Assembly: GCA_963834385.1 (NCBI GenBank) | Contig: CAWIBO010000005.1 | Location: 640,001-704,000, forward strand | Direction: 5' to 3' | Origin: an uncultured Verrucomicrobiae bacterium | GTDB lineage: Bacteria > Verrucomicrobiota > Verrucomicrobiia > Chthoniobacterales > UBA10450 | Length of the DNA: 64,000 nucleotides | Shown: in pieces, positions 1 through 64,000 of the stretch | Layout of the letters: each line of letters starts with the position of its first letter | Numbering within the stretch: the first letter of the stretch is position 1 | The notes under the pieces: model-generated | What the model saw: the letters and a program-made list of their open reading frames with translations, nothing else | Databases searched by the model: none | Told to the model about the DNA's origin: nothing | Made by a program: the position numbers and the translations under genes

Positions 1-191
1 CCGGCCACGGAGGGGCGGGGCAAACCGGGACACTCATCGTATCGGACGCGGTCAACGACGTCGCACTGCTCGACCAGCGCGCTCAGTCCCGAGCCGAGGA
101 CCACGGCCATTTCCGCCTGCCAGGCGCCCAGCTTTTCCGCAGCCTCCCTCCCCTCGTGCTTCGCGGCGGTGCCGCTGGCCGAGGTCGTCAC
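1..191 (-). CDS. Purine-nucleoside phosphorylase, N-terminal part (runs off the window start)
   Basis: Manual translation from the GTG overlapping the upstream TGA: VTTSASG...EMAVVLGSGLSALVE...VRYDECPGLPRPSVAG, matching the PNP N-terminal motifs (xVLGSGL, PGxPxxxVxG). Confidence 0.75.
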   Translation of the reverse strand, partial: MTTSASGTAAKHEGREAAEKLGAWQAEMAVVLGSGLSALVEQCDVVDRVRYDECPGLPRPSVA

Positions 192-1825
192 GCGGCGGAG
201 ACAGGCGGCGCTGTCTCCGGTTTGGGAGAGGCGGTTACATCAGGCCGGACCCCGTCATCGCGGCTCCCGGGTGTCTTCGTGTCCGACTTCGGATAGGCGA
301 TGCGGGTGTGCAACATCGTCATGAGGGTGAAACGGAAACGGTCGGAGACCGTTTTCAATTCCGCGAGGGTCAGATCGCACTCGTCGAGCTGGCCATCGGC
401 GATGCGCTGCTCGATGAGCTGCGACACGAGTTGCTCGATCTTTTGCGGGGTCGGTTTTTCCAGGCTGCGCGAGGCGCTCTCCACCATGTCGGCCAGGCTG
501 ATGATGGCGTTCTCTTTCGTTTGCGGTTTCGGCCCGTTGTAGCGGAAATTTTCCTCGCGCACATCCGGGATGTCCTCCTCGCGAATGTTCATGATCTTGC
601 CGCCGGCCCGCGCGTCCTCCTGCTGCTGCAGGGCGCGCTTGTAGAAGTAATAGACGAGCGAGGTGCCGTGATGCTGCTGGATCACGTCGATGATCTGCTG
701 GTTGAGCTTGTGCGTCAGCGCCAGGTCGACGCCCTCCTTCACATGCGAGAGAATGATGAGCGCGCTCATGCTCGGCGCCAGCTCATCGTGCGGGTTCCGC
801 TCGAAGTTCATGTTCTCGGTGAAATACTCCGGTTTCACCAGCTTCCCGACGTCGTGGAAATAGGAGCAGACGCGGCAGAGGGTGGCGTTGGCGCCGATCG
901 CCTCCGCGGCGGCCTCGGCCAGGTTGGCCACGACCAGGCTGTGGTGATAGGTGCCCGGCGCCTCGATCGTCATGCGGCGCAGCAACGGATGGTTCAGGTC
1001 GGAGGCCTCCAGCCACGAAATGTCGGTCGTGACCTGGAAGGCGTGTTCGAGAATCGGCAGCGCGCCGCCCACGAGGGTGGCGACGACAATGCCGTTGCCG
1101 ATGGCAATGGCGCTCTGCATCCCGATGAGGCCCCAGTTGGTCGCGCCGGGTGAGAAAAGATCAAGCGGCCCGATCAGGCCAAAGGTGAGCGAGAGCAGCC
1201 AGATGGCCACGCCGACACCGAAGCCGGCCCGGACCAGCCGGCTGCGCCGGCGCACCTGCATGGTCAGATAGACCGCGGTGAACCCGCTGATCAGGCCGGT
1301 GACGAGGAGCGGCGCATCAATTTCACCAAAGAGGATGCTGCCCCAGAGACTGACGAAAACGGCGGCGAAAAGAGCGTGGTTGCGCCCGAGGAGCACGCTG
1401 AGGACGAGCGGGGCAAAGGCATAGGGAACGATGAGCGGCGCGAGGTGCGGCTTGAGGAAGCCGACATTGCCGCTGTTCGACATGACCAGGACGAGCTTGG
1501 TTGCGGCGAGCTGGAGCAGGATCAGGCCGAAGACCAGGAAAACGCGGGAGTTGCGCGAGAAGGTGCCGGGCTGGTTCATCCAAAGCTGGGTGACAGCCGT
1601 GACGAAGAAGAGGAGGGAAATGACGAAGTTCTTGGTCGGCTCGGGCTGGTCGCCGCTGAAGATGAGCAGGGCCAGCCCGGCGATGAAGCCGATGAAGATG
1701 ACCCACTTCATGTAGACCGAGTACTCGAAGCTCTGGAGAAGCTCGTTCGAGGCGCGGCGCCGCCGTTTCTTGGGCGAGGCGAGCCCGCGTTTCACCAGGC
1801 GATTGCGTTTGAGGAAGTCGAGCAC
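188..1825 (-). CDS. Membrane HD/HDIG phosphohydrolase (7TM-HD, PgpH-like)
   Basis: Several TM segments, then HPLL, APGTYHHS, YFHDVGK, IILSHV, QHHGT, GPKPQTKE, LADMVESA; lies after phoH. Confidence 0.88.
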   Translation of the reverse strand: MLDFLKRNRLVKRGLASPKKRRRRASNELLQSFEYSVYMKWVIFIGFIAGLALLIFSGDQPEPTKNFVISLLFFVTAVTQLWMNQPGTFSRNSRVFLVFGLILLQLAATKLVLVMSNSGNVGFLKPHLAPLIVPYAFAPLVLSVLLGRNHALFAAVFVSLWGSILFGEIDAPLLVTGLISGFTAVYLTMQVRRRSRLVRAGFGVGVAIWLLSLTFGLIGPLDLFSPGATNWGLIGMQSAIAIGNGIVVATLVGGALPILEHAFQVTTDISWLEASDLNHPLLRRMTIEAPGTYHHSLVVANLAEAAAEAIGANATLCRVCSYFHDVGKLVKPEYFTENMNFERNPHDELAPSMSALIILSHVKEGVDLALTHKLNQQIIDVIQQHHGTSLVYYFYKRALQQQEDARAGGKIMNIREEDIPDVREENFRYNGPKPQTKENAIISLADMVESASRSLEKPTPQKIEQLVSQLIEQRIADGQLDECDLTLAELKTVSDRFRFTLMTMLHTRIAYPKSDTKTPGSRDDGVRPDVTASPKPETAPPVSAA

Positions 1826-1828
1826 GGT

Positions 1829-2803
1829 TTATTTGCGGCTGCCGGTCGCAGGGGAGCGATGCTGCTGGTAGGCGTTGATAATGGCGCGGACGAGTTCGTG
1901 GCGGACCACATCGCGCTCGCTGAAGTAAATCATGGAAATGTCAGGAACATTTTTCAAGGCCTGAAGCGCCTCGACCAGGCCGGAACGGCGGTTGGCGGGG
2001 AGATCGATCTGGGTGACGTCGCCGGTGACGACGCATTTGGAATTCTGTCCCATGCGGGTAAGGAGCATGAACATCTGCTCCGTGGTGGTGTTCTGGGCCT
2101 CGTCCAGGATGATGAAGGCGTTGCTGAGGGTGCGGCCGCGCATGTAGGCGAGCGGGGCCACCTCGATCGTCTGGCGGGTGATGGCCCGCTCCACTTCCTC
2201 CGGCTCCATCATGTCGCGCAGGGCGTCGTAGAGAGGCCGCAGATAGGGGGTGATCTTCTCCTGGAGATCGCCCGGGAGAAAGCCCAGCGCTTCGCCCGCC
2301 TCCACCGCCGGGCGGGTCAGGACAATGCGGCTGACCTGCTCCTTCTTGAGGGCGGCCACGGCCATGGCCACGGCCAGGTAGGTCTTGCCGGTGCCGGCGG
2401 GGCCGATGCCAAAAACGATGTCGTGCCGGCCGATGGCCTCGAGGTATTGCCGCTGGCCCATGGAGCGCGAAACCACAGGCGGTTTCCGGGGTGAGGTGGA
2501 AATCTTGATGTCCACCACGTCATTGAGATTGTCAGGGCGCGCGGAAGTCACCGAATCGAGGGCATAGTTAAAATCCCGGCGCTGGATGTCGACACCTTTT
2601 TGCCGGGCCTGTTCCAACTGTTGGAAGACCTGCTCCGCCTGGTTGATCCGCGCGGGGTCGCCCTCCAGCCGGACCCATCCTTCGCGGGTGGTGACCTTGA
2701 GCCCCAGCGCATCCTCGAGCGTTTTCAGGAGCCGCAGGTCGCCCGCGTAGAGCGATTCCAGCGCGCGGGCGCTCTCAAATTGCAACGTGCGGGATTCAGC
2801 CAT
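1829..2803 (-). CDS. phoH: PhoH-family ATPase
   Basis: GPAGTGKT, RPAVEAGEALGFLPG, YMRGRT, LDEAQN, GDVTQIDL. Confidence 0.95.
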   Translation of the reverse strand: MAESRTLQFESARALESLYAGDLRLLKTLEDALGLKVTTREGWVRLEGDPARINQAEQVFQQLEQARQKGVDIQRRDFNYALDSVTSARPDNLNDVVDIKISTSPRKPPVVSRSMGQRQYLEAIGRHDIVFGIGPAGTGKTYLAVAMAVAALKKEQVSRIVLTRPAVEAGEALGFLPGDLQEKITPYLRPLYDALRDMMEPEEVERAITRQTIEVAPLAYMRGRTLSNAFIILDEAQNTTTEQMFMLLTRMGQNSKCVVTGDVTQIDLPANRRSGLVEALQALKNVPDISMIYFSERDVVRHELVRAIINAYQQHRSPATGSRK

Positions 2804-2836
2804 TTCCCAGCGCCCGCTCCGGGCGCTGCCTGCCGA

Positions 2837-3286
2837 TCAACGGAAGCCGTAGACGAGCGCCCAGTGCGTCCGTTCTTCCGGCGATTCCTCCACGGAGACG
2901 ATGATGAAATAGCTCCCGGTGGCGGGAGGAATGACATGGGCCCCGGCAAAGTGCCCTTTCTGCCAGCTATCCGGTTGTTCCACCAGCTGGCCCTCGGAGT
3001 CGTAGACGTGGACGGAGACCTTGGCCTTCTCGATCTCGGAGCCGAGCCAGAACCAGTACTCGTTCCCCTTGAACAATTGCTGGCGGACGGCCTTTTTCTC
3101 ACCGGCAGCCAGGTCGCCGCCCCAGTAATCCTCGCGGACCTGGAACCCTTCCTTGACGTAAGGCTCGGCCGCCTGGAGCGCGAAGGATTGCGCGTCATCG
3201 ACGGAACCGCGCACGCTCAAGGCGAGCAGGCAGCAGAAAACGCCGGCCAGGAAGACCGCGCGATGATCGGTAAAACGTTTGAACAT
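2837..3286 (-). CDS. Hypothetical exported protein (beta-rich)
   Basis: 149 aa, signal-peptide-like N-terminus, co-oriented in the operon. Confidence 0.75.
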   Translation of the reverse strand: MFKRFTDHRAVFLAGVFCCLLALSVRGSVDDAQSFALQAAEPYVKEGFQVREDYWGGDLAAGEKKAVRQQLFKGNEYWFWLGSEIEKAKVSVHVYDSEGQLVEQPDSWQKGHFAGAHVIPPATGSYFIIVSVEESPEERTHWALVYGFR

Positions 3287-3291
3287 GGGGC

Positions 3292-4095
3292 TCAGGGACT
3301 TTTACGGACGATGGCCTGGTCAAGGCGCGTCGTGATAACGTTGATCCGCTTGACGGACTCGGGCGAAATGGTGGAGGGACCGCCCTCGATCAGCGGTCGC
3401 ACCTCGCCGAGCGCGGCTTGGATGTCCTGGAGAAGCTTCATATTATACTCCGGCATCCCCTGGAGCTTCTCCTCGAAATAGGTGAGCAGATCGGGCTGGT
3501 GCAACAATTCCGCCCCCTCGGCGGAGAAGCGCTTGGAAACGACGGAAGTCAGCACCTCGGTCCCGCGGAGCCAGCCGCCGAGGCTGACCAGTTGGGAGAG
3601 TTTCTGGTCGCGCACTTCGTTCATCGCATTCTGGACACTGTTCTGCGTGCGATCGAGTTCGCGGCGCACCACGGCCCAGTTCCGTTTGTCGGCCGCCTCG
3701 GTGATGGCCTTGGCGTGCGGCGTAATGGAATTGCCCACACCGATCCCCTTGGAAAGGTTCAGGACGCGCTGCCCGATGTCCTTCACCGCCGGGGCGTCCT
3801 CCGCCTCCACCGCGATAAAGCCATCGGCAATCACGGTCCCGAGGAGAAGGGCAATGCGGGGGCGCTCCGTGAAATTGCTCCCTTTCTCCGTGCGCACGTG
3901 CTCCTTCCAGTTGACCCCCCCGAGTTTGTCGAGCGCGCCGAAGACTTCATTGGGCAGGGGCACCAGGACCTCGTCCACCGTGGTGGCAAGTTCGCGCACG
4001 TTGACGCTGCGGGGCGCCTCGGCCCCGTGCGCGGTTAGAACCATGGCGGCCAGGAGACCGCCGCCGGCCCGGGAAAGAAAGGAGGGTAAAAGCAT
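3292..4095 (-). CDS. Hypothetical exported protein (helical)
   Basis: 267 aa, signal-peptide-like N-terminus (..AHG-AE), natural composition, 5 nt from the next gene. Confidence 0.75.
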   Translation of the reverse strand: MLLPSFLSRAGGGLLAAMVLTAHGAEAPRSVNVRELATTVDEVLVPLPNEVFGALDKLGGVNWKEHVRTEKGSNFTERPRIALLLGTVIADGFIAVEAEDAPAVKDIGQRVLNLSKGIGVGNSITPHAKAITEAADKRNWAVVRRELDRTQNSVQNAMNEVRDQKLSQLVSLGGWLRGTEVLTSVVSKRFSAEGAELLHQPDLLTYFEEKLQGMPEYNMKLLQDIQAALGEVRPLIEGGPSTISPESVKRINVITTRLDQAIVRKSP

Positions 4096-4243
4096 CAGGA
4101 ATCTTCGACTGTTGATTTCGGGGTGGTATTCAGGATTAATTCCGAGACCTTAACCAGAACTTTCACCTCGCACAAATCGCCGTCTCTCTTCCTTTGATAC
4201 TTCTTCTTCGCAGTAACGGCCCCCGGCGGAGGCACCTATTTTC

Positions 4244-5254
4244 ATGACGCCCGGGCGTTTGGATGAAATTTTGGCGGCCGCCTCCGCCCGCCGCCTCCTC
4301 GTTCTGGGCGACCTGATGCTCGATGAATTTGTCTGGGGCAAGGTCGGCCGGATCTCTCCCGAGGCCCCCGTCCCAGTGGTGGAGGTGACCGGGGAAAGCC
4401 TGTATCCGGGCGGGGCGGCCAATGTCGCGCGCAACCTGCGTGAGTTTGCCGGAAAGGTGGAGGTCATCGGCATGATCGGTCCCGACCGGGGCGGCCGGCA
4501 GTTGCGCGAACTTTTGGCCGAACGCCAGATCGGGACCGGCTCCATTTTCGAGGCGCCCGGGTTTCCCACCATCGTCAAAACGCGCATCATTGCGCGCCAG
4601 CAGCAGGTGGTGCGGGTCGATCGCGAACAGGTCCGCGCGCCCGACGCCGGGCAGGTGGCCACGGTGACTGCCCGGGTGCGCGCGCTCCTCCCGGAGATTG
4701 ATGCCGTGATTTTTGAGGATTACGGGAAGGGTTTCCTGAGCCAGGACCTGGTCAACGCCATCACGCAGGAGGCGCGCGCCGCCGGCAAGACCGTCACGGC
4801 GGATCCCAGCCCGCGGCACCTGGTCGACTGGAGCGGGGTGACCGCGGTGAAACCGAACCGGCTCGAGGCGTTTCACGCCGCGGGTGTGCTTTTGACTGAT
4901 CCGGCGGACTCAGCCCTGGAGGACCGGCCGCTCCTCGAGGTGGGCGCACGGCTGCTGGAGAAATGGAAAGTCGGCATGCTCCTGGTAACGCTCGGTGAAC
5001 AGGGCATGATGCTCTTCCGCGCCGACGCGCCGCCTCACCATGTGCCCACCCGGGCGCGGCAGGTCTTTGACGTTTCCGGCGCGGGCGATACCGCCATCGC
5101 CCTTTTCACCCTCGCCCTTTCGGCCGGGGCCGCGCCGGAGGAGGCCGCTGAAATCGCCAATCACGCCAGCGCCGTGGTGGTGGCGAAACTCGGCACGGCC
5201 ACGGTCAGCCCGGAGGAGTTGCGCGCCAGTTTCGCCGATGACGGCCCCGGATAA
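4244..5254 (+). CDS. rfaE1: D-glycero-beta-D-manno-heptose-7-phosphate kinase (stand-alone HldE kinase domain)
   Basis: GDLMLDEF, RISPEAPVPV, GGAANVA, DYGKG, DVSGAGDT, KLGTATV. Confidence 0.92.
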   Translation: MTPGRLDEILAAASARRLLVLGDLMLDEFVWGKVGRISPEAPVPVVEVTGESLYPGGAANVARNLREFAGKVEVIGMIGPDRGGRQLRELLAERQIGTGSIFEAPGFPTIVKTRIIARQQQVVRVDREQVRAPDAGQVATVTARVRALLPEIDAVIFEDYGKGFLSQDLVNAITQEARAAGKTVTADPSPRHLVDWSGVTAVKPNRLEAFHAAGVLLTDPADSALEDRPLLEVGARLLEKWKVGMLLVTLGEQGMMLFRADAPPHHVPTRARQVFDVSGAGDTAIALFTLALSAGAAPEEAAEIANHASAVVVAKLGTATVSPEELRASFADDGPG

Positions 5255-5779
5255 CCTCGTGCCGGCGGTCTTTTTCGATCGCGACGGCACCATCATGCGC
5301 GACGTGAATTATTGTCGCGATCCGGAGGAAGTGGAGGTGTTCCCCGGCGTGGCCTCCGCCCTCCTCCGACTGCGCGAGCAGGGATTCAAGCTCCTCATGG
5401 TGACAAACCAAAGCGGAATCGGGCGCGGCTATTTCTCGCGCGAGGAATATGACAAGGTCCACGCCGAGGTGATCCGGCAGCTGGGAGCAGGCGCGCCGGA
5501 CGCCACGTATGTCTGCCCCGACCCGCCCGGGGTGGCCTCGCTTTGCCGCAAGCCGGCCCCGGGCATGGTCCTGCAGGGCGCGCGCGAGCACCGGACAAAT
5601 CCGGCGCGTTCTGTTTTTGTCGGGGACAAGGAAATCGACGTGCACTGCGGCCATAACGCCGGGATCAAGGCGATCCGCGTCCAAACCGGGTTCGAGACGA
5701 ACACGGCTGACAGTTCCGCCGACTGGATCGCGGAGGATTTCGTGGCCGCGGCCGCGATCATTCTGCGGGAGTTTCCGGT

Positions 5780-5783
<4 letters not shown>
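5238..5783 (+). CDS. gmhB: Heptose-1,7-bisphosphate phosphatase (HAD-IIIA)
   Basis: ATG at 5238; FFDRDGTI, VTNQSGIGRG, CRKPAPGM, VGDK. Confidence 0.9.
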
Positions 5784-9110
<3,327 letters not shown>

Positions 9111-9129
<19 letters not shown>

Positions 9130-10250
9130 AACGCGTCGCGGGCTTTCGTCACCGCCGCGAGGGCCTCGTCGGCCGACTCTCCGAGGCAGGTGAGATGCCC
9201 CATTTTGCGCCGCGGCCGCGGCTCATGCTTGCCGTAGAGATGGAGGTGAACGCCCGGAACCGCCAGCGCCTCGGTCCAGGGTGGCTCGCCGTCGCGCCAG
9301 ACTTCGCCCAGGATGTTCGCCATGGCGGTGGGACGCAGCAGCGTTGTCGGCCCGAGCGGCAATCCGCAAACCGCGCGCAGTTGCTGTTCAAACTGGCTGG
9401 TCGCGCAGCCTTCGATGCTCCAATGCCCGGAATTATGCGGGCGCGGGGCCAGTTCGTTCACCAGCAGGCCGCCTTTTTTGTCGAGAAACATTTCCACCGC
9501 GAGGAGCCCGATGAGGTCCATTTTCTCGGCCAGGTCCCGCGCCAGTTCCCCGGCCGCCGCCGCCACCTCCGGTCCGACCCGCGCGGGCACGACGGTGAAA
9601 TCGAGGATGTGGTTCCGGTGGATGTTCTCGGCCAGCGGAAAGACAGCGCACTCCCCGGAGGGTCCGCGGGCCACGATGACCGAGAGTTCCTTCGAGAAAT
9701 CAATCGCCTTTTCCAGGATCAACTCGTCGCCGGTGCGGGCCTCCCAGATTTCGCCCGCCTCCCCGCCGCGGATCATTTGCTGGCCTTTGCCATCGTAGCC
9801 CCAAGCCGCCGTTTTCAGGATGGCCGGGCGACCAATGGCATCAAGGGCGTTGTCCAGTTCGACCTCGCTCCGGACCGCGCGAAACGGCGCCACCGGGAAG
9901 CCGTTGCCGGAAAGGAACGTTTTTTCCGACAGGCGATGTTGGGTCGTGGCGAGCAACTCTCCCGCAGGCCGCACCGGACAATGCCCGGCGCACCAGCGCA
10001 CGGTCTCCGCCGGGATGTTCTCGAACTCGAAGGTCATCACGTCGAGGTCACGCGCGAACCGGTCCACCGCCCCTTCGTTCAGGTAATCTGCGATCACGGC
10101 GTGATCGGCGAACTGTTCCGCCGGTCCGTTCTGTTCCGGCGTGAAAATGTGCACCCGGTAACCCATCCGCCGCGCCGCCACGGCAAACATGCGACCGAGC
10201 TGGCCGCCTCCCATCACCCCGACGGTGCTCCCCGGCCCGATCGGCGTCAT
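9111..10250 (-). CDS. purK: N5-carboxyaminoimidazole ribonucleotide synthase
   Basis: [40 protein letters not shown]. Confidence 0.95.
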
Positions 10251-10744
10251 GGTTTCCGCTGCGCGAGCACGGCCTCGGTCTGGGCCCGCCGGAACGCTTC
10301 CACCCGGCCCTGCACCGCCTTGTCCCCCAGCCCGATGATGCTCGCGGCCAGCAGCGCCGCATTCTTCGCCCCGGCCACCCCAATCGCCAGCGTCCCCACC
10401 GGCACGCCCGCCGGCATTTGGGCAATCGAAAGCAGCGAATCCATCCCGCTTAGGGCATGGGACTGCACCGGCACACCCAGCACCGGCAGCCAGGTATGCG
10501 CCGCCACCATCCCGGGCAGGTGCGCCGCGCCCCCCGCCCCCGCGATGATCACCCGCAGCCCCCGGCCGGCCGCGCCGCGCGCGAAGTCGGCCATCAACTC
10601 CGGGGTGCGATGCGCCGAGACAATCTGATGCTCGGCCGCCACCCCCAGTTCCCCCAGGAGCTCGACCGCGTGGCGCATCGTTTCCCAGTCGGATTTACTG
10701 CCCATGATCACGGCCACCAGCGGAGAGACGTCGGAATCAGCCAT
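10247..10744 (-). CDS. purE: N5-CAIR mutase
   Basis: [33 protein letters not shown]. Confidence 0.96.
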
Positions 10745-10829
10745 CGCCTAAGCAGTTTCGCAGGGGCGCACCCTTGTAAAGTCCTTTCGCCGGCTTTTCA
10801 GGTCCGGCGCCCCCCGTTACAATCGGGGC

Positions 10830-11348
10830 GTGACCGGGCCGGCCATCATCCTTATCGGCTTCATGGGCACGGGAAAATCGTCCGTGGGCGCGGCCCTGGC
10901 CCGCAAAACAGAGCTGCCCGTGTTCGATACCGACGCCATCATCGTGGCCAAGTTCCAGACGCCCATCACCCACGTCTTCGAGCGACTCGGGGCCGAGGGC
11001 TTTCGCGATGAGGAAACGCTGGCCCTGAACACCATTCCCAAAGTGCCCGGCATCGTCATCACCGGAGGCGGCAGCGTTTTGCGGCCTCAAAATGTCGAGG
11101 TGCTGAAAAAACTGGGACGCCTCGCCTGGTTGCGGGCGAGTGAGGAGACGGTTTACCACCGCATCGCCGGGCGCGACGATCGGCCGCTCCTCCAGGGGCC
11201 CGATCCGCGCCGACGCGTGGCCGAGTTGATGGAGAAACGAGAGGAAGTCTACCGCCGTGCGGCCGATCTCGTCTTCGAGACGGACGATCTTTCCCCCGAC
11301 CAGATCGCCGATTTGATCCTGGAACAACTTTCGCCCGGCCGCGAGTGA
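10830..11348 (+). CDS. aroK: Shikimate kinase
   Basis: IGFMGTGKS, FRDEE, TGGG, RPLL. Confidence 0.92.
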   Translation: MTGPAIILIGFMGTGKSSVGAALARKTELPVFDTDAIIVAKFQTPITHVFERLGAEGFRDEETLALNTIPKVPGIVITGGGSVLRPQNVEVLKKLGRLAWLRASEETVYHRIAGRDDRPLLQGPDPRRRVAELMEKREEVYRRAADLVFETDDLSPDQIADLILEQLSPGRE

Positions 11349-12442
11349 GGCGACCTTGGCCGGTGACTGCCGCGCCCCCCACGACCAGCCTGCCTAAGCA
11401 GGAGATTATTTCGCGCGCGCTCGAGCTTGGGTTCAGTGCCTGCCGCATCACGGCTTGCACCGCACCGGCGCACGCCCGGGAATTCCGCGAATGGCTCGCG
11501 GCCGGGGCCGCCGGGGAGATGACCTGGATGGAACGGGGCGCCGACAAACGCTGCGACCCGCAATCGGTCCTGCCGGGCGCCCGGTCGGTCATCGTTCTTG
11601 CCCTCAATTATTGGCAGGGACCGAGCCGACGCCGGGTCCCTGGCCGGATCGCCCGCTACGCCTGGGGCGACGATTATCACGGGCTCATCGAGAAGAAGCT
11701 GGAGCAGCTCGATCTCTTCCTGCGGGAGAATGGCGGCACCCAAAAATGCTACGTCGATACCGGCCCCGTCCTGGAACGCGATTTCGCCGCCGCCGCCGGT
11801 CTCGGCTGGCAGGGGAAAAGCACCATGCTTCTCGAGCAAAAGCTCGGGACCTGGTTTTTTCTCGCGGCAATTTTGACCACCCTTCCCCTGCCGCCCGATC
11901 CCCCGCAGGTCGGACGCTGTGGCAGTTGCACGCGCTGCGTCACTGCCTGCCCCACCGGGGCCATCACCGCTCCTTACCGGCTCGATGCCCGCCGCTGCAT
12001 TTCTTATCTGACCATTGAGTTGAAGGGGCCGGTCCCGCTGGAACTCCGCCCGCTCATGGGCGATCGCATTTTCGGCTGTGACGATTGCCTCGACGCCTGC
12101 CCGTGGAACCGCTTCGCCAGGGCCTCGCAGGAATCCGCCTTTGCCCTGCGACCCGCTCTGGCCGAGACGCCCCTCCGCGATTTTCTACGCCTCGACGAGG
12201 AGGAGTTCCGCCGGATTTTCGCCCGGTCGCCCATCAAGCGCATCAAGCGGCGCGGCTTTCTCCGGAACGTCTGCATTGCCCTTGGGAATGTCGGCACGGC
12301 GGCGGACCTCCCTGCCCTGGCCCGGGCGGCGGACGATCCGGAACCGCTGATTGCCGAGCACGCTCGCTGGGCCACCGGGCAGATTCGCGCCCGTCAGGCC
12401 GGGAGCGCCCCGGCCTTGCCAGCCTCCCCAAGGACGGCTTGA
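11345..12442 (+). CDS. queG: Epoxyqueuosine reductase
   Basis: IARYAWGDDYH, VDTGPVLER, CGSCTRCVTACPTGA, CISYLTIE, GCDDCLDACPWN. Confidence 0.93.
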   Translation: MRRPWPVTAAPPTTSLPKQEIISRALELGFSACRITACTAPAHAREFREWLAAGAAGEMTWMERGADKRCDPQSVLPGARSVIVLALNYWQGPSRRRVPGRIARYAWGDDYHGLIEKKLEQLDLFLRENGGTQKCYVDTGPVLERDFAAAAGLGWQGKSTMLLEQKLGTWFFLAAILTTLPLPPDPPQVGRCGSCTRCVTACPTGAITAPYRLDARRCISYLTIELKGPVPLELRPLMGDRIFGCDDCLDACPWNRFARASQESAFALRPALAETPLRDFLRLDEEEFRRIFARSPIKRIKRRGFLRNVCIALGNVGTAADLPALARAADDPEPLIAEHARWATGQIRARQAGSAPALPASPRTA

Positions 12443-12514
12443 TTTAATCTGAACGGCTTTTCCTTTGCATCGGTCGAAGGAGTCGCTATCCCTAGCGCCG
12501 TTCCCCTTCCCCCG

Positions 12515-13876
12515 ATGCATCAGACCGCTGTCCCCCAGGAGCCCCCCGCTAAAACTGCCCGAAAAAAGAGCCGCTGGACCCGGAAGCGCCTTTTTATCGT
12601 CGGCGGAGGCGTGGCCGCACTTCTCCTCGTGCTCGCCATCTTTTCCGGCAAAGGCGAAAAACCAATCCCGGTGACCACGGAGAAGGCGGAACGGCGCACC
12701 ATCGTGCAGACCGTTTCCGCCACGGGCAAGGTCCAGCCTGAAATCGAGGTAAAGATCTCGCCGGAAGTGGCGGGCGAAATCATTGAACTCCCGGTGGAAG
12801 ACGGCAAGGAAGTGAAAAAGGGAGAATTGCTCCTCCGGATCAAACCCGATTCCTACCGGGCGCTGCTGGAGCAGCAGCAGGCCGCCATCAGCGGCGCGAA
12901 GGCCATGAACCTGCAGGCAAAGGCTTCGATGCTTCAGGAGGAACAGGATCTGAAGCGGGCCCAGGACCTCTTCAACAAGAAGCTGATCTCCGATTCCGAG
13001 TTCGTCGCGGCGCGCACCGCCTTTGACGTGGCGAAATCGACCTTTGAAAGCTCCCGGCACGAGATTGAGCGGGCGGAGGCGGCCTCCAGCCAGGCGCGCG
13101 ACCAGCTTTCCAAGACCACCATTTATTCGCCGATGGACGGCACCGTGACCAAGCTCGACAGCAAACTGGGCGAGCGCGTGGTGGCGACGAACCAGTTCGC
13201 CGGAACCGAGGTAATGCGCGTGGCGGACCTCGCCCAAATGCAGGCGGTGGTTGACGCGAACGAAAACGACGTGGTCAAGGTCAAGATCGGGGACAAGGCG
13301 ACGGTGACGATCGATGCCTACGGCGACCGGAAGTTCACCGGCGAGGTGCAGCAGATCGCCAATACCGGCAGCACGACCAAGGAAGGGACCCAGGAGGAGG
13401 TGACCAATTTCGAGGTCAAGATTCGCCTGCGGGAACCGGGCCTGAAACTGCGGCCCGGCCTCAGTTGCACCGCCGAGATCGAGACGAACATGGCCCGCGA
13501 CGTCGTCTCGGTCCCGCTCCAGGCCGTCACCATCCGGACAAACGACTCGAAGCTGAGCCCGGAAGAGGAAGAGAAGAAAAAACGGGCGGCGAGCGCGCGT
13601 GACAAGGACGATCTGACCGCGGAGACGATCAACGAAACCCAGCAGCGCCGGGCGCAGCGCGAGGAGCGCGAGAAGCTAAGCAAGGTTGTTTTCCTCAAGG
13701 AGGGCGACAAGGCGGTCCTGAAAAAGGTCGAGACCGGCATCGCCAACGACGCCTACATGGAAATCAAGAGCGGGCTGAACCCGGGCGACCTGGTGATCTC
13801 CGGAAGTTACAGCGCCGTCTCGCGCAAACTGAAGGATGGCGCCGACGTGACCATGGAAAAGGAGGCCGGCAAATAA
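12515..13876 (+). CDS. Efflux periplasmic adaptor (MacA-like MFP)
   Basis: N-terminal TM, ATGKVQP, lipoyl-like [11 protein letters not shown], coiled hairpin, IYSPMDGTV. Confidence 0.9.
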
Positions 13877-13895
13877 GCCGGCGGCCGCGCGTCCA

Positions 13896-14639
13896 ATGAA
13901 CGCCGGGGATGCGAGGCGACCGCAGGGTCCGGTCGTCATTGATATCGAGAACATCACCAAGACCTACGTCATGGGCGAGGAAAGCGTGCACGCCCTGCGC
14001 GGGGTCTCGCTCCAGATCCGGCGCAACGAATACCTCGCCATCATGGGGCCGAGCGGGAGCGGCAAATCGACGCTCATGAACATGCTCGGCTGCCTCGACA
14101 CCCCCACCTCGGGTCGCTACGAGTTCAGCGGCAAGAATGTCTCGGCGATGGACGACGACGAACTGGCCGCCATCCGCAACCGCGAGATCGGCTTCGTCTT
14201 CCAGACGTTCAACCTCCTGCCCCGCTCCGACAGCCTGCATAACGTCGAGCTTCCCCTGATCTATGCCGGGCTCGAACCGGAAGCGCGCCGGGCTCGCGCC
14301 GCCCAGGCCCTGCGCGACGTCGGGCTCGGCGACCGCCTCCAGCACAAGCCGAACGAACTTTCCGGCGGCCAGCGGCAGCGCGTCGCCATCGCCCGCGCCC
14401 TCGTCAACCAGCCTTCCATCATCCTGGCGGACGAACCGACCGGGAACCTCGATAGCCGGACGGGTGAGGAAATCATGGCCCTCTTCGAGAATCTCTACGA
14501 GGAGGGCCACACCATCATTGTCGTCACCCACGAGGACGACATTGCGCGGCACGCCCGGCGCATGGTCCACCTGCGCGACGGCCGGATCGAGAGCGACGAA
14601 TTCCTGCCGGCGGAAACGAACCTGGCCGGAACTCATTGA
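13896..14639 (+). CDS. ABC ATP-binding protein (MacB/LolD-like)
   Basis: [33 protein letters not shown]. Confidence 0.93.
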
Positions 14640-14647
14640 CCGCGGAA

Positions 14648-15898
14648 TGAAGCGTCTCCGTTACGAAATCGCCGAGAGCTGGAAGATCGCCACGGCCCAG
14701 ATGCGGGCGAACAAGACCCGCTCCGGATTGACCGCCCTCGGCGTCATCATCGGGATTGTCGCCGTGACCCTGATGGGCACCGCCATTACCGGCATCCAGA
14801 AAGGGTTCGATCGCAGCCTGGCCGTGCTCGGAGAAGATGTTCTTTACGTCGACCAATGGCCATGGGCCCCGGTGAGCGACTGGTGGAACTATCGCAACCG
14901 TCGCAAGATCAAAACGGAATATGCCGAGCGCCTGAACCGGCTGATCGACAGCTCGCCCAATTCCGACCTCGTCGTGGCCGTGCCCACCTCCAGCCTGCTC
15001 CGGAGCGTGAAACGCAATGAGTTCCAGGTGAACAACATCTTCATCCTCGGGACCAACGCCGATTTTCTTCTCGTTTCCACGGTCGACTTCGATAAGGGCC
15101 GGTTCTTCAACGAACTGGAGGCGCGCAGCGGCTCCATGGTCTGCGCGATCGGGGCCGATGTCGCCGAAAGCCTTTTTCCAGTTGAGGACCCAATTGGCCA
15201 GAAAGTGCTGATCAACGGGCACGCCTTCAAGGTTATCGGGGTCAACGCCAAGCAGGGCTCGTTTCTTGGGCTCTTCAGCCTCGATTCGCTCGTGGTCATG
15301 CCCCTGCCCGCCTTCAAGAAATATTTCAGCGCCAAATCCGAGGCCGACATCCGCGTGAAGGTGAGGGACAAGACCCGGCTGGCCGAGGCCCGCGACGAGC
15401 TGACCGGCCTGATGCGCCGGGTGCGCGGGCTGCCCGCCGGAAAAGCGAAACGATTTCAACGTGAACGAGCAGCAGGCCTTCAAGAGCACCCTCGACCCGG
15501 TGAAAAACTCGATCGCGCTGGCCGGGCTTTTCATCACCGGCCTCTCCCTTTTCGTCGGCGCCATCGGGATCATGAACATCACCTTTGTCAGCGTGAAGGA
15601 GCGGACCAAGGAGATCGGCACCCGCAAGGCCCTGGGGGCGCGCCGGCGCACCATCATGCTCCAGTTCCTGATCGAGTCGACCGCCCTCTGCATCTTTGGC
15701 GGCCTGGTCGGCCTGGTCCTGGCCTATCTGATGTGTTTCGGCATCGCCCTCGCCTTTCCCTCCTTCCCCGTGCAGTTCTCGATCGCCCTGGTCTTCATCG
15801 GCATGATCGTCTCCGTCGCCACCGGCCTCATCTCGGGCCTGGCCCCGGCCTGGACCGCCTCGCGCCTCGATCCCGTAACGGCTCTGCGTTATGAATAA
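14648..15898 (+). CDS. MacB/FtsX-type ABC permease (apparent +1 indel ~15434)
   Basis: NKTRSGLTALGVIIGI; after the frame change GIMNITFVSVKERTKEIGTRKALGA...LDPVTALRYE. Confidence 0.88.
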
Positions 15899-16380
15899 TG
15901 ATAACCACAGAGACGCAGAGAACACAGAGGTTGAGTTAACACCAAACCAGCTCACCGAGGCCGCGATTGGAGCGGCCATGGCTGTTCATCGTGAGCTTGG
16001 ACCGGGCCTACTTGGAAGGCGTTTACGAGGTCTGTTTCTGTCATGAATTGAAGCTGCGGAACATTCCTTTTGAGCGGCAGAAAAAGCTGCCGATCAATTA
16101 CAAGGGGATAAGGCTGAACGCGGCGCGCCGGACTGACGTTCTTCTCGGCGGGCAGGTGCTGGTAGAGCTCAAGGCCGTTGCCGCAATCCTTCCCGTGCAT
16201 GAAGCGCAACTTCTCACCTATCTCAAGCTGGGAGGCTGGTCTCTTGGCCTTATCATCAACTTCAATGTTGCCCTGTTGAAAGATGGTCTGCGCCGGAAAG
16301 TGTTGGGCTTCCAGGAAGCCGAACCTGCATCCCCTCCGCGCCCTCTGCGTCTCCGCGGTAAAGAAAAAGAGAGAAAATGA
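15891..16380 (+). CDS. GxxExxY protein, PD-(D/E)XK-like fold (+1 indel ~16013 within the GLLEGVY motif)
   Basis: MNNDNHRDAENTE..IGAAMAVHRELGPGLL / EGVYEVCFCHEL..RRTDVLL..VELKA..HEAQLLTYLK..GLIINFN; visibly more AT-rich than its neighbours. Confidence 0.88.
15904..16359. repeat. 27-bp imperfect inverted repeat framing the GxxExxY gene (arms 15904-15930 and 16333-16359)
   Basis: ACCACAGAGACGCAGAGAACACAGAGG vs reverse complement of the right arm ACCGCGGAGACGCAGAGGGCGCGGAGG: 21/27 identical, all differences A/G. Confidence 0.85.
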
Positions 16381-17612
16381 AGTTTGCCGAGATCCTCAAG
16401 ATGGCGCTCGCCTCCCTCGGCGCCAACAAGCTCCGCTCCGGGCTCACCATGACGGGAATCACCATCGGCGTCTTCTCCGTCATCTCGGTCATGACCGCGA
16501 TCGGCGCCCTCCAGAATTCCATTGAGTCGGGCCTGAGCTTTCTCGGCTCCAACATTTTCCAGTTCGCCAAGTATCCGGCCAACTTCAACGCCGGCGGATC
16601 AAATCGCGACAAATACGCCAACCGCGCCAGCATCACCTATCACGAGGCCGTCCGTTACATGGAGCTGATGGAACCCTACGCGCAGGAAATTTGCATCAAG
16701 ACCTTCGATAACGGCAAGCAGGCGGTCTACGGCGGGATCAAAACCACCCCCAGCCTCACCATCGCCGGGACCAACAAAAGTTTCACCACCGCCAACGCCT
16801 ATACCCTGGCCGAAGGGCGCAACCTGAACGATGAGGACATCGCCTTCTCCCGTCGCGTCCTCGTGATCGGCGATCGCATCGCCAAAATTCTTTTCCCGAA
16901 CGAAACGCCGGTCGGCAAGGAGATGAAACTGAGCGGCCATACCTTCACCGTCGTCGGGGTCTTTGCCGAGAAAGGCAGCGCCTTCGGCCAGAGCCAGGAC
17001 GACATCGCCATCATGCCGATCACGCGCTTCTTCGAGAATTTCGGCTCGGCCAATCGCACCATCAACATCGCCACCCAGGCCGCTTCCCAGCAGGTTTACA
17101 ATCGCACCTTTGACCGCGCCATCGGCGCCATGCGCACCGTGCGCGGCCTGCGCGCCGAGGAACCGAACGATTTCGAGATCTACACCAACGATTCCCTCAA
17201 GAGCGCCTTTGTCTCCGTCGCCGGCGTCGTCAGCATCGGCGCCTTTGTCGTCAGCTTCATCGCCCTCGTCGCCGCCGGCGTCGGGATCATGAACATCATG
17301 CTCGTCAGCGTGACGGAGCGGACCAAGGAGATCGGCATCCGCAAGTCCATCGGCGCCCGCCGGCAGGATGTCCTGCGCCAGTTCCTTACCGAGGCTGTTT
17401 TCATCTCGGAAGCGGGCGGTATCCTCGGAATCCTCCTCGGGATCGGCGCGGGCAATGTCATCGCCAGCCTGCTCAAGGCCGAGATGATCTTCCCATTTGG
17501 CTGGGCTTTGGCCGGACTGGTGGTTTGTTCCGGAATCGGGATTGTGTTCGGCTTTTACCCGGCCTACCGGGCGGCCAACCTCGACCCGATCGAGGCCCTT
17601 CGGTTCGAATAA
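16377..17612 (+). CDS. MacB/FtsX-type ABC permease
   Basis: NKLRSGLTMTGITIG, GIMNIMLVSVTERTKEIGIRKSIGA, LDPIEALRFE. Confidence 0.92.
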   Translation: MKFAEILKMALASLGANKLRSGLTMTGITIGVFSVISVMTAIGALQNSIESGLSFLGSNIFQFAKYPANFNAGGSNRDKYANRASITYHEAVRYMELMEPYAQEICIKTFDNGKQAVYGGIKTTPSLTIAGTNKSFTTANAYTLAEGRNLNDEDIAFSRRVLVIGDRIAKILFPNETPVGKEMKLSGHTFTVVGVFAEKGSAFGQSQDDIAIMPITRFFENFGSANRTINIATQAASQQVYNRTFDRAIGAMRTVRGLRAEEPNDFEIYTNDSLKSAFVSVAGVVSIGAFVVSFIALVAAGVGIMNIMLVSVTERTKEIGIRKSIGARRQDVLRQFLTEAVFISEAGGILGILLGIGAGNVIASLLKAEMIFPFGWALAGLVVCSGIGIVFGFYPAYRAANLDPIEALRFE

Positions 17613-17718
17613 CCGGCCGGGAAAGGGTTTCCCGAGCCCGAAACAAGGGCATTTTGCAGGGGGAAACCTTTGACAGACCCCCTCGAATTGTCATTCCTTT
17701 ATTCTAGCTATTATAGTT

Positions 17719-19764
17719 GTGCCAGAAACCCCCAAAAGTACGGCCCCACCCGGCGCGCCCCCCGCTATTCTTGTCGTCGAGGAATATGGCGCCCTCGCCG
17801 CCGCCATCGGTTCCGCTCTCAAGAAGTTCGCGCCCCATCACCGCGTCTGCCTCGCCGATTCCCTTGCCGAGGCCACCGCCCACGCCAGTTCCATCCAGCC
17901 CATCCTCTTCATCGTCGACGCTGACCCGCCGCACCCGGGCGCCATCACGTTCCTGAACCAGATGAGCCGGGAGCATCCCGGGGCGCGGATGCTGGTTATC
18001 GCCGCCTCGCTCGGGCGTGATCTCATGGACGAGATTGGGGCGGCCGGCGCCCTCCAGTTCATCGAAAAACCGTTCGAGCTGGCCGATTTCGGCGCCAGCG
18101 TGCAGGCCCTCCTGGGACCGTGGCAGGCCAGCGCTCGCCGGGCCCGCGGGACCCTGGAGAACCTGCAATTGCAGGACATCGCCCACCTGATGTGCGTCTC
18201 GCGCGCCACCGGCGTGATTGAGGCGGTCGGACGGGACCGCAAAAAGGGGGAGGTGCATGTGCGGGAAGGGCAGATCGTGCACGCCGCCACCTCCGGCCTT
18301 GTCGGGCAGGAAGCGCTCCAGGCCTTGCTCTGCTGGCGGGGAGCGCGCCTGCGCGAACGCGATCTTTCGCCGGCCGGCCCCCAGACCATCACGCTTCCGT
18401 GGCGCCATGTCCTCCTGCAGGGCTTGCGCTACGCCAAGGCCGCCACGGCCGAGGAAGCGGACGAGGAACTGCCGCCCGCGGCGCCCCCGGCCGCCAAGCC
18501 CGCCCCGGCGCCGAAAGAGGGGCGAAAGGTTGTGGTGATCGACGATACCGACATGCTCCGCATCTTTGTGGAGGATCTTCTTTCCACCCTCGATCCCGCG
18601 CTTCAAATCACCACCGCCCCCAACGGGGCGGAAGGCGTCCGGACGGTCGGGGAGATTCTGCCCGACCTCGTGGCCCTCGATTACAGCCTGCCGGATTTCA
18701 ATGGCGATGAAGTCTGCCGCCGCCTTCTCGCCGAGGAACGAACCGCCCGGATTCCGATCGTGATGATGTCAGGACACGTGCCGCAGATGAATGCGACCGC
18801 TGCCAAGTATCCGAACGTCATCGCCTCCATCGCCAAGCCGTTCCATTCGGAACAATTCATCCCGGTGATGGAAAAGGCGCTCCGGTCCGGCCCGATTGAT
18901 CCGGCCCGTCTGGCGGAGACACGCCCGCCGCCCGCGATCGAGCCTCCTCCCGCGCCCGCCCCGCCGCCTGCGGTCGAGCGGCGCGAACCACCGCCAGCCC
19001 CGCCGGAACCCCCGCCCGCCCCTGCCAGCCGCACGGCGCCCGCCCCTTCCCATGCCGTCACCGCGATTTCTCCTCTGCCGGCTGAAGCGGAAGCGTTCCC
19101 CCCGCGCGGAATGCAGCCCGGGGTGGTGCCTCCACCCAGTCCTTCCGTAACCCCGGCCACCCGCGTCTCCGCCCCGGGAGGCCGCGCCGTCAGCGGTGAT
19201 CACAGCGAAGTGGTGCTCGGCCTCGCTCTCGAGGTCCTTTCCATGGAACTGACGCCGCATCTGCGCATCGGCAGCATCCGCGCGCGCCCGGCGGCACAGG
19301 ACATCGCCCTGCGTTTCCTTTCCAACAGCATGCTCGGCGGCATCCCGGCGGAAACACGCTTTGAGCTGGGACCCATCGAGCTGGATCAGGAGGGGCGCAT
19401 CGCCACGATCCGCGTCATTCCGACGCAGAAGACCATCACCCTGCCGTCGCCGCGCCTGGCTTTCGCCATCTCCGACCTCTCCGTCATCCCGGCCAACTCG
19501 CATAACCACGTCAAGATCATGTCGGCCCCGACCGCGCCCATGACCATGCAGCTGGTGGCGCATTTCGAGTTGGAGGCGGTCGAGCTTTCGCCCGGATTCC
19601 AGATTGCCGCCCTCGCCCTGCAGGGAGATCACGACGCCGTTCGCGTCACCTTGGAGGGGAAGACCCTGACCTCGGAGGAGAACGCGACCGATTTCCGGAT
19701 CACCCAGGTGGAGCTGGACGGGCTTTCCCGGATCGCGGCGCTGCAGTTGACCGCGAAGACCTAG
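17719..19764 (+). CDS. Multi-domain response regulator: atypical REC, DUF4388/PatA-like, REC, Pro-rich linker, repeated C-terminal domain
   Basis: VVEE..FIEKPF; GTLENLQLQDI..GEVHVREGQIVHA; VVIDD..LDYSLPDFNG..MSG..IAKPF. Confidence 0.8.
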   Translation: MPETPKSTAPPGAPPAILVVEEYGALAAAIGSALKKFAPHHRVCLADSLAEATAHASSIQPILFIVDADPPHPGAITFLNQMSREHPGARMLVIAASLGRDLMDEIGAAGALQFIEKPFELADFGASVQALLGPWQASARRARGTLENLQLQDIAHLMCVSRATGVIEAVGRDRKKGEVHVREGQIVHAATSGLVGQEALQALLCWRGARLRERDLSPAGPQTITLPWRHVLLQGLRYAKAATAEEADEELPPAAPPAAKPAPAPKEGRKVVVIDDTDMLRIFVEDLLSTLDPALQITTAPNGAEGVRTVGEILPDLVALDYSLPDFNGDEVCRRLLAEERTARIPIVMMSGHVPQMNATAAKYPNVIASIAKPFHSEQFIPVMEKALRSGPIDPARLAETRPPPAIEPPPAPAPPPAVERREPPPAPPEPPPAPASRTAPAPSHAVTAISPLPAEAEAFPPRGMQPGVVPPPSPSVTPATRVSAPGGRAVSGDHSEVVLGLALEVLSMELTPHLRIGSIRARPAAQDIALRFLSNSMLGGIPAETRFELGPIELDQEGRIATIRVIPTQKTITLPSPRLAFAISDLSVIPANSHNHVKIMSAPTAPMTMQLVAHFELEAVELSPGFQIAALALQGDHDAVRVTLEGKTLTSEENATDFRITQVELDGLSRIAALQLTAKT

Positions 19765-20006
19765 CCCTGCTGGTGCCGGGCCAGGAAGGGGTCCAGCTCT
19801 TCCACGCCGAAGTTGGCCAGGACATCGCCGTCCCAGAGCAGCGTCGGTGTCTTTTGTTGTCCGGAAATGCGCGCCAGTTCTTTCATCCCGGCGGGATCAC
19901 CCCGGACTTCCCATTCCTTGTAGGCCACGCCGCGCTCATCGAGCGCCGCCGTGGCGGCATGGCAATACGGGCATCCCTTTTTCACAAACAGCGTTGGCTT
20001 TTCCAT
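19761..20006 (-). CDS. Glutaredoxin-family protein
   Basis: CPYC, SGQQKTPTL. Confidence 0.85.
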   Translation of the reverse strand: MEKPTLFVKKGCPYCHAATAALDERGVAYKEWEVRGDPAGMKELARISGQQKTPTLLWDGDVLANFGVEELDPFLARHQQG

Positions 20007-20051
20007 CAAGGGGTAATCGCACCTGCGCGCCCGACTGCGGGCATGACGCCG

Positions 20052-21347
20052 CTATTCCAGGCCCAGTGCCTGGAACGTTTCATCCACATGCCGGAAGTGG
20101 ACCTCGAGGGAGCAGAGCCGGTCAATCTCCGCGGCGGAAAGAAGCCGCGTGATCTCCGGCTCGGCTTTGGCGTTGGCGGCGAAAGCCTCGGGCCCTTCCC
20201 AGGTTTTCATGGCCGCGCGCTGTACCGCCTCATAGGCGGCCTTGCGCTCCGCGCCCTTTTCCGTCAGGGCGAGCAGAATCGACTGGCTGAAATAGAGGCC
20301 GCGGGTGGTCTCCATGTTGCGCCGCATGTTCTCGGGGTAAACCTGCAGCGTTTCCACCAGCTCCCGCAGTTTCACCAGCATGTAATCCATGAGCGTGCAG
20401 GAATCAGGCAGGATGATCCGTTCCACACTGGAGTGGCTGATGTCGCGCTCGTGCCAGAGCGCGACGTTTTCCAGCGCCGCGACGGCATGGCCGCGAATGA
20501 CCCGGGCGAGCCCGCTCAGGCGCTCGCCCGTGATCGGATTGCGCTTGTGCGGCATGGCCGAACTCCCCTTCTGCCCTTTCGCAAAAAACTCCTCCACCTC
20601 CAGGACCTCGGTCCGCTGCAAATGCCGGAACTCGGTCGCCCAGCGATCAATGCTCGAGGCGATCAGGGCCAGCGTGGTCATGAACTCGGCATGCCGGTCG
20701 CGCTGGATCACCTGGGTGGAAATGGTGGCCGCCTTTAATCCCAGCTTCTCGCAGACCTGCCGCTCAATTCGGGGATCCAAGTGGGCATGCGTGCCCACCG
20801 CGCCACTCAGTTTGCCCACCCGGATCCGCTCGCTCATGTCGGTCAGGCGCGCTTCCGCCCGGCCGAATTCGTCGAACATCAGGGCGAGCTTCAGCCCAAA
20901 CGTCACCGGCTCGGCATGGATCCCGTGGCTGCGACCGATCATGGGCGTCATCTTAAACTCGCGCGCCCGGCGGCCGATCACGACCCGGAGTTCGCGCAGG
21001 TCATGCGCCAGGATTTTGGTCGCCTCGGTTAATTGCACCGCCAGGGTCGTGTCGAGAACATCCGACGAGGTCAGCCCCTGATGAATCCAGCGCGCGGCTG
21101 GTCCGACGTAGCCCGCCACGTTTTCGAGGAAGGCGATGACATCGTGGTTCGTCCGTTTCTCGATCTCAAGGATCTCGGACACGGAAAATTTGCCTTTTTC
21201 CCGGATCGTTTGCGCGTCTTTCTTCGGAATTTGCCCAAGGGCGGCCATGGCTTCGCAGGCAAGGGTTTCAATCTCGAGCCAAATCTGGAACTTGCGTTCA
21301 TCCGACCAGAGCGCGCGCATGGCCGGCCGGGAATAGCGATCGATCAC
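20052..21347 (-). CDS. purB: Adenylosuccinate lyase
   Basis: HDVIAF, GRSHGIHAEP, GSSAMPHKRNP, ERDISHSSVER. Confidence 0.96.
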   Translation of the reverse strand: MIDRYSRPAMRALWSDERKFQIWLEIETLACEAMAALGQIPKKDAQTIREKGKFSVSEILEIEKRTNHDVIAFLENVAGYVGPAARWIHQGLTSSDVLDTTLAVQLTEATKILAHDLRELRVVIGRRAREFKMTPMIGRSHGIHAEPVTFGLKLALMFDEFGRAEARLTDMSERIRVGKLSGAVGTHAHLDPRIERQVCEKLGLKAATISTQVIQRDRHAEFMTTLALIASSIDRWATEFRHLQRTEVLEVEEFFAKGQKGSSAMPHKRNPITGERLSGLARVIRGHAVAALENVALWHERDISHSSVERIILPDSCTLMDYMLVKLRELVETLQVYPENMRRNMETTRGLYFSQSILLALTEKGAERKAAYEAVQRAAMKTWEGPEAFAANAKAEPEITRLLSAAEIDRLCSLEVHFRHVDETFQALGLE

Positions 21348-21481
21348 GCGGACAGAATAGGAAGCAACTTGAGGCCGGAAAGAGTTTTCTTGGCTGCCGG
21401 AATTTCCCGGGCGGCGAGGGAATCGCGCAGGCCGGGAAAATCCCGACCCATCTCCGGCGGGTCCCGTGGCGTTTCCGGGAC

Positions 21482-21527
21482 AAAAAGACGGCGCCGCTCA
21501 GACGCACAAAGCGTCCGAGCGGCGCCG
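21482..21527 (-). terminator. Intrinsic terminator after the 58-aa gene
   Basis: Minus strand: CGGCGCCGCTCGGACGC-TTTGT-GCGTCTGAGCGGCGCCG followed by TCTTTTT. Confidence 0.8.
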
Positions 21528-21555
21528 GAAATTGATTTGGCTGGTGAGCCCGCCC

Positions 21556-21732
21556 TTAGCAGACCTTGGCGCGGGTGAAGCGGCCGTTGTTCTCCAGCTT
21601 CACTTGTCCGCTGCCCAGGAGGTCGGCCACGGCGGCCACGGTTTCCTTGGTGCTCTTGGTGCAGGAGCTGACCGCGAGGATCAGGTCACCCAGGGAGAGA
21701 GTCTGGCGGGGCTTAAGGATTTGTTTGTTCAT
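21556..21732 (-). CDS. Small hypothetical protein, 58 aa (not in the ORF track)
   Basis: MNKQILKPRQTLSLGDLILAVSSCTKSTKETVAAVADLLGSGQVKLENNGRFTRAKVC*; GC3-rich codons; has its own promoter and terminator. Confidence 0.8.
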   Translation of the reverse strand: MNKQILKPRQTLSLGDLILAVSSCTKSTKETVAAVADLLGSGQVKLENNGRFTRAKVC

Positions 21733-21762
21733 GGGATGTAGAGGTTGGTTGGTGCTTTTTAG

Positions 21763-21779
21763 AGCAGATTAGGTGCCAA
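21763..21779 (-). promoter_or_regulatory. Sigma54 (-24/-12) promoter candidate
   Basis: TTGGCAC-CTAAT-CTGCT with canonical GG-N10-GC spacing, 30 nt before the ATG. Confidence 0.65.
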
Positions 21780-21862
21780 CTACCTCTGTTCGACAGGGGC
21801 GAGGGGTTTATGTTCAAACGCGACCCGCTTCTTCGCCACCCGGTGTCAGCCCAGGCACCACA

Positions 21863-21883
21863 AGTGTAACGTTTATTTACACT
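21863..21883. promoter_or_regulatory. Palindromic operator / candidate enhancer site
   Basis: AGTGTAA-N7-TTACACT perfect inverted repeat about 85-105 bp upstream of the -24 box. Confidence 0.5.
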
Positions 21884-21889
21884 CCGGTG

Positions 21890-22531
21890 TCAGGGACGTG
21901 ACTGCCGGGGGCCCCTTTTCATCAGTCTGGTGGTCAGAATGTAAAGGCCGATGAACAGCACAACGATCAAGGCCACCCAGTGCGAATCCGCCTTCATGTA
22001 GTTCACCAGGCCGGCGGGGTCGGAAAGAAGATCGGGCTGTTTCCGGTAAGCCCGGTCCCCCATGTAGGCCAGGATGTAGCACCAGATCGCAGAGCCCGTC
22101 ACGGTCATCACACTGAAAGAAACGAAGTTCATCCGGACAATCCCGGCCGGGATGGAAATCAGATGCCGGACCACCGGCAGAAGGCGGGCGAAAAAGATGC
22201 CGGCCGCCCCGTATTGGCGCACCCAGGCCTCCGCCTTGGTCACTTTTGACTCACCGATGAAAAAATATTTGCCGTAGCGCAGGACAAAGGGCCTCCCCAG
22301 CGCCAGGGCCACGCCGTAGGTGATGGCCGAGCCCAGATACGAACCGAGCGTCCCGGCCGCGACCACACCCCAGAAGTTGAGATGGCCCTGCGCGGCCAGG
22401 AAGGCGGCCGGCGGAATCACCACTTCGCTTGGCACCGGGAAGATCGAACTCTCCATGGCCATGAGAACGATGATGCCGAGGTAACCCCAGCTCTGCACCC
22501 AGCCGAACCAAATTTCGAGAAGTTGCTGCAT
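21890..22531 (-). CDS. DedA-family membrane protein
   Basis: ESSIFPVPSEVVIPPA, FFARLLPVVRHLISIPAG. Confidence 0.92.
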   Translation of the reverse strand: MQQLLEIWFGWVQSWGYLGIIVLMAMESSIFPVPSEVVIPPAAFLAAQGHLNFWGVVAAGTLGSYLGSAITYGVALALGRPFVLRYGKYFFIGESKVTKAEAWVRQYGAAGIFFARLLPVVRHLISIPAGIVRMNFVSFSVMTVTGSAIWCYILAYMGDRAYRKQPDLLSDPAGLVNYMKADSHWVALIVVLFIGLYILTTRLMKRGPRQSRP

Positions 22532-22624
22532 CTTAAGTTGTCAGATTGCCTTTCACAGAATTAGCCTGCTCATCCCGCAGTCGCGCCGGTAGTTCAATCT
22601 GAAATCGCCGCGTTGCAACCCACA

Positions 22625-24391
22625 ATGTCGATCTACCGTCGCGTTCTCCAGTATTACCGCCCTTATCTCCCGCAAACCCTGGGCGGCCTTCTCCTTGTCC
22701 TCCTCGGCATCGGGCTCAGCCTGCTCAAGCCGTGGCCTTTCAAAATCATCGTCGACCACATCCTCCCGGGGCGCCCGCCGGACTGGCTGCCGCCCCATCT
22801 CCCGCTTGCGGTCCTCGTCCTCTGCGCCGGGCTGGTCGTCATCCAGCTTCTCTGGGGCCTGGTCAATCTCGCGACCAACCTCCTGTTCGTCCGCATCGGC
22901 CTCCAGACTCTGCTCCGCCTGCGGACCGAGATTTACGCCACCCTGCAGTCGCTCTCCTTCAAATACCACGATGCCCGGCGCTCCAGTGATTCCAGCTTCC
23001 GCGTCGCCTACGATTCGCAGTCGATCCAGACCATGTATAACAAGGGGCTCACCGCCATTTTTGGCTCGGTCGTCACCCTGTTCGGCACTTTCGCCGTCAT
23101 GGTCGTGATCGACTGGCAGCTCACTCTCCTCTCCCTCGCGATCGTCCCCGCGATCATTTTCGCGATTTATTTTTTCGCGAGCCGGATCCGGGCGCAATCC
23201 ACCTCGATCCAGGAAGAGGAAAGCGCCGTCCTGGCCCAGGCGCAGGAGGGCTTGAGCTCCATCCGCATGGTGCACGCCTTCGGCCGCGAGGAATACGAGG
23301 TCAGGCAGTTCGAGACCCGGGCCGCGCACAGCCTGCGGGCCAACCTTCGCCTGACGCTGACCAATGTGCAGAGCGCCCTCGTCATCAGCACGCTCATGGT
23401 CCTCGGCACGGCGGCGATGTACTACGTCGGCACGCTGCACGTCCTGGACGGAACGCTCACCCTCGGTTCGCTCCTCGTCTTCAGCGCCTACCTGCTCATG
23501 CTTTACCAGCCGCTGGAAGCCCTCACCTACACCGCCTGGGCCCTGGAGGGCGCGGCCGCCGGCGCGCAGCGCTGCTTCGAGGTGCTCGACAGCCAGAAGG
23601 ACGTGGCCGACGCACCCGACGCCCGCGAACTCACGGACGCGCGCGGCCCCATTGCCTTTGAACAGGTCACCTTTGGCTACGGCGAAGGCGCGCCGGTCCT
23701 GCGCGGGATCGACCTCGAGATTGCGCCCGGCCGCACCATCGCATTCGTCGGCGGCACCGGGGCCGGGAAAAGCACGCTCCTCAGCCTTGTGCCCCGCTTT
23801 TATGATCCCGATGGCGGCGCGGTCAAAATTTCCGGGCACGATCTCCGGACGATCACGAAGAAGTCGTTGCGCTCCGAGATCGCGATCGTCCTGCAGGACA
23901 CGCTCCTGTTTTCCACCACCGTGCGCGAGAACATCGCCTATGGGCGGCCGGAGGCGACCGCGGAGGAAATTCGTGAAGCGGCCCGCCGGGCCCAGGCCGA
24001 CGATTTCATCTCGCGTCTGCCCGGCGGATACGACAGCCCGGTGGGCGAACGCGGCGGTCACCTGAGTGTGGGACAACGCCAGCGCATCGGGATCGCGCGC
24101 GCCTTTCTCAAGGACGCGCCCATTCTTCTCCTGGATGAACCAACTTCTGCGCTCGACCCGCGCACCGAGTCGGCCATTATGGAGACAATCCGCACACTTA
24201 TGGTCGGTCGCACCACCCTCATCGTCACCCACCGCATCGCGACCGTTCACGCGGTTGAACGCATCGTCGTGCTCGAGGGCGGCGTGATCGCAGAAAGCGG
24301 GACGGGGCCCGAGCTGCTGGACCGCGGCGGACTTTATGCCGGGCTTTATCAAGCCGCCAACCTGCCGGCCAACCCCTCTTTTCGCCCATGA
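22625..24391 (+). CDS. ABC exporter, fused TMD-NBD (MsbA-like)
   Basis: TM helices then GGTGAGKST, LSVGQRQR, LDEPTSALD. Confidence 0.9.
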   Translation: MSIYRRVLQYYRPYLPQTLGGLLLVLLGIGLSLLKPWPFKIIVDHILPGRPPDWLPPHLPLAVLVLCAGLVVIQLLWGLVNLATNLLFVRIGLQTLLRLRTEIYATLQSLSFKYHDARRSSDSSFRVAYDSQSIQTMYNKGLTAIFGSVVTLFGTFAVMVVIDWQLTLLSLAIVPAIIFAIYFFASRIRAQSTSIQEEESAVLAQAQEGLSSIRMVHAFGREEYEVRQFETRAAHSLRANLRLTLTNVQSALVISTLMVLGTAAMYYVGTLHVLDGTLTLGSLLVFSAYLLMLYQPLEALTYTAWALEGAAAGAQRCFEVLDSQKDVADAPDARELTDARGPIAFEQVTFGYGEGAPVLRGIDLEIAPGRTIAFVGGTGAGKSTLLSLVPRFYDPDGGAVKISGHDLRTITKKSLRSEIAIVLQDTLLFSTTVRENIAYGRPEATAEEIREAARRAQADDFISRLPGGYDSPVGERGGHLSVGQRQRIGIARAFLKDAPILLLDEPTSALDPRTESAIMETIRTLMVGRTTLIVTHRIATVHAVERIVVLEGGVIAESGTGPELLDRGGLYAGLYQAANLPANPSFRP

Positions 24392-24974
24392 GCAACGTCC
24401 AGGCAGACCGGCGCGTGGAGGGAGACTGGTGGGACAAGCCGATCCCGCCGAACGTCGAGTTCGGCGACGGTTTTTACTGCGAATCCGCCCAGATTTTTCG
24501 CTTCATGCGCAGCCGCCTCCCGGGCGCGGTCCGCCTCGGTGACCACGTCTCCTGTTACGCCGGTTGCTCTTTTCCCTCGGCGAAAATGCCACCTGCCAGG
24601 TGGGCGATTTCACCCTGCTCAATGGCGTGCTCGTCATGGCGGTGGAGCGAATTGAGATCGGTTCCCATTGCCTGATGTCGTGGGGCGTCGGCCTGGCGGA
24701 TTCCGATTTTCATCCGCTCGATCCCGCCCGCCGGCGGGTGGATGCGCAGGCCCTCGCTCCGTTTTTTAAAGACCGCCCGGCGCGTCCGGAGATCAGGTCT
24801 GCCCCGATCATTCTGGAGGACAACGTCTGGGTCGGAATGAATGCGACCATCCTGAAAGGGGTGCGCATCGGGGAAAACTCGGTCGTGGCGGCAGGCTCGG
24901 TGGTGACAAAACCGGTGCCGGCCAACGTGATCGTGGCGGGCAACCCGGCCGTGGTGGTCAGGGAACTTCGATAA
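24388..24974 (+). CDS. Hexapeptide-repeat O-acetyltransferase (apparent -1 indel in T-run ~24570)
   Basis: [42 protein letters not shown]; the N-terminus is in the adjacent frame. Confidence 0.85.
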
Positions 24975-24985
24975 AACCGGCAAAC

Positions 24986-26164
24986 GTGACCGCGCGACGC
25001 AAACGCATTGTGGTGATGGGCTTCATGGCCTCCTCCCCCATTGCCGGCGTCATCTGGCAGCACATTCATTACATCGTGGGGCTGCAGCGTCTCGGGCACG
25101 ATGTCTACTACGTGGAGGATTCGGCGCGGCTCCCCTACGATCCGACCAGGTTGCAAATCACGGACTCCTACGATTACGCCACCGCCACCCTTTTCCGGCT
25201 GGCCCGCGAGTTCGGCTTCGAAAAGCGCTGGGCCTACTGCGCCCGCTATCTCCCGGATAAGCCGGCCGTCGGCCTGACCCGGCGCAAAATCCGCCAGCTC
25301 TACCGGGACGCCGACGCGATCCTCAACATCTGCGGCGCGCAGGAACTTCATCGCGACCTGCTGGCGAGCCAGGCCCTCATCTATGTCGAGAGCGATCCCG
25401 GGGTCGAGCAGATCAAGGTGGACAAGCGGGACCGCAAGACCATCAACTACCTCCGCCGGCACCATGCCCTTTTCACCTTCGGGGAAAACGTCGGCAAACC
25501 GAAGTTCCCCGTCCCGACCCACCGCCTGAAGTGGCTGGCGACGCGCCAGCCGGTCGTAACCGATCTCTGGAAAACGAGCCGGCGCGCTCCGGCCGGCGCG
25601 GTCTACACTTCGGTGGCAAACTGGTCCACCAGCGGCCTGAAGGACATCGTCTGGCGGGGCGAAAAGTATCTCTGGAGCAAATCCCGCGAGTTCCTGCGTT
25701 TTGTGCGCGCCCCGAAAAAGAGCGGCGCGACCTTTGAGCTCGCGACCGACATTCCCGACGACAAGGTCCGGCGACAGTTTGTCCGCCACGGCTGGCGGTT
25801 CCGGAGCGCGCAAGACCTGAGCGTCGATTACTGGGCTTACCGGGATTACATCCGGAAATCGAAAGGTGAGTTCACCGTGGCCAAGGACCAGTATGTCCGC
25901 CTCGAGACCGGCTGGTTCAGCGATCGCAGCGCCTGTTATCTTGCGGCCGGACGCCCGGTCATCACGCAGCAGACCGGCTTCACCGACTACTACGGCGGCG
26001 AGGAAGGACTGCTCGCCTTCCGCACCCAGGCTGAGATTGGCGAGGCCGTCCGCCGCATCCGCTCCGATTACGCCCGGCATTCGCGCGCGGCCCGCGCCAT
26101 CGCCCGCGACGAATTCGAGGCGGTCAAGGTTCTCAAGTCGCTGCTGGACCGCGCCGGGGTCTGA
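24986..26164 (+). CDS. Putative GT-B glycosyltransferase-like protein
   Basis: GLQRLGHDVYYVED, GWFSDRSACYLAAGRPVITQ. Confidence 0.65.
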   Translation: MTARRKRIVVMGFMASSPIAGVIWQHIHYIVGLQRLGHDVYYVEDSARLPYDPTRLQITDSYDYATATLFRLAREFGFEKRWAYCARYLPDKPAVGLTRRKIRQLYRDADAILNICGAQELHRDLLASQALIYVESDPGVEQIKVDKRDRKTINYLRRHHALFTFGENVGKPKFPVPTHRLKWLATRQPVVTDLWKTSRRAPAGAVYTSVANWSTSGLKDIVWRGEKYLWSKSREFLRFVRAPKKSGATFELATDIPDDKVRRQFVRHGWRFRSAQDLSVDYWAYRDYIRKSKGEFTVAKDQYVRLETGWFSDRSACYLAAGRPVITQQTGFTDYYGGEEGLLAFRTQAEIGEAVRRIRSDYARHSRAARAIARDEFEAVKVLKSLLDRAGV

Positions 26165-26271
26165 TTTTTTTTGTCCTGAACGGAGCGGCCTCGCCCGTTG
26201 TCGATGCTTGTTCATGCCGGCGCACCATTTGCTTTCCTGCCGGTTCGTTTAATCTTCCCGCTCCCCTCCTG

Positions 26272-27771
26272 ATGCATTTGCGCCTGCTTATAATCTGTTG
26301 CCTCTCTCTGGCCGGGGTGGGCGATGCACTTGCCCAGGCCAACGGCCGGATCCAGCAAAGCGTCGTTCGCATCAACGCCACCGAGGTCCAGCCCGATTAC
26401 CGCACACCCTGGAACTCCGGCTCGGTCCGCCGCGGTATCGGCGCCGGCTTCGTCATCGAAGGCTCGCGCATCATGACCAACGCCCACGTCGTGAGCAACA
26501 GCCGCTATCTCACGATTGAGCGCGAGGGTGACCCGAACAAATACCCGGCCCGCGTTCTCTTTGTCGCGCATGATTGCGACCTGGCGCTGCTCGAGGTGGC
26601 TTCGCCCGAGTTCTTCAAGAAGATGGCGCCGCTCACCTTCGGTGGAATTCCCGGTCTCGAGTCCACCGTCTCCGCCTACGGTTATCCCATCGGGGGCGAA
26701 CGCATGTCGGTCACCACCGGCATCGTTTCCCGGATTGATTTTCAGCTCTACACGCATTCCTCCATCGATTCCCACCTCGCCATCCAGATCAGCGCCCAGA
26801 TCAATCCGGGGAACAGCGGCGGCCCGGTCATGCAGAATGGCAAGGTCGTCGGCGTCGCCTTCCAGGGCTATAGCGGCGATGTCGCCCAGGGCGTCGCCTA
26901 CATGATTCCCACGCCGGTCATCCGGCGTTTCCTCAAGGATGTCGAGGATGGCCGTTACGATCGTTACGTCGACCTCGGGATCACCTACTCGAAACTGCAA
27001 AACCCGGCCCAGCGCAAATTCCTCGGGCTGCCCGACAACGATCGCGGCGTTCTCGTCAACACCGTGGTCGAAGCCGGCCCCGCCGCCCGCGCGCTGCGTC
27101 CCGGCGATGTTCTTCTCTCCATCGACGACATGCCGATCGCGAGCGATTCCTACGTCGAGCTCGAGGGCGACCGGGTCGAGATGCCCGAGGTGGTCGAGCG
27201 AAAGTTCAAGGGCGACAAGGTGAAGCTCGAAATCCTGCGCGACCGAAAGCCGATGGCGGTCACGATTGAGCTCGGCACCGTCTGGCCCTATTTCATCCAG
27301 TCACGCAGCTACGACATCGCCCCCCGCTTTGTCCTCTATGGCGGTCTCCTCTTCCAGCCGCTCTCGCTCGACCTGATGGAGGCCTACCAGATTTCCGACC
27401 CGCGCATCCGGCATTACTTCGATTATTTCGTGGCCGAGCAGCTCTACCTCGAACACCCCGAGATCATCATCCTGACCAATATTCTTTCCGATCCCATCAA
27501 CACCTACCTCGGACCGTATCGCGCCGGCATCGTTGACGAGGTCAACGGGCACAAGATCAAGACGCTGGAGGAGTTCGCGCGGGCCCTCGCCGCACCGGCC
27601 GACCGGATCGTAGTCAAAATGATCGGGGACGGTCCGCCGCTCGTGCTTGATCCCAAACAGGTGGCGGAAGCGCGGGAGCGGATCATGACCCGTTACAACG
27701 TCAACATTGAGCAGAACCTGGAGGCGCGCCCGCCCCTGCCCTCCCTGAACCAGGAGCCGGCCGCGCCATGA
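26272..27771 (+). CDS. Exported Deg/HtrA-family serine protease with PDZ domains
   Basis: Signal peptide; triad motifs TNAHVV, DCDLALL, INPGNSGGP. Confidence 0.9.
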   Translation: MHLRLLIICCLSLAGVGDALAQANGRIQQSVVRINATEVQPDYRTPWNSGSVRRGIGAGFVIEGSRIMTNAHVVSNSRYLTIEREGDPNKYPARVLFVAHDCDLALLEVASPEFFKKMAPLTFGGIPGLESTVSAYGYPIGGERMSVTTGIVSRIDFQLYTHSSIDSHLAIQISAQINPGNSGGPVMQNGKVVGVAFQGYSGDVAQGVAYMIPTPVIRRFLKDVEDGRYDRYVDLGITYSKLQNPAQRKFLGLPDNDRGVLVNTVVEAGPAARALRPGDVLLSIDDMPIASDSYVELEGDRVEMPEVVERKFKGDKVKLEILRDRKPMAVTIELGTVWPYFIQSRSYDIAPRFVLYGGLLFQPLSLDLMEAYQISDPRIRHYFDYFVAEQLYLEHPEIIILTNILSDPINTYLGPYRAGIVDEVNGHKIKTLEEFARALAAPADRIVVKMIGDGPPLVLDPKQVAEARERIMTRYNVNIEQNLEARPPLPSLNQEPAAP

Positions 27772-29494
27772 CGCCCTTCCTACGCCTGCCTCGACTGGCC
27801 CTGCCTTTCGTCGCCACCCTCTTCCTGGCCCCGGCGCTGCTGGCCCAGGCGCCGGACGCCACCCCGAAGGATCCGGATCCGACCCCGCGCCCGACCGGCG
27901 CGCCCAACGGCAAGACGCCGCCCATGGCCGCCGAGCCGCCTCCGCCCGTTGCCCCAAGGTCCGAGAAAGCCGAGAAACCAAAAAACCTTTCCTTGGTTCG
28001 CGTGAACGTCACCGGACAGGCGCACGATTATTTTCGACCGTGGCAAAAGAAGGCGCCGTTTTCGAAGCGGGCCCTCGGCGCCGTTCTCGCCAAAGGACGA
28101 ATCCTCGTCACGGCCGACCTCGTGGCGAACCATAACTACGTGGAACTGGAGCGCGCGGAGACCGGGGACAAGACCGCGGCCACCGTGGACGTGGTTGATT
28201 ACGAAGCGAACCTGGCCCTGCTCAAAACCGAGGATCCAAAATTTCTCGAGGGCATTGTTCCGCTGGAACTGACCCTCGACACCGTGGTGGGCGACCGCCT
28301 GACCGCCTGGCAGCTCGAGCCTACCGGTTCCCTCGTCGGCACCGAGGGACTGGTCACGACCGTGCAGATGTCGCGCTATCCGGCCGACGTCGGCGAGTTT
28401 CTCATCTACCGCCTGAGCCTGGCGATGCAGTACCGCGACAACAGCTACACCGTGCCGCTGGTGAAGAACAACCGGCTGGCCGGGCTGCTCCTGCGCTACG
28501 ATCCGCGCTCGCAGACTCTGGACGCCATCCCGGCCCCCGTGATCGCCCATTTCCTGAAAGGGGCCGAGGCCCGGGACGGTTACCGGAGCTTTCCCTCGAT
28601 CGGCTTCGATTACTTTTCCACCCGCGACCCGCAGCTGCGCGCCTTTGCCGGCCAGACCGGAAAAGCGGCCGGCGTTTATATCACCACCGTCACGCCCGAG
28701 AGCGGGTCGTCCGAAGCGGGCTTGCAGGAAGGCGACGTGCTCCTGGAAGTGGCCGACAAGGCCATCGACCAGAACGGCAATTACGTCGATCCGCTCTATG
28801 GCAAGGTCGAGTTCACCAACCTGATCAAGCGCGCTTTTACCGGCGACACACTTCCTTTAAAGGTTCTGCGCGGCGGCAAACCGTTGACCCTGTCGGTCAC
28901 GCTGCGTCATCGCGATCCGCAGGATTACGTCGTCCCGCCTTACGGGCTCGACACCGCCCCTTCCTACTACGTCCTCGGCGGATTCATCTTCCAGGAGCTT
29001 TCCCGGCAATATCTCCGCGAGTGGGGGGCAAACTATCAGAAGGAAGCGCCCCAGCGTTTTGTTTACCTCGACCGGTTCCAGAGCGAACTCTTTCCGGAAG
29101 GCGACCGCCGGATTGTCATCCTCAGCCAGATTCTCCCCTCCAACCTCACCATCGGTTATGAGGACAACTCCTATCTGGTGGTGACAAAGGTCAACGGACG
29201 CGAAATCAAATCGTTGCGCGATCTGGCCGAGGCGGCAAAAACACCCGTGAACGGCTTCGCCGTCATCGAGACCGAGGAGGACCCGAAACAACTCCAGCTC
29301 GACATGAACGAGGTCACGAAGGAGACCACCGCCCTGCAAAAGAATTACGGACTTCCAGCCATGGCGCGACTCGAGGAACCCACCCCGCGCCTTCCCCGCC
29401 GTCTCCGTCCCCAGCCACGTCTCCTTCCCCGGCCGCGTCTCCATCGGCATCTCCATCTCCGGCCGCATCGCCCTCGCCGGCCGCGTCGCCCTGA
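27768..29494 (+). CDS. Deg-like PDZ protein with degenerate catalytic triad (Ser/Pro tail probably frameshifted ~29385)
   Basis: Paralog of the upstream gene but with TADLV, EANLALL, DNSYTVP; a shifted frame gives APSPPSPSPA...AASP* ending 29494, removing the overlap with the next gene. Confidence 0.75.
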
Positions 29495-29506
29495 TTCGGG
29501 CCTCGC

Positions 29507-30940
29507 TCAGTCGGCGTCGCTTTCCGGGGCGTTTCGCTCCGCCGTTTCCCTCAGAAAGCGCCGCACCTCGTCGCGGTAGTCGTGGAATGGATCGCCCATG
29601 ACAAGAAAGTCGCGGTTGCCGCTCGCGAGGGAATCCCAGTTGACCACATAACTCTCGGCGCTCTCCTGGAAGTGTTTCACCGCCGCGGCCCGGCCCGCCG
29701 CCCGCGTGTCCGCCGGCGGGGTCTGCATCGCCTCCGGGCGACGCACGGACGCGTTCCATTCCCCGATCCGTTTCGGCGCGGAAACGCCGGTGAAGAGGCT
29801 GCGCGCCGGATTGATGTTGTGATACTCGAGATCCAGGCTTTGCAGCCAGGGATCGTCCCAGCCGATCCCTTCCGCCTTCATGAACGTCTCCAGCAGCCAC
29901 TTTTTCGTGATCCAGTCGACCCCCCCGATAAGCAGTTCCGGCCGGCGCCCGATGGCATCGAGAGTGTAATTCCAACTCTCCAGCACCCAGTCGGTCTCCT
30001 CGTCTCGACCGGCAAGGTCCTCCCGGGCCCGGGCCAGGAAGGCCCACTGCAGATCAAGCGCGCCGATGGTGCGCCCATCCTCCAGGGTGGTCACCCACCG
30101 CCCCGTCGGATCGCGCGAAATCTCGCGCGTGCTTTCAACCGCATCCGCCAGGACGAGACCGGGCGGCAGGCGGCCCGCCTCCAGGAGCGAAAGCACGCAG
30201 GCCGTCGTCCCGACTTTCAGGGCGTTCGCGAACGGGCTGATGTTCGAATCGCCGATGAGCAGATGGAGCCGGCGATATTTCCGGTAATCCGCCAGCGGCT
30301 CGTCCCGCGCGTTGATAATGGCGCGGTTGAACTGCACCCACTGATAAATGTCGTTCACGATATGGTCCGCCCGCTGGCTCAATTGGAAATCCACCGGGCT
30401 ATCCGGCGGCGGGATCTCAAAGTCGAACGCCAGCGGCGAGGCCTGCCCCACCCGCCCGGCCCCGGTGAAGATCTGGCGCGTAGCGAGGAACGAAAGCAGC
30501 GTCCCCAGCACCGGCGCGGTAAACTGCGCCTCCCGGCGCATGAGATAGTTCTCGTGGCAGCCAAAGGTCGCGCCGGTGTGATGATCAACGTTGTTCTTGA
30601 TGAAGGAAACGCGTTCGGCCGCGCCCATCTCTTCCAGCCCGCGCTGGAGCAGGTCGTCGCCGGCCAGGTCGTAGGTGACCACGTCGCGCAGGCTGAGGCA
30701 CTCCGGGGAGGCGTATTCGATGTGGCCCATGTCGAGATAGATCCGGCCGCCGTTGAGCAGGAACCCGCCGTTGCCCGGCGGTTCCTCGTAATCCCGATAG
30801 TGCAGGTCGATCGCCCCGACCCGGGCCTGGCGAAAAAGATGGTTTTTAAGCCGGATCGGCCAGTTCTCGGCGACCCCGCCCGGTTCGCCCTCCATGACGA
30901 GACAGCCGTATTCCGTCTCCAGCCCCGCGATCCGGTCCAT
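29507..30940 (-). CDS. Pup/UBact ligase-deamidase family protein, PafA-like
   Basis: GLETEYG, NGGRIYLDMGHIEYASPEC, KNNVD..GCHENY, SQRADHI, IINARDEPLAD..YRRLHLLIGDSN, DLEYH. Confidence 0.88.
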   Translation of the reverse strand: MDRIAGLETEYGCLVMEGEPGGVAENWPIRLKNHLFRQARVGAIDLHYRDYEEPPGNGGFLLNGGRIYLDMGHIEYASPECLSLRDVVTYDLAGDDLLQRGLEEMGAAERVSFIKNNVDHHTGATFGCHENYLMRREAQFTAPVLGTLLSFLATRQIFTGAGRVGQASPLAFDFEIPPPDSPVDFQLSQRADHIVNDIYQWVQFNRAIINARDEPLADYRKYRRLHLLIGDSNISPFANALKVGTTACVLSLLEAGRLPPGLVLADAVESTREISRDPTGRWVTTLEDGRTIGALDLQWAFLARAREDLAGRDEETDWVLESWNYTLDAIGRRPELLIGGVDWITKKWLLETFMKAEGIGWDDPWLQSLDLEYHNINPARSLFTGVSAPKRIGEWNASVRRPEAMQTPPADTRAAGRAAAVKHFQESAESYVVNWDSLASGNRDFLVMGDPFHDYRDEVRRFLRETAERNAPESDAD

Positions 30941-31062
30941 CCGGCAAGATTGGGCAGGACCGTGCCTGGGACAAGGGAAGTCGGTCCAACCGGGCCTACT
31001 TATTCGCGCTTATTCACAAAAAGCTTTCCAGTTTTCCGCGAAGAGACCAAACTGGCTTGCCC

Positions 31063-31509
31063 ATGAGAGACTTAGGCTTGCGCAGCCCCGCTGCTCGCGT
31101 CGGCGGGCTGGTGTACTTCGGGCGTATGCTGGACAAAATCAGGGTCCACGCGAGCGGCCAGCTCCCCGCCGATTACCAGCAGAACCTCGGAAGAGGCTTT
31201 GATGAGTTTTGCGTCAACTTTCTCGGCGTGCAGTACCACCAGCTCGTGGACCGGGTCAAACAGGGGGGCGGCGACGAGGAAATCCTGCAGTGGTGCTATG
31301 CCATGGGGCGCAAACCGACCGACCAGGAACTTTTTGTCTGGAACGATTTCATGCGGAAACGCGGCTGGAACGACGACATCGCGGAGACGCTTCTCCGGCG
31401 CAAGAAGGAAGCCGGCATGGCCGGGCGTTCCGAGATCAAGACCATGTTTCAGTTTATCGACGTGGACGAAGGCCGCTCGCTCCACAAGGGCGTCAAGATC
31501 TCGACCTGA
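31063..31509 (+). CDS. Conserved hypothetical protein (DUF5069-like)
   Basis: LRSP..GGLVYFGRMLDKIR..LPADY..FQFIDVDEGR pattern. Confidence 0.75.
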   Translation: MRDLGLRSPAARVGGLVYFGRMLDKIRVHASGQLPADYQQNLGRGFDEFCVNFLGVQYHQLVDRVKQGGGDEEILQWCYAMGRKPTDQELFVWNDFMRKRGWNDDIAETLLRRKKEAGMAGRSEIKTMFQFIDVDEGRSLHKGVKIST

Positions 31510-31521
31510 ATCAATCCCGGG

Positions 31522-31671
31522 TCACGGCCGCGCCCCGGACGGTTCGCCAGGAGGCGGAGGGGGCTGCATCCGGTAATCGATCACCAGCCAAAGCATCACC
31601 ACCAGGGCCGCGACGATCAGGGCTGCGATGATCTCGCGCCGCCCAAAGGTGCTGCCGGGCCCGCCCTTCAC
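31522..31671 (-). CDS. Small single-TM protein, 49 aa (not in the ORF track)
   Basis: VKGGPGSTFGRREIIAALIVAALVVMLWLVIDYRMQPPPPPGEPSGARP*; GTG 5 nt after the upstream stop, with GGAG ahead of it. Confidence 0.55.
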   Translation of the reverse strand: MKGGPGSTFGRREIIAALIVAALVVMLWLVIDYRMQPPPPPGEPSGARP

Positions 31672-31676
31672 CCTTG

Positions 31677-31961
31677 CTACTCCGCCAGGGTGTCGATGCG
31701 TTCCGCCAGCGAAAAATCGAGGTCGGTCAGGCCGCCCTTGCTGTGGGTCGAAAGGACCAGGCGCACCTTGTTATAGCGAATGTCGATGTCGGGATGATGT
31801 TCCTCTTCATCCGCCACCTCCGCGACCGAGTTCACGAAATCGATGGCGTCGGAAAACTCGTCGAACTCGAACGTCCGCTCGATGTGTTTCTTCTCGAGCT
31901 CCCATTCGGGCACTTTTTTCAGGCGGGTTTTCAGCTCATCCGCTTTGATCAACTCTGCCAT
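31677..31961 (-). CDS. Pterin-4a-carbinolamine dehydratase family
   Basis: EHHPDIDIRYNKV..STHSKGGLTDLD; ATG at 31961. Confidence 0.9.
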   Translation of the reverse strand: MAELIKADELKTRLKKVPEWELEKKHIERTFEFDEFSDAIDFVNSVAEVADEEEHHPDIDIRYNKVRLVLSTHSKGGLTDLDFSLAERIDTLAE

Positions 31962-32125
31962 AACGGTCTGACGGTTAACATCCCCGGGGGGTTTTGCAAT
32001 GGGGAATCGGGCCTGATTTTTCGAGGCGCGCCCCGCCCTCCGCGGGGCGCCCGGGGGGCCCCGCCTTTTCCGCCGCGCCCCGGCATTTGACGCTGCCCCT
32101 TCTCTCCGCACATTAGGGGCCTTCC

Positions 32126-32199
32126 GCGCCCGTAGCTCAACTGGATAGAGCATCTGACTACGGATCAGAAGGTTTGAGGTTCGAATCCTCACGGGCGCG
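32126..32199 (+). tRNA. tRNA-Arg(ACG), CCA not encoded
   Basis: Acceptor GCGCCCG/CGGGCGC, TAGCTCA D-arm, TCTGA-CTACGGA-TCAGA anticodon arm, GGTTCGAATCC. Confidence 0.96.
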
Positions 32200-32268
32200 C
32201 TTTTTCCCTCCTGCTTTCCCGCGGAAATGCGTTGCCGACCTGTCCGGCGAACGCAATGGTAAATGTGC

Positions 32269-33489
32269 ATGCTAGCGGAGCCCCCGGCAGAAACCCTGCA
32301 GTTCGATACCATCGATGATGTCGTCGCCGATATTGCGGCCGGCCGCATCGTCATTGTCACGGACGACGCCGATCGCGAAAACGAGGGCGACCTCGTCATG
32401 GCCGCGGAAAAGGCCACCCCGGCGGCGGTCAATTTCATGGCCACCCACGGCCGCGGGCTGATTTGCGTGCCGATCTCGAACGACCGGGCCGAGCAGCTCG
32501 GCCTCAAGCGCATGGTCGCGCAAAATCGCGAGATGTACCGGACGGACTTCACCGTCTCGGTCGATGCCGCGCACGATATCACCACCGGCATCAGCGCCCA
32601 CGATCGCGCCCGCACCATCACCACCATTGCCGACCCCGCTTCTTGCCCGGAGGATCTCGTCCAGCCCGGCCACATCTTTCCCCTGCGCGCCAAGGAAGGC
32701 GGAGTTCTTCGCCGCGCCGGGCATACCGAGGCCGCCGTCGACCTGGCCCGCCTCGCCGGGCTGCAGCCGGCCGGGGTGCTTTGCGAGATCCTGCATCATG
32801 ACGGCACCATGGCGCGACTGCCCGAGCTGATGGAATTCCGGCGCCAGCATGGCCTCCGCATCTGCACCATCCAGAGCCTGATCGCCCACCGCCGCGTGCG
32901 CGAAAAACTGATCGAACGCGAGCAGGTGGTAAAACTGCCCACCGATTACGGGGACTTCGATCTGCATCTGTATCGCTCGAAGCTGGATGACTCCCACCAT
33001 CTCGCCCTCGTTCGCGGCACCATCAGGCCTGATCAGCCCACCCTCGTGCGGGTCCACAGCGAATGCCTCACCGGCGACGTCTTCGGATCGCGGCGCTGCG
33101 ACTGCGGCCACCAGTTGCACGCGGCCCTCCGCCAGATCGCCGAGGAAGGCGCGGGCGTGCTCGTTTACATGCGCCAGGAAGGCCGGGGCATCGGCCTGGC
33201 CGCCAAGATCCACGCCTACAAGCTCCAGGAGGAGGGACTCGACACGGTCGAGGCCAATGTCCGGCTCGGGTTCGCCGGCGATCTGCGCGATTACGGCATC
33301 GGCGCCCAGATTCTTTTCGACCTGGGCGTGCGCGATTTCCGGTTCCTGACCAATAATCCCCGGAAGGTGGTCGGACTGGAAGGTTACGGGATGCACATGA
33401 TCGAGCAGGTGCCGATCCGGAGCGAGGCGAACCCGCACAACGAGAAATATCTCGCCACCAAGAAACTTAAAATGGGGCACACGCTCTAG
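32269..33489 (+). CDS. ribBA: Bifunctional DHBP synthase / GTP cyclohydrolase II
   Basis: DRENEGD, RAGHTEA, RVHSECLTGDVFGSRRCDCG, QEGRGIG, LTNNPRK. Confidence 0.96.
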   Translation: MLAEPPAETLQFDTIDDVVADIAAGRIVIVTDDADRENEGDLVMAAEKATPAAVNFMATHGRGLICVPISNDRAEQLGLKRMVAQNREMYRTDFTVSVDAAHDITTGISAHDRARTITTIADPASCPEDLVQPGHIFPLRAKEGGVLRRAGHTEAAVDLARLAGLQPAGVLCEILHHDGTMARLPELMEFRRQHGLRICTIQSLIAHRRVREKLIEREQVVKLPTDYGDFDLHLYRSKLDDSHHLALVRGTIRPDQPTLVRVHSECLTGDVFGSRRCDCGHQLHAALRQIAEEGAGVLVYMRQEGRGIGLAAKIHAYKLQEEGLDTVEANVRLGFAGDLRDYGIGAQILFDLGVRDFRFLTNNPRKVVGLEGYGMHMIEQVPIRSEANPHNEKYLATKKLKMGHTL

Positions 33490-33510
33490 GCCGGACCGCG
33501 CGCGCCTCTC

Positions 33511-33993
33511 ATGCAGACACCCCACGCGATTCCGCCCCGTCCCCGCCAGTTCGGCGGCAAACGCACCATCACCATCGTGGCCAGCCAGTTCAACCCGCTC
33601 TATGTCCAGGGCCTGGTCAATCACGTTGCCCAGGAACTGCGCGCGCTCGTCCCTTCCGTTGTCCTCCATTTGCACCAGGTCCCCGGCGCCTTCGAGATTC
33701 CCGTGGTCGTCCGCGAAGTGGCCCTGCAGAAAAAAGTCGACGCCATTGTCGCCGTCGGCGTCATTCTCCAGGGACGCACCAGCCATGCGGAACATCTCAC
33801 CCGCACCGTGACCGACGCCCTCCAGCACATCGCCATCGAGCACGGCATCCCCGTGGTCAATGCCGTTCTCGCCTGTGATAATGAGGAACAGGCCCGCGAG
33901 CGCTGCCTCGAAGAGGAAATCAATCGCGGCACCGAGGCGGCCCGGGCCGCCGTCGCCGTCACCGACGCCATTGTCGAGTTGAGGGAGAGATAG
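33511..33993 (+). CDS. ribH: Lumazine synthase
   Basis: SQFN, VPGAFEIP, GVILQGRTSH; position between ribBA and nusB. Confidence 0.88.
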   Translation: MQTPHAIPPRPRQFGGKRTITIVASQFNPLYVQGLVNHVAQELRALVPSVVLHLHQVPGAFEIPVVVREVALQKKVDAIVAVGVILQGRTSHAEHLTRTVTDALQHIAIEHGIPVVNAVLACDNEEQARERCLEEEINRGTEAARAAVAVTDAIVELRER

Positions 33994-34461
33994 ATGGGGA
34001 AACGCCGTTTGGCCCGGCAGGCCGCCGTGCAATACCATTTCTGGCGCGACGTCCAGGGCGGCGCCGCGCCGGATAAAATGGAGGAATTCTGGGAATTCTG
34101 CCCGGCCACCCCGCGGGTGCGGGAATTCGCCCAGCCGCTCATCGATGGGATGGAAAGCCACCTCCGCGAAATCGACGATCGCATCCGCAAGTACGCGGAG
34201 AACTTCGAGTTTCGCCGCATTTCGCCGGTCGATCGCAACGTTCTCCGGCTCGCCATCTACGAAATGCTTTTCCGCGATGACATCCCGCCGGTCGTTTCCA
34301 TCAACGAAGCCATCGAGCTGGCCAAGATGTACGGCGGCGCCGATTCCGGACGGTTCGTCAACGGCATCCTCGACCGGGTTAAGGACGACCTGCAGCGGCC
34401 GCTCCGCCAGGCCGCAGCCTCCCCGGCCGAGCCCGGGACACGGGACCCGTCCGAGCCATGA
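33994..34461 (+). CDS. nusB: Transcription antitermination factor NusB
   Basis: RRLARQ, DRNVLRLA, SINEAIELAK, FVNGILD. Confidence 0.94.
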   Translation: MGKRRLARQAAVQYHFWRDVQGGAAPDKMEEFWEFCPATPRVREFAQPLIDGMESHLREIDDRIRKYAENFEFRRISPVDRNVLRLAIYEMLFRDDIPPVVSINEAIELAKMYGGADSGRFVNGILDRVKDDLQRPLRQAAASPAEPGTRDPSEP

Positions 34462-35306
34462 GATTTTTTCAGGCCCTCGTCCAGAAGTTCGCGGGCAGGC
34501 CGGTCGACTGGGATGAGCTGGAGGAAAGCCTGATCCGGTCTGACATCGGGGTTCCGATGACGCTGCGCATCGTCAAGGCGCTGCAGGCGCGCGCGGCCAC
34601 CACGAAGATCACGGCGGACGACGTCCTGGAGGTGGCGCGCGAGGAGATCGGGCGTGTCCTCCCGCTTTCTCCCCCGCCGCTTCGTCCGCTGCCGGCAAAG
34701 CCGAAGGCCATCCTGATCGTGGGAGTAAACGGCACCGGCAAGACGACGTCCACGGCCAAGCTGGCCCATTACTTCAGGCAAAAACGGCACTCTGTCCTTC
34801 TTGCCGCCGCCGACACCTTTCGCGCCGCGGCCATCGAGCAGCTCGGCGTCTGGGGCGAACGCCTCGGGGTCGAGGTGATCAAGAGCCAGTACAACGCTGA
34901 TCCCGCCGCGCTCTGCTATGAAGCCTATCAGGCGGCGGACAAGCGCCGGGTCGAGTTTCTTCTCTGCGACACGGCTGGCCGGCTGCATACGAAATCGAAC
35001 CTCATGGCGGAGCTGGAGAAGGTGAAACGCAGCCTGGCCAAGCATGATCCCGCGGCCCCGCACGAGGTCTTCCTCGTGGTCGATGCCACGACCGGGAGCA
35101 ACGCGCTCGCCCAGGCCCGCGAGTTTCACCAGGCCGCGGGCGTCACCGGTCTCATCGTGACCAAGATCGACGGGAGCGGAAAAGGGGGCGTCGTCATCGC
35201 CATCCAGGATGAACTTGGCATCCCGACGCGCTTCGTCGGTACCGGTGAAAAAGTGGAGGACTTTGCGCCCTTCGACGGGCGCGCCTTCATCGAGCAGATG
35301 GTCTAA
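34458..35306 (+). CDS. ftsY: SRP receptor FtsY (NG domain only)
   Basis: [33 protein letters not shown]. Confidence 0.94.
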
Positions 35307-35310
35307 GCAG

Positions 35311-36228
35311 ATGTGGCGCTTCGTCGTGGTGCGAATCTTCCAGGCGGCGCTCGTGCTGCTCGCCGTGGTCACGATCACCTTCTTCATGGTCCGATTCGCG
35401 CCGGGCGGGCCGTTTGACGCGGAGAAGACGACGACGCCGGAGATTCGGGCCGCGCTCGAGGCGCACTACGGGATGGACCAGCCGCTCCCGGTTCAATACG
35501 CCCATTATCTGGCCGACCTTTTGCGTGGCGATCTGGGTCCTTCTTTCCGATATCCCAACCGGACGGTGAACGAACTCATTGGCGAGTCTTTCCCCATCTC
35601 GGCCGAACTCGGTTTCTGGGCGCTCCTGGTCGCCCTGGCCCTCGGGCTTCCCGCCGGGATCATCTCCTCGCTCCGCCCAAACACACTCACCGACTATGTT
35701 CCGAATTCGCTGGCCATCGCCGGCATCTGCGTGCCCGCCTTCGTCCTCGGACCCCTGCTCGTGCTCGTTTTTGCCCTCCGCCTCGAGTGGGTCCGGGTCT
35801 CAGGCTGGGAGGATGGCCTCGACCGCGTTCTGCCCGCCCTTACCCTCGGGGCCGTTTACGCCGCCTACATCGCGCGCCTGACGCGCGGCGGCATGCTCGA
35901 GATTCTTTCCCAGGATTTCATTCGCACCGCCCGGGCGAAAGGCGCCTCGGAATCGCGGATCATCCTGCGGCACGCCCTCCGCGGCGGCCTGCTTCCGGTG
36001 GTGAGCTACCTCGGACCGGCGGCCGCCGGCATCGTCACCGGGTCGTTCGTGGTCGAGACGATCTTTCAAATTCCGGGTCTCGGCCGCTATTTCGTCAACG
36101 CCGCTTTTAATCGCGATTACACGCTCGTGGGCGGGGCGGTCTTCTTCTACGCCGCGCTCATCATCCTCTTTAATCTCATCGTCGATATCATCCTCGTGAA
36201 GATGAATCCGCGCCTGAAATACGAATGA
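35311..36228 (+). CDS. oppB: Oligopeptide ABC permease
   Basis: APGGPFD, GDLGPS, DFIRTARAKG, IFQIPGLG, RDY. Confidence 0.9.
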   Translation: MWRFVVVRIFQAALVLLAVVTITFFMVRFAPGGPFDAEKTTTPEIRAALEAHYGMDQPLPVQYAHYLADLLRGDLGPSFRYPNRTVNELIGESFPISAELGFWALLVALALGLPAGIISSLRPNTLTDYVPNSLAIAGICVPAFVLGPLLVLVFALRLEWVRVSGWEDGLDRVLPALTLGAVYAAYIARLTRGGMLEILSQDFIRTARAKGASESRIILRHALRGGLLPVVSYLGPAAAGIVTGSFVVETIFQIPGLGRYFVNAAFNRDYTLVGGAVFFYAALIILFNLIVDIILVKMNPRLKYE

Positions 36229-37137
36229 GACGCCCGCTCCCTCCCGTTCCTCTCGAATCCCCGCCGGCCGCGCCGGCGGAGACGGCGCGGAACAGTTCTC
36301 TCTGGCGCGATGCCTTCCGCCGCCTGTCCCGGAACAAGGTGGCGTTGACCAGCGCGTTTCTGCTTCTCCTCATCATCGGGGCCGCCTTTCTCGGCCCGTT
36401 TCTCCTGACCCAATCCTACGAAACCCAGGATCTCCAGCTCGGCGCGGCCGGTCCTTCTCCGGCGCACTGGCTGGGAACGGACACGCTCGGCCGCGATCTC
36501 TTCGTCCGCATTCTCTACGGAGGCCGCATCTCCATCGCCGTTGGTCTTTGCGCCACCGCGGTTGCGCTCGTCATCGGCGTTCTTTACGGCGCCACCTCCG
36601 GTTTCCTCGGCGGACGCATCGATGCCGCCATGATGCGGATCGTCGATACGATCTATGCCCTGCCCTTCACCGTTTTCGTCATTCTTCTCATGGTCCTCTT
36701 CGGGCGGCGCTTCGTTCTTCTTTTCGTCGCCATCGGCGCCGTGCAGTGGCTCACCATGGCCCGCATCGTGCGCGGCCAGGTCCTTTCGCTGCGCCGGCAG
36801 GAGTTTGTCGAGGCGGCCGAGGCGCTCGGTCTCTCCCGGGTGCGAATCATTCTACGCCATATCATTCCCAACACGCTGGGACCGATCATCGTTTACGCCA
36901 CCCTCACCATCCCCAGCGTCATGCTCCTGGAAGCTTTCATGAGCTTTCTCGGCCTTGGCGTGCCGCCTCCCATGAGCTCGTGGGGCGTCCTGATCAAGGA
37001 AGGAGCCGACAGCATGGAGGAGTTTCCCGTGGCTCCTGCTTTATCCCGGCCTGATTTTTGCCGTCACGCTTTTCTCCCTCAACGCCCTGGGCGACGGCCT
37101 GCGCGACGCTCTTGATCCCCGCGCGGGCAAGGATTGA
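36225..37137 (+). CDS. oppC: Oligopeptide ABC permease (apparent +1 indel ~37027)
   Basis: HWLGTDTLGRD, EFVEAAEALG, SFLGLG; the shifted frame ends NALGDGLRDALDPRAGKD*. Confidence 0.88.
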
Positions 37138-37138
37138 G

Positions 37139-38197
37139 ATGGACGCTCCCGGCAACAGCGCGCAGGCGCACGGTCCCCTTCTCGAGGTTGAAGACCTGCG
37201 CACCACCTTTCACACCCGCGCCGGCGTCGTCCGGGCGGTGGATGGCGTCTCGTTCTCCGTCGCCCCGGGCGAAACCGTCGGCCTTGTCGGCGAATCCGGC
37301 TCCGGTAAATCAGTCGCCTGTTACTCTCTGCTCCGCCTGATCCCCTGCCCGCCGGGACGGCTCGAGGGCGGGCGCGCGCTCTTTGAGGGACACGACCTGC
37401 TCACCTGCCCGGAACGGGAACTCCGCCGCATTCGCGGCCATCGCATCAGCATGATCTTCCAGGACCCGATGACGTCGCTCAATCCCTACCTGCGCATCGA
37501 CCGGCAGCTGATTGAGCCTTTGCAGATTCACCACGCCGTGCCCCGAAAGGAGGCGTGCCGGCGCGGCCTGGAAGCCTTGCGCGAAGTGGGAATCGCGGAA
37601 CCGGAGAAACGGATGCGCTCGTATCCCCACGAACTTTCGGGCGGAATGCGGCAACGGGTCATGATCGCAATGGCTTTGCTGACGCGGCCGGCGCTCCTCA
37701 TTGCCGACGAACCGACCACCGCCCTCGATGTCACGGTCCAGGCCCAGATCCTCGATCTCATGGCAGCAATGCAACGCGAGCTCGGCACCGCCGTGATTTT
37801 TATCACCCACGACGTGGGCATCGTCGCCTCCTTTTGCGACCGCGTCCTCGTCATGTACGCCGGCCGCATCGTGGAATCGGGCCCGACCCCCGCCCTCTTC
37901 GCCGCTCCGAAACACCCCTACAATCAGGCGCTGCAGCGGGCCATGCCCGCGCTCCACCGTCGCGGGGCCGAGCTTTACACCATCCCTGGGGCGCCTCCCG
38001 ATCCGACCGCGCCGCCGGCCGGTTGCCCTTTCGCCCCGCGTTGCGATTATGCCGCGGAAAAATGTTTCAACACCCCGGTCTCCCTCCGTGAGGTTGCGCC
38101 CGGGCACGCTTCCGCCTGTCTTCGCGTCCAGTTGGGCGAAATCTCCCTGGACCCGGTCGTGGACAAAGCGAATGCCCGGCCCTCCCCGGTGGCGTAG
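37139..38197 (+). CDS. oppD: Oligopeptide ABC ATPase
   Basis: [38 protein letters not shown]. Confidence 0.92.
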
Positions 38198-38208
38198 GTT
38201 TCCCGCGC

Positions 38209-38661
38209 ATGGAAAACAAAAAACCATTCGATGAAGAGGAGCTGCGCCGGCGGCTGACGCCCGAGCAGTATCGCGTCACCCGGCAGAACGGCACCGAACC
38301 TCCTTTCCGAAACGAGTTCTGGGACAATCACCGCGAAGGTCTTTACGTCGACGTCATCAGCGGCAAACCGCTTTTCAGTTCCCGCGACAAGTTCGACAGC
38401 GGCTGCGGCTGGCCAAGTTTCAGCCGGCCGGTCGACGCGAATGCCGTGGCCGAGAAGGTCGATCAAACCCACGGCATGATCCGGACCGAGGTCCGTTCGA
38501 CCGACGCTGATGCCCACCTCGGGCATGTTTTCGACGACGGACCAAAACCCGCGGGGCTGCGCTACTGCATCAACTCGGCCTCGCTCCGCTTTGTCCCGGT
38601 GGAAAAGCTCGAGGAAGAGGGCTACGGCGAGTTTCGTTCCCTGTTCGCGCCCCAGACCTGA
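38209..38661 (+). CDS. msrB: Methionine-R-sulfoxide reductase
   Basis: [30 protein letters not shown]. Confidence 0.95.
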
Positions 38662-38662
38662 C

Positions 38663-39667
38663 GTGACGTCGCCCTTTCTTTGCGTCCGCGACCTGAAGAC
38701 GCATTTCCCGTTGCCCAAGCCTCTTTTTTCGCGTGGGCCCGGGGCGCTGGTGCGGGCCGTCGATGGGGTGAGCTTCGAACTTCAAGCCGGCGAGGTGCTC
38801 GGCCTGGTGGGCGAATCCGGCTGCGGCAAATCGACCCTGGGGCGGTCCATCCTCCAGTTGGTCCGCCCGACCGCCGGTGATGTCATCCTGGAGGGTCGTC
38901 ATCTCAACCGGCTGGCCGCGGCCGAACTCCGCCGCGCCCGCTCCGGGTTCCAGATGATTTTTCAGGATCCGTACGCCTCGCTCAACCCGCGCATGACCGT
39001 CTTCGAGACCCTCGCGGAGGCGATGCGCGCGCATCGCCGGCCTCCCCGCGGAGAGTTGCGCCCGCGCGTGCGCGAGCTCATGGGGCGGGTCGGCCTCAGC
39101 CCGGCCGCGATGAACAAGTATCCGCACGAGTTCTCGGGCGGCCAGCGACAGCGCATCGCCATCGCCCGCGCGCTCGCGGTGGAACCGAAACTGATCATTG
39201 CCGATGAACCGGTCTCCGCCCTCGATGTTTCCATCCAGGCGCAGATCATCAATCTTCTCGCCCGTTTGCGCGCGGAAATGGGCCTGACCCTGATCTTCAT
39301 CTCCCACGACCTTTCCGTGGTGAAACATCTCTCCGATCGGGTCGCGGTGATGTATCTCGGCCGGATCGTCGAGCTGGGCGCGGCCGCGGAGGTGCTCAGC
39401 CGGCCGCTGCATCCCTACACCCGCGCGCTGGTTGAGGCGATCCCGGTGCCCGATCCGGCGGCGCGCGGTCGACGCCGGGAGACGGTGCCTGCCGGTGATC
39501 CGCCGTCGCCCGTTCACCCGCCGCCAGGATGCCCATTTCATCCCCGCTGCCCTTTTGCCGTCGAGGCCTGCCGCGCCGTCGTCCCGCCGCTTGTTGATTG
39601 GGGCGATCAACATTTTGCCGCCTGCATTCGCGTCCCTGAGATCCGGGAAATGGAGAGACCGGGGTGA
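38663..39667 (+). CDS. oppF: Oligopeptide ABC ATPase
   Basis: [36 protein letters not shown]. Confidence 0.92.
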
Positions 39668-40605
39668 GCGGGCCCGGCTCGTCGCCGCGGGACGAACGCT
39701 CGGCCCTCATCGCGGGCCTGGCCGCCTTCAGTTTCTGGGGGATCGTTCCGGTCTACTGGAAGCTGCTTGTCCCGGTGCCGGTCACGGAAATCCTGGCGCA
39801 TCGTTTCCTTTGGACCGCTCTCTTCCTGATTGTCTGGCTGACCTGGCAGCAACGCTGGGCCGAGGTGCAGGCCGTGCTCCGCTCGCGGCGCGCCCTGATT
39901 TTTTGCCTGAGCAGCGGCGTTGCCATCGCCCTGAACTGGGGCGTGTTCATCTGGGCCGTCAATATCGGGCGGGTCATTGAAACCAGCCTTGGCTATTTCA
40001 TCACCCCGTTGGTCAACGTTCTCCTCGGCGCCCTTTTCCTGCGCGAACGTCTCACCCGCTGGCAGTTGATCGCCGTCTCCCTCGCCGCCGGCGGCGTCCT
40101 GTATCTGACCTTCGGCTACGGCCGTTTTCCCTGGATCGCTCTCGTCCTCGCGGCCAGCTTCGGTCTTTACGGTCTTCTTCGGAAACAATCCCGCACCGCC
40201 CCGATTCCCGGCCTTTTCATCGAGACGCTTCTCCTCGTGCCGGTCGCGCTGGTCTGGCTCGCTTTTCTCTCGGGCAGCGGGCGGCTGTTCTTCGGCGGGG
40301 CCCATCCTGGCCTCTCGGCGATCCTGATCAGCACCGGCCTCGTCACCGGCCTGCCTTTGGTCTGGTTCGGCCACGCGGCGCGTCATCTCCGCCTCACCAC
40401 CATCGGCTTCTTCCAGTACATCGCCCCGTCCTGCACCTTTCTCCTGGGCGTTTTCCTTTACCACGAACCATTCACCACCGGGCACCTGGTCACTTTCGGC
40501 CTGATCTGGCTGGCCCTCGCCCTTTTCACCTGGGACGCGCTCGCGGCCTGGCGTTCGCGCGCACGCTCCCGCGCCGATGCGCTCCTCGCGGAGCGGCCGG
40601 TCTGA
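39664..40605 (+). CDS. rarD: EamA-family transporter RarD
   Basis: EILAHR, NWGVFIWA, ETSLGYFI, GFFQYIAPS. Confidence 0.88.
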   Translation: MSGPGSSPRDERSALIAGLAAFSFWGIVPVYWKLLVPVPVTEILAHRFLWTALFLIVWLTWQQRWAEVQAVLRSRRALIFCLSSGVAIALNWGVFIWAVNIGRVIETSLGYFITPLVNVLLGALFLRERLTRWQLIAVSLAAGGVLYLTFGYGRFPWIALVLAASFGLYGLLRKQSRTAPIPGLFIETLLLVPVALVWLAFLSGSGRLFFGGAHPGLSAILISTGLVTGLPLVWFGHAARHLRLTTIGFFQYIAPSCTFLLGVFLYHEPFTTGHLVTFGLIWLALALFTWDALAAWRSRARSRADALLAERPV

Positions 40606-40649
40606 TCGCTGCATTTACGCCACCCGCCAGCCGCGTAGGTTATGAGGAC

Positions 40650-41174
40650 ATGTGGAGCGAGGACAATTTCCAGTACGCGGTCGAGAACACGGAGGTGATC
40701 GTGGCGCCCGAACGCCAGATCGAGACTTTTGGGACAACCAGCTTTCGTTTTCACCTGATCTCGGAGCAAATGGACCGGGCCAACATGATCCGGGTGCGCG
40801 ATGGCCGAATCGAGGCGGAAAGGCCGCAACTGGTCACGCCGGAACATTTGCAGCGGATCATGCTCGAGGGCTTCGGGGACAAGGCGGCGCGCTATCTCGA
40901 GCAGGTCGGCGACCGGCTTCGGCGAATCGCCGTGCTCAAATACGGTTTCCAGTTTCGCAAAAGCGAGGTCACCGAGAACGTGGTCCATGATTCCATCGCC
41001 TCGGTCGTGGCCCGGACCAAGGCCTCCGTGCAAAACTCGCGCGAGCCGCGCAGCGCCGTCATCCGCGGGGTGGATGATGCCTGGGAAGTGTGCCTGCTCA
41101 AGTTCACCATTGATCTCATCGAGCGCTCCTCCGGGGATAACCTGGGAGATTTCCGCCGTCGCGGACTGATCTGA
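40650..41174 (+). CDS. Hypothetical protein
   Basis: 174 aa with natural composition, GAGG before the ATG; ETFGTTSF, GVDDAWEVCLLKF. Confidence 0.75.
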   Translation: MWSEDNFQYAVENTEVIVAPERQIETFGTTSFRFHLISEQMDRANMIRVRDGRIEAERPQLVTPEHLQRIMLEGFGDKAARYLEQVGDRLRRIAVLKYGFQFRKSEVTENVVHDSIASVVARTKASVQNSREPRSAVIRGVDDAWEVCLLKFTIDLIERSSGDNLGDFRRRGLI

Positions 41175-41218
41175 CCTCGAAGCGTGACAGGGGCCGCCCC
41201 GGTGTTACGCTGCGCGCA

Positions 41219-42226
41219 ATGGCTGCGGCCGACCTGGCAACACTGAGCGACGAGGCCCTGCTCGATCGCCGTATCTCCACCCTCGGTTTGCAGCTTGAAG
41301 GCACGGCGCTCGAGCCTCTCGTCCAGCAGCTTTACCACGAGCTTTCCGCCCGCGGCCTTTCCTATCATCCCCCCACCCACCTCGGCGACGAATGGTTCGT
41401 CCCCGTCGGCCTGCCGGTCATTTTCGTTCCGTTCTTTCTCGCGCATGATCGTCTCCGCGCCCTGGAGCGCAAGATGATGCTCGAAGTGGAAGGCGAAACG
41501 CCGGAATGGTTCCTGAAGCTGATGCGCCACGAGTCGGCCCACGCCTACAGCTACGCCTACCAGTTGCACCGGAAGAAGAGCTGGCAGCGCGTCTTTGGTC
41601 AGACGTCGGACGAGGAAACGCCAAGCTTCTACCGGCCCCGTCCTTTTAGCCGGAGCTATGTCACCCACCTCGACGACTGGTATGCCCAGTCGCATCCGGA
41701 CGAGGATTTCGCCGAAACGTTTGCCGTCTGGCTGACGCCGGAGCTGGACTGGCGCAAACGTTACGCCGGCTGGAAGGCGCTCCAGAAGCTCGAGTTCGTG
41801 GACGAACTGATGCGGGAGGTGGGCCAGAAACCGCCGGTGCATGCTCCACCCTATCGCGCCGCCGACTACAACTTCCTTAACATCAAGCTCAAGACTTACT
41901 ACGCCCGGAAACGAAAGCTCTTCGAGGATACCTACCCGGATTTTTACGATGCCGATCTCCGCCAGCTCTTTTCCGCGTCCGCCGGCATCACCGCCGGCTC
42001 CTACCTGCGCCGACGCCGGCGGCGCCTTCTCAATGCCATTTGCCAGTGGACCAACGAGAAAAAGTTCCGGGTGAACAAGCTTCTGGCCCGCCTGATCGAC
42101 CGGTGCGATCAACTCGGCCTGCGCGTCCCGAACGATGATCCGCAGCAGGATTTCCGCGTCTCGGCCTTCATCACCACCCTCGTCATGAATTACCTCTTCA
42201 CCGGCAAGTTCAAGCGCACCAAGTAA
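41219..42226 (+). CDS. Putative zinc-binding metallopeptidase
   Basis: RHESAH (HExxH) plus YAQSHPDEDFAETF. Confidence 0.8.
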   Translation: MAAADLATLSDEALLDRRISTLGLQLEGTALEPLVQQLYHELSARGLSYHPPTHLGDEWFVPVGLPVIFVPFFLAHDRLRALERKMMLEVEGETPEWFLKLMRHESAHAYSYAYQLHRKKSWQRVFGQTSDEETPSFYRPRPFSRSYVTHLDDWYAQSHPDEDFAETFAVWLTPELDWRKRYAGWKALQKLEFVDELMREVGQKPPVHAPPYRAADYNFLNIKLKTYYARKRKLFEDTYPDFYDADLRQLFSASAGITAGSYLRRRRRRLLNAICQWTNEKKFRVNKLLARLIDRCDQLGLRVPNDDPQQDFRVSAFITTLVMNYLFTGKFKRTK

Positions 42227-42227
42227 C

Positions 42228-43247
42228 GTGAAAAAGAAGCTCAAAGTCCTTGTCATCTTCGAGGGCACCAGTCCCACCACCCTCGACCAGGACTTTTCCG
42301 AGGAGATGAAGACCCCCGACTGGAAAACCGAGGCCGACGTCATGGCCGCGCTCGGCAAACTCGGTCATACCGCCGAGCACCTCGCCATCTTCGACGATGT
42401 CGACCTGATCCGGCAAAAGCTCGAGAGCTTCGCCCCCGATGTTCTTTTCAACATCGTCGAGCAGTTCCGCAACAATCCCGGGTTCGACCAGAACATCGTT
42501 TCCTTCTTTGAGATGCAGGGGCTCCGCTTCACCGGCTGCGGTTCCACCGGCCTCACGCTCTGCAAGCACAAGGGAATCTCGAAAAAGATCCTTCACTACC
42601 ACGGCCTCCACGTCCCCAATTTCGTGGTCATTCCCCGCGGTCAGCGCATCGGAAGACCGCGCGCCTTGAAGTTTCCCGTCGTGGTCAAGCCGGTCAAGGA
42701 AGAGGCTTCCTATGGCATCTCCCGCGCCTCCTTCGCCGAGAACGATGAGCAGTTCCGCGAGCGCGTTGCCTTTCTCCACGAGAAATACAGCGGCGACGTC
42801 ATTGCCGAGGAATACATCGAGGGACGCGAGCTTTACGTCAGCATCATGGGCGACGTTAAACTGACCGTCTTTCCCATCCGCGAAATGATCTTCCGCCATG
42901 TCCCGGCAGATGAACCGCGCATGGCCACCTACAAAGCCAAGTGGGACGATGAATATCGCCGGCGCTGGGGCCTCGAGAACCAGTTCGCGGATGACCTGGA
43001 CCCGGCTGTCGTCGCCGAGATCGAGCGCACCTGCAAGCGCATCTACCGACTCCTCACCATCTGCGGCTATGCCCGCGTCGATCTTCGGCTTACCGCCACG
43101 AACAAAATCTATTTCATCGAAGCCAACCCGAATCCCCATCTCGCCGAGGACGAGGATTTCGCCCTTTCCGCCGGAAAGGCCGGCCTCTCCTACCCGCAGT
43201 TGATCGACCGGATTGTCCGCCAGGGCCTGCGGACCGTGCGCGACTGA
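42228..43247 (+). CDS. Ddl-like ATP-grasp ligase
   Basis: VKPVKEEASYGI, EEYIEGRE, YARVDLR, IEANPNP; lacks the Ddl GGxSxEH N-terminus. Confidence 0.82.
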   Translation: MKKKLKVLVIFEGTSPTTLDQDFSEEMKTPDWKTEADVMAALGKLGHTAEHLAIFDDVDLIRQKLESFAPDVLFNIVEQFRNNPGFDQNIVSFFEMQGLRFTGCGSTGLTLCKHKGISKKILHYHGLHVPNFVVIPRGQRIGRPRALKFPVVVKPVKEEASYGISRASFAENDEQFRERVAFLHEKYSGDVIAEEYIEGRELYVSIMGDVKLTVFPIREMIFRHVPADEPRMATYKAKWDDEYRRRWGLENQFADDLDPAVVAEIERTCKRIYRLLTICGYARVDLRLTATNKIYFIEANPNPHLAEDEDFALSAGKAGLSYPQLIDRIVRQGLRTVRD

Positions 43248-43264
43248 CGCGGCACGCTTCCCTT

Positions 43265-43963
43265 CTACTTCTCGTAACGGCTCATGAGCTTGAGAAAACG
43301 AATGGTGTCGCGCACCGGCCGAATCTTGCTCTTTTCATCGCCGTAAACTGTCGTGATCGGCACCGCCTCGATGCGGAGACCCTGGCGGCTGGCCAGGATC
43401 AGCATTTCCGTTTCGTATTCAAACCGGCCGGAGAGACCGAGAAGCCCGGGAACAAGGTCCCGGTGCAACATGCGAAAGCCGCATTGCGTGTCCGGAATCT
43501 CCTGGCCGCAGACGCGGCTGATCCGGCTGCTCATGTAGCGATTGACCAGTCGGCGCACCAGCGGCATGCGGGCCAGGTCCTCCATGCGCGTGCCGACCAG
43601 GAGGCCGGAGCGCGAGGAAGCCGCCGCCGCGATGAACCGCTCAATCTCCTCCGGGAGATGCTGCCCGTCCCCGTCGAGGATGATGACATACTCGGCCCCT
43701 TCCCCGTGCCAATGCCGCAGGCCGGTCTTGATCGCCTCGCCCTTGCCGCGGTTCTGCTCGTGCACGATGACAAAGGCGCCGGCCGCGCGCGCCGCCTCCG
43801 CCGTGTCATCGGGCGAACCGTCGTCCACCACCGCCACCCGGTCCACCTGGGCCAGAACGCGCCGCACCACCTCGGCAATCCGTTTCCCCTCGCAGTAACA
43901 GGGAATGGCGACGGCGACGGTGCTCCGATCGATACGCGCTGCGCCGGCCGCGGCCGTGCCCAT
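43265..43963 (-). CDS. GT2 glycosyltransferase
   Basis: VDDGSPDDT, NRGKG, DGDGQH, DTQCGFR. Confidence 0.9.
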   Translation of the reverse strand: MGTAAAGAARIDRSTVAVAIPCYCEGKRIAEVVRRVLAQVDRVAVVDDGSPDDTAEAARAAGAFVIVHEQNRGKGEAIKTGLRHWHGEGAEYVIILDGDGQHLPEEIERFIAAAASSRSGLLVGTRMEDLARMPLVRRLVNRYMSSRISRVCGQEIPDTQCGFRMLHRDLVPGLLGLSGRFEYETEMLILASRQGLRIEAVPITTVYGDEKSKIRPVRDTIRFLKLMSRYEK

Positions 43964-44850
43964 CAGCGGACGACCGGGTGAAAATCGGCGGCGTGATACG
44001 AGCTGCGCACCAGCGGCCCGGAGGCCACATGATCGAAGCCCTTGCCGCGCGCGATCTGGCCGTAAACCTCAAACTGCTCCGGGGTGACATATTCAACCAC
44101 GGGCAGATGCTTCGGCGTGGGACGCAGATACTGGCCCAGGGTAAGGACCTGGCACCCGATCTCGCGCAGATCGTCCATTGTCTGGAAGAGTTCCGGCTCC
44201 GTTTCGCCCAGCCCGAGCATGACACCGCTTTTTGTCACCACCTTTGGCGACAACTCCCGGGCTTTGCGCAGGGTGGTGAGCGACGTGCGATATTTCGCCC
44301 GCGAACGCACCACCGGCGTCAGGCGTTCCACGGTTTCCATGTTGTGGTTGAAGATGTCGGGGCCCGCCTCGAGCACGGTCTGGATGCACGGATCCTGCGC
44401 GTGAAAGTCGGGCACCAGGACCTCGACGATGATGGAAGGATCCATCTCCCGGATGGCCGTGATGGTGCGCGCAAAATGGCCGGCACCGCCATCGCGCAGA
44501 TCGTCCCGCGCCACCGCCGTGATCACGACGTGCTTGAGTTTCATCCGGCGAACCGCCTCAGCCACCCGCTGCGGTTCGTCCTCCTCCAGGGCGAAGGGTT
44601 TAGCCGTCGAGACTGCGCAAAAGCCGCAGGCCCGCGTGCAGCGGTCGCCGGCGATCATCATCGTGGCCGTGCCCTGGCTCCAGCATTCCCAACGGTTCGG
44701 GCACTGCGCGCTTTCACAGACGGTGTGCAGCTTCAGGTCCGAGATCAGCGCCTTGGTCGAGAAAAAGACCGGGTTCGAAGGCAGGCGCACCTTGATCCAG
44801 GGCGGCTTCTGCGCCTGGTGCAGCGCCGGGTCTATTTTTGCGCAGGACAT
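43963..44850 (-). CDS. lipA: Lipoyl synthase
   Basis: CESAQCPNRWEC, CTRACGFC, GQYLRP, RSSYHA. Confidence 0.96.
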   Translation of the reverse strand: MSCAKIDPALHQAQKPPWIKVRLPSNPVFFSTKALISDLKLHTVCESAQCPNRWECWSQGTATMMIAGDRCTRACGFCAVSTAKPFALEEDEPQRVAEAVRRMKLKHVVITAVARDDLRDGGAGHFARTITAIREMDPSIIVEVLVPDFHAQDPCIQTVLEAGPDIFNHNMETVERLTPVVRSRAKYRTSLTTLRKARELSPKVVTKSGVMLGLGETEPELFQTMDDLREIGCQVLTLGQYLRPTPKHLPVVEYVTPEQFEVYGQIARGKGFDHVASGPLVRSSYHAADFHPVVR

Positions 44851-44904
44851 GGCGGAGGCAAAGCTAGCGACGCGTCCCGGAAAAGCAATTCGTCACGGCT
44901 CGCT

Positions 44905-45510
44905 TCAGAGGGGGCGCCGCCCCGAAAGCGCCTGGTAGAGAGTGAGTTCATCGGCCGATTCCAGACCCCCTCCGGCCGGCAGCCCATGCGCGATGCGGGA
45001 AAGCCGCACCGGTTTTCCCTTGAAGAGCTCGACCAGGTAGTTCGTCGTCGCCTCGCCCTCCACGTCGGCAGCGAGGGCAAAGATGATTTCGCTGAACGCG
45101 CCCTTCTCGACCCGTTCGCGCAACTGCCGGATGCTCAGATCCTCGGGCCCGACGTGGTCCAACGGCGAAATGCGGCCGCCCAGGGCGTGATAAACGCCGC
45201 GAAAGGCGCTCGTCCGCTCGAGGGGAAGGATATCCGTGGCCTGTTCCACTACGCAAAGAAGATCGGTCGCGCGGGCGGGGTCCTGGCAGATCTCGCAAAC
45301 CTCAGCCGTGGCGAAAAAACCGCAGCGCGCGCATGGCCGGATCGACTGTCGCACCGCGGCGATGGCGGCGGCGATCTGCGCAGGTTGGTCCGCGCGGGAC
45401 TGCACCATCCAGAGCGCGATCCGTTCGGCCGAGCGGGGACCGACCCCGGGCATCTGCCGCAACTGCGCAATCAGGTCGCGTAACGCCGTTGGATATTCCG
45501 TCTTCCTCAA
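44905..45510 (-). CDS. recR: Recombination protein RecR
   Basis: PGVGPRSAER, C4 zinc finger, VEGEAT, SRIAHGLPAG. Confidence 0.95.
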   Translation of the reverse strand: MRKTEYPTALRDLIAQLRQMPGVGPRSAERIALWMVQSRADQPAQIAAAIAAVRQSIRPCARCGFFATAEVCEICQDPARATDLLCVVEQATDILPLERTSAFRGVYHALGGRISPLDHVGPEDLSIRQLRERVEKGAFSEIIFALAADVEGEATTNYLVELFKGKPVRLSRIAHGLPAGGGLESADELTLYQALSGRRPL

Positions 45511-46776
45511 TGGGAGGCGAGCGTGTCGCCCACGGGCGGCATGTCGGAAAGATTCAGGACGAGCGGTTCCAGGCGCCGGAGATAGAGCTGCAGCGGGCCG
45601 TCATCGGCGCCATCCTCGCCCCACGCCTTCTGAAACTCGGCATAGGCTTCGCCCCATCTCTTTTCGCGGAAGTAGACCACCGCGTTCCAGAAAGCGTCGC
45701 GGCGTGCAATCTCGTCGGGGCCAGCGTCCTTGGCCATCTTCAGGAGCTCATAGACCTCGAAGCGTTCCCGCGTGGCCGAGCCGCTCAGGAAATCGATCGG
45801 GCGAACAAGCAATATCTGCTCGGCAATTTCAAACATCTGCGGGCCGAGCAAAATGCGCGAGTTATAGGCCCGGTTGGCAATGGCAAACCGCCGGGCCAGC
45901 TCCAAAGGCTCGCCCACCGGGACCACCTCGCGGCTTTCTCCGCTCTGGAAACGCGCGGCCAGGATGCTGCCCGAGCTGATGCCAATATGCACATGCGTGT
46001 CGGCAAAGACTTCCGGGGCCGACTGCTGCAGCTCGTTGAAACTCTCGAGCAAACGCAGGGAGGTGCGCGCCGCCGTTTCCGCGTGGTCGGGATCTTCGAC
46101 CGGGAACCCGAAAATGCCGACGACGCCCTCGCCGTCCGCCGACTGGATATAGGCGCCGGCCTCGAGGAAGAGGCTGGTGGCCTGGCGGACAAAGCCGTCC
46201 ACCATCGTCGCGAGCAGGTCCGGCGAGCGATCCTCGGCCAGGACATGCTTGTTGCCGATGTCACACATGACCACCGTGGCCTCGTGCGAAGTCGCGTCGG
46301 AACCGAAGGGAAAATCGCTTTCAATCAGGCGTTGCAACTGCTCCCGGGAGAGATGGTCGCCGAACATTTCCGTGGCGAGACGGCCGCGGGTGCTCCCCAT
46401 GATGATGCGAAAAGCGAAGGCAAAGGCAAAGGCGAGCAGGACGGCCAGAAGCGCCGGGAGCGGCTGAAAAAAGGAACCGTAGAGACCGAAAATAAACGGC
46501 AGCGCCAGGATCTCGAGAAGAAGCACGCCAATCAGGATGGCGACGAGGCCCCGACGACGGCAGGCCAGGGTGAACCAGCTGACTGCCAGCGCCAGCAGGC
46601 CCGCCAGCCCGTAGTGGACCACCGGCCCCGCCATGCTCGTGACGGTGGAGCCGCGCGTCAGCGCTTCGGTCAGGACGAACTCGAGCCGAAAAAGGATACC
46701 CGGCCGCGTGAACCAGGCAGGCGATGGCGGCCGCGACCAGACCGAGAACGATGGGTGCAATATAGGGACGTCTCAT
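45507..46776 (-). CDS. Membrane protein with degenerate class III nucleotide-cyclase domain and TPR-like tail (possible indel ~46690)
   Basis: TM segments, EATVVMCDI, FGFP..DHA, HIGISSG; N-terminus MRRPYIAPIVLGLV.. is in the adjacent frame. Confidence 0.7.
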
Positions 46777-46786
46777 GAAAACCGAA

Positions 46787-48382
46787 TTACGCCCCGCCGC
46801 TGCCGCCCGTCGCGTCGTAAGAGCGCATGACCATCTCGCTCAGGAACTTGTCGGGACTGTCCACGGCCTGGGAAGTAATGGTGAGACTCTTCTGCCCACT
46901 ATTCTGTTTAATCAAGTTCAAGCCGAACTGATAATCCTTGAAGAGGTGAGCGCAAAGATCGGCCATCTTCATGCGTTCCGCGTGGGCCCGCTCCACCAGC
47001 CGTTGCAGGGCTGACTCGTCAAAATGGAGCTCCAGCCCGTGTTGAACCCGAAAAGCGCCGGCAAATTCCCGCGCCTCTTCCCGCAGCGTTGATTCCTCCT
47101 GCCGGTTGCCCTCGGCCATGAGGCGGTCCAGGACCCGCCGCGGCTCGGCCACCAGCTCGGCGTTGACCCGGAGCTGACTCAGCCCCGAACCCGCCAGGTG
47201 GTACTTGTAGTCGCGGAAAAGTTTCTCGAACACAGTCAGGAGACCGCGCGCGCCGGTTTGTTCCAACGCGGCCTGTTCCGCGATCTGCCGCAGCGCCTCG
47301 TCCTCGAAACTGATTTCGATGCCGTAGGCGCGGAAGGCGCGCTCATATTGCCGCAGAATGCTTCCTTCCGATTCCTTCATGATCCGAAACAGATCGTCCG
47401 CGGTCAGCATCTCGCAGACGACCCGCACGGGCAGGCGCCCGATGAACTCCGGCTCAAATCCATAATCGACGAAGTCGCGGGTGGTCACGTGCCGAAAAAG
47501 CTCGTTATCCATCACCTGCACCCGCTCGGCGCCAAACCCGATCTGGCCCTGGGCCATCCGGCGCGAGACCAGCTCTTTCAGCCGTTCGAAGGCGCCGCTT
47601 ACCACGAACAAAATATTGCGCGTGCTGATGGTTTCGCGCCGCGCCTTTCCCCCTCGCTTCTGGAACTCAAAGGCGGCCTGCAACTGCGCCTGCAAATCGT
47701 TCGCACCACGCAGCGGCACCTCGGTCTCCTCCATCAGCTTCAAGAGCGTCGTCTGCACGCCCCGGCCGCTCACGTCGCGCCCCATCATGTTGCCGGCCGC
47801 GGCCAGCTTGTCGATCTCGTCGATGTAAATGATGCCAAACTGGGCCCGCTGCACGTCGTCGTCCGCTTTCTGCACCAGTTCGCGGACCAAATCCTCCACG
47901 TCGCCCCCGACATAGCCTGTCTCGCTGAACTTGGTTGCGTCCGCTTTCACGAACGGCACCTTGATCAGCTCCGCGATGTGCTTGATCAGGTAGGTTTTTC
48001 CCACCCCCGTCGGCCCCACCAGGATGACGTTCTGTTTCGCGTACTCGGTCTCAAGGGCGCGCGCCGGGTCGGTTTTCTCCAGTTCCCGCACGTACTTCAC
48101 GTGGTTGTAATGGTCGCAAACGGCGATCGAGAGCACCTTTTTGGCTTCGTCCTGCCGGATCACGAAACGGTCGAGATGCGCCTTGATGTCCCGCGGCAGA
48201 AAATCGAACTGAAAAGCCTCCTCCGCGGCCGGTGCGCGCGGCGGTTCGTCTTCCGTGGCTTCCGCCTGCTCCGTCCCGGGGAAGGCGGCCACGGAAACGC
48301 GGTCGCCGAAATTCGATTTCATGAAATCGGCCAGCTTGGATTTAAGCTCTTCGGGCGAGGGAAAAGGGGGATTCTGGTCCAT
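46787..48382 (-). CDS. ClpX-like AAA+ ATPase without N-terminal zinc-binding domain
   Basis: GPTGVGKT, DATKFSETGYVG, YIDEIDK, RDVSGRGVQ, IGF loop, PEFIGRLP, TGARGL. Confidence 0.88.
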   Translation of the reverse strand: MDQNPPFPSPEELKSKLADFMKSNFGDRVSVAAFPGTEQAEATEDEPPRAPAAEEAFQFDFLPRDIKAHLDRFVIRQDEAKKVLSIAVCDHYNHVKYVRELEKTDPARALETEYAKQNVILVGPTGVGKTYLIKHIAELIKVPFVKADATKFSETGYVGGDVEDLVRELVQKADDDVQRAQFGIIYIDEIDKLAAAGNMMGRDVSGRGVQTTLLKLMEETEVPLRGANDLQAQLQAAFEFQKRGGKARRETISTRNILFVVSGAFERLKELVSRRMAQGQIGFGAERVQVMDNELFRHVTTRDFVDYGFEPEFIGRLPVRVVCEMLTADDLFRIMKESEGSILRQYERAFRAYGIEISFEDEALRQIAEQAALEQTGARGLLTVFEKLFRDYKYHLAGSGLSQLRVNAELVAEPRRVLDRLMAEGNRQEESTLREEAREFAGAFRVQHGLELHFDESALQRLVERAHAERMKMADLCAHLFKDYQFGLNLIKQNSGQKSLTITSQAVDSPDKFLSEMVMRSYDATGGSGGA

Positions 48383-48473
48383 GAGGTCGGGGGAGACGCC
48401 GCGGGGCGCTCACTACCAACCTAACATCCCCGCCCGATTTGTCATGGCGCGCAGGCGTGCGCGCGCCCCGGGA

Positions 48474-49361
48474 TCAGTGCTTCAGGGCCAGATCAACCCC
48501 GCCACGCGCGAAAAACGCATCCAACTCGGCCAGGACACGCTCCGGGCCGACATACTTGCCGTCCTGGTAACTGTCGGAGAGCACCCGTCCATTGGCGTCC
48601 ACCACCACGAGGCACGGAATCCCCTCCCCGGCGTAGCGGAGCAGGCCGGTCTTCTCCGCGACCTTCGGGAAGGCCACCGCCGGCCAGGGCATTTTCATTT
48701 CCCGCATGTATTTTTCCATCGCCCCTGCCGAACGATCGCCGCTGACGAAGATGACCTCGAAGTCGGGATGCTGTGGCGCGACGCGGTTATAATATTCGAC
48801 CAGTTGCGGGGTGAACCGGCGGCAGGGCCCACACCAGAGGGCGGAGAAATAGAGGGCAAAGATTTTTTTGCGGGCCACGGCGTCATCGAGGACGGAGGTA
48901 AGGGTGCCGTTGGTGCTCCGGACGAGATCACCGCGCAGGTGGCCGACGATCGCTTCCGAACCTGTGCTCGCCCGGGCCAGGGCGGCTGCGCTGGCCCGCT
49001 CCCGGGCCACCGTGTCCTGGTAAAGGGTGTTATGCTTCTGCGCCTCTTCGCGCATCGCCTGTTTGCGCGCGGCCATTGCGGCTTCATCCTGCCCGGGCGC
49101 GACGGCCAGACCCGGCGGGACCTTGTATTTCCCATCACGCAACACTTTGAGGAGCTGCGGGGTGGCTCCGGCATCGGCCACCATCTTTTCCGCGGCGCTG
49201 TCGGCATAACCGACGAAAAAGCGGCGCGCCACTTCCTGTTCCACCGCCCCGCTGGAGTAACCGCTGCGCAGCATCAGGCTGATATCCCGCGGCGTCAGCG
49301 GGGCCAGCGCCGCCTGGACCGCGCCGCACACGACAAGAAGAAGGCAGGCGAAGAAGCGCAT
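48474..49361 (-). CDS. Exported thioredoxin-like (nucleoredoxin/tryparedoxin-type) protein
   Basis: Signal-like N-terminus; LYFSALWCGPCRRFTP, GIPCLV. Confidence 0.85.
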   Translation of the reverse strand: MRFFACLLLVVCGAVQAALAPLTPRDISLMLRSGYSSGAVEQEVARRFFVGYADSAAEKMVADAGATPQLLKVLRDGKYKVPPGLAVAPGQDEAAMAARKQAMREEAQKHNTLYQDTVARERASAAALARASTGSEAIVGHLRGDLVRSTNGTLTSVLDDAVARKKIFALYFSALWCGPCRRFTPQLVEYYNRVAPQHPDFEVIFVSGDRSAGAMEKYMREMKMPWPAVAFPKVAEKTGLLRYAGEGIPCLVVVDANGRVLSDSYQDGKYVGPERVLAELDAFFARGGVDLALKH

Positions 49362-49403
49362 GCCCCGGAGAGGGAGCAGGTGCCAGGCCACCGTTCCCTC
49401 GGC

Positions 49404-51755
49404 TCAAGGCGCTTTTTCCGTCCCGAAAAGCCGTTTCAGGTCATCGGCTTGGGCCGGATCAGCCGCCGCCGCCTTTTCCGCCAACTGGCGTGCTGCCTCG
49501 GGCTGCCCTGTTTCCGCGGCAAAAACGGCGCTGAGCCACTGGCGCGTGGCTTCATCCGGCGCGGACGATTTGGCATAGGAGAGAGCGATCTCGAGCAGGG
49601 TCGAGGCCGGGAGCTGCGTCCATTCCAGTTCCGTTGAACCGTAGGGCGGCACCGCGAGGATCAGCCGGTCGGCCGTGACCCGGGCCAGGTTCCCGGGGAA
49701 CCGGGCGCCACCGAACCCGGCCAGCGGTCCCGGGAACGGCTGGCGGGCCACGTCGGCCGCCAGCAATTGGCGCCAGCTCCGCAGCCAATCGGCTTTCCGT
49801 AACGCAAACGCCTGCTCTTCCCGCAACGCCGGCACTGTCAGCCGCGGCCCCGCGACCATTTCGCGGGCCCGCTCGAAGTCGTAGACTTTCACCGCGGCGG
49901 CGTAGGCATTCTGCGCCGCCTGCCAGACGGGTTCCTCTGCCTCCCGCAAGGCTGATTCGCGTTTGCGCTCTTCCACCGCGGCCGCTCCTTCCTTCTCCGA
50001 CAGGAGAGCCGTCAGCCGTTGCGCCTGGCCTTCAATCTCCGCGCGGATCACGCTGTTGGTCTGCAGTTTGGCCAGCATCTGCCGGGTCAGCTCCAGTTGG
50101 GCCTGCAACCCCGCGACATCGTCGCCACCCGAGCCGCGGTCCTGCAGCGATTGCCAAAGTTTCAGGTCGTGCAGATAACGCCGGGCCATGGGCCGGTATT
50201 CCGCGATCCAGGAGGGCGCCTGGCCGCCGGCCGAACTTTCGAAGCGTTCCAGAAGCGCGCGCGCATTCCCGAACTCCTTCGCCTCGGCGGCATGCAGACC
50301 GAGCAGGAGCAGCGCAAACGAAGTTTCCTCGCCCGGAACTGCCCCGGCCTGCGTCAGGCTGATCGGCGGAGAAGCATCCAGAAGCTCGGCCGTGCGCAGA
50401 AAAAATTCGGCGCGGGTTTCCTCCGCCCGCTCCAGCGAATAGATCGCCTCCTCCTTCAGGAGCGAGACGGCCACCTGCACGTCGGCCGGGCGCCGGGAAA
50501 GATAACCGAGCAGAGCTTCCTGCAGCCGGATGTAATTGAGGAGGGGCTGCGCCATCGCGGGATCGGCTGCCAGCCGATTGAACTGGTCGCGGGCCTTCTC
50601 CAGTTCTCCCGCGAGGAGGTGCGACCGGGCCTGCTCGTAGACCGCCCGCAACGGCGCGAGCGCTTCCTCTCGCGCTGCCGCCGCCACGCGCTTCTGCTCC
50701 GCCGCCCGGGAGAAGAGGAAGAACCCGATGCCGCCGCCGAGGAGAAGCAGCAGAAGCACGGCCACGCCGATGAGCAGGCGCCGGCGGCGCCGGTGCAGGC
50801 GTTGGGCGGCCTCCATCCGCGCTTCGCCCAGGGCGCGCTGGGCCGCTTTCAGTTCGCCCACCAATTCGTCATAGGTGGAGGGACGTTCTGCCGGATCAGG
50901 GCGCAGGGTGCGATTGATCGCGGCCACGGTTCCGGGCGAGGCTTCCGGCGCCACCAGCCCGAGATCGACCGGATGCTCCTTCAACTCCCTCAGTTTGCCC
51001 GCTGAATTCGTTTCGCCCTCGATCGGGGGGCGCCCGGCCAGCGCATGGTAAAGAGTCGCGCCCAGACTGTAGATATCACTGCGATGATCCTCCGGCTGGT
51101 GGTGCAGCCGCTCCGGCGCGACATAATAGGGTGTGCCCCAGATTTCGTTCTCCCCGCCCGAGCCCGGTTCGGCCAGCCCGGCCAGCCCGAAATCGACCAG
51201 CTTGGGCGTGGTGGCGTCGGCGAAAAGAATGTTGGCCGGCTTGACGTCACGGTGAATCAGTCCCGCCGCGTGCGCGGCCTCGAGTCCCCGCGCCAGCGCA
51301 ATGCCCCACGCCAGCACTTCGTCCTCGGTCAGTTGTTTGCGTTCCTCGATGGCGTCATCAAGGCTCCCGCCTTCCACCAATTCCATCACGATATAAAATT
51401 GGCCGAGGGCCGTGCCGGAAGAGTAGACTCGGACCACATTGGGATGATTGATCGATGCCGTTACCCGGGCCTCCTGCCGGAGCTGTGCCACCTGGTCGCC
51501 GGAGGTCTCGGCTTCCCGGCGCAGGACCTTCAGGGCCACCAGCCGGCCCAGTTGCAGATCGCGCGCCTTGTAGACCGAGCCCATCCCGCCCGCCCCGAGC
51601 GATTCAATCACCTGAAAGTTATCGAAAACCGGCTGCACCCGGAAATCCGCATGGCAGACCGGACACTCCGTCCGGGACAGAGGCTCGATGCCGGAAAGGT
51701 CCACCTCGGCACCACAGGCCGGGCACGGTTGCACAAAGACATCGGTGCCGGACAT
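49404..51755 (-). CDS. Membrane Hanks-type Ser/Thr kinase with N-terminal Zn ribbon
   Basis: CPAC..CPVC, LGAGGMGSVY, VALK, HRDVKPAN, DFG, GTPYYVAPE, central TM. Confidence 0.92.
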   Translation of the reverse strand: MSGTDVFVQPCPACGAEVDLSGIEPLSRTECPVCHADFRVQPVFDNFQVIESLGAGGMGSVYKARDLQLGRLVALKVLRREAETSGDQVAQLRQEARVTASINHPNVVRVYSSGTALGQFYIVMELVEGGSLDDAIEERKQLTEDEVLAWGIALARGLEAAHAAGLIHRDVKPANILFADATTPKLVDFGLAGLAEPGSGGENEIWGTPYYVAPERLHHQPEDHRSDIYSLGATLYHALAGRPPIEGETNSAGKLRELKEHPVDLGLVAPEASPGTVAAINRTLRPDPAERPSTYDELVGELKAAQRALGEARMEAAQRLHRRRRRLLIGVAVLLLLLLGGGIGFFLFSRAAEQKRVAAAAREEALAPLRAVYEQARSHLLAGELEKARDQFNRLAADPAMAQPLLNYIRLQEALLGYLSRRPADVQVAVSLLKEEAIYSLERAEETRAEFFLRTAELLDASPPISLTQAGAVPGEETSFALLLLGLHAAEAKEFGNARALLERFESSAGGQAPSWIAEYRPMARRYLHDLKLWQSLQDRGSGGDDVAGLQAQLELTRQMLAKLQTNSVIRAEIEGQAQRLTALLSEKEGAAAVEERKRESALREAEEPVWQAAQNAYAAAVKVYDFERAREMVAGPRLTVPALREEQAFALRKADWLRSWRQLLAADVARQPFPGPLAGFGGARFPGNLARVTADRLILAVPPYGSTELEWTQLPASTLLEIALSYAKSSAPDEATRQWLSAVFAAETGQPEAARQLAEKAAAADPAQADDLKRLFGTEKAP

Positions 51756-51811
51756 GGCGCGCATCTTATCAGCCGCGGCCATGGCGGCAATCTCCGGTCG
51801 CGGTCCTGCTC

Positions 51812-52729
51812 ATGAATCATCAACTTCGGGTGGAGCCCGACCTGGCCGGTCTTCGTCTCGACCTTTACCTGGCCCAGGCTCTCCCGCAGATGTCGCGGTC
51901 CCGGGCCCAGGCGCTTCTTCGCGCGGGTCACGTCCTCCTCAACGGCAGCCGGCCCCGGCCGCGCGACCCGGTGCATCCGGGCGATCTGGTCACAGTGGAG
52001 GAACCGCCCGCGCCGCGCCTCGAGGCCGAGCCGCAGGATATTCCGCTTCATCTCCTGCATGAGGATGACGATCTGCTGGTGGTGAACAAACCGCCCGGAC
52101 TGGTGGTGCATCCCGGCGCCGGCAACGCCCGCGACACGCTGGTCAATGCCCTCCTCCACCATTGCACCACGCTTTCGCGCATCGGCGACCGGGAACGGCC
52201 CGGCATCGTGCACCGGATCGACAAGGACACGAGCGGCTGCCTGGTCGTGGCCAAGACGGACCAGGCGCATCAATCCCTTTCGCAGCAGTTCGCGGAACGG
52301 ACGGTGGAAAAAGTTTATCTCGCCCTGGCCGCCGGCACGCCGCGGCGGGTCCACGGCGAAATCGAGGCGCCCATCGGCCGGCATCCCGTGCACCGGCAAC
52401 GCATGAGCGTCGAGCCCCGCCGGGGACGCGCCGCCCGCACCGGCTACCGTGTTCTCACCGGGAACGGTGACGCTTCACTCGTGGAATGCCGGCTGCACAG
52501 CGGGCGCACCCATCAGATCAGGGTGCATCTGCATCACCTCGGGCATCCGATCCTGGGCGACCGGGTTTACGGGCCGAGGCTGGCAGCCCGCTTTCCGCGG
52601 CAGATGCTGCATGCCTGGAAGCTCGGGTTTCTCCATCCACGCGACGGCACGGCCCGCCTTTTTGTGGCCCCGTGTCCCGCCGATTTTCGCACGGCCATGG
52701 CGTCACTCGCCCTGCGTCACGATGTCTGA
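51812..52729 (+). CDS. rluD: RluA/RluD-family pseudouridine synthase
   Basis: S4 domain, NKPPGLVVHP, HRIDKDTSG, GRTHQIRVH. Confidence 0.88.
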   Translation: MNHQLRVEPDLAGLRLDLYLAQALPQMSRSRAQALLRAGHVLLNGSRPRPRDPVHPGDLVTVEEPPAPRLEAEPQDIPLHLLHEDDDLLVVNKPPGLVVHPGAGNARDTLVNALLHHCTTLSRIGDRERPGIVHRIDKDTSGCLVVAKTDQAHQSLSQQFAERTVEKVYLALAAGTPRRVHGEIEAPIGRHPVHRQRMSVEPRRGRAARTGYRVLTGNGDASLVECRLHSGRTHQIRVHLHHLGHPILGDRVYGPRLAARFPRQMLHAWKLGFLHPRDGTARLFVAPCPADFRTAMASLALRHDV

Positions 52730-54052
52730 TTTCCTGCGCTCGAGCAGACCGGCGAGGAAAACCAGCAACGGGGGCACGATGATGAGAAGGCGCAGCCAGA
52801 GTTCCGAGCGCCACGGGAGCAGGAAGAGGCGCTCGTTCCAGAAAAGGTAATAGGCGAAGAGCGAAACGGAGAGAACGTGCCAGGCATAGGCGCGTCGCCA
52901 GGCCGCCAGGGCCAGGATCCAGGTGCAATACCATGGATGCAGGACCGGCGAGAGGATCAGGGCCGCACCCAGCACCCAGAGCATTCCCCGTTTCCAGTTG
53001 CGCCAGAAAAACAGGGAGACCAACGCGACCACGCCGAGGATGATGACGGTGTAGCGATAGTTTTTCTGCCGCGGATTCGGCCAGACGGTGTCCTCAATGA
53101 TCCACCAGAAAAGATCGTTCAGGCGCGTGACATAGGCGAAATCACCAAGCGAATCCCAGATCCGCACGTGCGGAAAACCGAAGGGCAGGCTGAGGGCGAC
53201 CGGCACCAGCACGGCCAGGGCGAGGGCGGGCGCGCGCCGGCGCAGGGCCAGGGCGAAAAGCGGCAGGAGCAGCGCCGGGATTAACTTGATCGAGATGGCG
53301 AGGCCGAGAAGAAAGGCCGAACCCGCAGCGAACTTCCAGCGCGCCCCGGTTTCGCCCGCCGCTTCGGACCTGAGCAACAGAAGAATGGCGCCCATGAGCG
53401 GCGCCAGCATCAGGCTGTCGAAATGGGCCGCGCCCGCGAAGCTGTAGGCGAGGAGCGGGTTCCAGGCGTACCAGGCGCCGACGGCATGGCGCGCGCCGCC
53501 GCCGACGATGCGCAGGAGAAGTCCGACCGCCAGCAGGTCCGCCACGGCAAAAAGCGCCTTGTAAGGCCAGCCCGACGAGGTCAACGCGTGCAAGCCGCGG
53601 AAAACCAGCTCCGCGCCCGCCGGGTAAATCGCGCGGTAATCGCGGTGATTGATCCGCCACCAGTCCTCAAAACGTTCGCGCTCGCCCGCCAGTTCCGGGG
53701 CTTCCGGCGCGAGCAGATAGGGATTGAACCCGGCCTGCTGGATCCGGCCTTCCCATTGATACCGGTAAAGATCGTCTCCCGGCGTCATCGGGAAGGCCAG
53801 CAGCCGCAGCAGGAGGGCCACGCTCCAGAAGACGATGGCCGCGGAACGGCCCCCGCCACCACGCGCGAACTGGGCCGACGCCTGCAGGTAGAAAACCCCC
53901 GCCATGATCGCCAGCGTGACGAAGCGAACGGGATTCTCCTCCCGCGTCCAGTCGTCGAACCAGTTCAACGAGGCGAAAAACGCGAGCAACCCGATCACGG
54001 AAAACCAGAATTGCCAGCGCCGGACAGCCGGTGGCGGGGAAAGCGCGGTCAT
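52703..54052 (-). CDS. GT-C polytopic glycosyltransferase (GT87/DUF2029-like)
   Basis: GDDLYRYQWEG, NPY, IYP, YAWNP, HFD, HPWY. Confidence 0.78.
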   Translation of the reverse strand: MTALSPPPAVRRWQFWFSVIGLLAFFASLNWFDDWTREENPVRFVTLAIMAGVFYLQASAQFARGGGGRSAAIVFWSVALLLRLLAFPMTPGDDLYRYQWEGRIQQAGFNPYLLAPEAPELAGERERFEDWWRINHRDYRAIYPAGAELVFRGLHALTSSGWPYKALFAVADLLAVGLLLRIVGGGARHAVGAWYAWNPLLAYSFAGAAHFDSLMLAPLMGAILLLLRSEAAGETGARWKFAAGSAFLLGLAISIKLIPALLLPLFALALRRRAPALALAVLVPVALSLPFGFPHVRIWDSLGDFAYVTRLNDLFWWIIEDTVWPNPRQKNYRYTVIILGVVALVSLFFWRNWKRGMLWVLGAALILSPVLHPWYCTWILALAAWRRAYAWHVLSVSLFAYYLFWNERLFLLPWRSELWLRLLIIVPPLLVFLAGLLERRKSDIVTQGE

Positions 54053-54058
54053 GCCGCG

Positions 54059-56611
54059 TCAGCCCGCGGCCGAGGCGGCCGGCGCAGCCGGAGCGGGACG
54101 CCCCTTGCCCCTCATCGCGGCCAGGCCCACCCGCGAAGCGGCCAGGTCCACCAGCTCGGCCACGCGCCGTTTCAAGCGCAGGGCGCGCAGACCGAGAAAA
54201 CCGAAGAAGACGATGGTCGCCACCCAGAAAAACCAGTCGAGATGCGCCGCGCCAAGCTGGCGGTAAACCACCAGGGTGAGGAAAAGAAGCAAAGCCACGA
54301 TCGTGGTCGCCACCGGCCGTGCCCGCAGACTCACCCGGGTCAGGCATTTTGGTCCCCCGTGATATTCGGTCACGCTTTGCAGGGTCACGCTCCACCAAAA
54401 ATTCCCGTAGATTTGCACGTCCCATTCATTCCACCCGGTGTCGGTGGAATAACGCCATCCCTCCTCCTCGAGCTGGCCAATCACGCCGGTGAGAAAATGG
54501 TGCCGGTCGCGTCCCTCCTCGCTCCAGAAATTTCGGCGGCGCGCTCCTCCCCCGGCGCGGGCCCCGGCCGGCAGGGTCTCATGCGTGGCGATGACCTTGC
54601 GCGGGGTGCGCTTGAACTGGAGCCAGGTGAAATAGCGGGCCCATCCGCGCACCACCGGTTGGGCAAAGGCCAGGAACATCACCAGCAGACGCGCGGGGAT
54701 GGTGTCGAAGCGCGGCTCAATCCGCGCCTGCACCATGTAGGAAAGCGCCACGCAGAGGGTCCCTCCCAGCATCAGGTAGGGCACAATGCGCAGGTCGGGC
54801 ACGAAGATGCCGGCCCCGAAAAGAAACACCGTCAGGGCCAGCCATTCCACGCTCCGCAGATACGAGGCCAGCTCGGACTGCGGTGTCGGATAGATCGACT
54901 GGAAAAAGCCTTCGCCGAAAACGCCGTGGTAAATGATCGGGCGCGAAATAAACCAGCTGAATCGCGGGGTGCCGTAAATCTGCCCGCGCCATTTCGCCGT
55001 GCCGGTCGGCCCGAAAAAGACAAGGTGCTTGAAGCGCAGGAGCGATTCCGCCTCGCCGTAGCCTTCCTGCTGTTTCCAAAAGGCGCGGATGGTGAAACGC
55101 CGGTAGTGCCAGACGATCGCGGTGGGGCTGAACGCGATCACGCCTCCCGCCTGCATGATCCGCCAGCAGAAGTCGACGTCGTCCCCCGCCTTGTGATACT
55201 CGGTGTCGAAGCCCCCGACATTTTCAAAGGCCCAGCGATACCAGGCCATGTTGCACCCGGGAATGTGCTCCGCCACGGTGTCGGTCAGGAGCACATGGCT
55301 TGGGCCGCCGGGGGCCGCGGCCACGCAGGCCTGCACCCAGTTTTGCGCGGGCGGGGAAACGTTCGGCCCGCCCACCCCGGCGTAATCGCCGCTGACGAGA
55401 GTGCCGATGAGGTAATACAGCCAGTCAGGGTCGGCCATGCAGTCGGAATCGGTGTAGGCCAGCACCTCGCCCCGCGCCGCCGTCGCGCCGGTGTTGCGCG
55501 CGTGGCTCAGGCCGTGGTTTTCCTGCCGAAGATAACGGACCTCCGGGAACCGCTGCGCAATCTCGGGCGTTTCGTCCTTTGACCCGTCGTCCACCAGGAC
55601 AACCTCGTAGTCGGGATAATTAAGCCGGCCCAATGATTCGAGGCAGGCCGCCAGGGTCTTGGCGCCATTGTAGGAGCAGACGATCACGGAAACCGAGGGC
55701 GTGCGCGGCAGGTTGCGGTGCGGCAGTTCGGCGTCGCTCTGACCGAGTTTGTCGCGCAGGGTGGCAAAGACCTTCTTCGGCTTCCGCTCGCGGGTGACCA
55801 GGCCGAACGCCCAGTCCGTGATCTCCTGCTCGCCGGTATACCATTCGTCGGTCCAGGAAAAGAAAATGGTGCCGGAGAGCCCGCACTTCACCACGCTGTC
55901 GATGTGCCAGCCGAGCATCTCCGCCTGCTCCTCCTCGCTGTGGCGGATGGTGTCCATGCCGAACTCGCCCAGCATCAGCGGGCGTTCCTCCGCCAGGTTC
56001 TGCAGCCGAAGGAGATAGCGCTCGAACTCGTCCTGATTGTGCAGGTAGACGTTGAAGCAAAAGAAATCGACGTTTTGCGGCAGCAAATACTCCGTCGGCG
56101 GAAAACTGGCGTAGGAATAAAGCACCGCCGGATCAGTGGCCCGCGCGGTCCGGATCAACTGTTCAAGAAACTCCGTCACCCGGCGCACTCCCAGCCAGCG
56201 CACCATGCTGCTGGCGATCTCGTTCCCGACGAGGTATCCGAAAATCGCCGGGTGCCCGGCATGGGTGGCGACGCCCTGCCGCACCTCCGCGGCAATCTTC
56301 CGGCGCGCCTCGGCCCGGTTCAAAAATTCAATGTGCTTCGTCCAGGGAAGCGAAATGAGCACCCGCACGCCGTGGGCGGCGCAGCCATCGAGAAACCAGC
56401 GCGGCGGCACATGGTAAATGCGAACGAGGTTGAACCCGGCCTGCCGCATCATGCCGAGATCCCGCTCGAGCTGTTCCGGCGTGCCGACGTAATGACCCTC
56501 CGCGTCCGGCCGGAACGGGCCGTAAGTCACCCCCTTGATGAAGAACTTGCGTTCGCCCTCGAAGAAAAACTTGGCGACCGCGCGAATGCGCTGCTCCGGC
56601 GGTGAACTCAC
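54059..56611 (-). CDS. Fusion of GH-A-like TIM barrel and GT2 with C-terminal membrane region
   Basis: KGVTYGPF, VGNE, LGEFG, WTDEW; VDDGS, YTDSDC, GCNMA, GDDVD. Confidence 0.85.
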   Translation of the reverse strand: MSSPPEQRIRAVAKFFFEGERKFFIKGVTYGPFRPDAEGHYVGTPEQLERDLGMMRQAGFNLVRIYHVPPRWFLDGCAAHGVRVLISLPWTKHIEFLNRAEARRKIAAEVRQGVATHAGHPAIFGYLVGNEIASSMVRWLGVRRVTEFLEQLIRTARATDPAVLYSYASFPPTEYLLPQNVDFFCFNVYLHNQDEFERYLLRLQNLAEERPLMLGEFGMDTIRHSEEEQAEMLGWHIDSVVKCGLSGTIFFSWTDEWYTGEQEITDWAFGLVTRERKPKKVFATLRDKLGQSDAELPHRNLPRTPSVSVIVCSYNGAKTLAACLESLGRLNYPDYEVVLVDDGSKDETPEIAQRFPEVRYLRQENHGLSHARNTGATAARGEVLAYTDSDCMADPDWLYYLIGTLVSGDYAGVGGPNVSPPAQNWVQACVAAAPGGPSHVLLTDTVAEHIPGCNMAWYRWAFENVGGFDTEYHKAGDDVDFCWRIMQAGGVIAFSPTAIVWHYRRFTIRAFWKQQEGYGEAESLLRFKHLVFFGPTGTAKWRGQIYGTPRFSWFISRPIIYHGVFGEGFFQSIYPTPQSELASYLRSVEWLALTVFLFGAGIFVPDLRIVPYLMLGGTLCVALSYMVQARIEPRFDTIPARLLVMFLAFAQPVVRGWARYFTWLQFKRTPRKVIATHETLPAGARAGGGARRRNFWSEEGRDRHHFLTGVIGQLEEEGWRYSTDTGWNEWDVQIYGNFWWSVTLQSVTEYHGGPKCLTRVSLRARPVATTIVALLLFLTLVVYRQLGAAHLDWFFWVATIVFFGFLGLRALRLKRRVAELVDLAASRVGLAAMRGKGRPAPAAPAASAAG

Positions 56612-56664
56612 AGGGGAGTTCCCTAGTCGAACACCGCCGCAGAGGCAAAGTTAATCGGCTCTGC

Positions 56665-57252
56665 TCAGGCCAGGCGGGGCTCCACGATCTTTCGGAGGCG
56701 CATCATGCCCCGGCGGATTCGCGCTTTCACCGTTCCGAGCGGTTCGCGCAGCCTCTCGGCGATCTCGTTTTGGGTCAGACCGCCGAAAAACGCGAGCTCA
56801 ATGGCGCGCCGCTGGTCGTCCGAAAGCTGCATCACCGCGCTCCGGACAATCGCCTGCGTTTCGTGCGAGGCGGCTTCCTCGGCCGAATCGGACTCGGTGG
56901 CATTGTCCCAGGCGGCGGATTCCCGCTCAATATCGTCCTGGAGCCGGTTGCGGCGCTGGACCCGGCGAAGACGATCGATCGCCTTGTTCCGGGTCAGGGT
57001 CATGGCCCAGGTAAGCGGTTTCCCCCGACGAACATCGTAAACGTCCGCTTTCTCCCAGATCTGTGTAAAGACCTCCTGAAGAACGTCTTCCGCGTCGGAA
57101 AGATTGTTCACGATACGGTAGGCAGTGGCTTGGAGAACGCCGGAGAACCGGCGGTAAAGCTCTTCAAGACAGGCGCGTTCACCACGGCCGGTGGCCACGA
57201 GGAGATCAGCGTCAGTCAATTCGGTTAGCGCAGGGAGTGAGTAGGTAGACAT
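56665..57252 (-). CDS. ECF RNA polymerase sigma factor (SigK-like)
   Basis: AEDVLQEVF, RNKAIDRLR, LAFFGGLTQNEIA, LGTVKARIR. Confidence 0.92.
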   Translation of the reverse strand: MSTYSLPALTELTDADLLVATGRGERACLEELYRRFSGVLQATAYRIVNNLSDAEDVLQEVFTQIWEKADVYDVRRGKPLTWAMTLTRNKAIDRLRRVQRRNRLQDDIERESAAWDNATESDSAEEAASHETQAIVRSAVMQLSDDQRRAIELAFFGGLTQNEIAERLREPLGTVKARIRRGMMRLRKIVEPRLA

Positions 57253-57432
57253 ATGATTAACAAGTTATAGACAATACTACGACAATAGTTCGGCAGCAAG
57301 GGTCTTTCCGGTTGCTTCCCCGCAACGTTTTTTCGCAATTTTTCCGCTCCGCGGGCCAGGACCCCGGCTCTGGGCCCGCATTTCCGGCCCTTATTGATTG
57401 CGCTCCGCGGCCCCCTCGGGGAGGTTCCCGCC

Positions 57433-57597
57433 ATGACGCCGGCACAGAAGAAACTCGTTCGTTATGTCTGCCTGGCCGACGCGGTGATTGCCCTGGTGCT
57501 CCTTGGCCTTTCCCTGACCGGTCTCTCGACCCTGCCGATCTGGCTCCCTCTCCTGCTGCTGGTCAGCGCCGGCGGCCTCCTTTGGGCCATCCGTTGA
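57433..57597 (+). CDS. Small two-TM membrane protein, 54 aa
   Basis: GGGGAGG Shine-Dalgarno; MTPAQKKLVRYVCLADAVIALVLLGLSLTGLSTLPIWLPLLLLVSAGGLLWAIR. Confidence 0.65.
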   Translation: MTPAQKKLVRYVCLADAVIALVLLGLSLTGLSTLPIWLPLLLLVSAGGLLWAIR

Positions 57598-57619
57598 AGC
57601 CGGCTCCGTCGCGGCTCCC

Positions 57620-58906
57620 TTAATCCGCCAGCGCCGCCCGGATAACCTCGCCGGTCCGGGCCATTTCCTCCGGTCCGTGCGCGGTGGAGATGAACCCGGT
57701 CTCAAACTGGGACGGCGCGAGGTAAACGCCACCTTCCCGGCACGCATGGAAAAACCGGGCAAACCTCTTCAGATCGGACCGTTTGGCGTCCGCCAGCGAC
57801 CGGATCTCGCCCCCGGCAAAAAAGAGGCAGAACATCGACCCTAGCCGGTGCCATGTCGCCACCGTCCCGGTCTGGCGCAGGGCGTCGCGCATGGTTTCCT
57901 CCAGTTGCGCGCCCGAATCTTCCAGGCTTTTCCAGGCGTCCAGACGCTCCAGCTCGCGCAATTGTGCCAGGCCCGCCGCCAGCGCCAGCGGATTTCCCGA
58001 AAGGGTGCCCGCCTGGTAAACCGGCCCCGCGGGCGACAGTTTGTCCATGATCTCGGCCCGTCCGCCAAATGCTCCGACCGGCAGGCCGCCCCCGATCACT
58101 TTGCCGAGGGCCGTCAGGTCAGGACGAATTCCGTAGATTTCCTGCGCTCCACCTCGCGCGACACGGAACCCCGTCATCACTTCATCGAAGATCAACAGCG
58201 CACCCGCCCGCCGGCATTCCTCCTGAAGGGTGTCGAGGAACTCCGCAGTCGGAAAATAGAGACCGGCATTGGCGGGAACCGGTTCGAGGATGACACCGGC
58301 AACCTCGGCCCCATTGCGCGCAAAGGCTGCTCGCAAGGCGGCCGGGTCGTTAAAGGGGAGTGAAATTGTCAGGTCGGCAAACCCCCGCGGCACACCGGCG
58401 CTGTCCGGTTCCCCATGGGTCAGGGCACCGCTGCCGGCGCTGACCAGGAGGGAATCGACGTGGCCATGATAGCACCCTTCAAACTTGATGATCTTGTCCC
58501 GGCCGGTGAAACCGCGTGCCAGCCGCACGCACGACATGGTCGCCTCGGTGCCGCTGTTCACCATCCGGACCTTCTCGATTGAAGGCACCCACTGGCAGAG
58601 CAGCTCCGCCATCTCCACCTCCGCCGGGTTGGGCGTGCCGAAGCTCAGTCCGCGCGCCGCCGCCTCGGAGACGGCCTCGACCACGACTCTGGGGGCGTGT
58701 CCAAGAATGGCCGGACCCCAGGTGCCGACGTAATCGATGTACTCGTTGCCGTCGGCGTCCCAGATCCGGGCGCCCTCGGCGCGGGTGACGAAAAAAGGTT
58801 CGCCGCCGACGTTGCGGAAAGCGCGCACCGGGGAGTTCACTCCGCCCGGGATGCGCCGGAGCGCGCGTTGGAAGAGATCATGGGAGAGACCGGTCGGCGC
58901 GCTCAC
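57620..58906 (-). CDS. hemL: Glutamate-1-semialdehyde 2,1-aminomutase
   Basis: PGGVNSPVRAF, NSGTEATM, GCYHGH, FDEVMTGFR, GKVIGGGLP, YQAGTLSGNP; start may be 58942. Confidence 0.95.
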   Translation of the reverse strand: MSAPTGLSHDLFQRALRRIPGGVNSPVRAFRNVGGEPFFVTRAEGARIWDADGNEYIDYVGTWGPAILGHAPRVVVEAVSEAAARGLSFGTPNPAEVEMAELLCQWVPSIEKVRMVNSGTEATMSCVRLARGFTGRDKIIKFEGCYHGHVDSLLVSAGSGALTHGEPDSAGVPRGFADLTISLPFNDPAALRAAFARNGAEVAGVILEPVPANAGLYFPTAEFLDTLQEECRRAGALLIFDEVMTGFRVARGGAQEIYGIRPDLTALGKVIGGGLPVGAFGGRAEIMDKLSPAGPVYQAGTLSGNPLALAAGLAQLRELERLDAWKSLEDSGAQLEETMRDALRQTGTVATWHRLGSMFCLFFAGGEIRSLADAKRSDLKRFARFFHACREGGVYLAPSQFETGFISTAHGPEEMARTGEVIRAALAD

Positions 58907-59001
58907 ATGGAGTCCATAACGCGAAACTCCTCGCACTGCCACCGAGGGAAAGGTCGGGTAAGCTTCTCAAATGCGTTTGTTGTCCCGCTGAGCGGGGTTG
59001 A

Positions 59002-59031
59002 TTGACAGTGCTTCCTCTCCCCCCTTACTGT
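59002..59031 (+). promoter_or_regulatory. Sigma70-like promoter of tRNA-Cys
   Basis: TTGACA-N18-TACTGT, 12 nt before the tRNA. Confidence 0.7.
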
Positions 59032-59043
59032 GCGCCTGCCTTC

Positions 59044-59115
59044 GGCGGGGTAGCCAAGTGGTAAGGTCGCGGTCTGCAAAACCGCTATTCGCGGGTTCGA
59101 TTCCCGCCCCCGCCT
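59044..59115 (+). tRNA. tRNA-Cys(GCA), CCA not encoded
   Basis: Acceptor GGCGGGG/CCCCGCC, discriminator U, GCGGT-CTGCAAA-ACCGC anticodon arm, GCGGG-TTCGATT-CCCGC T-arm. Confidence 0.96.
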
Positions 59116-59712
59116 CTTCATCACCCGCGGTTCTTTCATGACAACGGGGTCTTCGTTCCACGGGCTGGTTCGATTGATGAGTCCGCCTCCCGGCGGCCTC
59201 ACCCCGGTCGGGGCTTCGTCAAACAAGCTCGCCTCCCGGCGGCTTGTTTCCCGCCCCCGCCTCTTCATCACCCGCGGTTCTTTCATGACAACGGGGTCTT
59301 GGTTCCACGGGCTGGTTCGATTGATGAGTCCGCCTCCCGGCGGCCTCACCCCGGTCGGGGCTTCGTCAAACAAGCTCGCCTCCCGGCGGCTTGTTTCCCG
59401 CCCCCGCCTCTTCATCACCCGCGGTTCTTTCATGACAACGGGGTCTTCGTTCCACGGGCTGGTTCGATTGATGAGTCCGCCTCCCGGCGGCCTCACCCCG
59501 GTCGGGGCTTCGTCAAACAAGCTCGCCTCCCGGCGGCTTGTTTCCCGCCCCCGCTTCATCACGGGTTCTTTCATGACAACGGGGCTCGTTCCACGGGCGG
59601 TTCAATTGATGAGTCCTCCGCGGCCTCACCGGTCGGGGCTTCGTCAAACAAGCTCGCCTCCCGCGGCTTGTTCCCGGCCTCTTCTTCATCCGCGGCCCTT
59701 TCGTGACAACCG
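59101..59712. repeat. tRNA-linked 147-bp tandem array: 3 near-identical units, 1 degenerate unit, 1 partial unit
   Basis: Units start at 59101, 59248, 59395, 59542 and ~59671, each beginning with the tRNA-Cys 3' end TTCCCGCCCCCGCCT (degenerate in units 4-5); units 1-3 differ only at 59301 (C>G). Confidence 0.95.
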
Positions 59713-59721
59713 GCGCCGAAA

Positions 59722-60141
59722 TCACTTCTCAAGGATCCAGCCGCCGGCGACGCGGCGCCGGACCGTGGTGTATCCTTTCGAACCCGGTTCGGGCCCGGGA
59801 TGCACTTTGATGGTGAGACGGCCGGTGGCCCGGTCGAGGAAAAATTCCTTGGCCGGCCAGGTGCCATCGCCGGGAACGAAGAGGTAGTCCGGGCTTTTGC
59901 CACGGTTTTCCGGGAGACGCCGGGCATGTCGCACGGATACGGAAAAGCTCTCCACTGTTTCCTCGTGAAACTCGTAGGCGGGCAGAGCAAGAATGTACTC
60001 CTCGATTGAGGCCGATGCGGACCATTCCTCCCGCGGCGTTTCTTGGTTCGTGATCTCCCGGCTTCGGTCGCCAGCGCAAGCGACCAGCAAACTGGCGAAC
60101 AGGCCACCGACAAGCAGCCGCAGAGCGTTTCCGGCGGTCAC
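59722..60141 (-). CDS. Hypothetical lipoprotein
   Basis: Hydrophobic leader ending LLVA-C; start overlaps the upstream stop (GTGA). Confidence 0.65.
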   Translation of the reverse strand: MTAGNALRLLVGGLFASLLVACAGDRSREITNQETPREEWSASASIEEYILALPAYEFHEETVESFSVSVRHARRLPENRGKSPDYLFVPGDGTWPAKEFFLDRATGRLTIKVHPGPEPGSKGYTTVRRRVAGGWILEK

Positions 60142-63100
60142 GGATTCGATGACTCGATGATATAGAAGCGCTGGGTCGCGGCGGCGGCGTCGAGGTGCGA
60201 CAACACATCCGCGCCGCTTGGGGCCATCACCAGGCCGCCCGGGAGATTCTGCCAGGAATCGCTCAGCGCATTACGATACCTGATCTGATAAGAGCGCCCG
60301 GGCACCGCCGGCCAGCTCACAAGGAAACCGCTTCCCCCGCTTTGGGGAGCGAGCGAGGCGCGAAAAGCGAGCGCGGGATCGAGTCGGTCGAACCGGCCGT
60401 CGCTGTTCTCGTCACGGATCGCCGCCACCGGGACGGCGAGGAATTCGTTCGGCTCGATGTTGCCATTGCCATCCGTGGTGGGCGCCTGTGCCGCGAGCGC
60501 ACCGCCGTTCGCCGTCCCGTAGGCCGCCGAGGCGAGGTAAATCATCGGTGGGACGCTCCCAAACGCGGCCTCCAAATCGATGACGCCTTCGAGCTGCCCG
60601 CCATTCCCTGCCGCCTTGAAGAGCACGGCGGTCGCGGGCGCGTTGGTCCAACCGGCATAACCGCTCATGCTTTCACCGGCGAGAAACGGTTTGCCTGCCG
60701 CCACCGAAACCGTTCCGGCCTTGGCCCACGGCGCCGCTCCGCTCGCCGCGGGAAGGAGAACGTCTGCGACAAACAAAAAGTGATCATTGGAGCCGCCGCT
60801 GTTCCCCGGTGACCAGGTGGAGAGGTAGAGTTTTGTTCCCCGCACCGCTGCATAAATGGTCATGCCGGGCGACGAGAGCAGAAAACCGGGGCTGTCAGGC
60901 TGACCATCCATGACGAAGCCACCACCGGCGGAAGGCGTTGGGCTCGGGGTGGCCGTGGGCGTAGGTGTCGGGGTGGGCGTGGTTCCGGGCGTGCCGTCGT
61001 CCCCCACCCAGACGTGCTGGATGTCGGTGCGGGTGCTGTTCCCCTTCGCGTCCGCCGCTTCTATATAGTAGTCGAGCAGTTTATTCCGGTAGCCGGTCAC
61101 CCGGGCCCAGTAATGATCGGCGATGTGCGAGGGCAGCTCGAAAAAGTTGACCTGCGGATTGTTGGTCACGTTCCCGGTCGGTACCGCCCTTTTCGTCATG
61201 GGCAGGGCAACCCAGGGGCCGACGGTCGCTCCGCCGGCATAGGTTTCGTTCTCGTTGTTTGAAAGCGGATTGGTCCCGGTCAGCGATTCGCGCACATAAA
61301 GAGTCGGGGTTTGCGGGATCCCGCTGACGTCGAAGGCGAGCGTCCAGATGTGGAAATCGGAGGCGTAGGGCGCCTTGCCGTTGAACCCGATCTCGCGATA
61401 GCCGGTGAGAGGTCCCCATCCCATGCCGCCCGGGTTCCAGGGAAAGCGCTGCGGCTTGAAGATGGTGGGCGGCGTCTGGTCCTGCGCGCCGTTGCCCACG
61501 ACCTGGGTGGCATGGCTGATCGCGCGGTTGGTCGCGAGCGCCTGCTTCTGTTCGTCATCCAGCGAGGTGCCGTAATACATGAAGCCGCTGTCGAGTCCGC
61601 CGAGGAAGTAATGCCAGGCCTGCTCGGCCGCGTTGGGCTGGTTGTTGGTCCCGTTCGGCTGGGTCGGCTCCTGGATCTTCCAGGTCGCCACGCTGCCGCC
61701 GTTGCCGATGGTGATCTGCTCGGCGGTCTCGCAAAAGTTCGCCCCGGCCATGAGCACCGCCCAGTTGCGCCAGTCTTCCGTCCAGCCGGGCGTCTCGAGA
61801 TCAAACCAGGTGCGCGGATCAGTGGAAACATAGGCCGGATCACTTGGGGCCCGGGTCGGCGGGTAAAGCCAGTTGATGAACTGCGGATGGCCCCAGTCAT
61901 TCGCGGCATTGAACCAGGCGCCATCCTCGACGTGAACGACGTCGTTCTCCGGCACCGGGTGTTCCGCGAGATACTGCTGGATGGTGGTCGGACGATACCC
62001 TTGGCCAGCGGCAGCATTGGCAAAGTTGGGAACTGATTCCTGATAATAGCTGTTGCCGCCGCCCCAGGCATTGTCGCCGTCGTGCGCCATCAGGACGAGC
62101 GAGGGCCGGGCCGGATCGTTAAACGGGGCGATGTGGGCGTCGATATCCCCGGTGCCCATGGTGCCGAAACCATTCTGGTAACTGAGCAGGTCGCACATCG
62201 GCACCACGGTGATCTTTGTTTCGGCCCCGGTGGCCGGGTCGACGTACTTTGCCTTGTGCGGCTGATAGGCGAAGGGCGCCGGAAAAGCTCCGCCCCGGCC
62301 GTCGAGCGTGCCGTTCCACCACTGCGAAGCCGGGACGACCGGTCCGATGGCGTCGGCCTTGTTCGGCGGATCGATGTTCCAGCCGCTGTTTCCTTTCTGC
62401 GCCACCTCGAGATAATTGGCACAGGTCCGGGCCAGATGGCTGTTGGCGATGATGGCCCAATCGTAGCCCTCGCTCACCAGCACCGGGATCATGGTCTCGG
62501 AGAACGCCGCCTCGATCGGCCAATACCCGCGGGAATGATCACTCTTATCGGGGTTCCCGTTCCACGTCTTCCACCAGATCTCGCGGAAAATCTGGATCTC
62601 CTTTCGCAGGACGCTCCTCGGCAGAAGCGGCGAGAAGGAATGGTGATAGTTGATTCCGGTCATGTCGGCCTTCGGCTTGCCTCCGCTGGTCAGCCAGCCC
62701 CGCGCCGTCCGGTAGCCGTCCGCCCATCCCGGGTGATAACCGATGCGGGAGGCCCGGCCGAAACTTCCGATGTTCTCAATCAGGGCGCCGGAATAGCTGA
62801 CGGAAGCGCCGCCATCGGGATGTCCCCCAAGCGTGGCGATGGAATCTTTGCCGCCATGTTGATAGGCGATCACGCGGTCAGCCTTGGTGAACACCTCGTC
62901 GAACTCACCCGGTTCACCGGCGAGGGCGTTGCGCGGATGATTATAAGGGTCGCCGGGATAATACTGGCCTCCCGGCGAATTCTTCAGGTCCACCGACTCC
63001 GCGCCGAACTGGTAGCGATTCAGCCACGGCACCTTTTCCGGCCAGTAGATCGGCTGGTGCAGGTGCCAGTGGTAGGTGATGTGCACATTGCTGGAGGCGC

Positions 63101-63218
63101 AGACCGAAAACGCCGGGATGGCGACCAGGAAAGTCAGGAGGCGGGGGAACACGAAGGCGCGAGATTCGCGAAACCACCGGCGAAAGCGAGCAAAAAGCCC
63201 GCACCGATCACCAATCAC
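60138..63218 (-). CDS. Large exported glycoside hydrolase (GH57-like) with PT linker and extra C-terminal domains
   Basis: HWHLHQP, SYSGAL, GYWPIE, AHDGDN, TTIQQYL; TPTPTP linker; exact start uncertain. Confidence 0.7.
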
Positions 63219-64000
63219 CCCTGCCCCACCGCACCAACATCCGCGGAGGCTGTTCCGCGCGGCTTCGCCCCGTCGGGTCTCTTGCGGAAATGCACCTGGT
63301 TCACCTTGCGGCCGTCCGCCTGGGTGATGGTCAGGAGATAATCCTCAATCTCGACCTTTTCCCCGGGCTTGGGGAGGTGCCCAAGCAGATGGGTGACGTA
63401 GCCGCCAATGGTGCTGACGTCCTGGCTCTCGAGAGTGAGCCCGGCGAGGTCGTGCAGCTCGTAAAGGCCGAGCGCGCCATCGACCACGAACTCGTTCTCG
63501 TTGATCGTGCTGAACTCCGCTTTCTCCGCATCGAACTCGTCCTGGATGTCTCCCACCAGCTCCTCCAGCACGTTTTCCATCGTGACAATGCCGACGGTGC
63601 CGCCGAACTCGTCCACCACGATGGCCAGGTGCACGTGCCGGGTCAGGAAGAGGTTGAGCAGCTTTTCCAGTGACATCATTTCCGGGACCGGGATGAGGTC
63701 GCGTTTCACCTTGAGCAGATCGGCATTTGCTTCCCGCATGAGCGGGACCAGTTCCTTGATGTGGATCAGCCCAATGGTGTTGTCGAGATGCCCGCGACAA
63801 AGCGGGAAGCGGGTGTGCTGCGACTCGATCGCCTTCTTGATGTTCTCCTCGAAATTTTCCTCGATATCGAGGGAGACCACCTGGCCCCGCGGGGTCATGA
63901 TGTCGCGCACGACCCGCCGGCGCAGATCGAGCGCGTTGATCAGGATCTCGCGGCCGAGCGGCGTCACCTCCTCGGCCTGCTCGCTCTCGCCGAGGATAAG
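63215..64000 (-). CDS. Hemolysin-family CBS/CorC protein, C-terminal part (start lies outside the window)
   Basis: [41 protein letters not shown]. Confidence 0.9.

Follow-up and report, generated by a model that had tools for sequence, protein, structure and literature searches.

Several tRNA genes of Escherichia coli are followed by repeats that are defined by their identity to the tail of the gene itself. These tRNA-linked repeats (TLRs) have been known for decades, and in the part of PMC8144298 available to us neither their origin nor their function is given as established. The same part of that paper counts 22 of them in K-12, without a known function apart from the work on rrA/B/F. It places them, by way of Egan and Landy 1978 and Rudd 1999, at tyrT (rtT), serX, lysT, the argQ cluster, proK and rrA/B/F. 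A second point of comparison is TnpA-REP, an enzyme that requires single-stranded substrates and cleaves at a dinucleotide, and that has been modelled as amplifying BIMEs (accessible sections of PMC3333891).

The window analysed here, a stretch of 64,000 nucleotides from an uncultured bacterium of the Chthoniobacterales, contains a tandem array directly behind a tRNA-Cys gene. The arrangement itself is already known, being of the TLR kind. The features of the array are as follows.

59044..59116, plus strand: intact tRNA-Cys(GCA) gene, with the T-loop TTCGATT at 59096-59102, the final TT of which is the junction
59103..59115, plus strand: tail of the real tRNA (acceptor strand and 3' T-stem), doubling as the start of unit 1
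59116..59166, plus strand: spacer of unit 1, 51 nt, unstructured; in relatives of near-constant length and drifting sequence
59167..59175, plus strand: T-loop-like GGTTCGATT before module 1, repeated at 59314 and 59461 and altered at 59599
59176..59249 (equally 59174-59247), minus strand, this being the presumed folded strand: module 1, 74 nt
Within module 1: hairpin 1 at about 59179-59200, hairpin 2 at 59202-59213, hairpin 3 at 59221-59249
59250..59396, plus strand: unit 2, with tail copy, spacer, GGTTCGATT and module 2 (59323-59396)
59397..59543, plus strand: unit 3, with tail copy, spacer, GGTTCGATT and module 3 (59470-59543)
59544..59672, plus strand: unit 4, with 17 bases deleted, possibly by consensus error; module 4 at about 59608-59672
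59673..about 59713, plus strand: degenerate final tail copy and spacer stub, 83% over 41 nt

The 147-bp array is confirmed with the anatomy described in a preceding sequence-only reading, in which each unit consists of 15 nt of tail, a 51-nt spacer, GGTTCGA and a 74-nt module, the junction TT being assignable to either end; one correction concerns the number of intact units, which is only three, followed by a damaged fourth and a stub. TRF reported a period of 147 with 4.0 copies over 59101-59676 and a score of 1012. Units 1 and 3 are identical in sequence and unit 2 is one base off, and unit 4, at 130 nt, lacks 17 bases of unit 1 and has one substitution. This deletion-only pattern seems to resemble long-read consensus error and so leaves the copy number in doubt. 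The unit carries no gene. Its module is made up of three hairpins and folds better than shuffled sequences (z −3.3 as RNA; z −4.1 and −4.9 as DNA, for the two strands); the tail and spacer fold no better than shuffles (z +0.3 and +1.0). An Rfam search of the array matched the tRNA alone, at both the gathering and the E-value thresholds, and assigned the module to no family. No sigma-70-type promoter was found at the array, and the terminator-like matches within it are weak (3 vs 1.7 expected). Divergent from tRNA-Cys is an aminotransferase class III gene at 57620-58942, which we take to be hemL, and an ORF of 139 aa on the minus strand (59722-60141), with a lipoprotein-like start and without a Pfam match, converges on the array. 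The earlier statement that no mobiliser lies near the array holds.

Arrays of this type stand behind tRNA-Cys and tRNA-Arg(CCT) in many Chthoniobacterales, other genera included, and the unit ends in the tail of its own tRNA. A left-end pattern search of the genome collection returned 78 loci (two pairs of which overlap), with 46 at Arg(CCT), 24 at Cys and 8 lacking a complete tRNA gene; by taxon label 75 are of Verrucomicrobiota type, two belong to Nitrospirota and one to Alphaproteobacteria. The Cys-linked unit is found in 18 of the 121 genomes of the family and in 10 of its 26 genera. Genomes G007 and G014, which are flagged as unpublished, contribute to the tallies and locus sets given here, but none of the individual claims depends on them. 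One, two, three and four units per array were counted in 35, 24, 4 and 3 cases, respectively (n=66; short-read assemblies may collapse arrays). Both the empty tRNA-Cys loci and the variable copy number that had been predicted are present in relatives, as are copies behind another tRNA, that for Arg(CCT), where the module sits at TTCGATT and is followed by that tRNA's own tail.

Over 12 nt the first tail copy equals the real tRNA in 57 of 72 arrays and differs in the other 15. Two common variants of the Arg tail were tracked by the copies 19 and 16 times, with one cross, and T-stem variants were tracked in two of three cases, the exception being locus L063. The length from tail to module is 52-54 at Cys and 49-58 at Arg, with one of 20, and the unit measures 141-147 among Chthoniobacterales arrays; between the spacers at Cys and those at Arg there is weak likeness at most (best E 0.044). 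No unit whose T-loop copy runs unbroken was found at such a spacing in any of the 121 genomes, and spacer plus GGTTCGA was never seen without the module. In the genome of the window the TTCGATT loop is present in 5 of 49 predicted tRNAs, and modules lie only behind the two in which it continues as CCCGCC. The Arg(CCT) module of this genome (C3:218790-218960, L160) ends early, in a run of 7-nt repeats of GGAGCAC type.

The three-hairpin fold was examined on an alignment of 62 distinct module rows (A1), in which 12 pairs show two-sided changes, in 95 cells. The controls gave 24 cells in shuffles and at most 14 when the fold was slid, a contrast that is inflated because the fold was drawn from the tested sequences themselves. 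In hairpin 1 a tandem G·A replaces two Watson-Crick pairs in 42 of 80 modules and is absent from 38, where these positions are mostly Watson-Crick; where pairing fails, the sense strand has T·C and the antisense strand therefore G·A. Read on the minus strand, the loop of hairpin 2 has the form G..A in 71 of the 80 (39 GNA triloops, 17 GNRA and 15 GNYA loops), and both GNA triloops and loops of GNYA form typically belong to stable DNA hairpins rather than to RNA hairpins. The window module is Watson-Crick at nearly all such positions and folds on either strand; full closure of the hairpins is confined to the antisense strand in most relatives. These observations point to the antisense strand as the one that folds, in the form of single-stranded DNA. 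Folding energy was set aside as an argument, since it favours the minus strand no more than in shuffles (59 of 61 modules vs 93% of shuffles).

A profile built from the 80 modules and searched against this genome found extra copies at C5:68013-68158 and 76361-76504. These copies occupy the apex of 2 of 15 integron attC sites, two modules in tandem at each, every module bounded by ATT. The filled attC sites are 299 and 302 bp long and the other 13, at 129-155 bp, are module-free; these read CCACT and similar, not CCATT, and thus hold no exact empty allele. The integron itself (C5:about 65000-82300, L159) comprises at least 15 attC sites and a cassette block that is present in duplicate; an IS110 element sits at the edge of one attC site, and C5:81232-82263 is presumably an integrase-like gene, judging by its HxLRH motif.

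In metagenomes a right-end pattern gave at least 121 loci, 114 of them distinct among the matches listed, which were sorted by regular expressions; the right-end CCATT of these copies was imposed by the search pattern. Among the matches listed, 45 of the 114 distinct copies stand before a tRNA tail and 39 lie in REP-type hairpins, and the remainder comprises 12 before GTCGAT, 4 nested copies and 14 others. TT forms the left junction in 100 of the 106 copies for which this could be called, again among the matches listed, with 8 not callable. No longer duplication and no terminal inverted repeats are found at the module ends, which share only TT or ATT. The reading frame is open through the module in 4 of 6 tested sites of GTCGAT type, the host genes being, on our reading of their motifs, purD-like, dihydrouridine-synthase-like, amidohydrolase-like and acetyltransferase-like. 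Modules are also nested in other modules (L075, L094, L103, L130) and sit inside CGTC-type hairpins (L193). On one contig among the at least 121 metagenome loci (L258/L259) one GTAG REP is present in two filled and two empty copies around a REP-associated tyrosine transposase (RAYT) gene, with an exact empty site, and the module interrupts the REP stem and may be a passenger in the REP. Many of the REP and tRNA copies may stem from few insertion events.

We consider it very probable that the module is independently mobile, and it is likely to be a small non-autonomous mobile hairpin element. The proposal in the sequence-only reading of such an element, amplified in tandem, draws support from the arrays and from the module copies elsewhere. 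The module is not unique to this locus, as the copies behind tRNA-Arg(CCT) attest, and its junctions elsewhere are not confined to the T-loop. The part of the proposal that made the T-loop its specific target fails because modules also sit in attC sites, REPs, genes, CGTC-type hairpins and other modules: only 45 of the 114 metagenome copies among the matches listed precede a tRNA tail, and this genome carries the attC copies. Across the phylum the right-end pattern matched 37 of 401 genomes, with the hairpin only in G000 (3 matches) and G049 (6), and the other matches, which have no hairpin, were set aside as probable chance. A scan of viral sequences with the left-end pattern gave 9 matches, all attributed to chance, and blastn of the module against plasmids gave one weak partial match type (E 0.6).

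The likeness to the tyrT repeats that had been remarked on from the sequence stands, in that tyrT units read GGTTCGA, module and AATCC tail. The serX and proK units read likewise, and those at lys and arg agree with them in module end and tail. TLRs lie directly downstream of a tRNA or rRNA gene, and the present arrays, of 1-4 units, are placed likewise behind a tRNA gene; the 3' end of the unit is that of the gene upstream, over 15 nt here and over 18-19 bp in E. coli. Both have tandem G·A and triloops of GNA form, and both have the end motif CCC-GNA-GGG-YGA-hairpin-GCGARTCAATC, which abuts the T-loop AATC on the folded strand. On the other hand, the folded strand is antisense here, with loops TTCGATTC, whereas it is sense, with loops TTCGAATC, in all TLRs seen. 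Units are 141-147 here vs about 170-180 in E. coli, the spacer here has neither an inverted tail copy nor a terminator, and free insertions outside tRNA and rRNA genes are shown here but not for E. coli K-12.

Profile searches (nhmmer) of modules against the TLRs of E. coli gave nothing significant (E 0.44, 1.2 and none), and the Rfam rtT model found no match on the modules. An end descriptor of 23 letters, written after both module sets were seen, matches 12 of 80 modules and, in the 4.6-Mb K-12 chromosome, the three serX TLRs only, its reversed control matching none. On viral contigs 7 of its 9 matches are TLR units at tRNA-Ser tails, three of them with the exact Chthoniobacterales ending, and a second viral descriptor gave 14 matches, 5 of TLR type and 9 by chance. 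From these sequence comparisons homology of module and TLR is plausible. We would suggest, tentatively and at somewhat less than even weight, that TLRs and the Chthoniobacterales arrays represent one old family of mobile single-stranded DNA hairpins. Its members would enter the T-loop on the GA^ATC strand, with the loop sequence setting the orientation; the real T-loop, acting as a second cut site, would spare the gene and have its own tail re-copied in each round, and the family would still be spreading, here to attC sites, REPs and genes. A module end of TLR type is also found without a tRNA at L424, possibly a free insertion of the proteobacterial type, upstream of a gene that we take to be glutaminyl-tRNA-synthetase-like. 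In the K-12 rrn terminators (L151, L152) the rRNA-linked TLRs meet the 5S tail at A^A too.

Other known systems resemble the module in part. REP, BIME and REPIN sequences with their RAYT enzymes are likewise non-autonomous, strand-specific hairpins with a dinucleotide junction and tandem amplification, and they too show mosaic nesting and in-frame insertion into genes (available parts of PMC3333891 and PMC3733652). They differ in that the module foot has no GTAG or CGTC, the GTAG at these loci being that of the host REP, and in that the module, of ~72 nt with three hairpins, is low in copy (9 per genome here), inserts into REPs itself and has no dedicated flanked transposase that was found; the known site of TnpA-REP is CT, that of the module AA/TT. 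Rickettsia palindromic elements (RPE) share the insertion of short palindromes in frame into housekeeping genes (PMC3733652, in the part available). The NTS/SRM repeats of Ssn GIY-YIG enzymes are similar in being single-stranded DNA hairpins with one active strand (accessible part of PMC11893778), and small GIY-YIG genes abound in the host family. Modules, however, have no SRM pattern and enter CGTC-type hairpins (L193) rather than being such hairpins, and the portion of the main text of PMC11893778 at hand makes no mention of tRNA. A classical MITE of the DDE kind would differ in its terminal inverted repeats and target-site duplication, both of which the module lacks. Elements of the IS200/IS605 group produce no target duplication; matching autonomous ends of that group were not found, and the arrays with tRNA tails are an additional feature here.

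The mechanism that we favour treats the module as a non-autonomous single-stranded DNA element moved in trans by an HUH transposase (Y1, RAYT/TnpA-like), and we give the full model about an even chance of being right. The folded strand would be bound as single-stranded DNA and cut at AA at each module end, and the real T-loop would serve as a third such cut site. Joining of a module-end cut to the T-loop cut would release or re-copy tail, spacer and module together, about 145 nt, and reinsertion of this unit at either site would lengthen the array and keep the tRNA intact; slippage, or recombination of one tail copy with another, could contribute in addition. An HUH enzyme is favoured because it alone combines recognition of single-stranded DNA hairpins, a dinucleotide junction without duplication, strand joining and tandem amplification (PMC3333891). 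No autonomous partner was found among the Y1, GIY-YIG and IS110 loci searched. The search for co-occurring nucleases or recombinases that the sequence-only reading had proposed came back without a partner: 0 of 32 Y1-transposase loci have a module near them and 1 of 38 GIY-YIG loci has one, and conversely 0 of the 78 genome module loci have a Y1 or GIY-YIG gene within 2.5 kb. At the metagenome module loci (at least 121) Y1 genes were seen at 3, on two contigs, and a GIY-YIG gene at 1, among the matches listed. The IS200 gene near a module at L280 was rejected as the autonomous partner, since it has its own ends. The Y1 domains of this genome number three, and it has a single small GIY-YIG gene and a single IS110. 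Y1 domains lie in frame in leucyl-/alanyl-tRNA synthetase ORFs, at C2:733659-733850 (L154) and C3:125156-125338 (L155).

An unlikely alternative, though one with points in its favour, is that the module is the recognition hairpin of a small, Ssn-like GIY-YIG nuclease cassette, or the unit a gene-less relic of one, and that nick repair between tail copies builds the array. Ssn enzymes cleave one strand of hairpin repeats (PMC11893778, part available). Small GIY-YIG genes are expanded in the family, with 1-13 matches per genome (UvrC counted), and in all 7 of the 7 arrays examined they are repeated in tandem together with 3' halves of tRNAs, those for Pro, Met, Asn and Lys; furthermore, the half-module at L248 is about 170 nt from a GIY-YIG gene, which lies just upstream. 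In those arrays, however, the T-loop is intact, the tRNAs are different ones and no module was found, and GIY-YIG genes are absent from the Cys or Arg(CCT) position in counts of 0 of 78 and 0 of 19 loci. The L248 half-module is the one, partial, module at 38 GIY-YIG loci. The SRM pattern is present in 0 of 80 modules and nowhere in the array, a weak test that also missed the repeats around the GIY-YIG gene of this genome. Such a nuclease alone does not account for precise insertions in genes, attC sites and REPs. The GIY-YIG arrays (L354-L360, in G056, G058, G020, G021, G003 and G012) have units of 305-328 bp, made up of the gene and the 3' half of the neighbouring tRNA, with a short hairpin in place of the anticodon arm. 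The locus L248 is a tRNA cluster; one of its tRNAs has a CAT anticodon and a TTCGATTCCCGCC arm, and directly behind it come a right half-module and the tail of that tRNA. The small GIY-YIG gene of the present genome (C2:117370-117588, L157) has CGTC-type hairpin repeats on its flanks, in an Ssn-like layout.

That the array is kept as a functional RNA, with tRNA-Cys read-through cut to sponges or regulators of about 147 nt like E. coli RrB, we hold to be rather improbable. The rRNA-operon TLRs of E. coli are transcribed and processed, and their products were bound by Hfq and CsrA in vitro (PMC8144298, in the part available). The rttR annotation overlies a tyrT repeat, the spacer is constrained in length, and the window module folds on the sense strand as well and is accompanied by the weak terminator-like matches. 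The idea is disfavoured because the hairpins of most relatives close fully only on the antisense strand, so that hairpin 1 on the sense strand would hold T·C mismatches in about half of them. The distribution is also patchy, the unit being present at Cys in 18 of 121 genomes; genes, attC sites and REPs carry the module as well, and it has no Rfam match. Transcription is likely as a by-product, but this would not make the RNA the cause. At about 81% identity, one contig from an RNA library covers a relative's tail, spacer and module; DNA carry-over is possible, and it was not counted.

It is very unlikely that the units are attachment-site scars of tyrosine-integrase islands crossing in the T-loop, with the module as an arm sequence or a passive later insert. 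The tRNA-Cys gene is an island hotspot with displaced tails and arm-like repeats, and 8 of the 78 loci have no complete tRNA gene. The crossover core of integrases is usually about 7 nt, however, and only 2-3 nt are shared to the left of the tail. In addition, the duplicated tRNA segment is always interrupted in the T-loop, none of the 121 genomes having a module-free unit, the 145-nt unit has no cargo, and the other module sites are unrelated to tRNA. Equally hard to sustain, and if anything more doubtful, is movement of the module by an RNA-guided recombinase of the IS110 family through a TT core. Members of this family use short cores and have a preference for REPs and attC sites, and the single copy in this genome belongs to the same integron array, with about 3 kb between it and a filled attC site, but the element has sub-terminal repeats of its own, a position at the attC edge and ends unlike those of the module, and the target flanks of the module are too diverse for one guide. 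Finally, that assembly produced the array artificially from a single unit is scarcely credible: unit 4 has its deletion-only damage and no public sequencing run spanning the array was found (none had above 0.12 of its words, and DNA contigs did not cover it), but arrays of 2-4 units with unit-specific differences occur independently at 31 of 66 related loci, and the unit is not an artefact because arrays of 1-4 units with equal anatomy are found in other genera.

A search of the literature, in which subscription journals were thinly covered, gave no description of the Chthoniobacterales module family, of TLR mobility, of TLR modules outside tRNA and rRNA genes or of the strand rule. With a TLR-like module now seen in filled and empty sites away from tRNAs, and with its junction and folded strand defined, mobility of the module may account for the so far unexplained TLRs of E. 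coli, and the TLR question comes down to the enzyme that cleaves the GNA-loop strand at A^A. The results also point to a small mobile element, in a soil lineage that is common, by which integron attC sites are altered; the attC strand altered by the module is the one that integrases use. In housekeeping genes insertion of the module adds about 24 codons. Two further repeats were noted in the same genome. Behind tRNA-Ala(TGC) (C5, c409501) the tail from AATCC onward is repeated about 80 nt downstream, as a TLR-like unit with a different insert, and short repeats lie downstream of the tmRNA too (C1, c63016).
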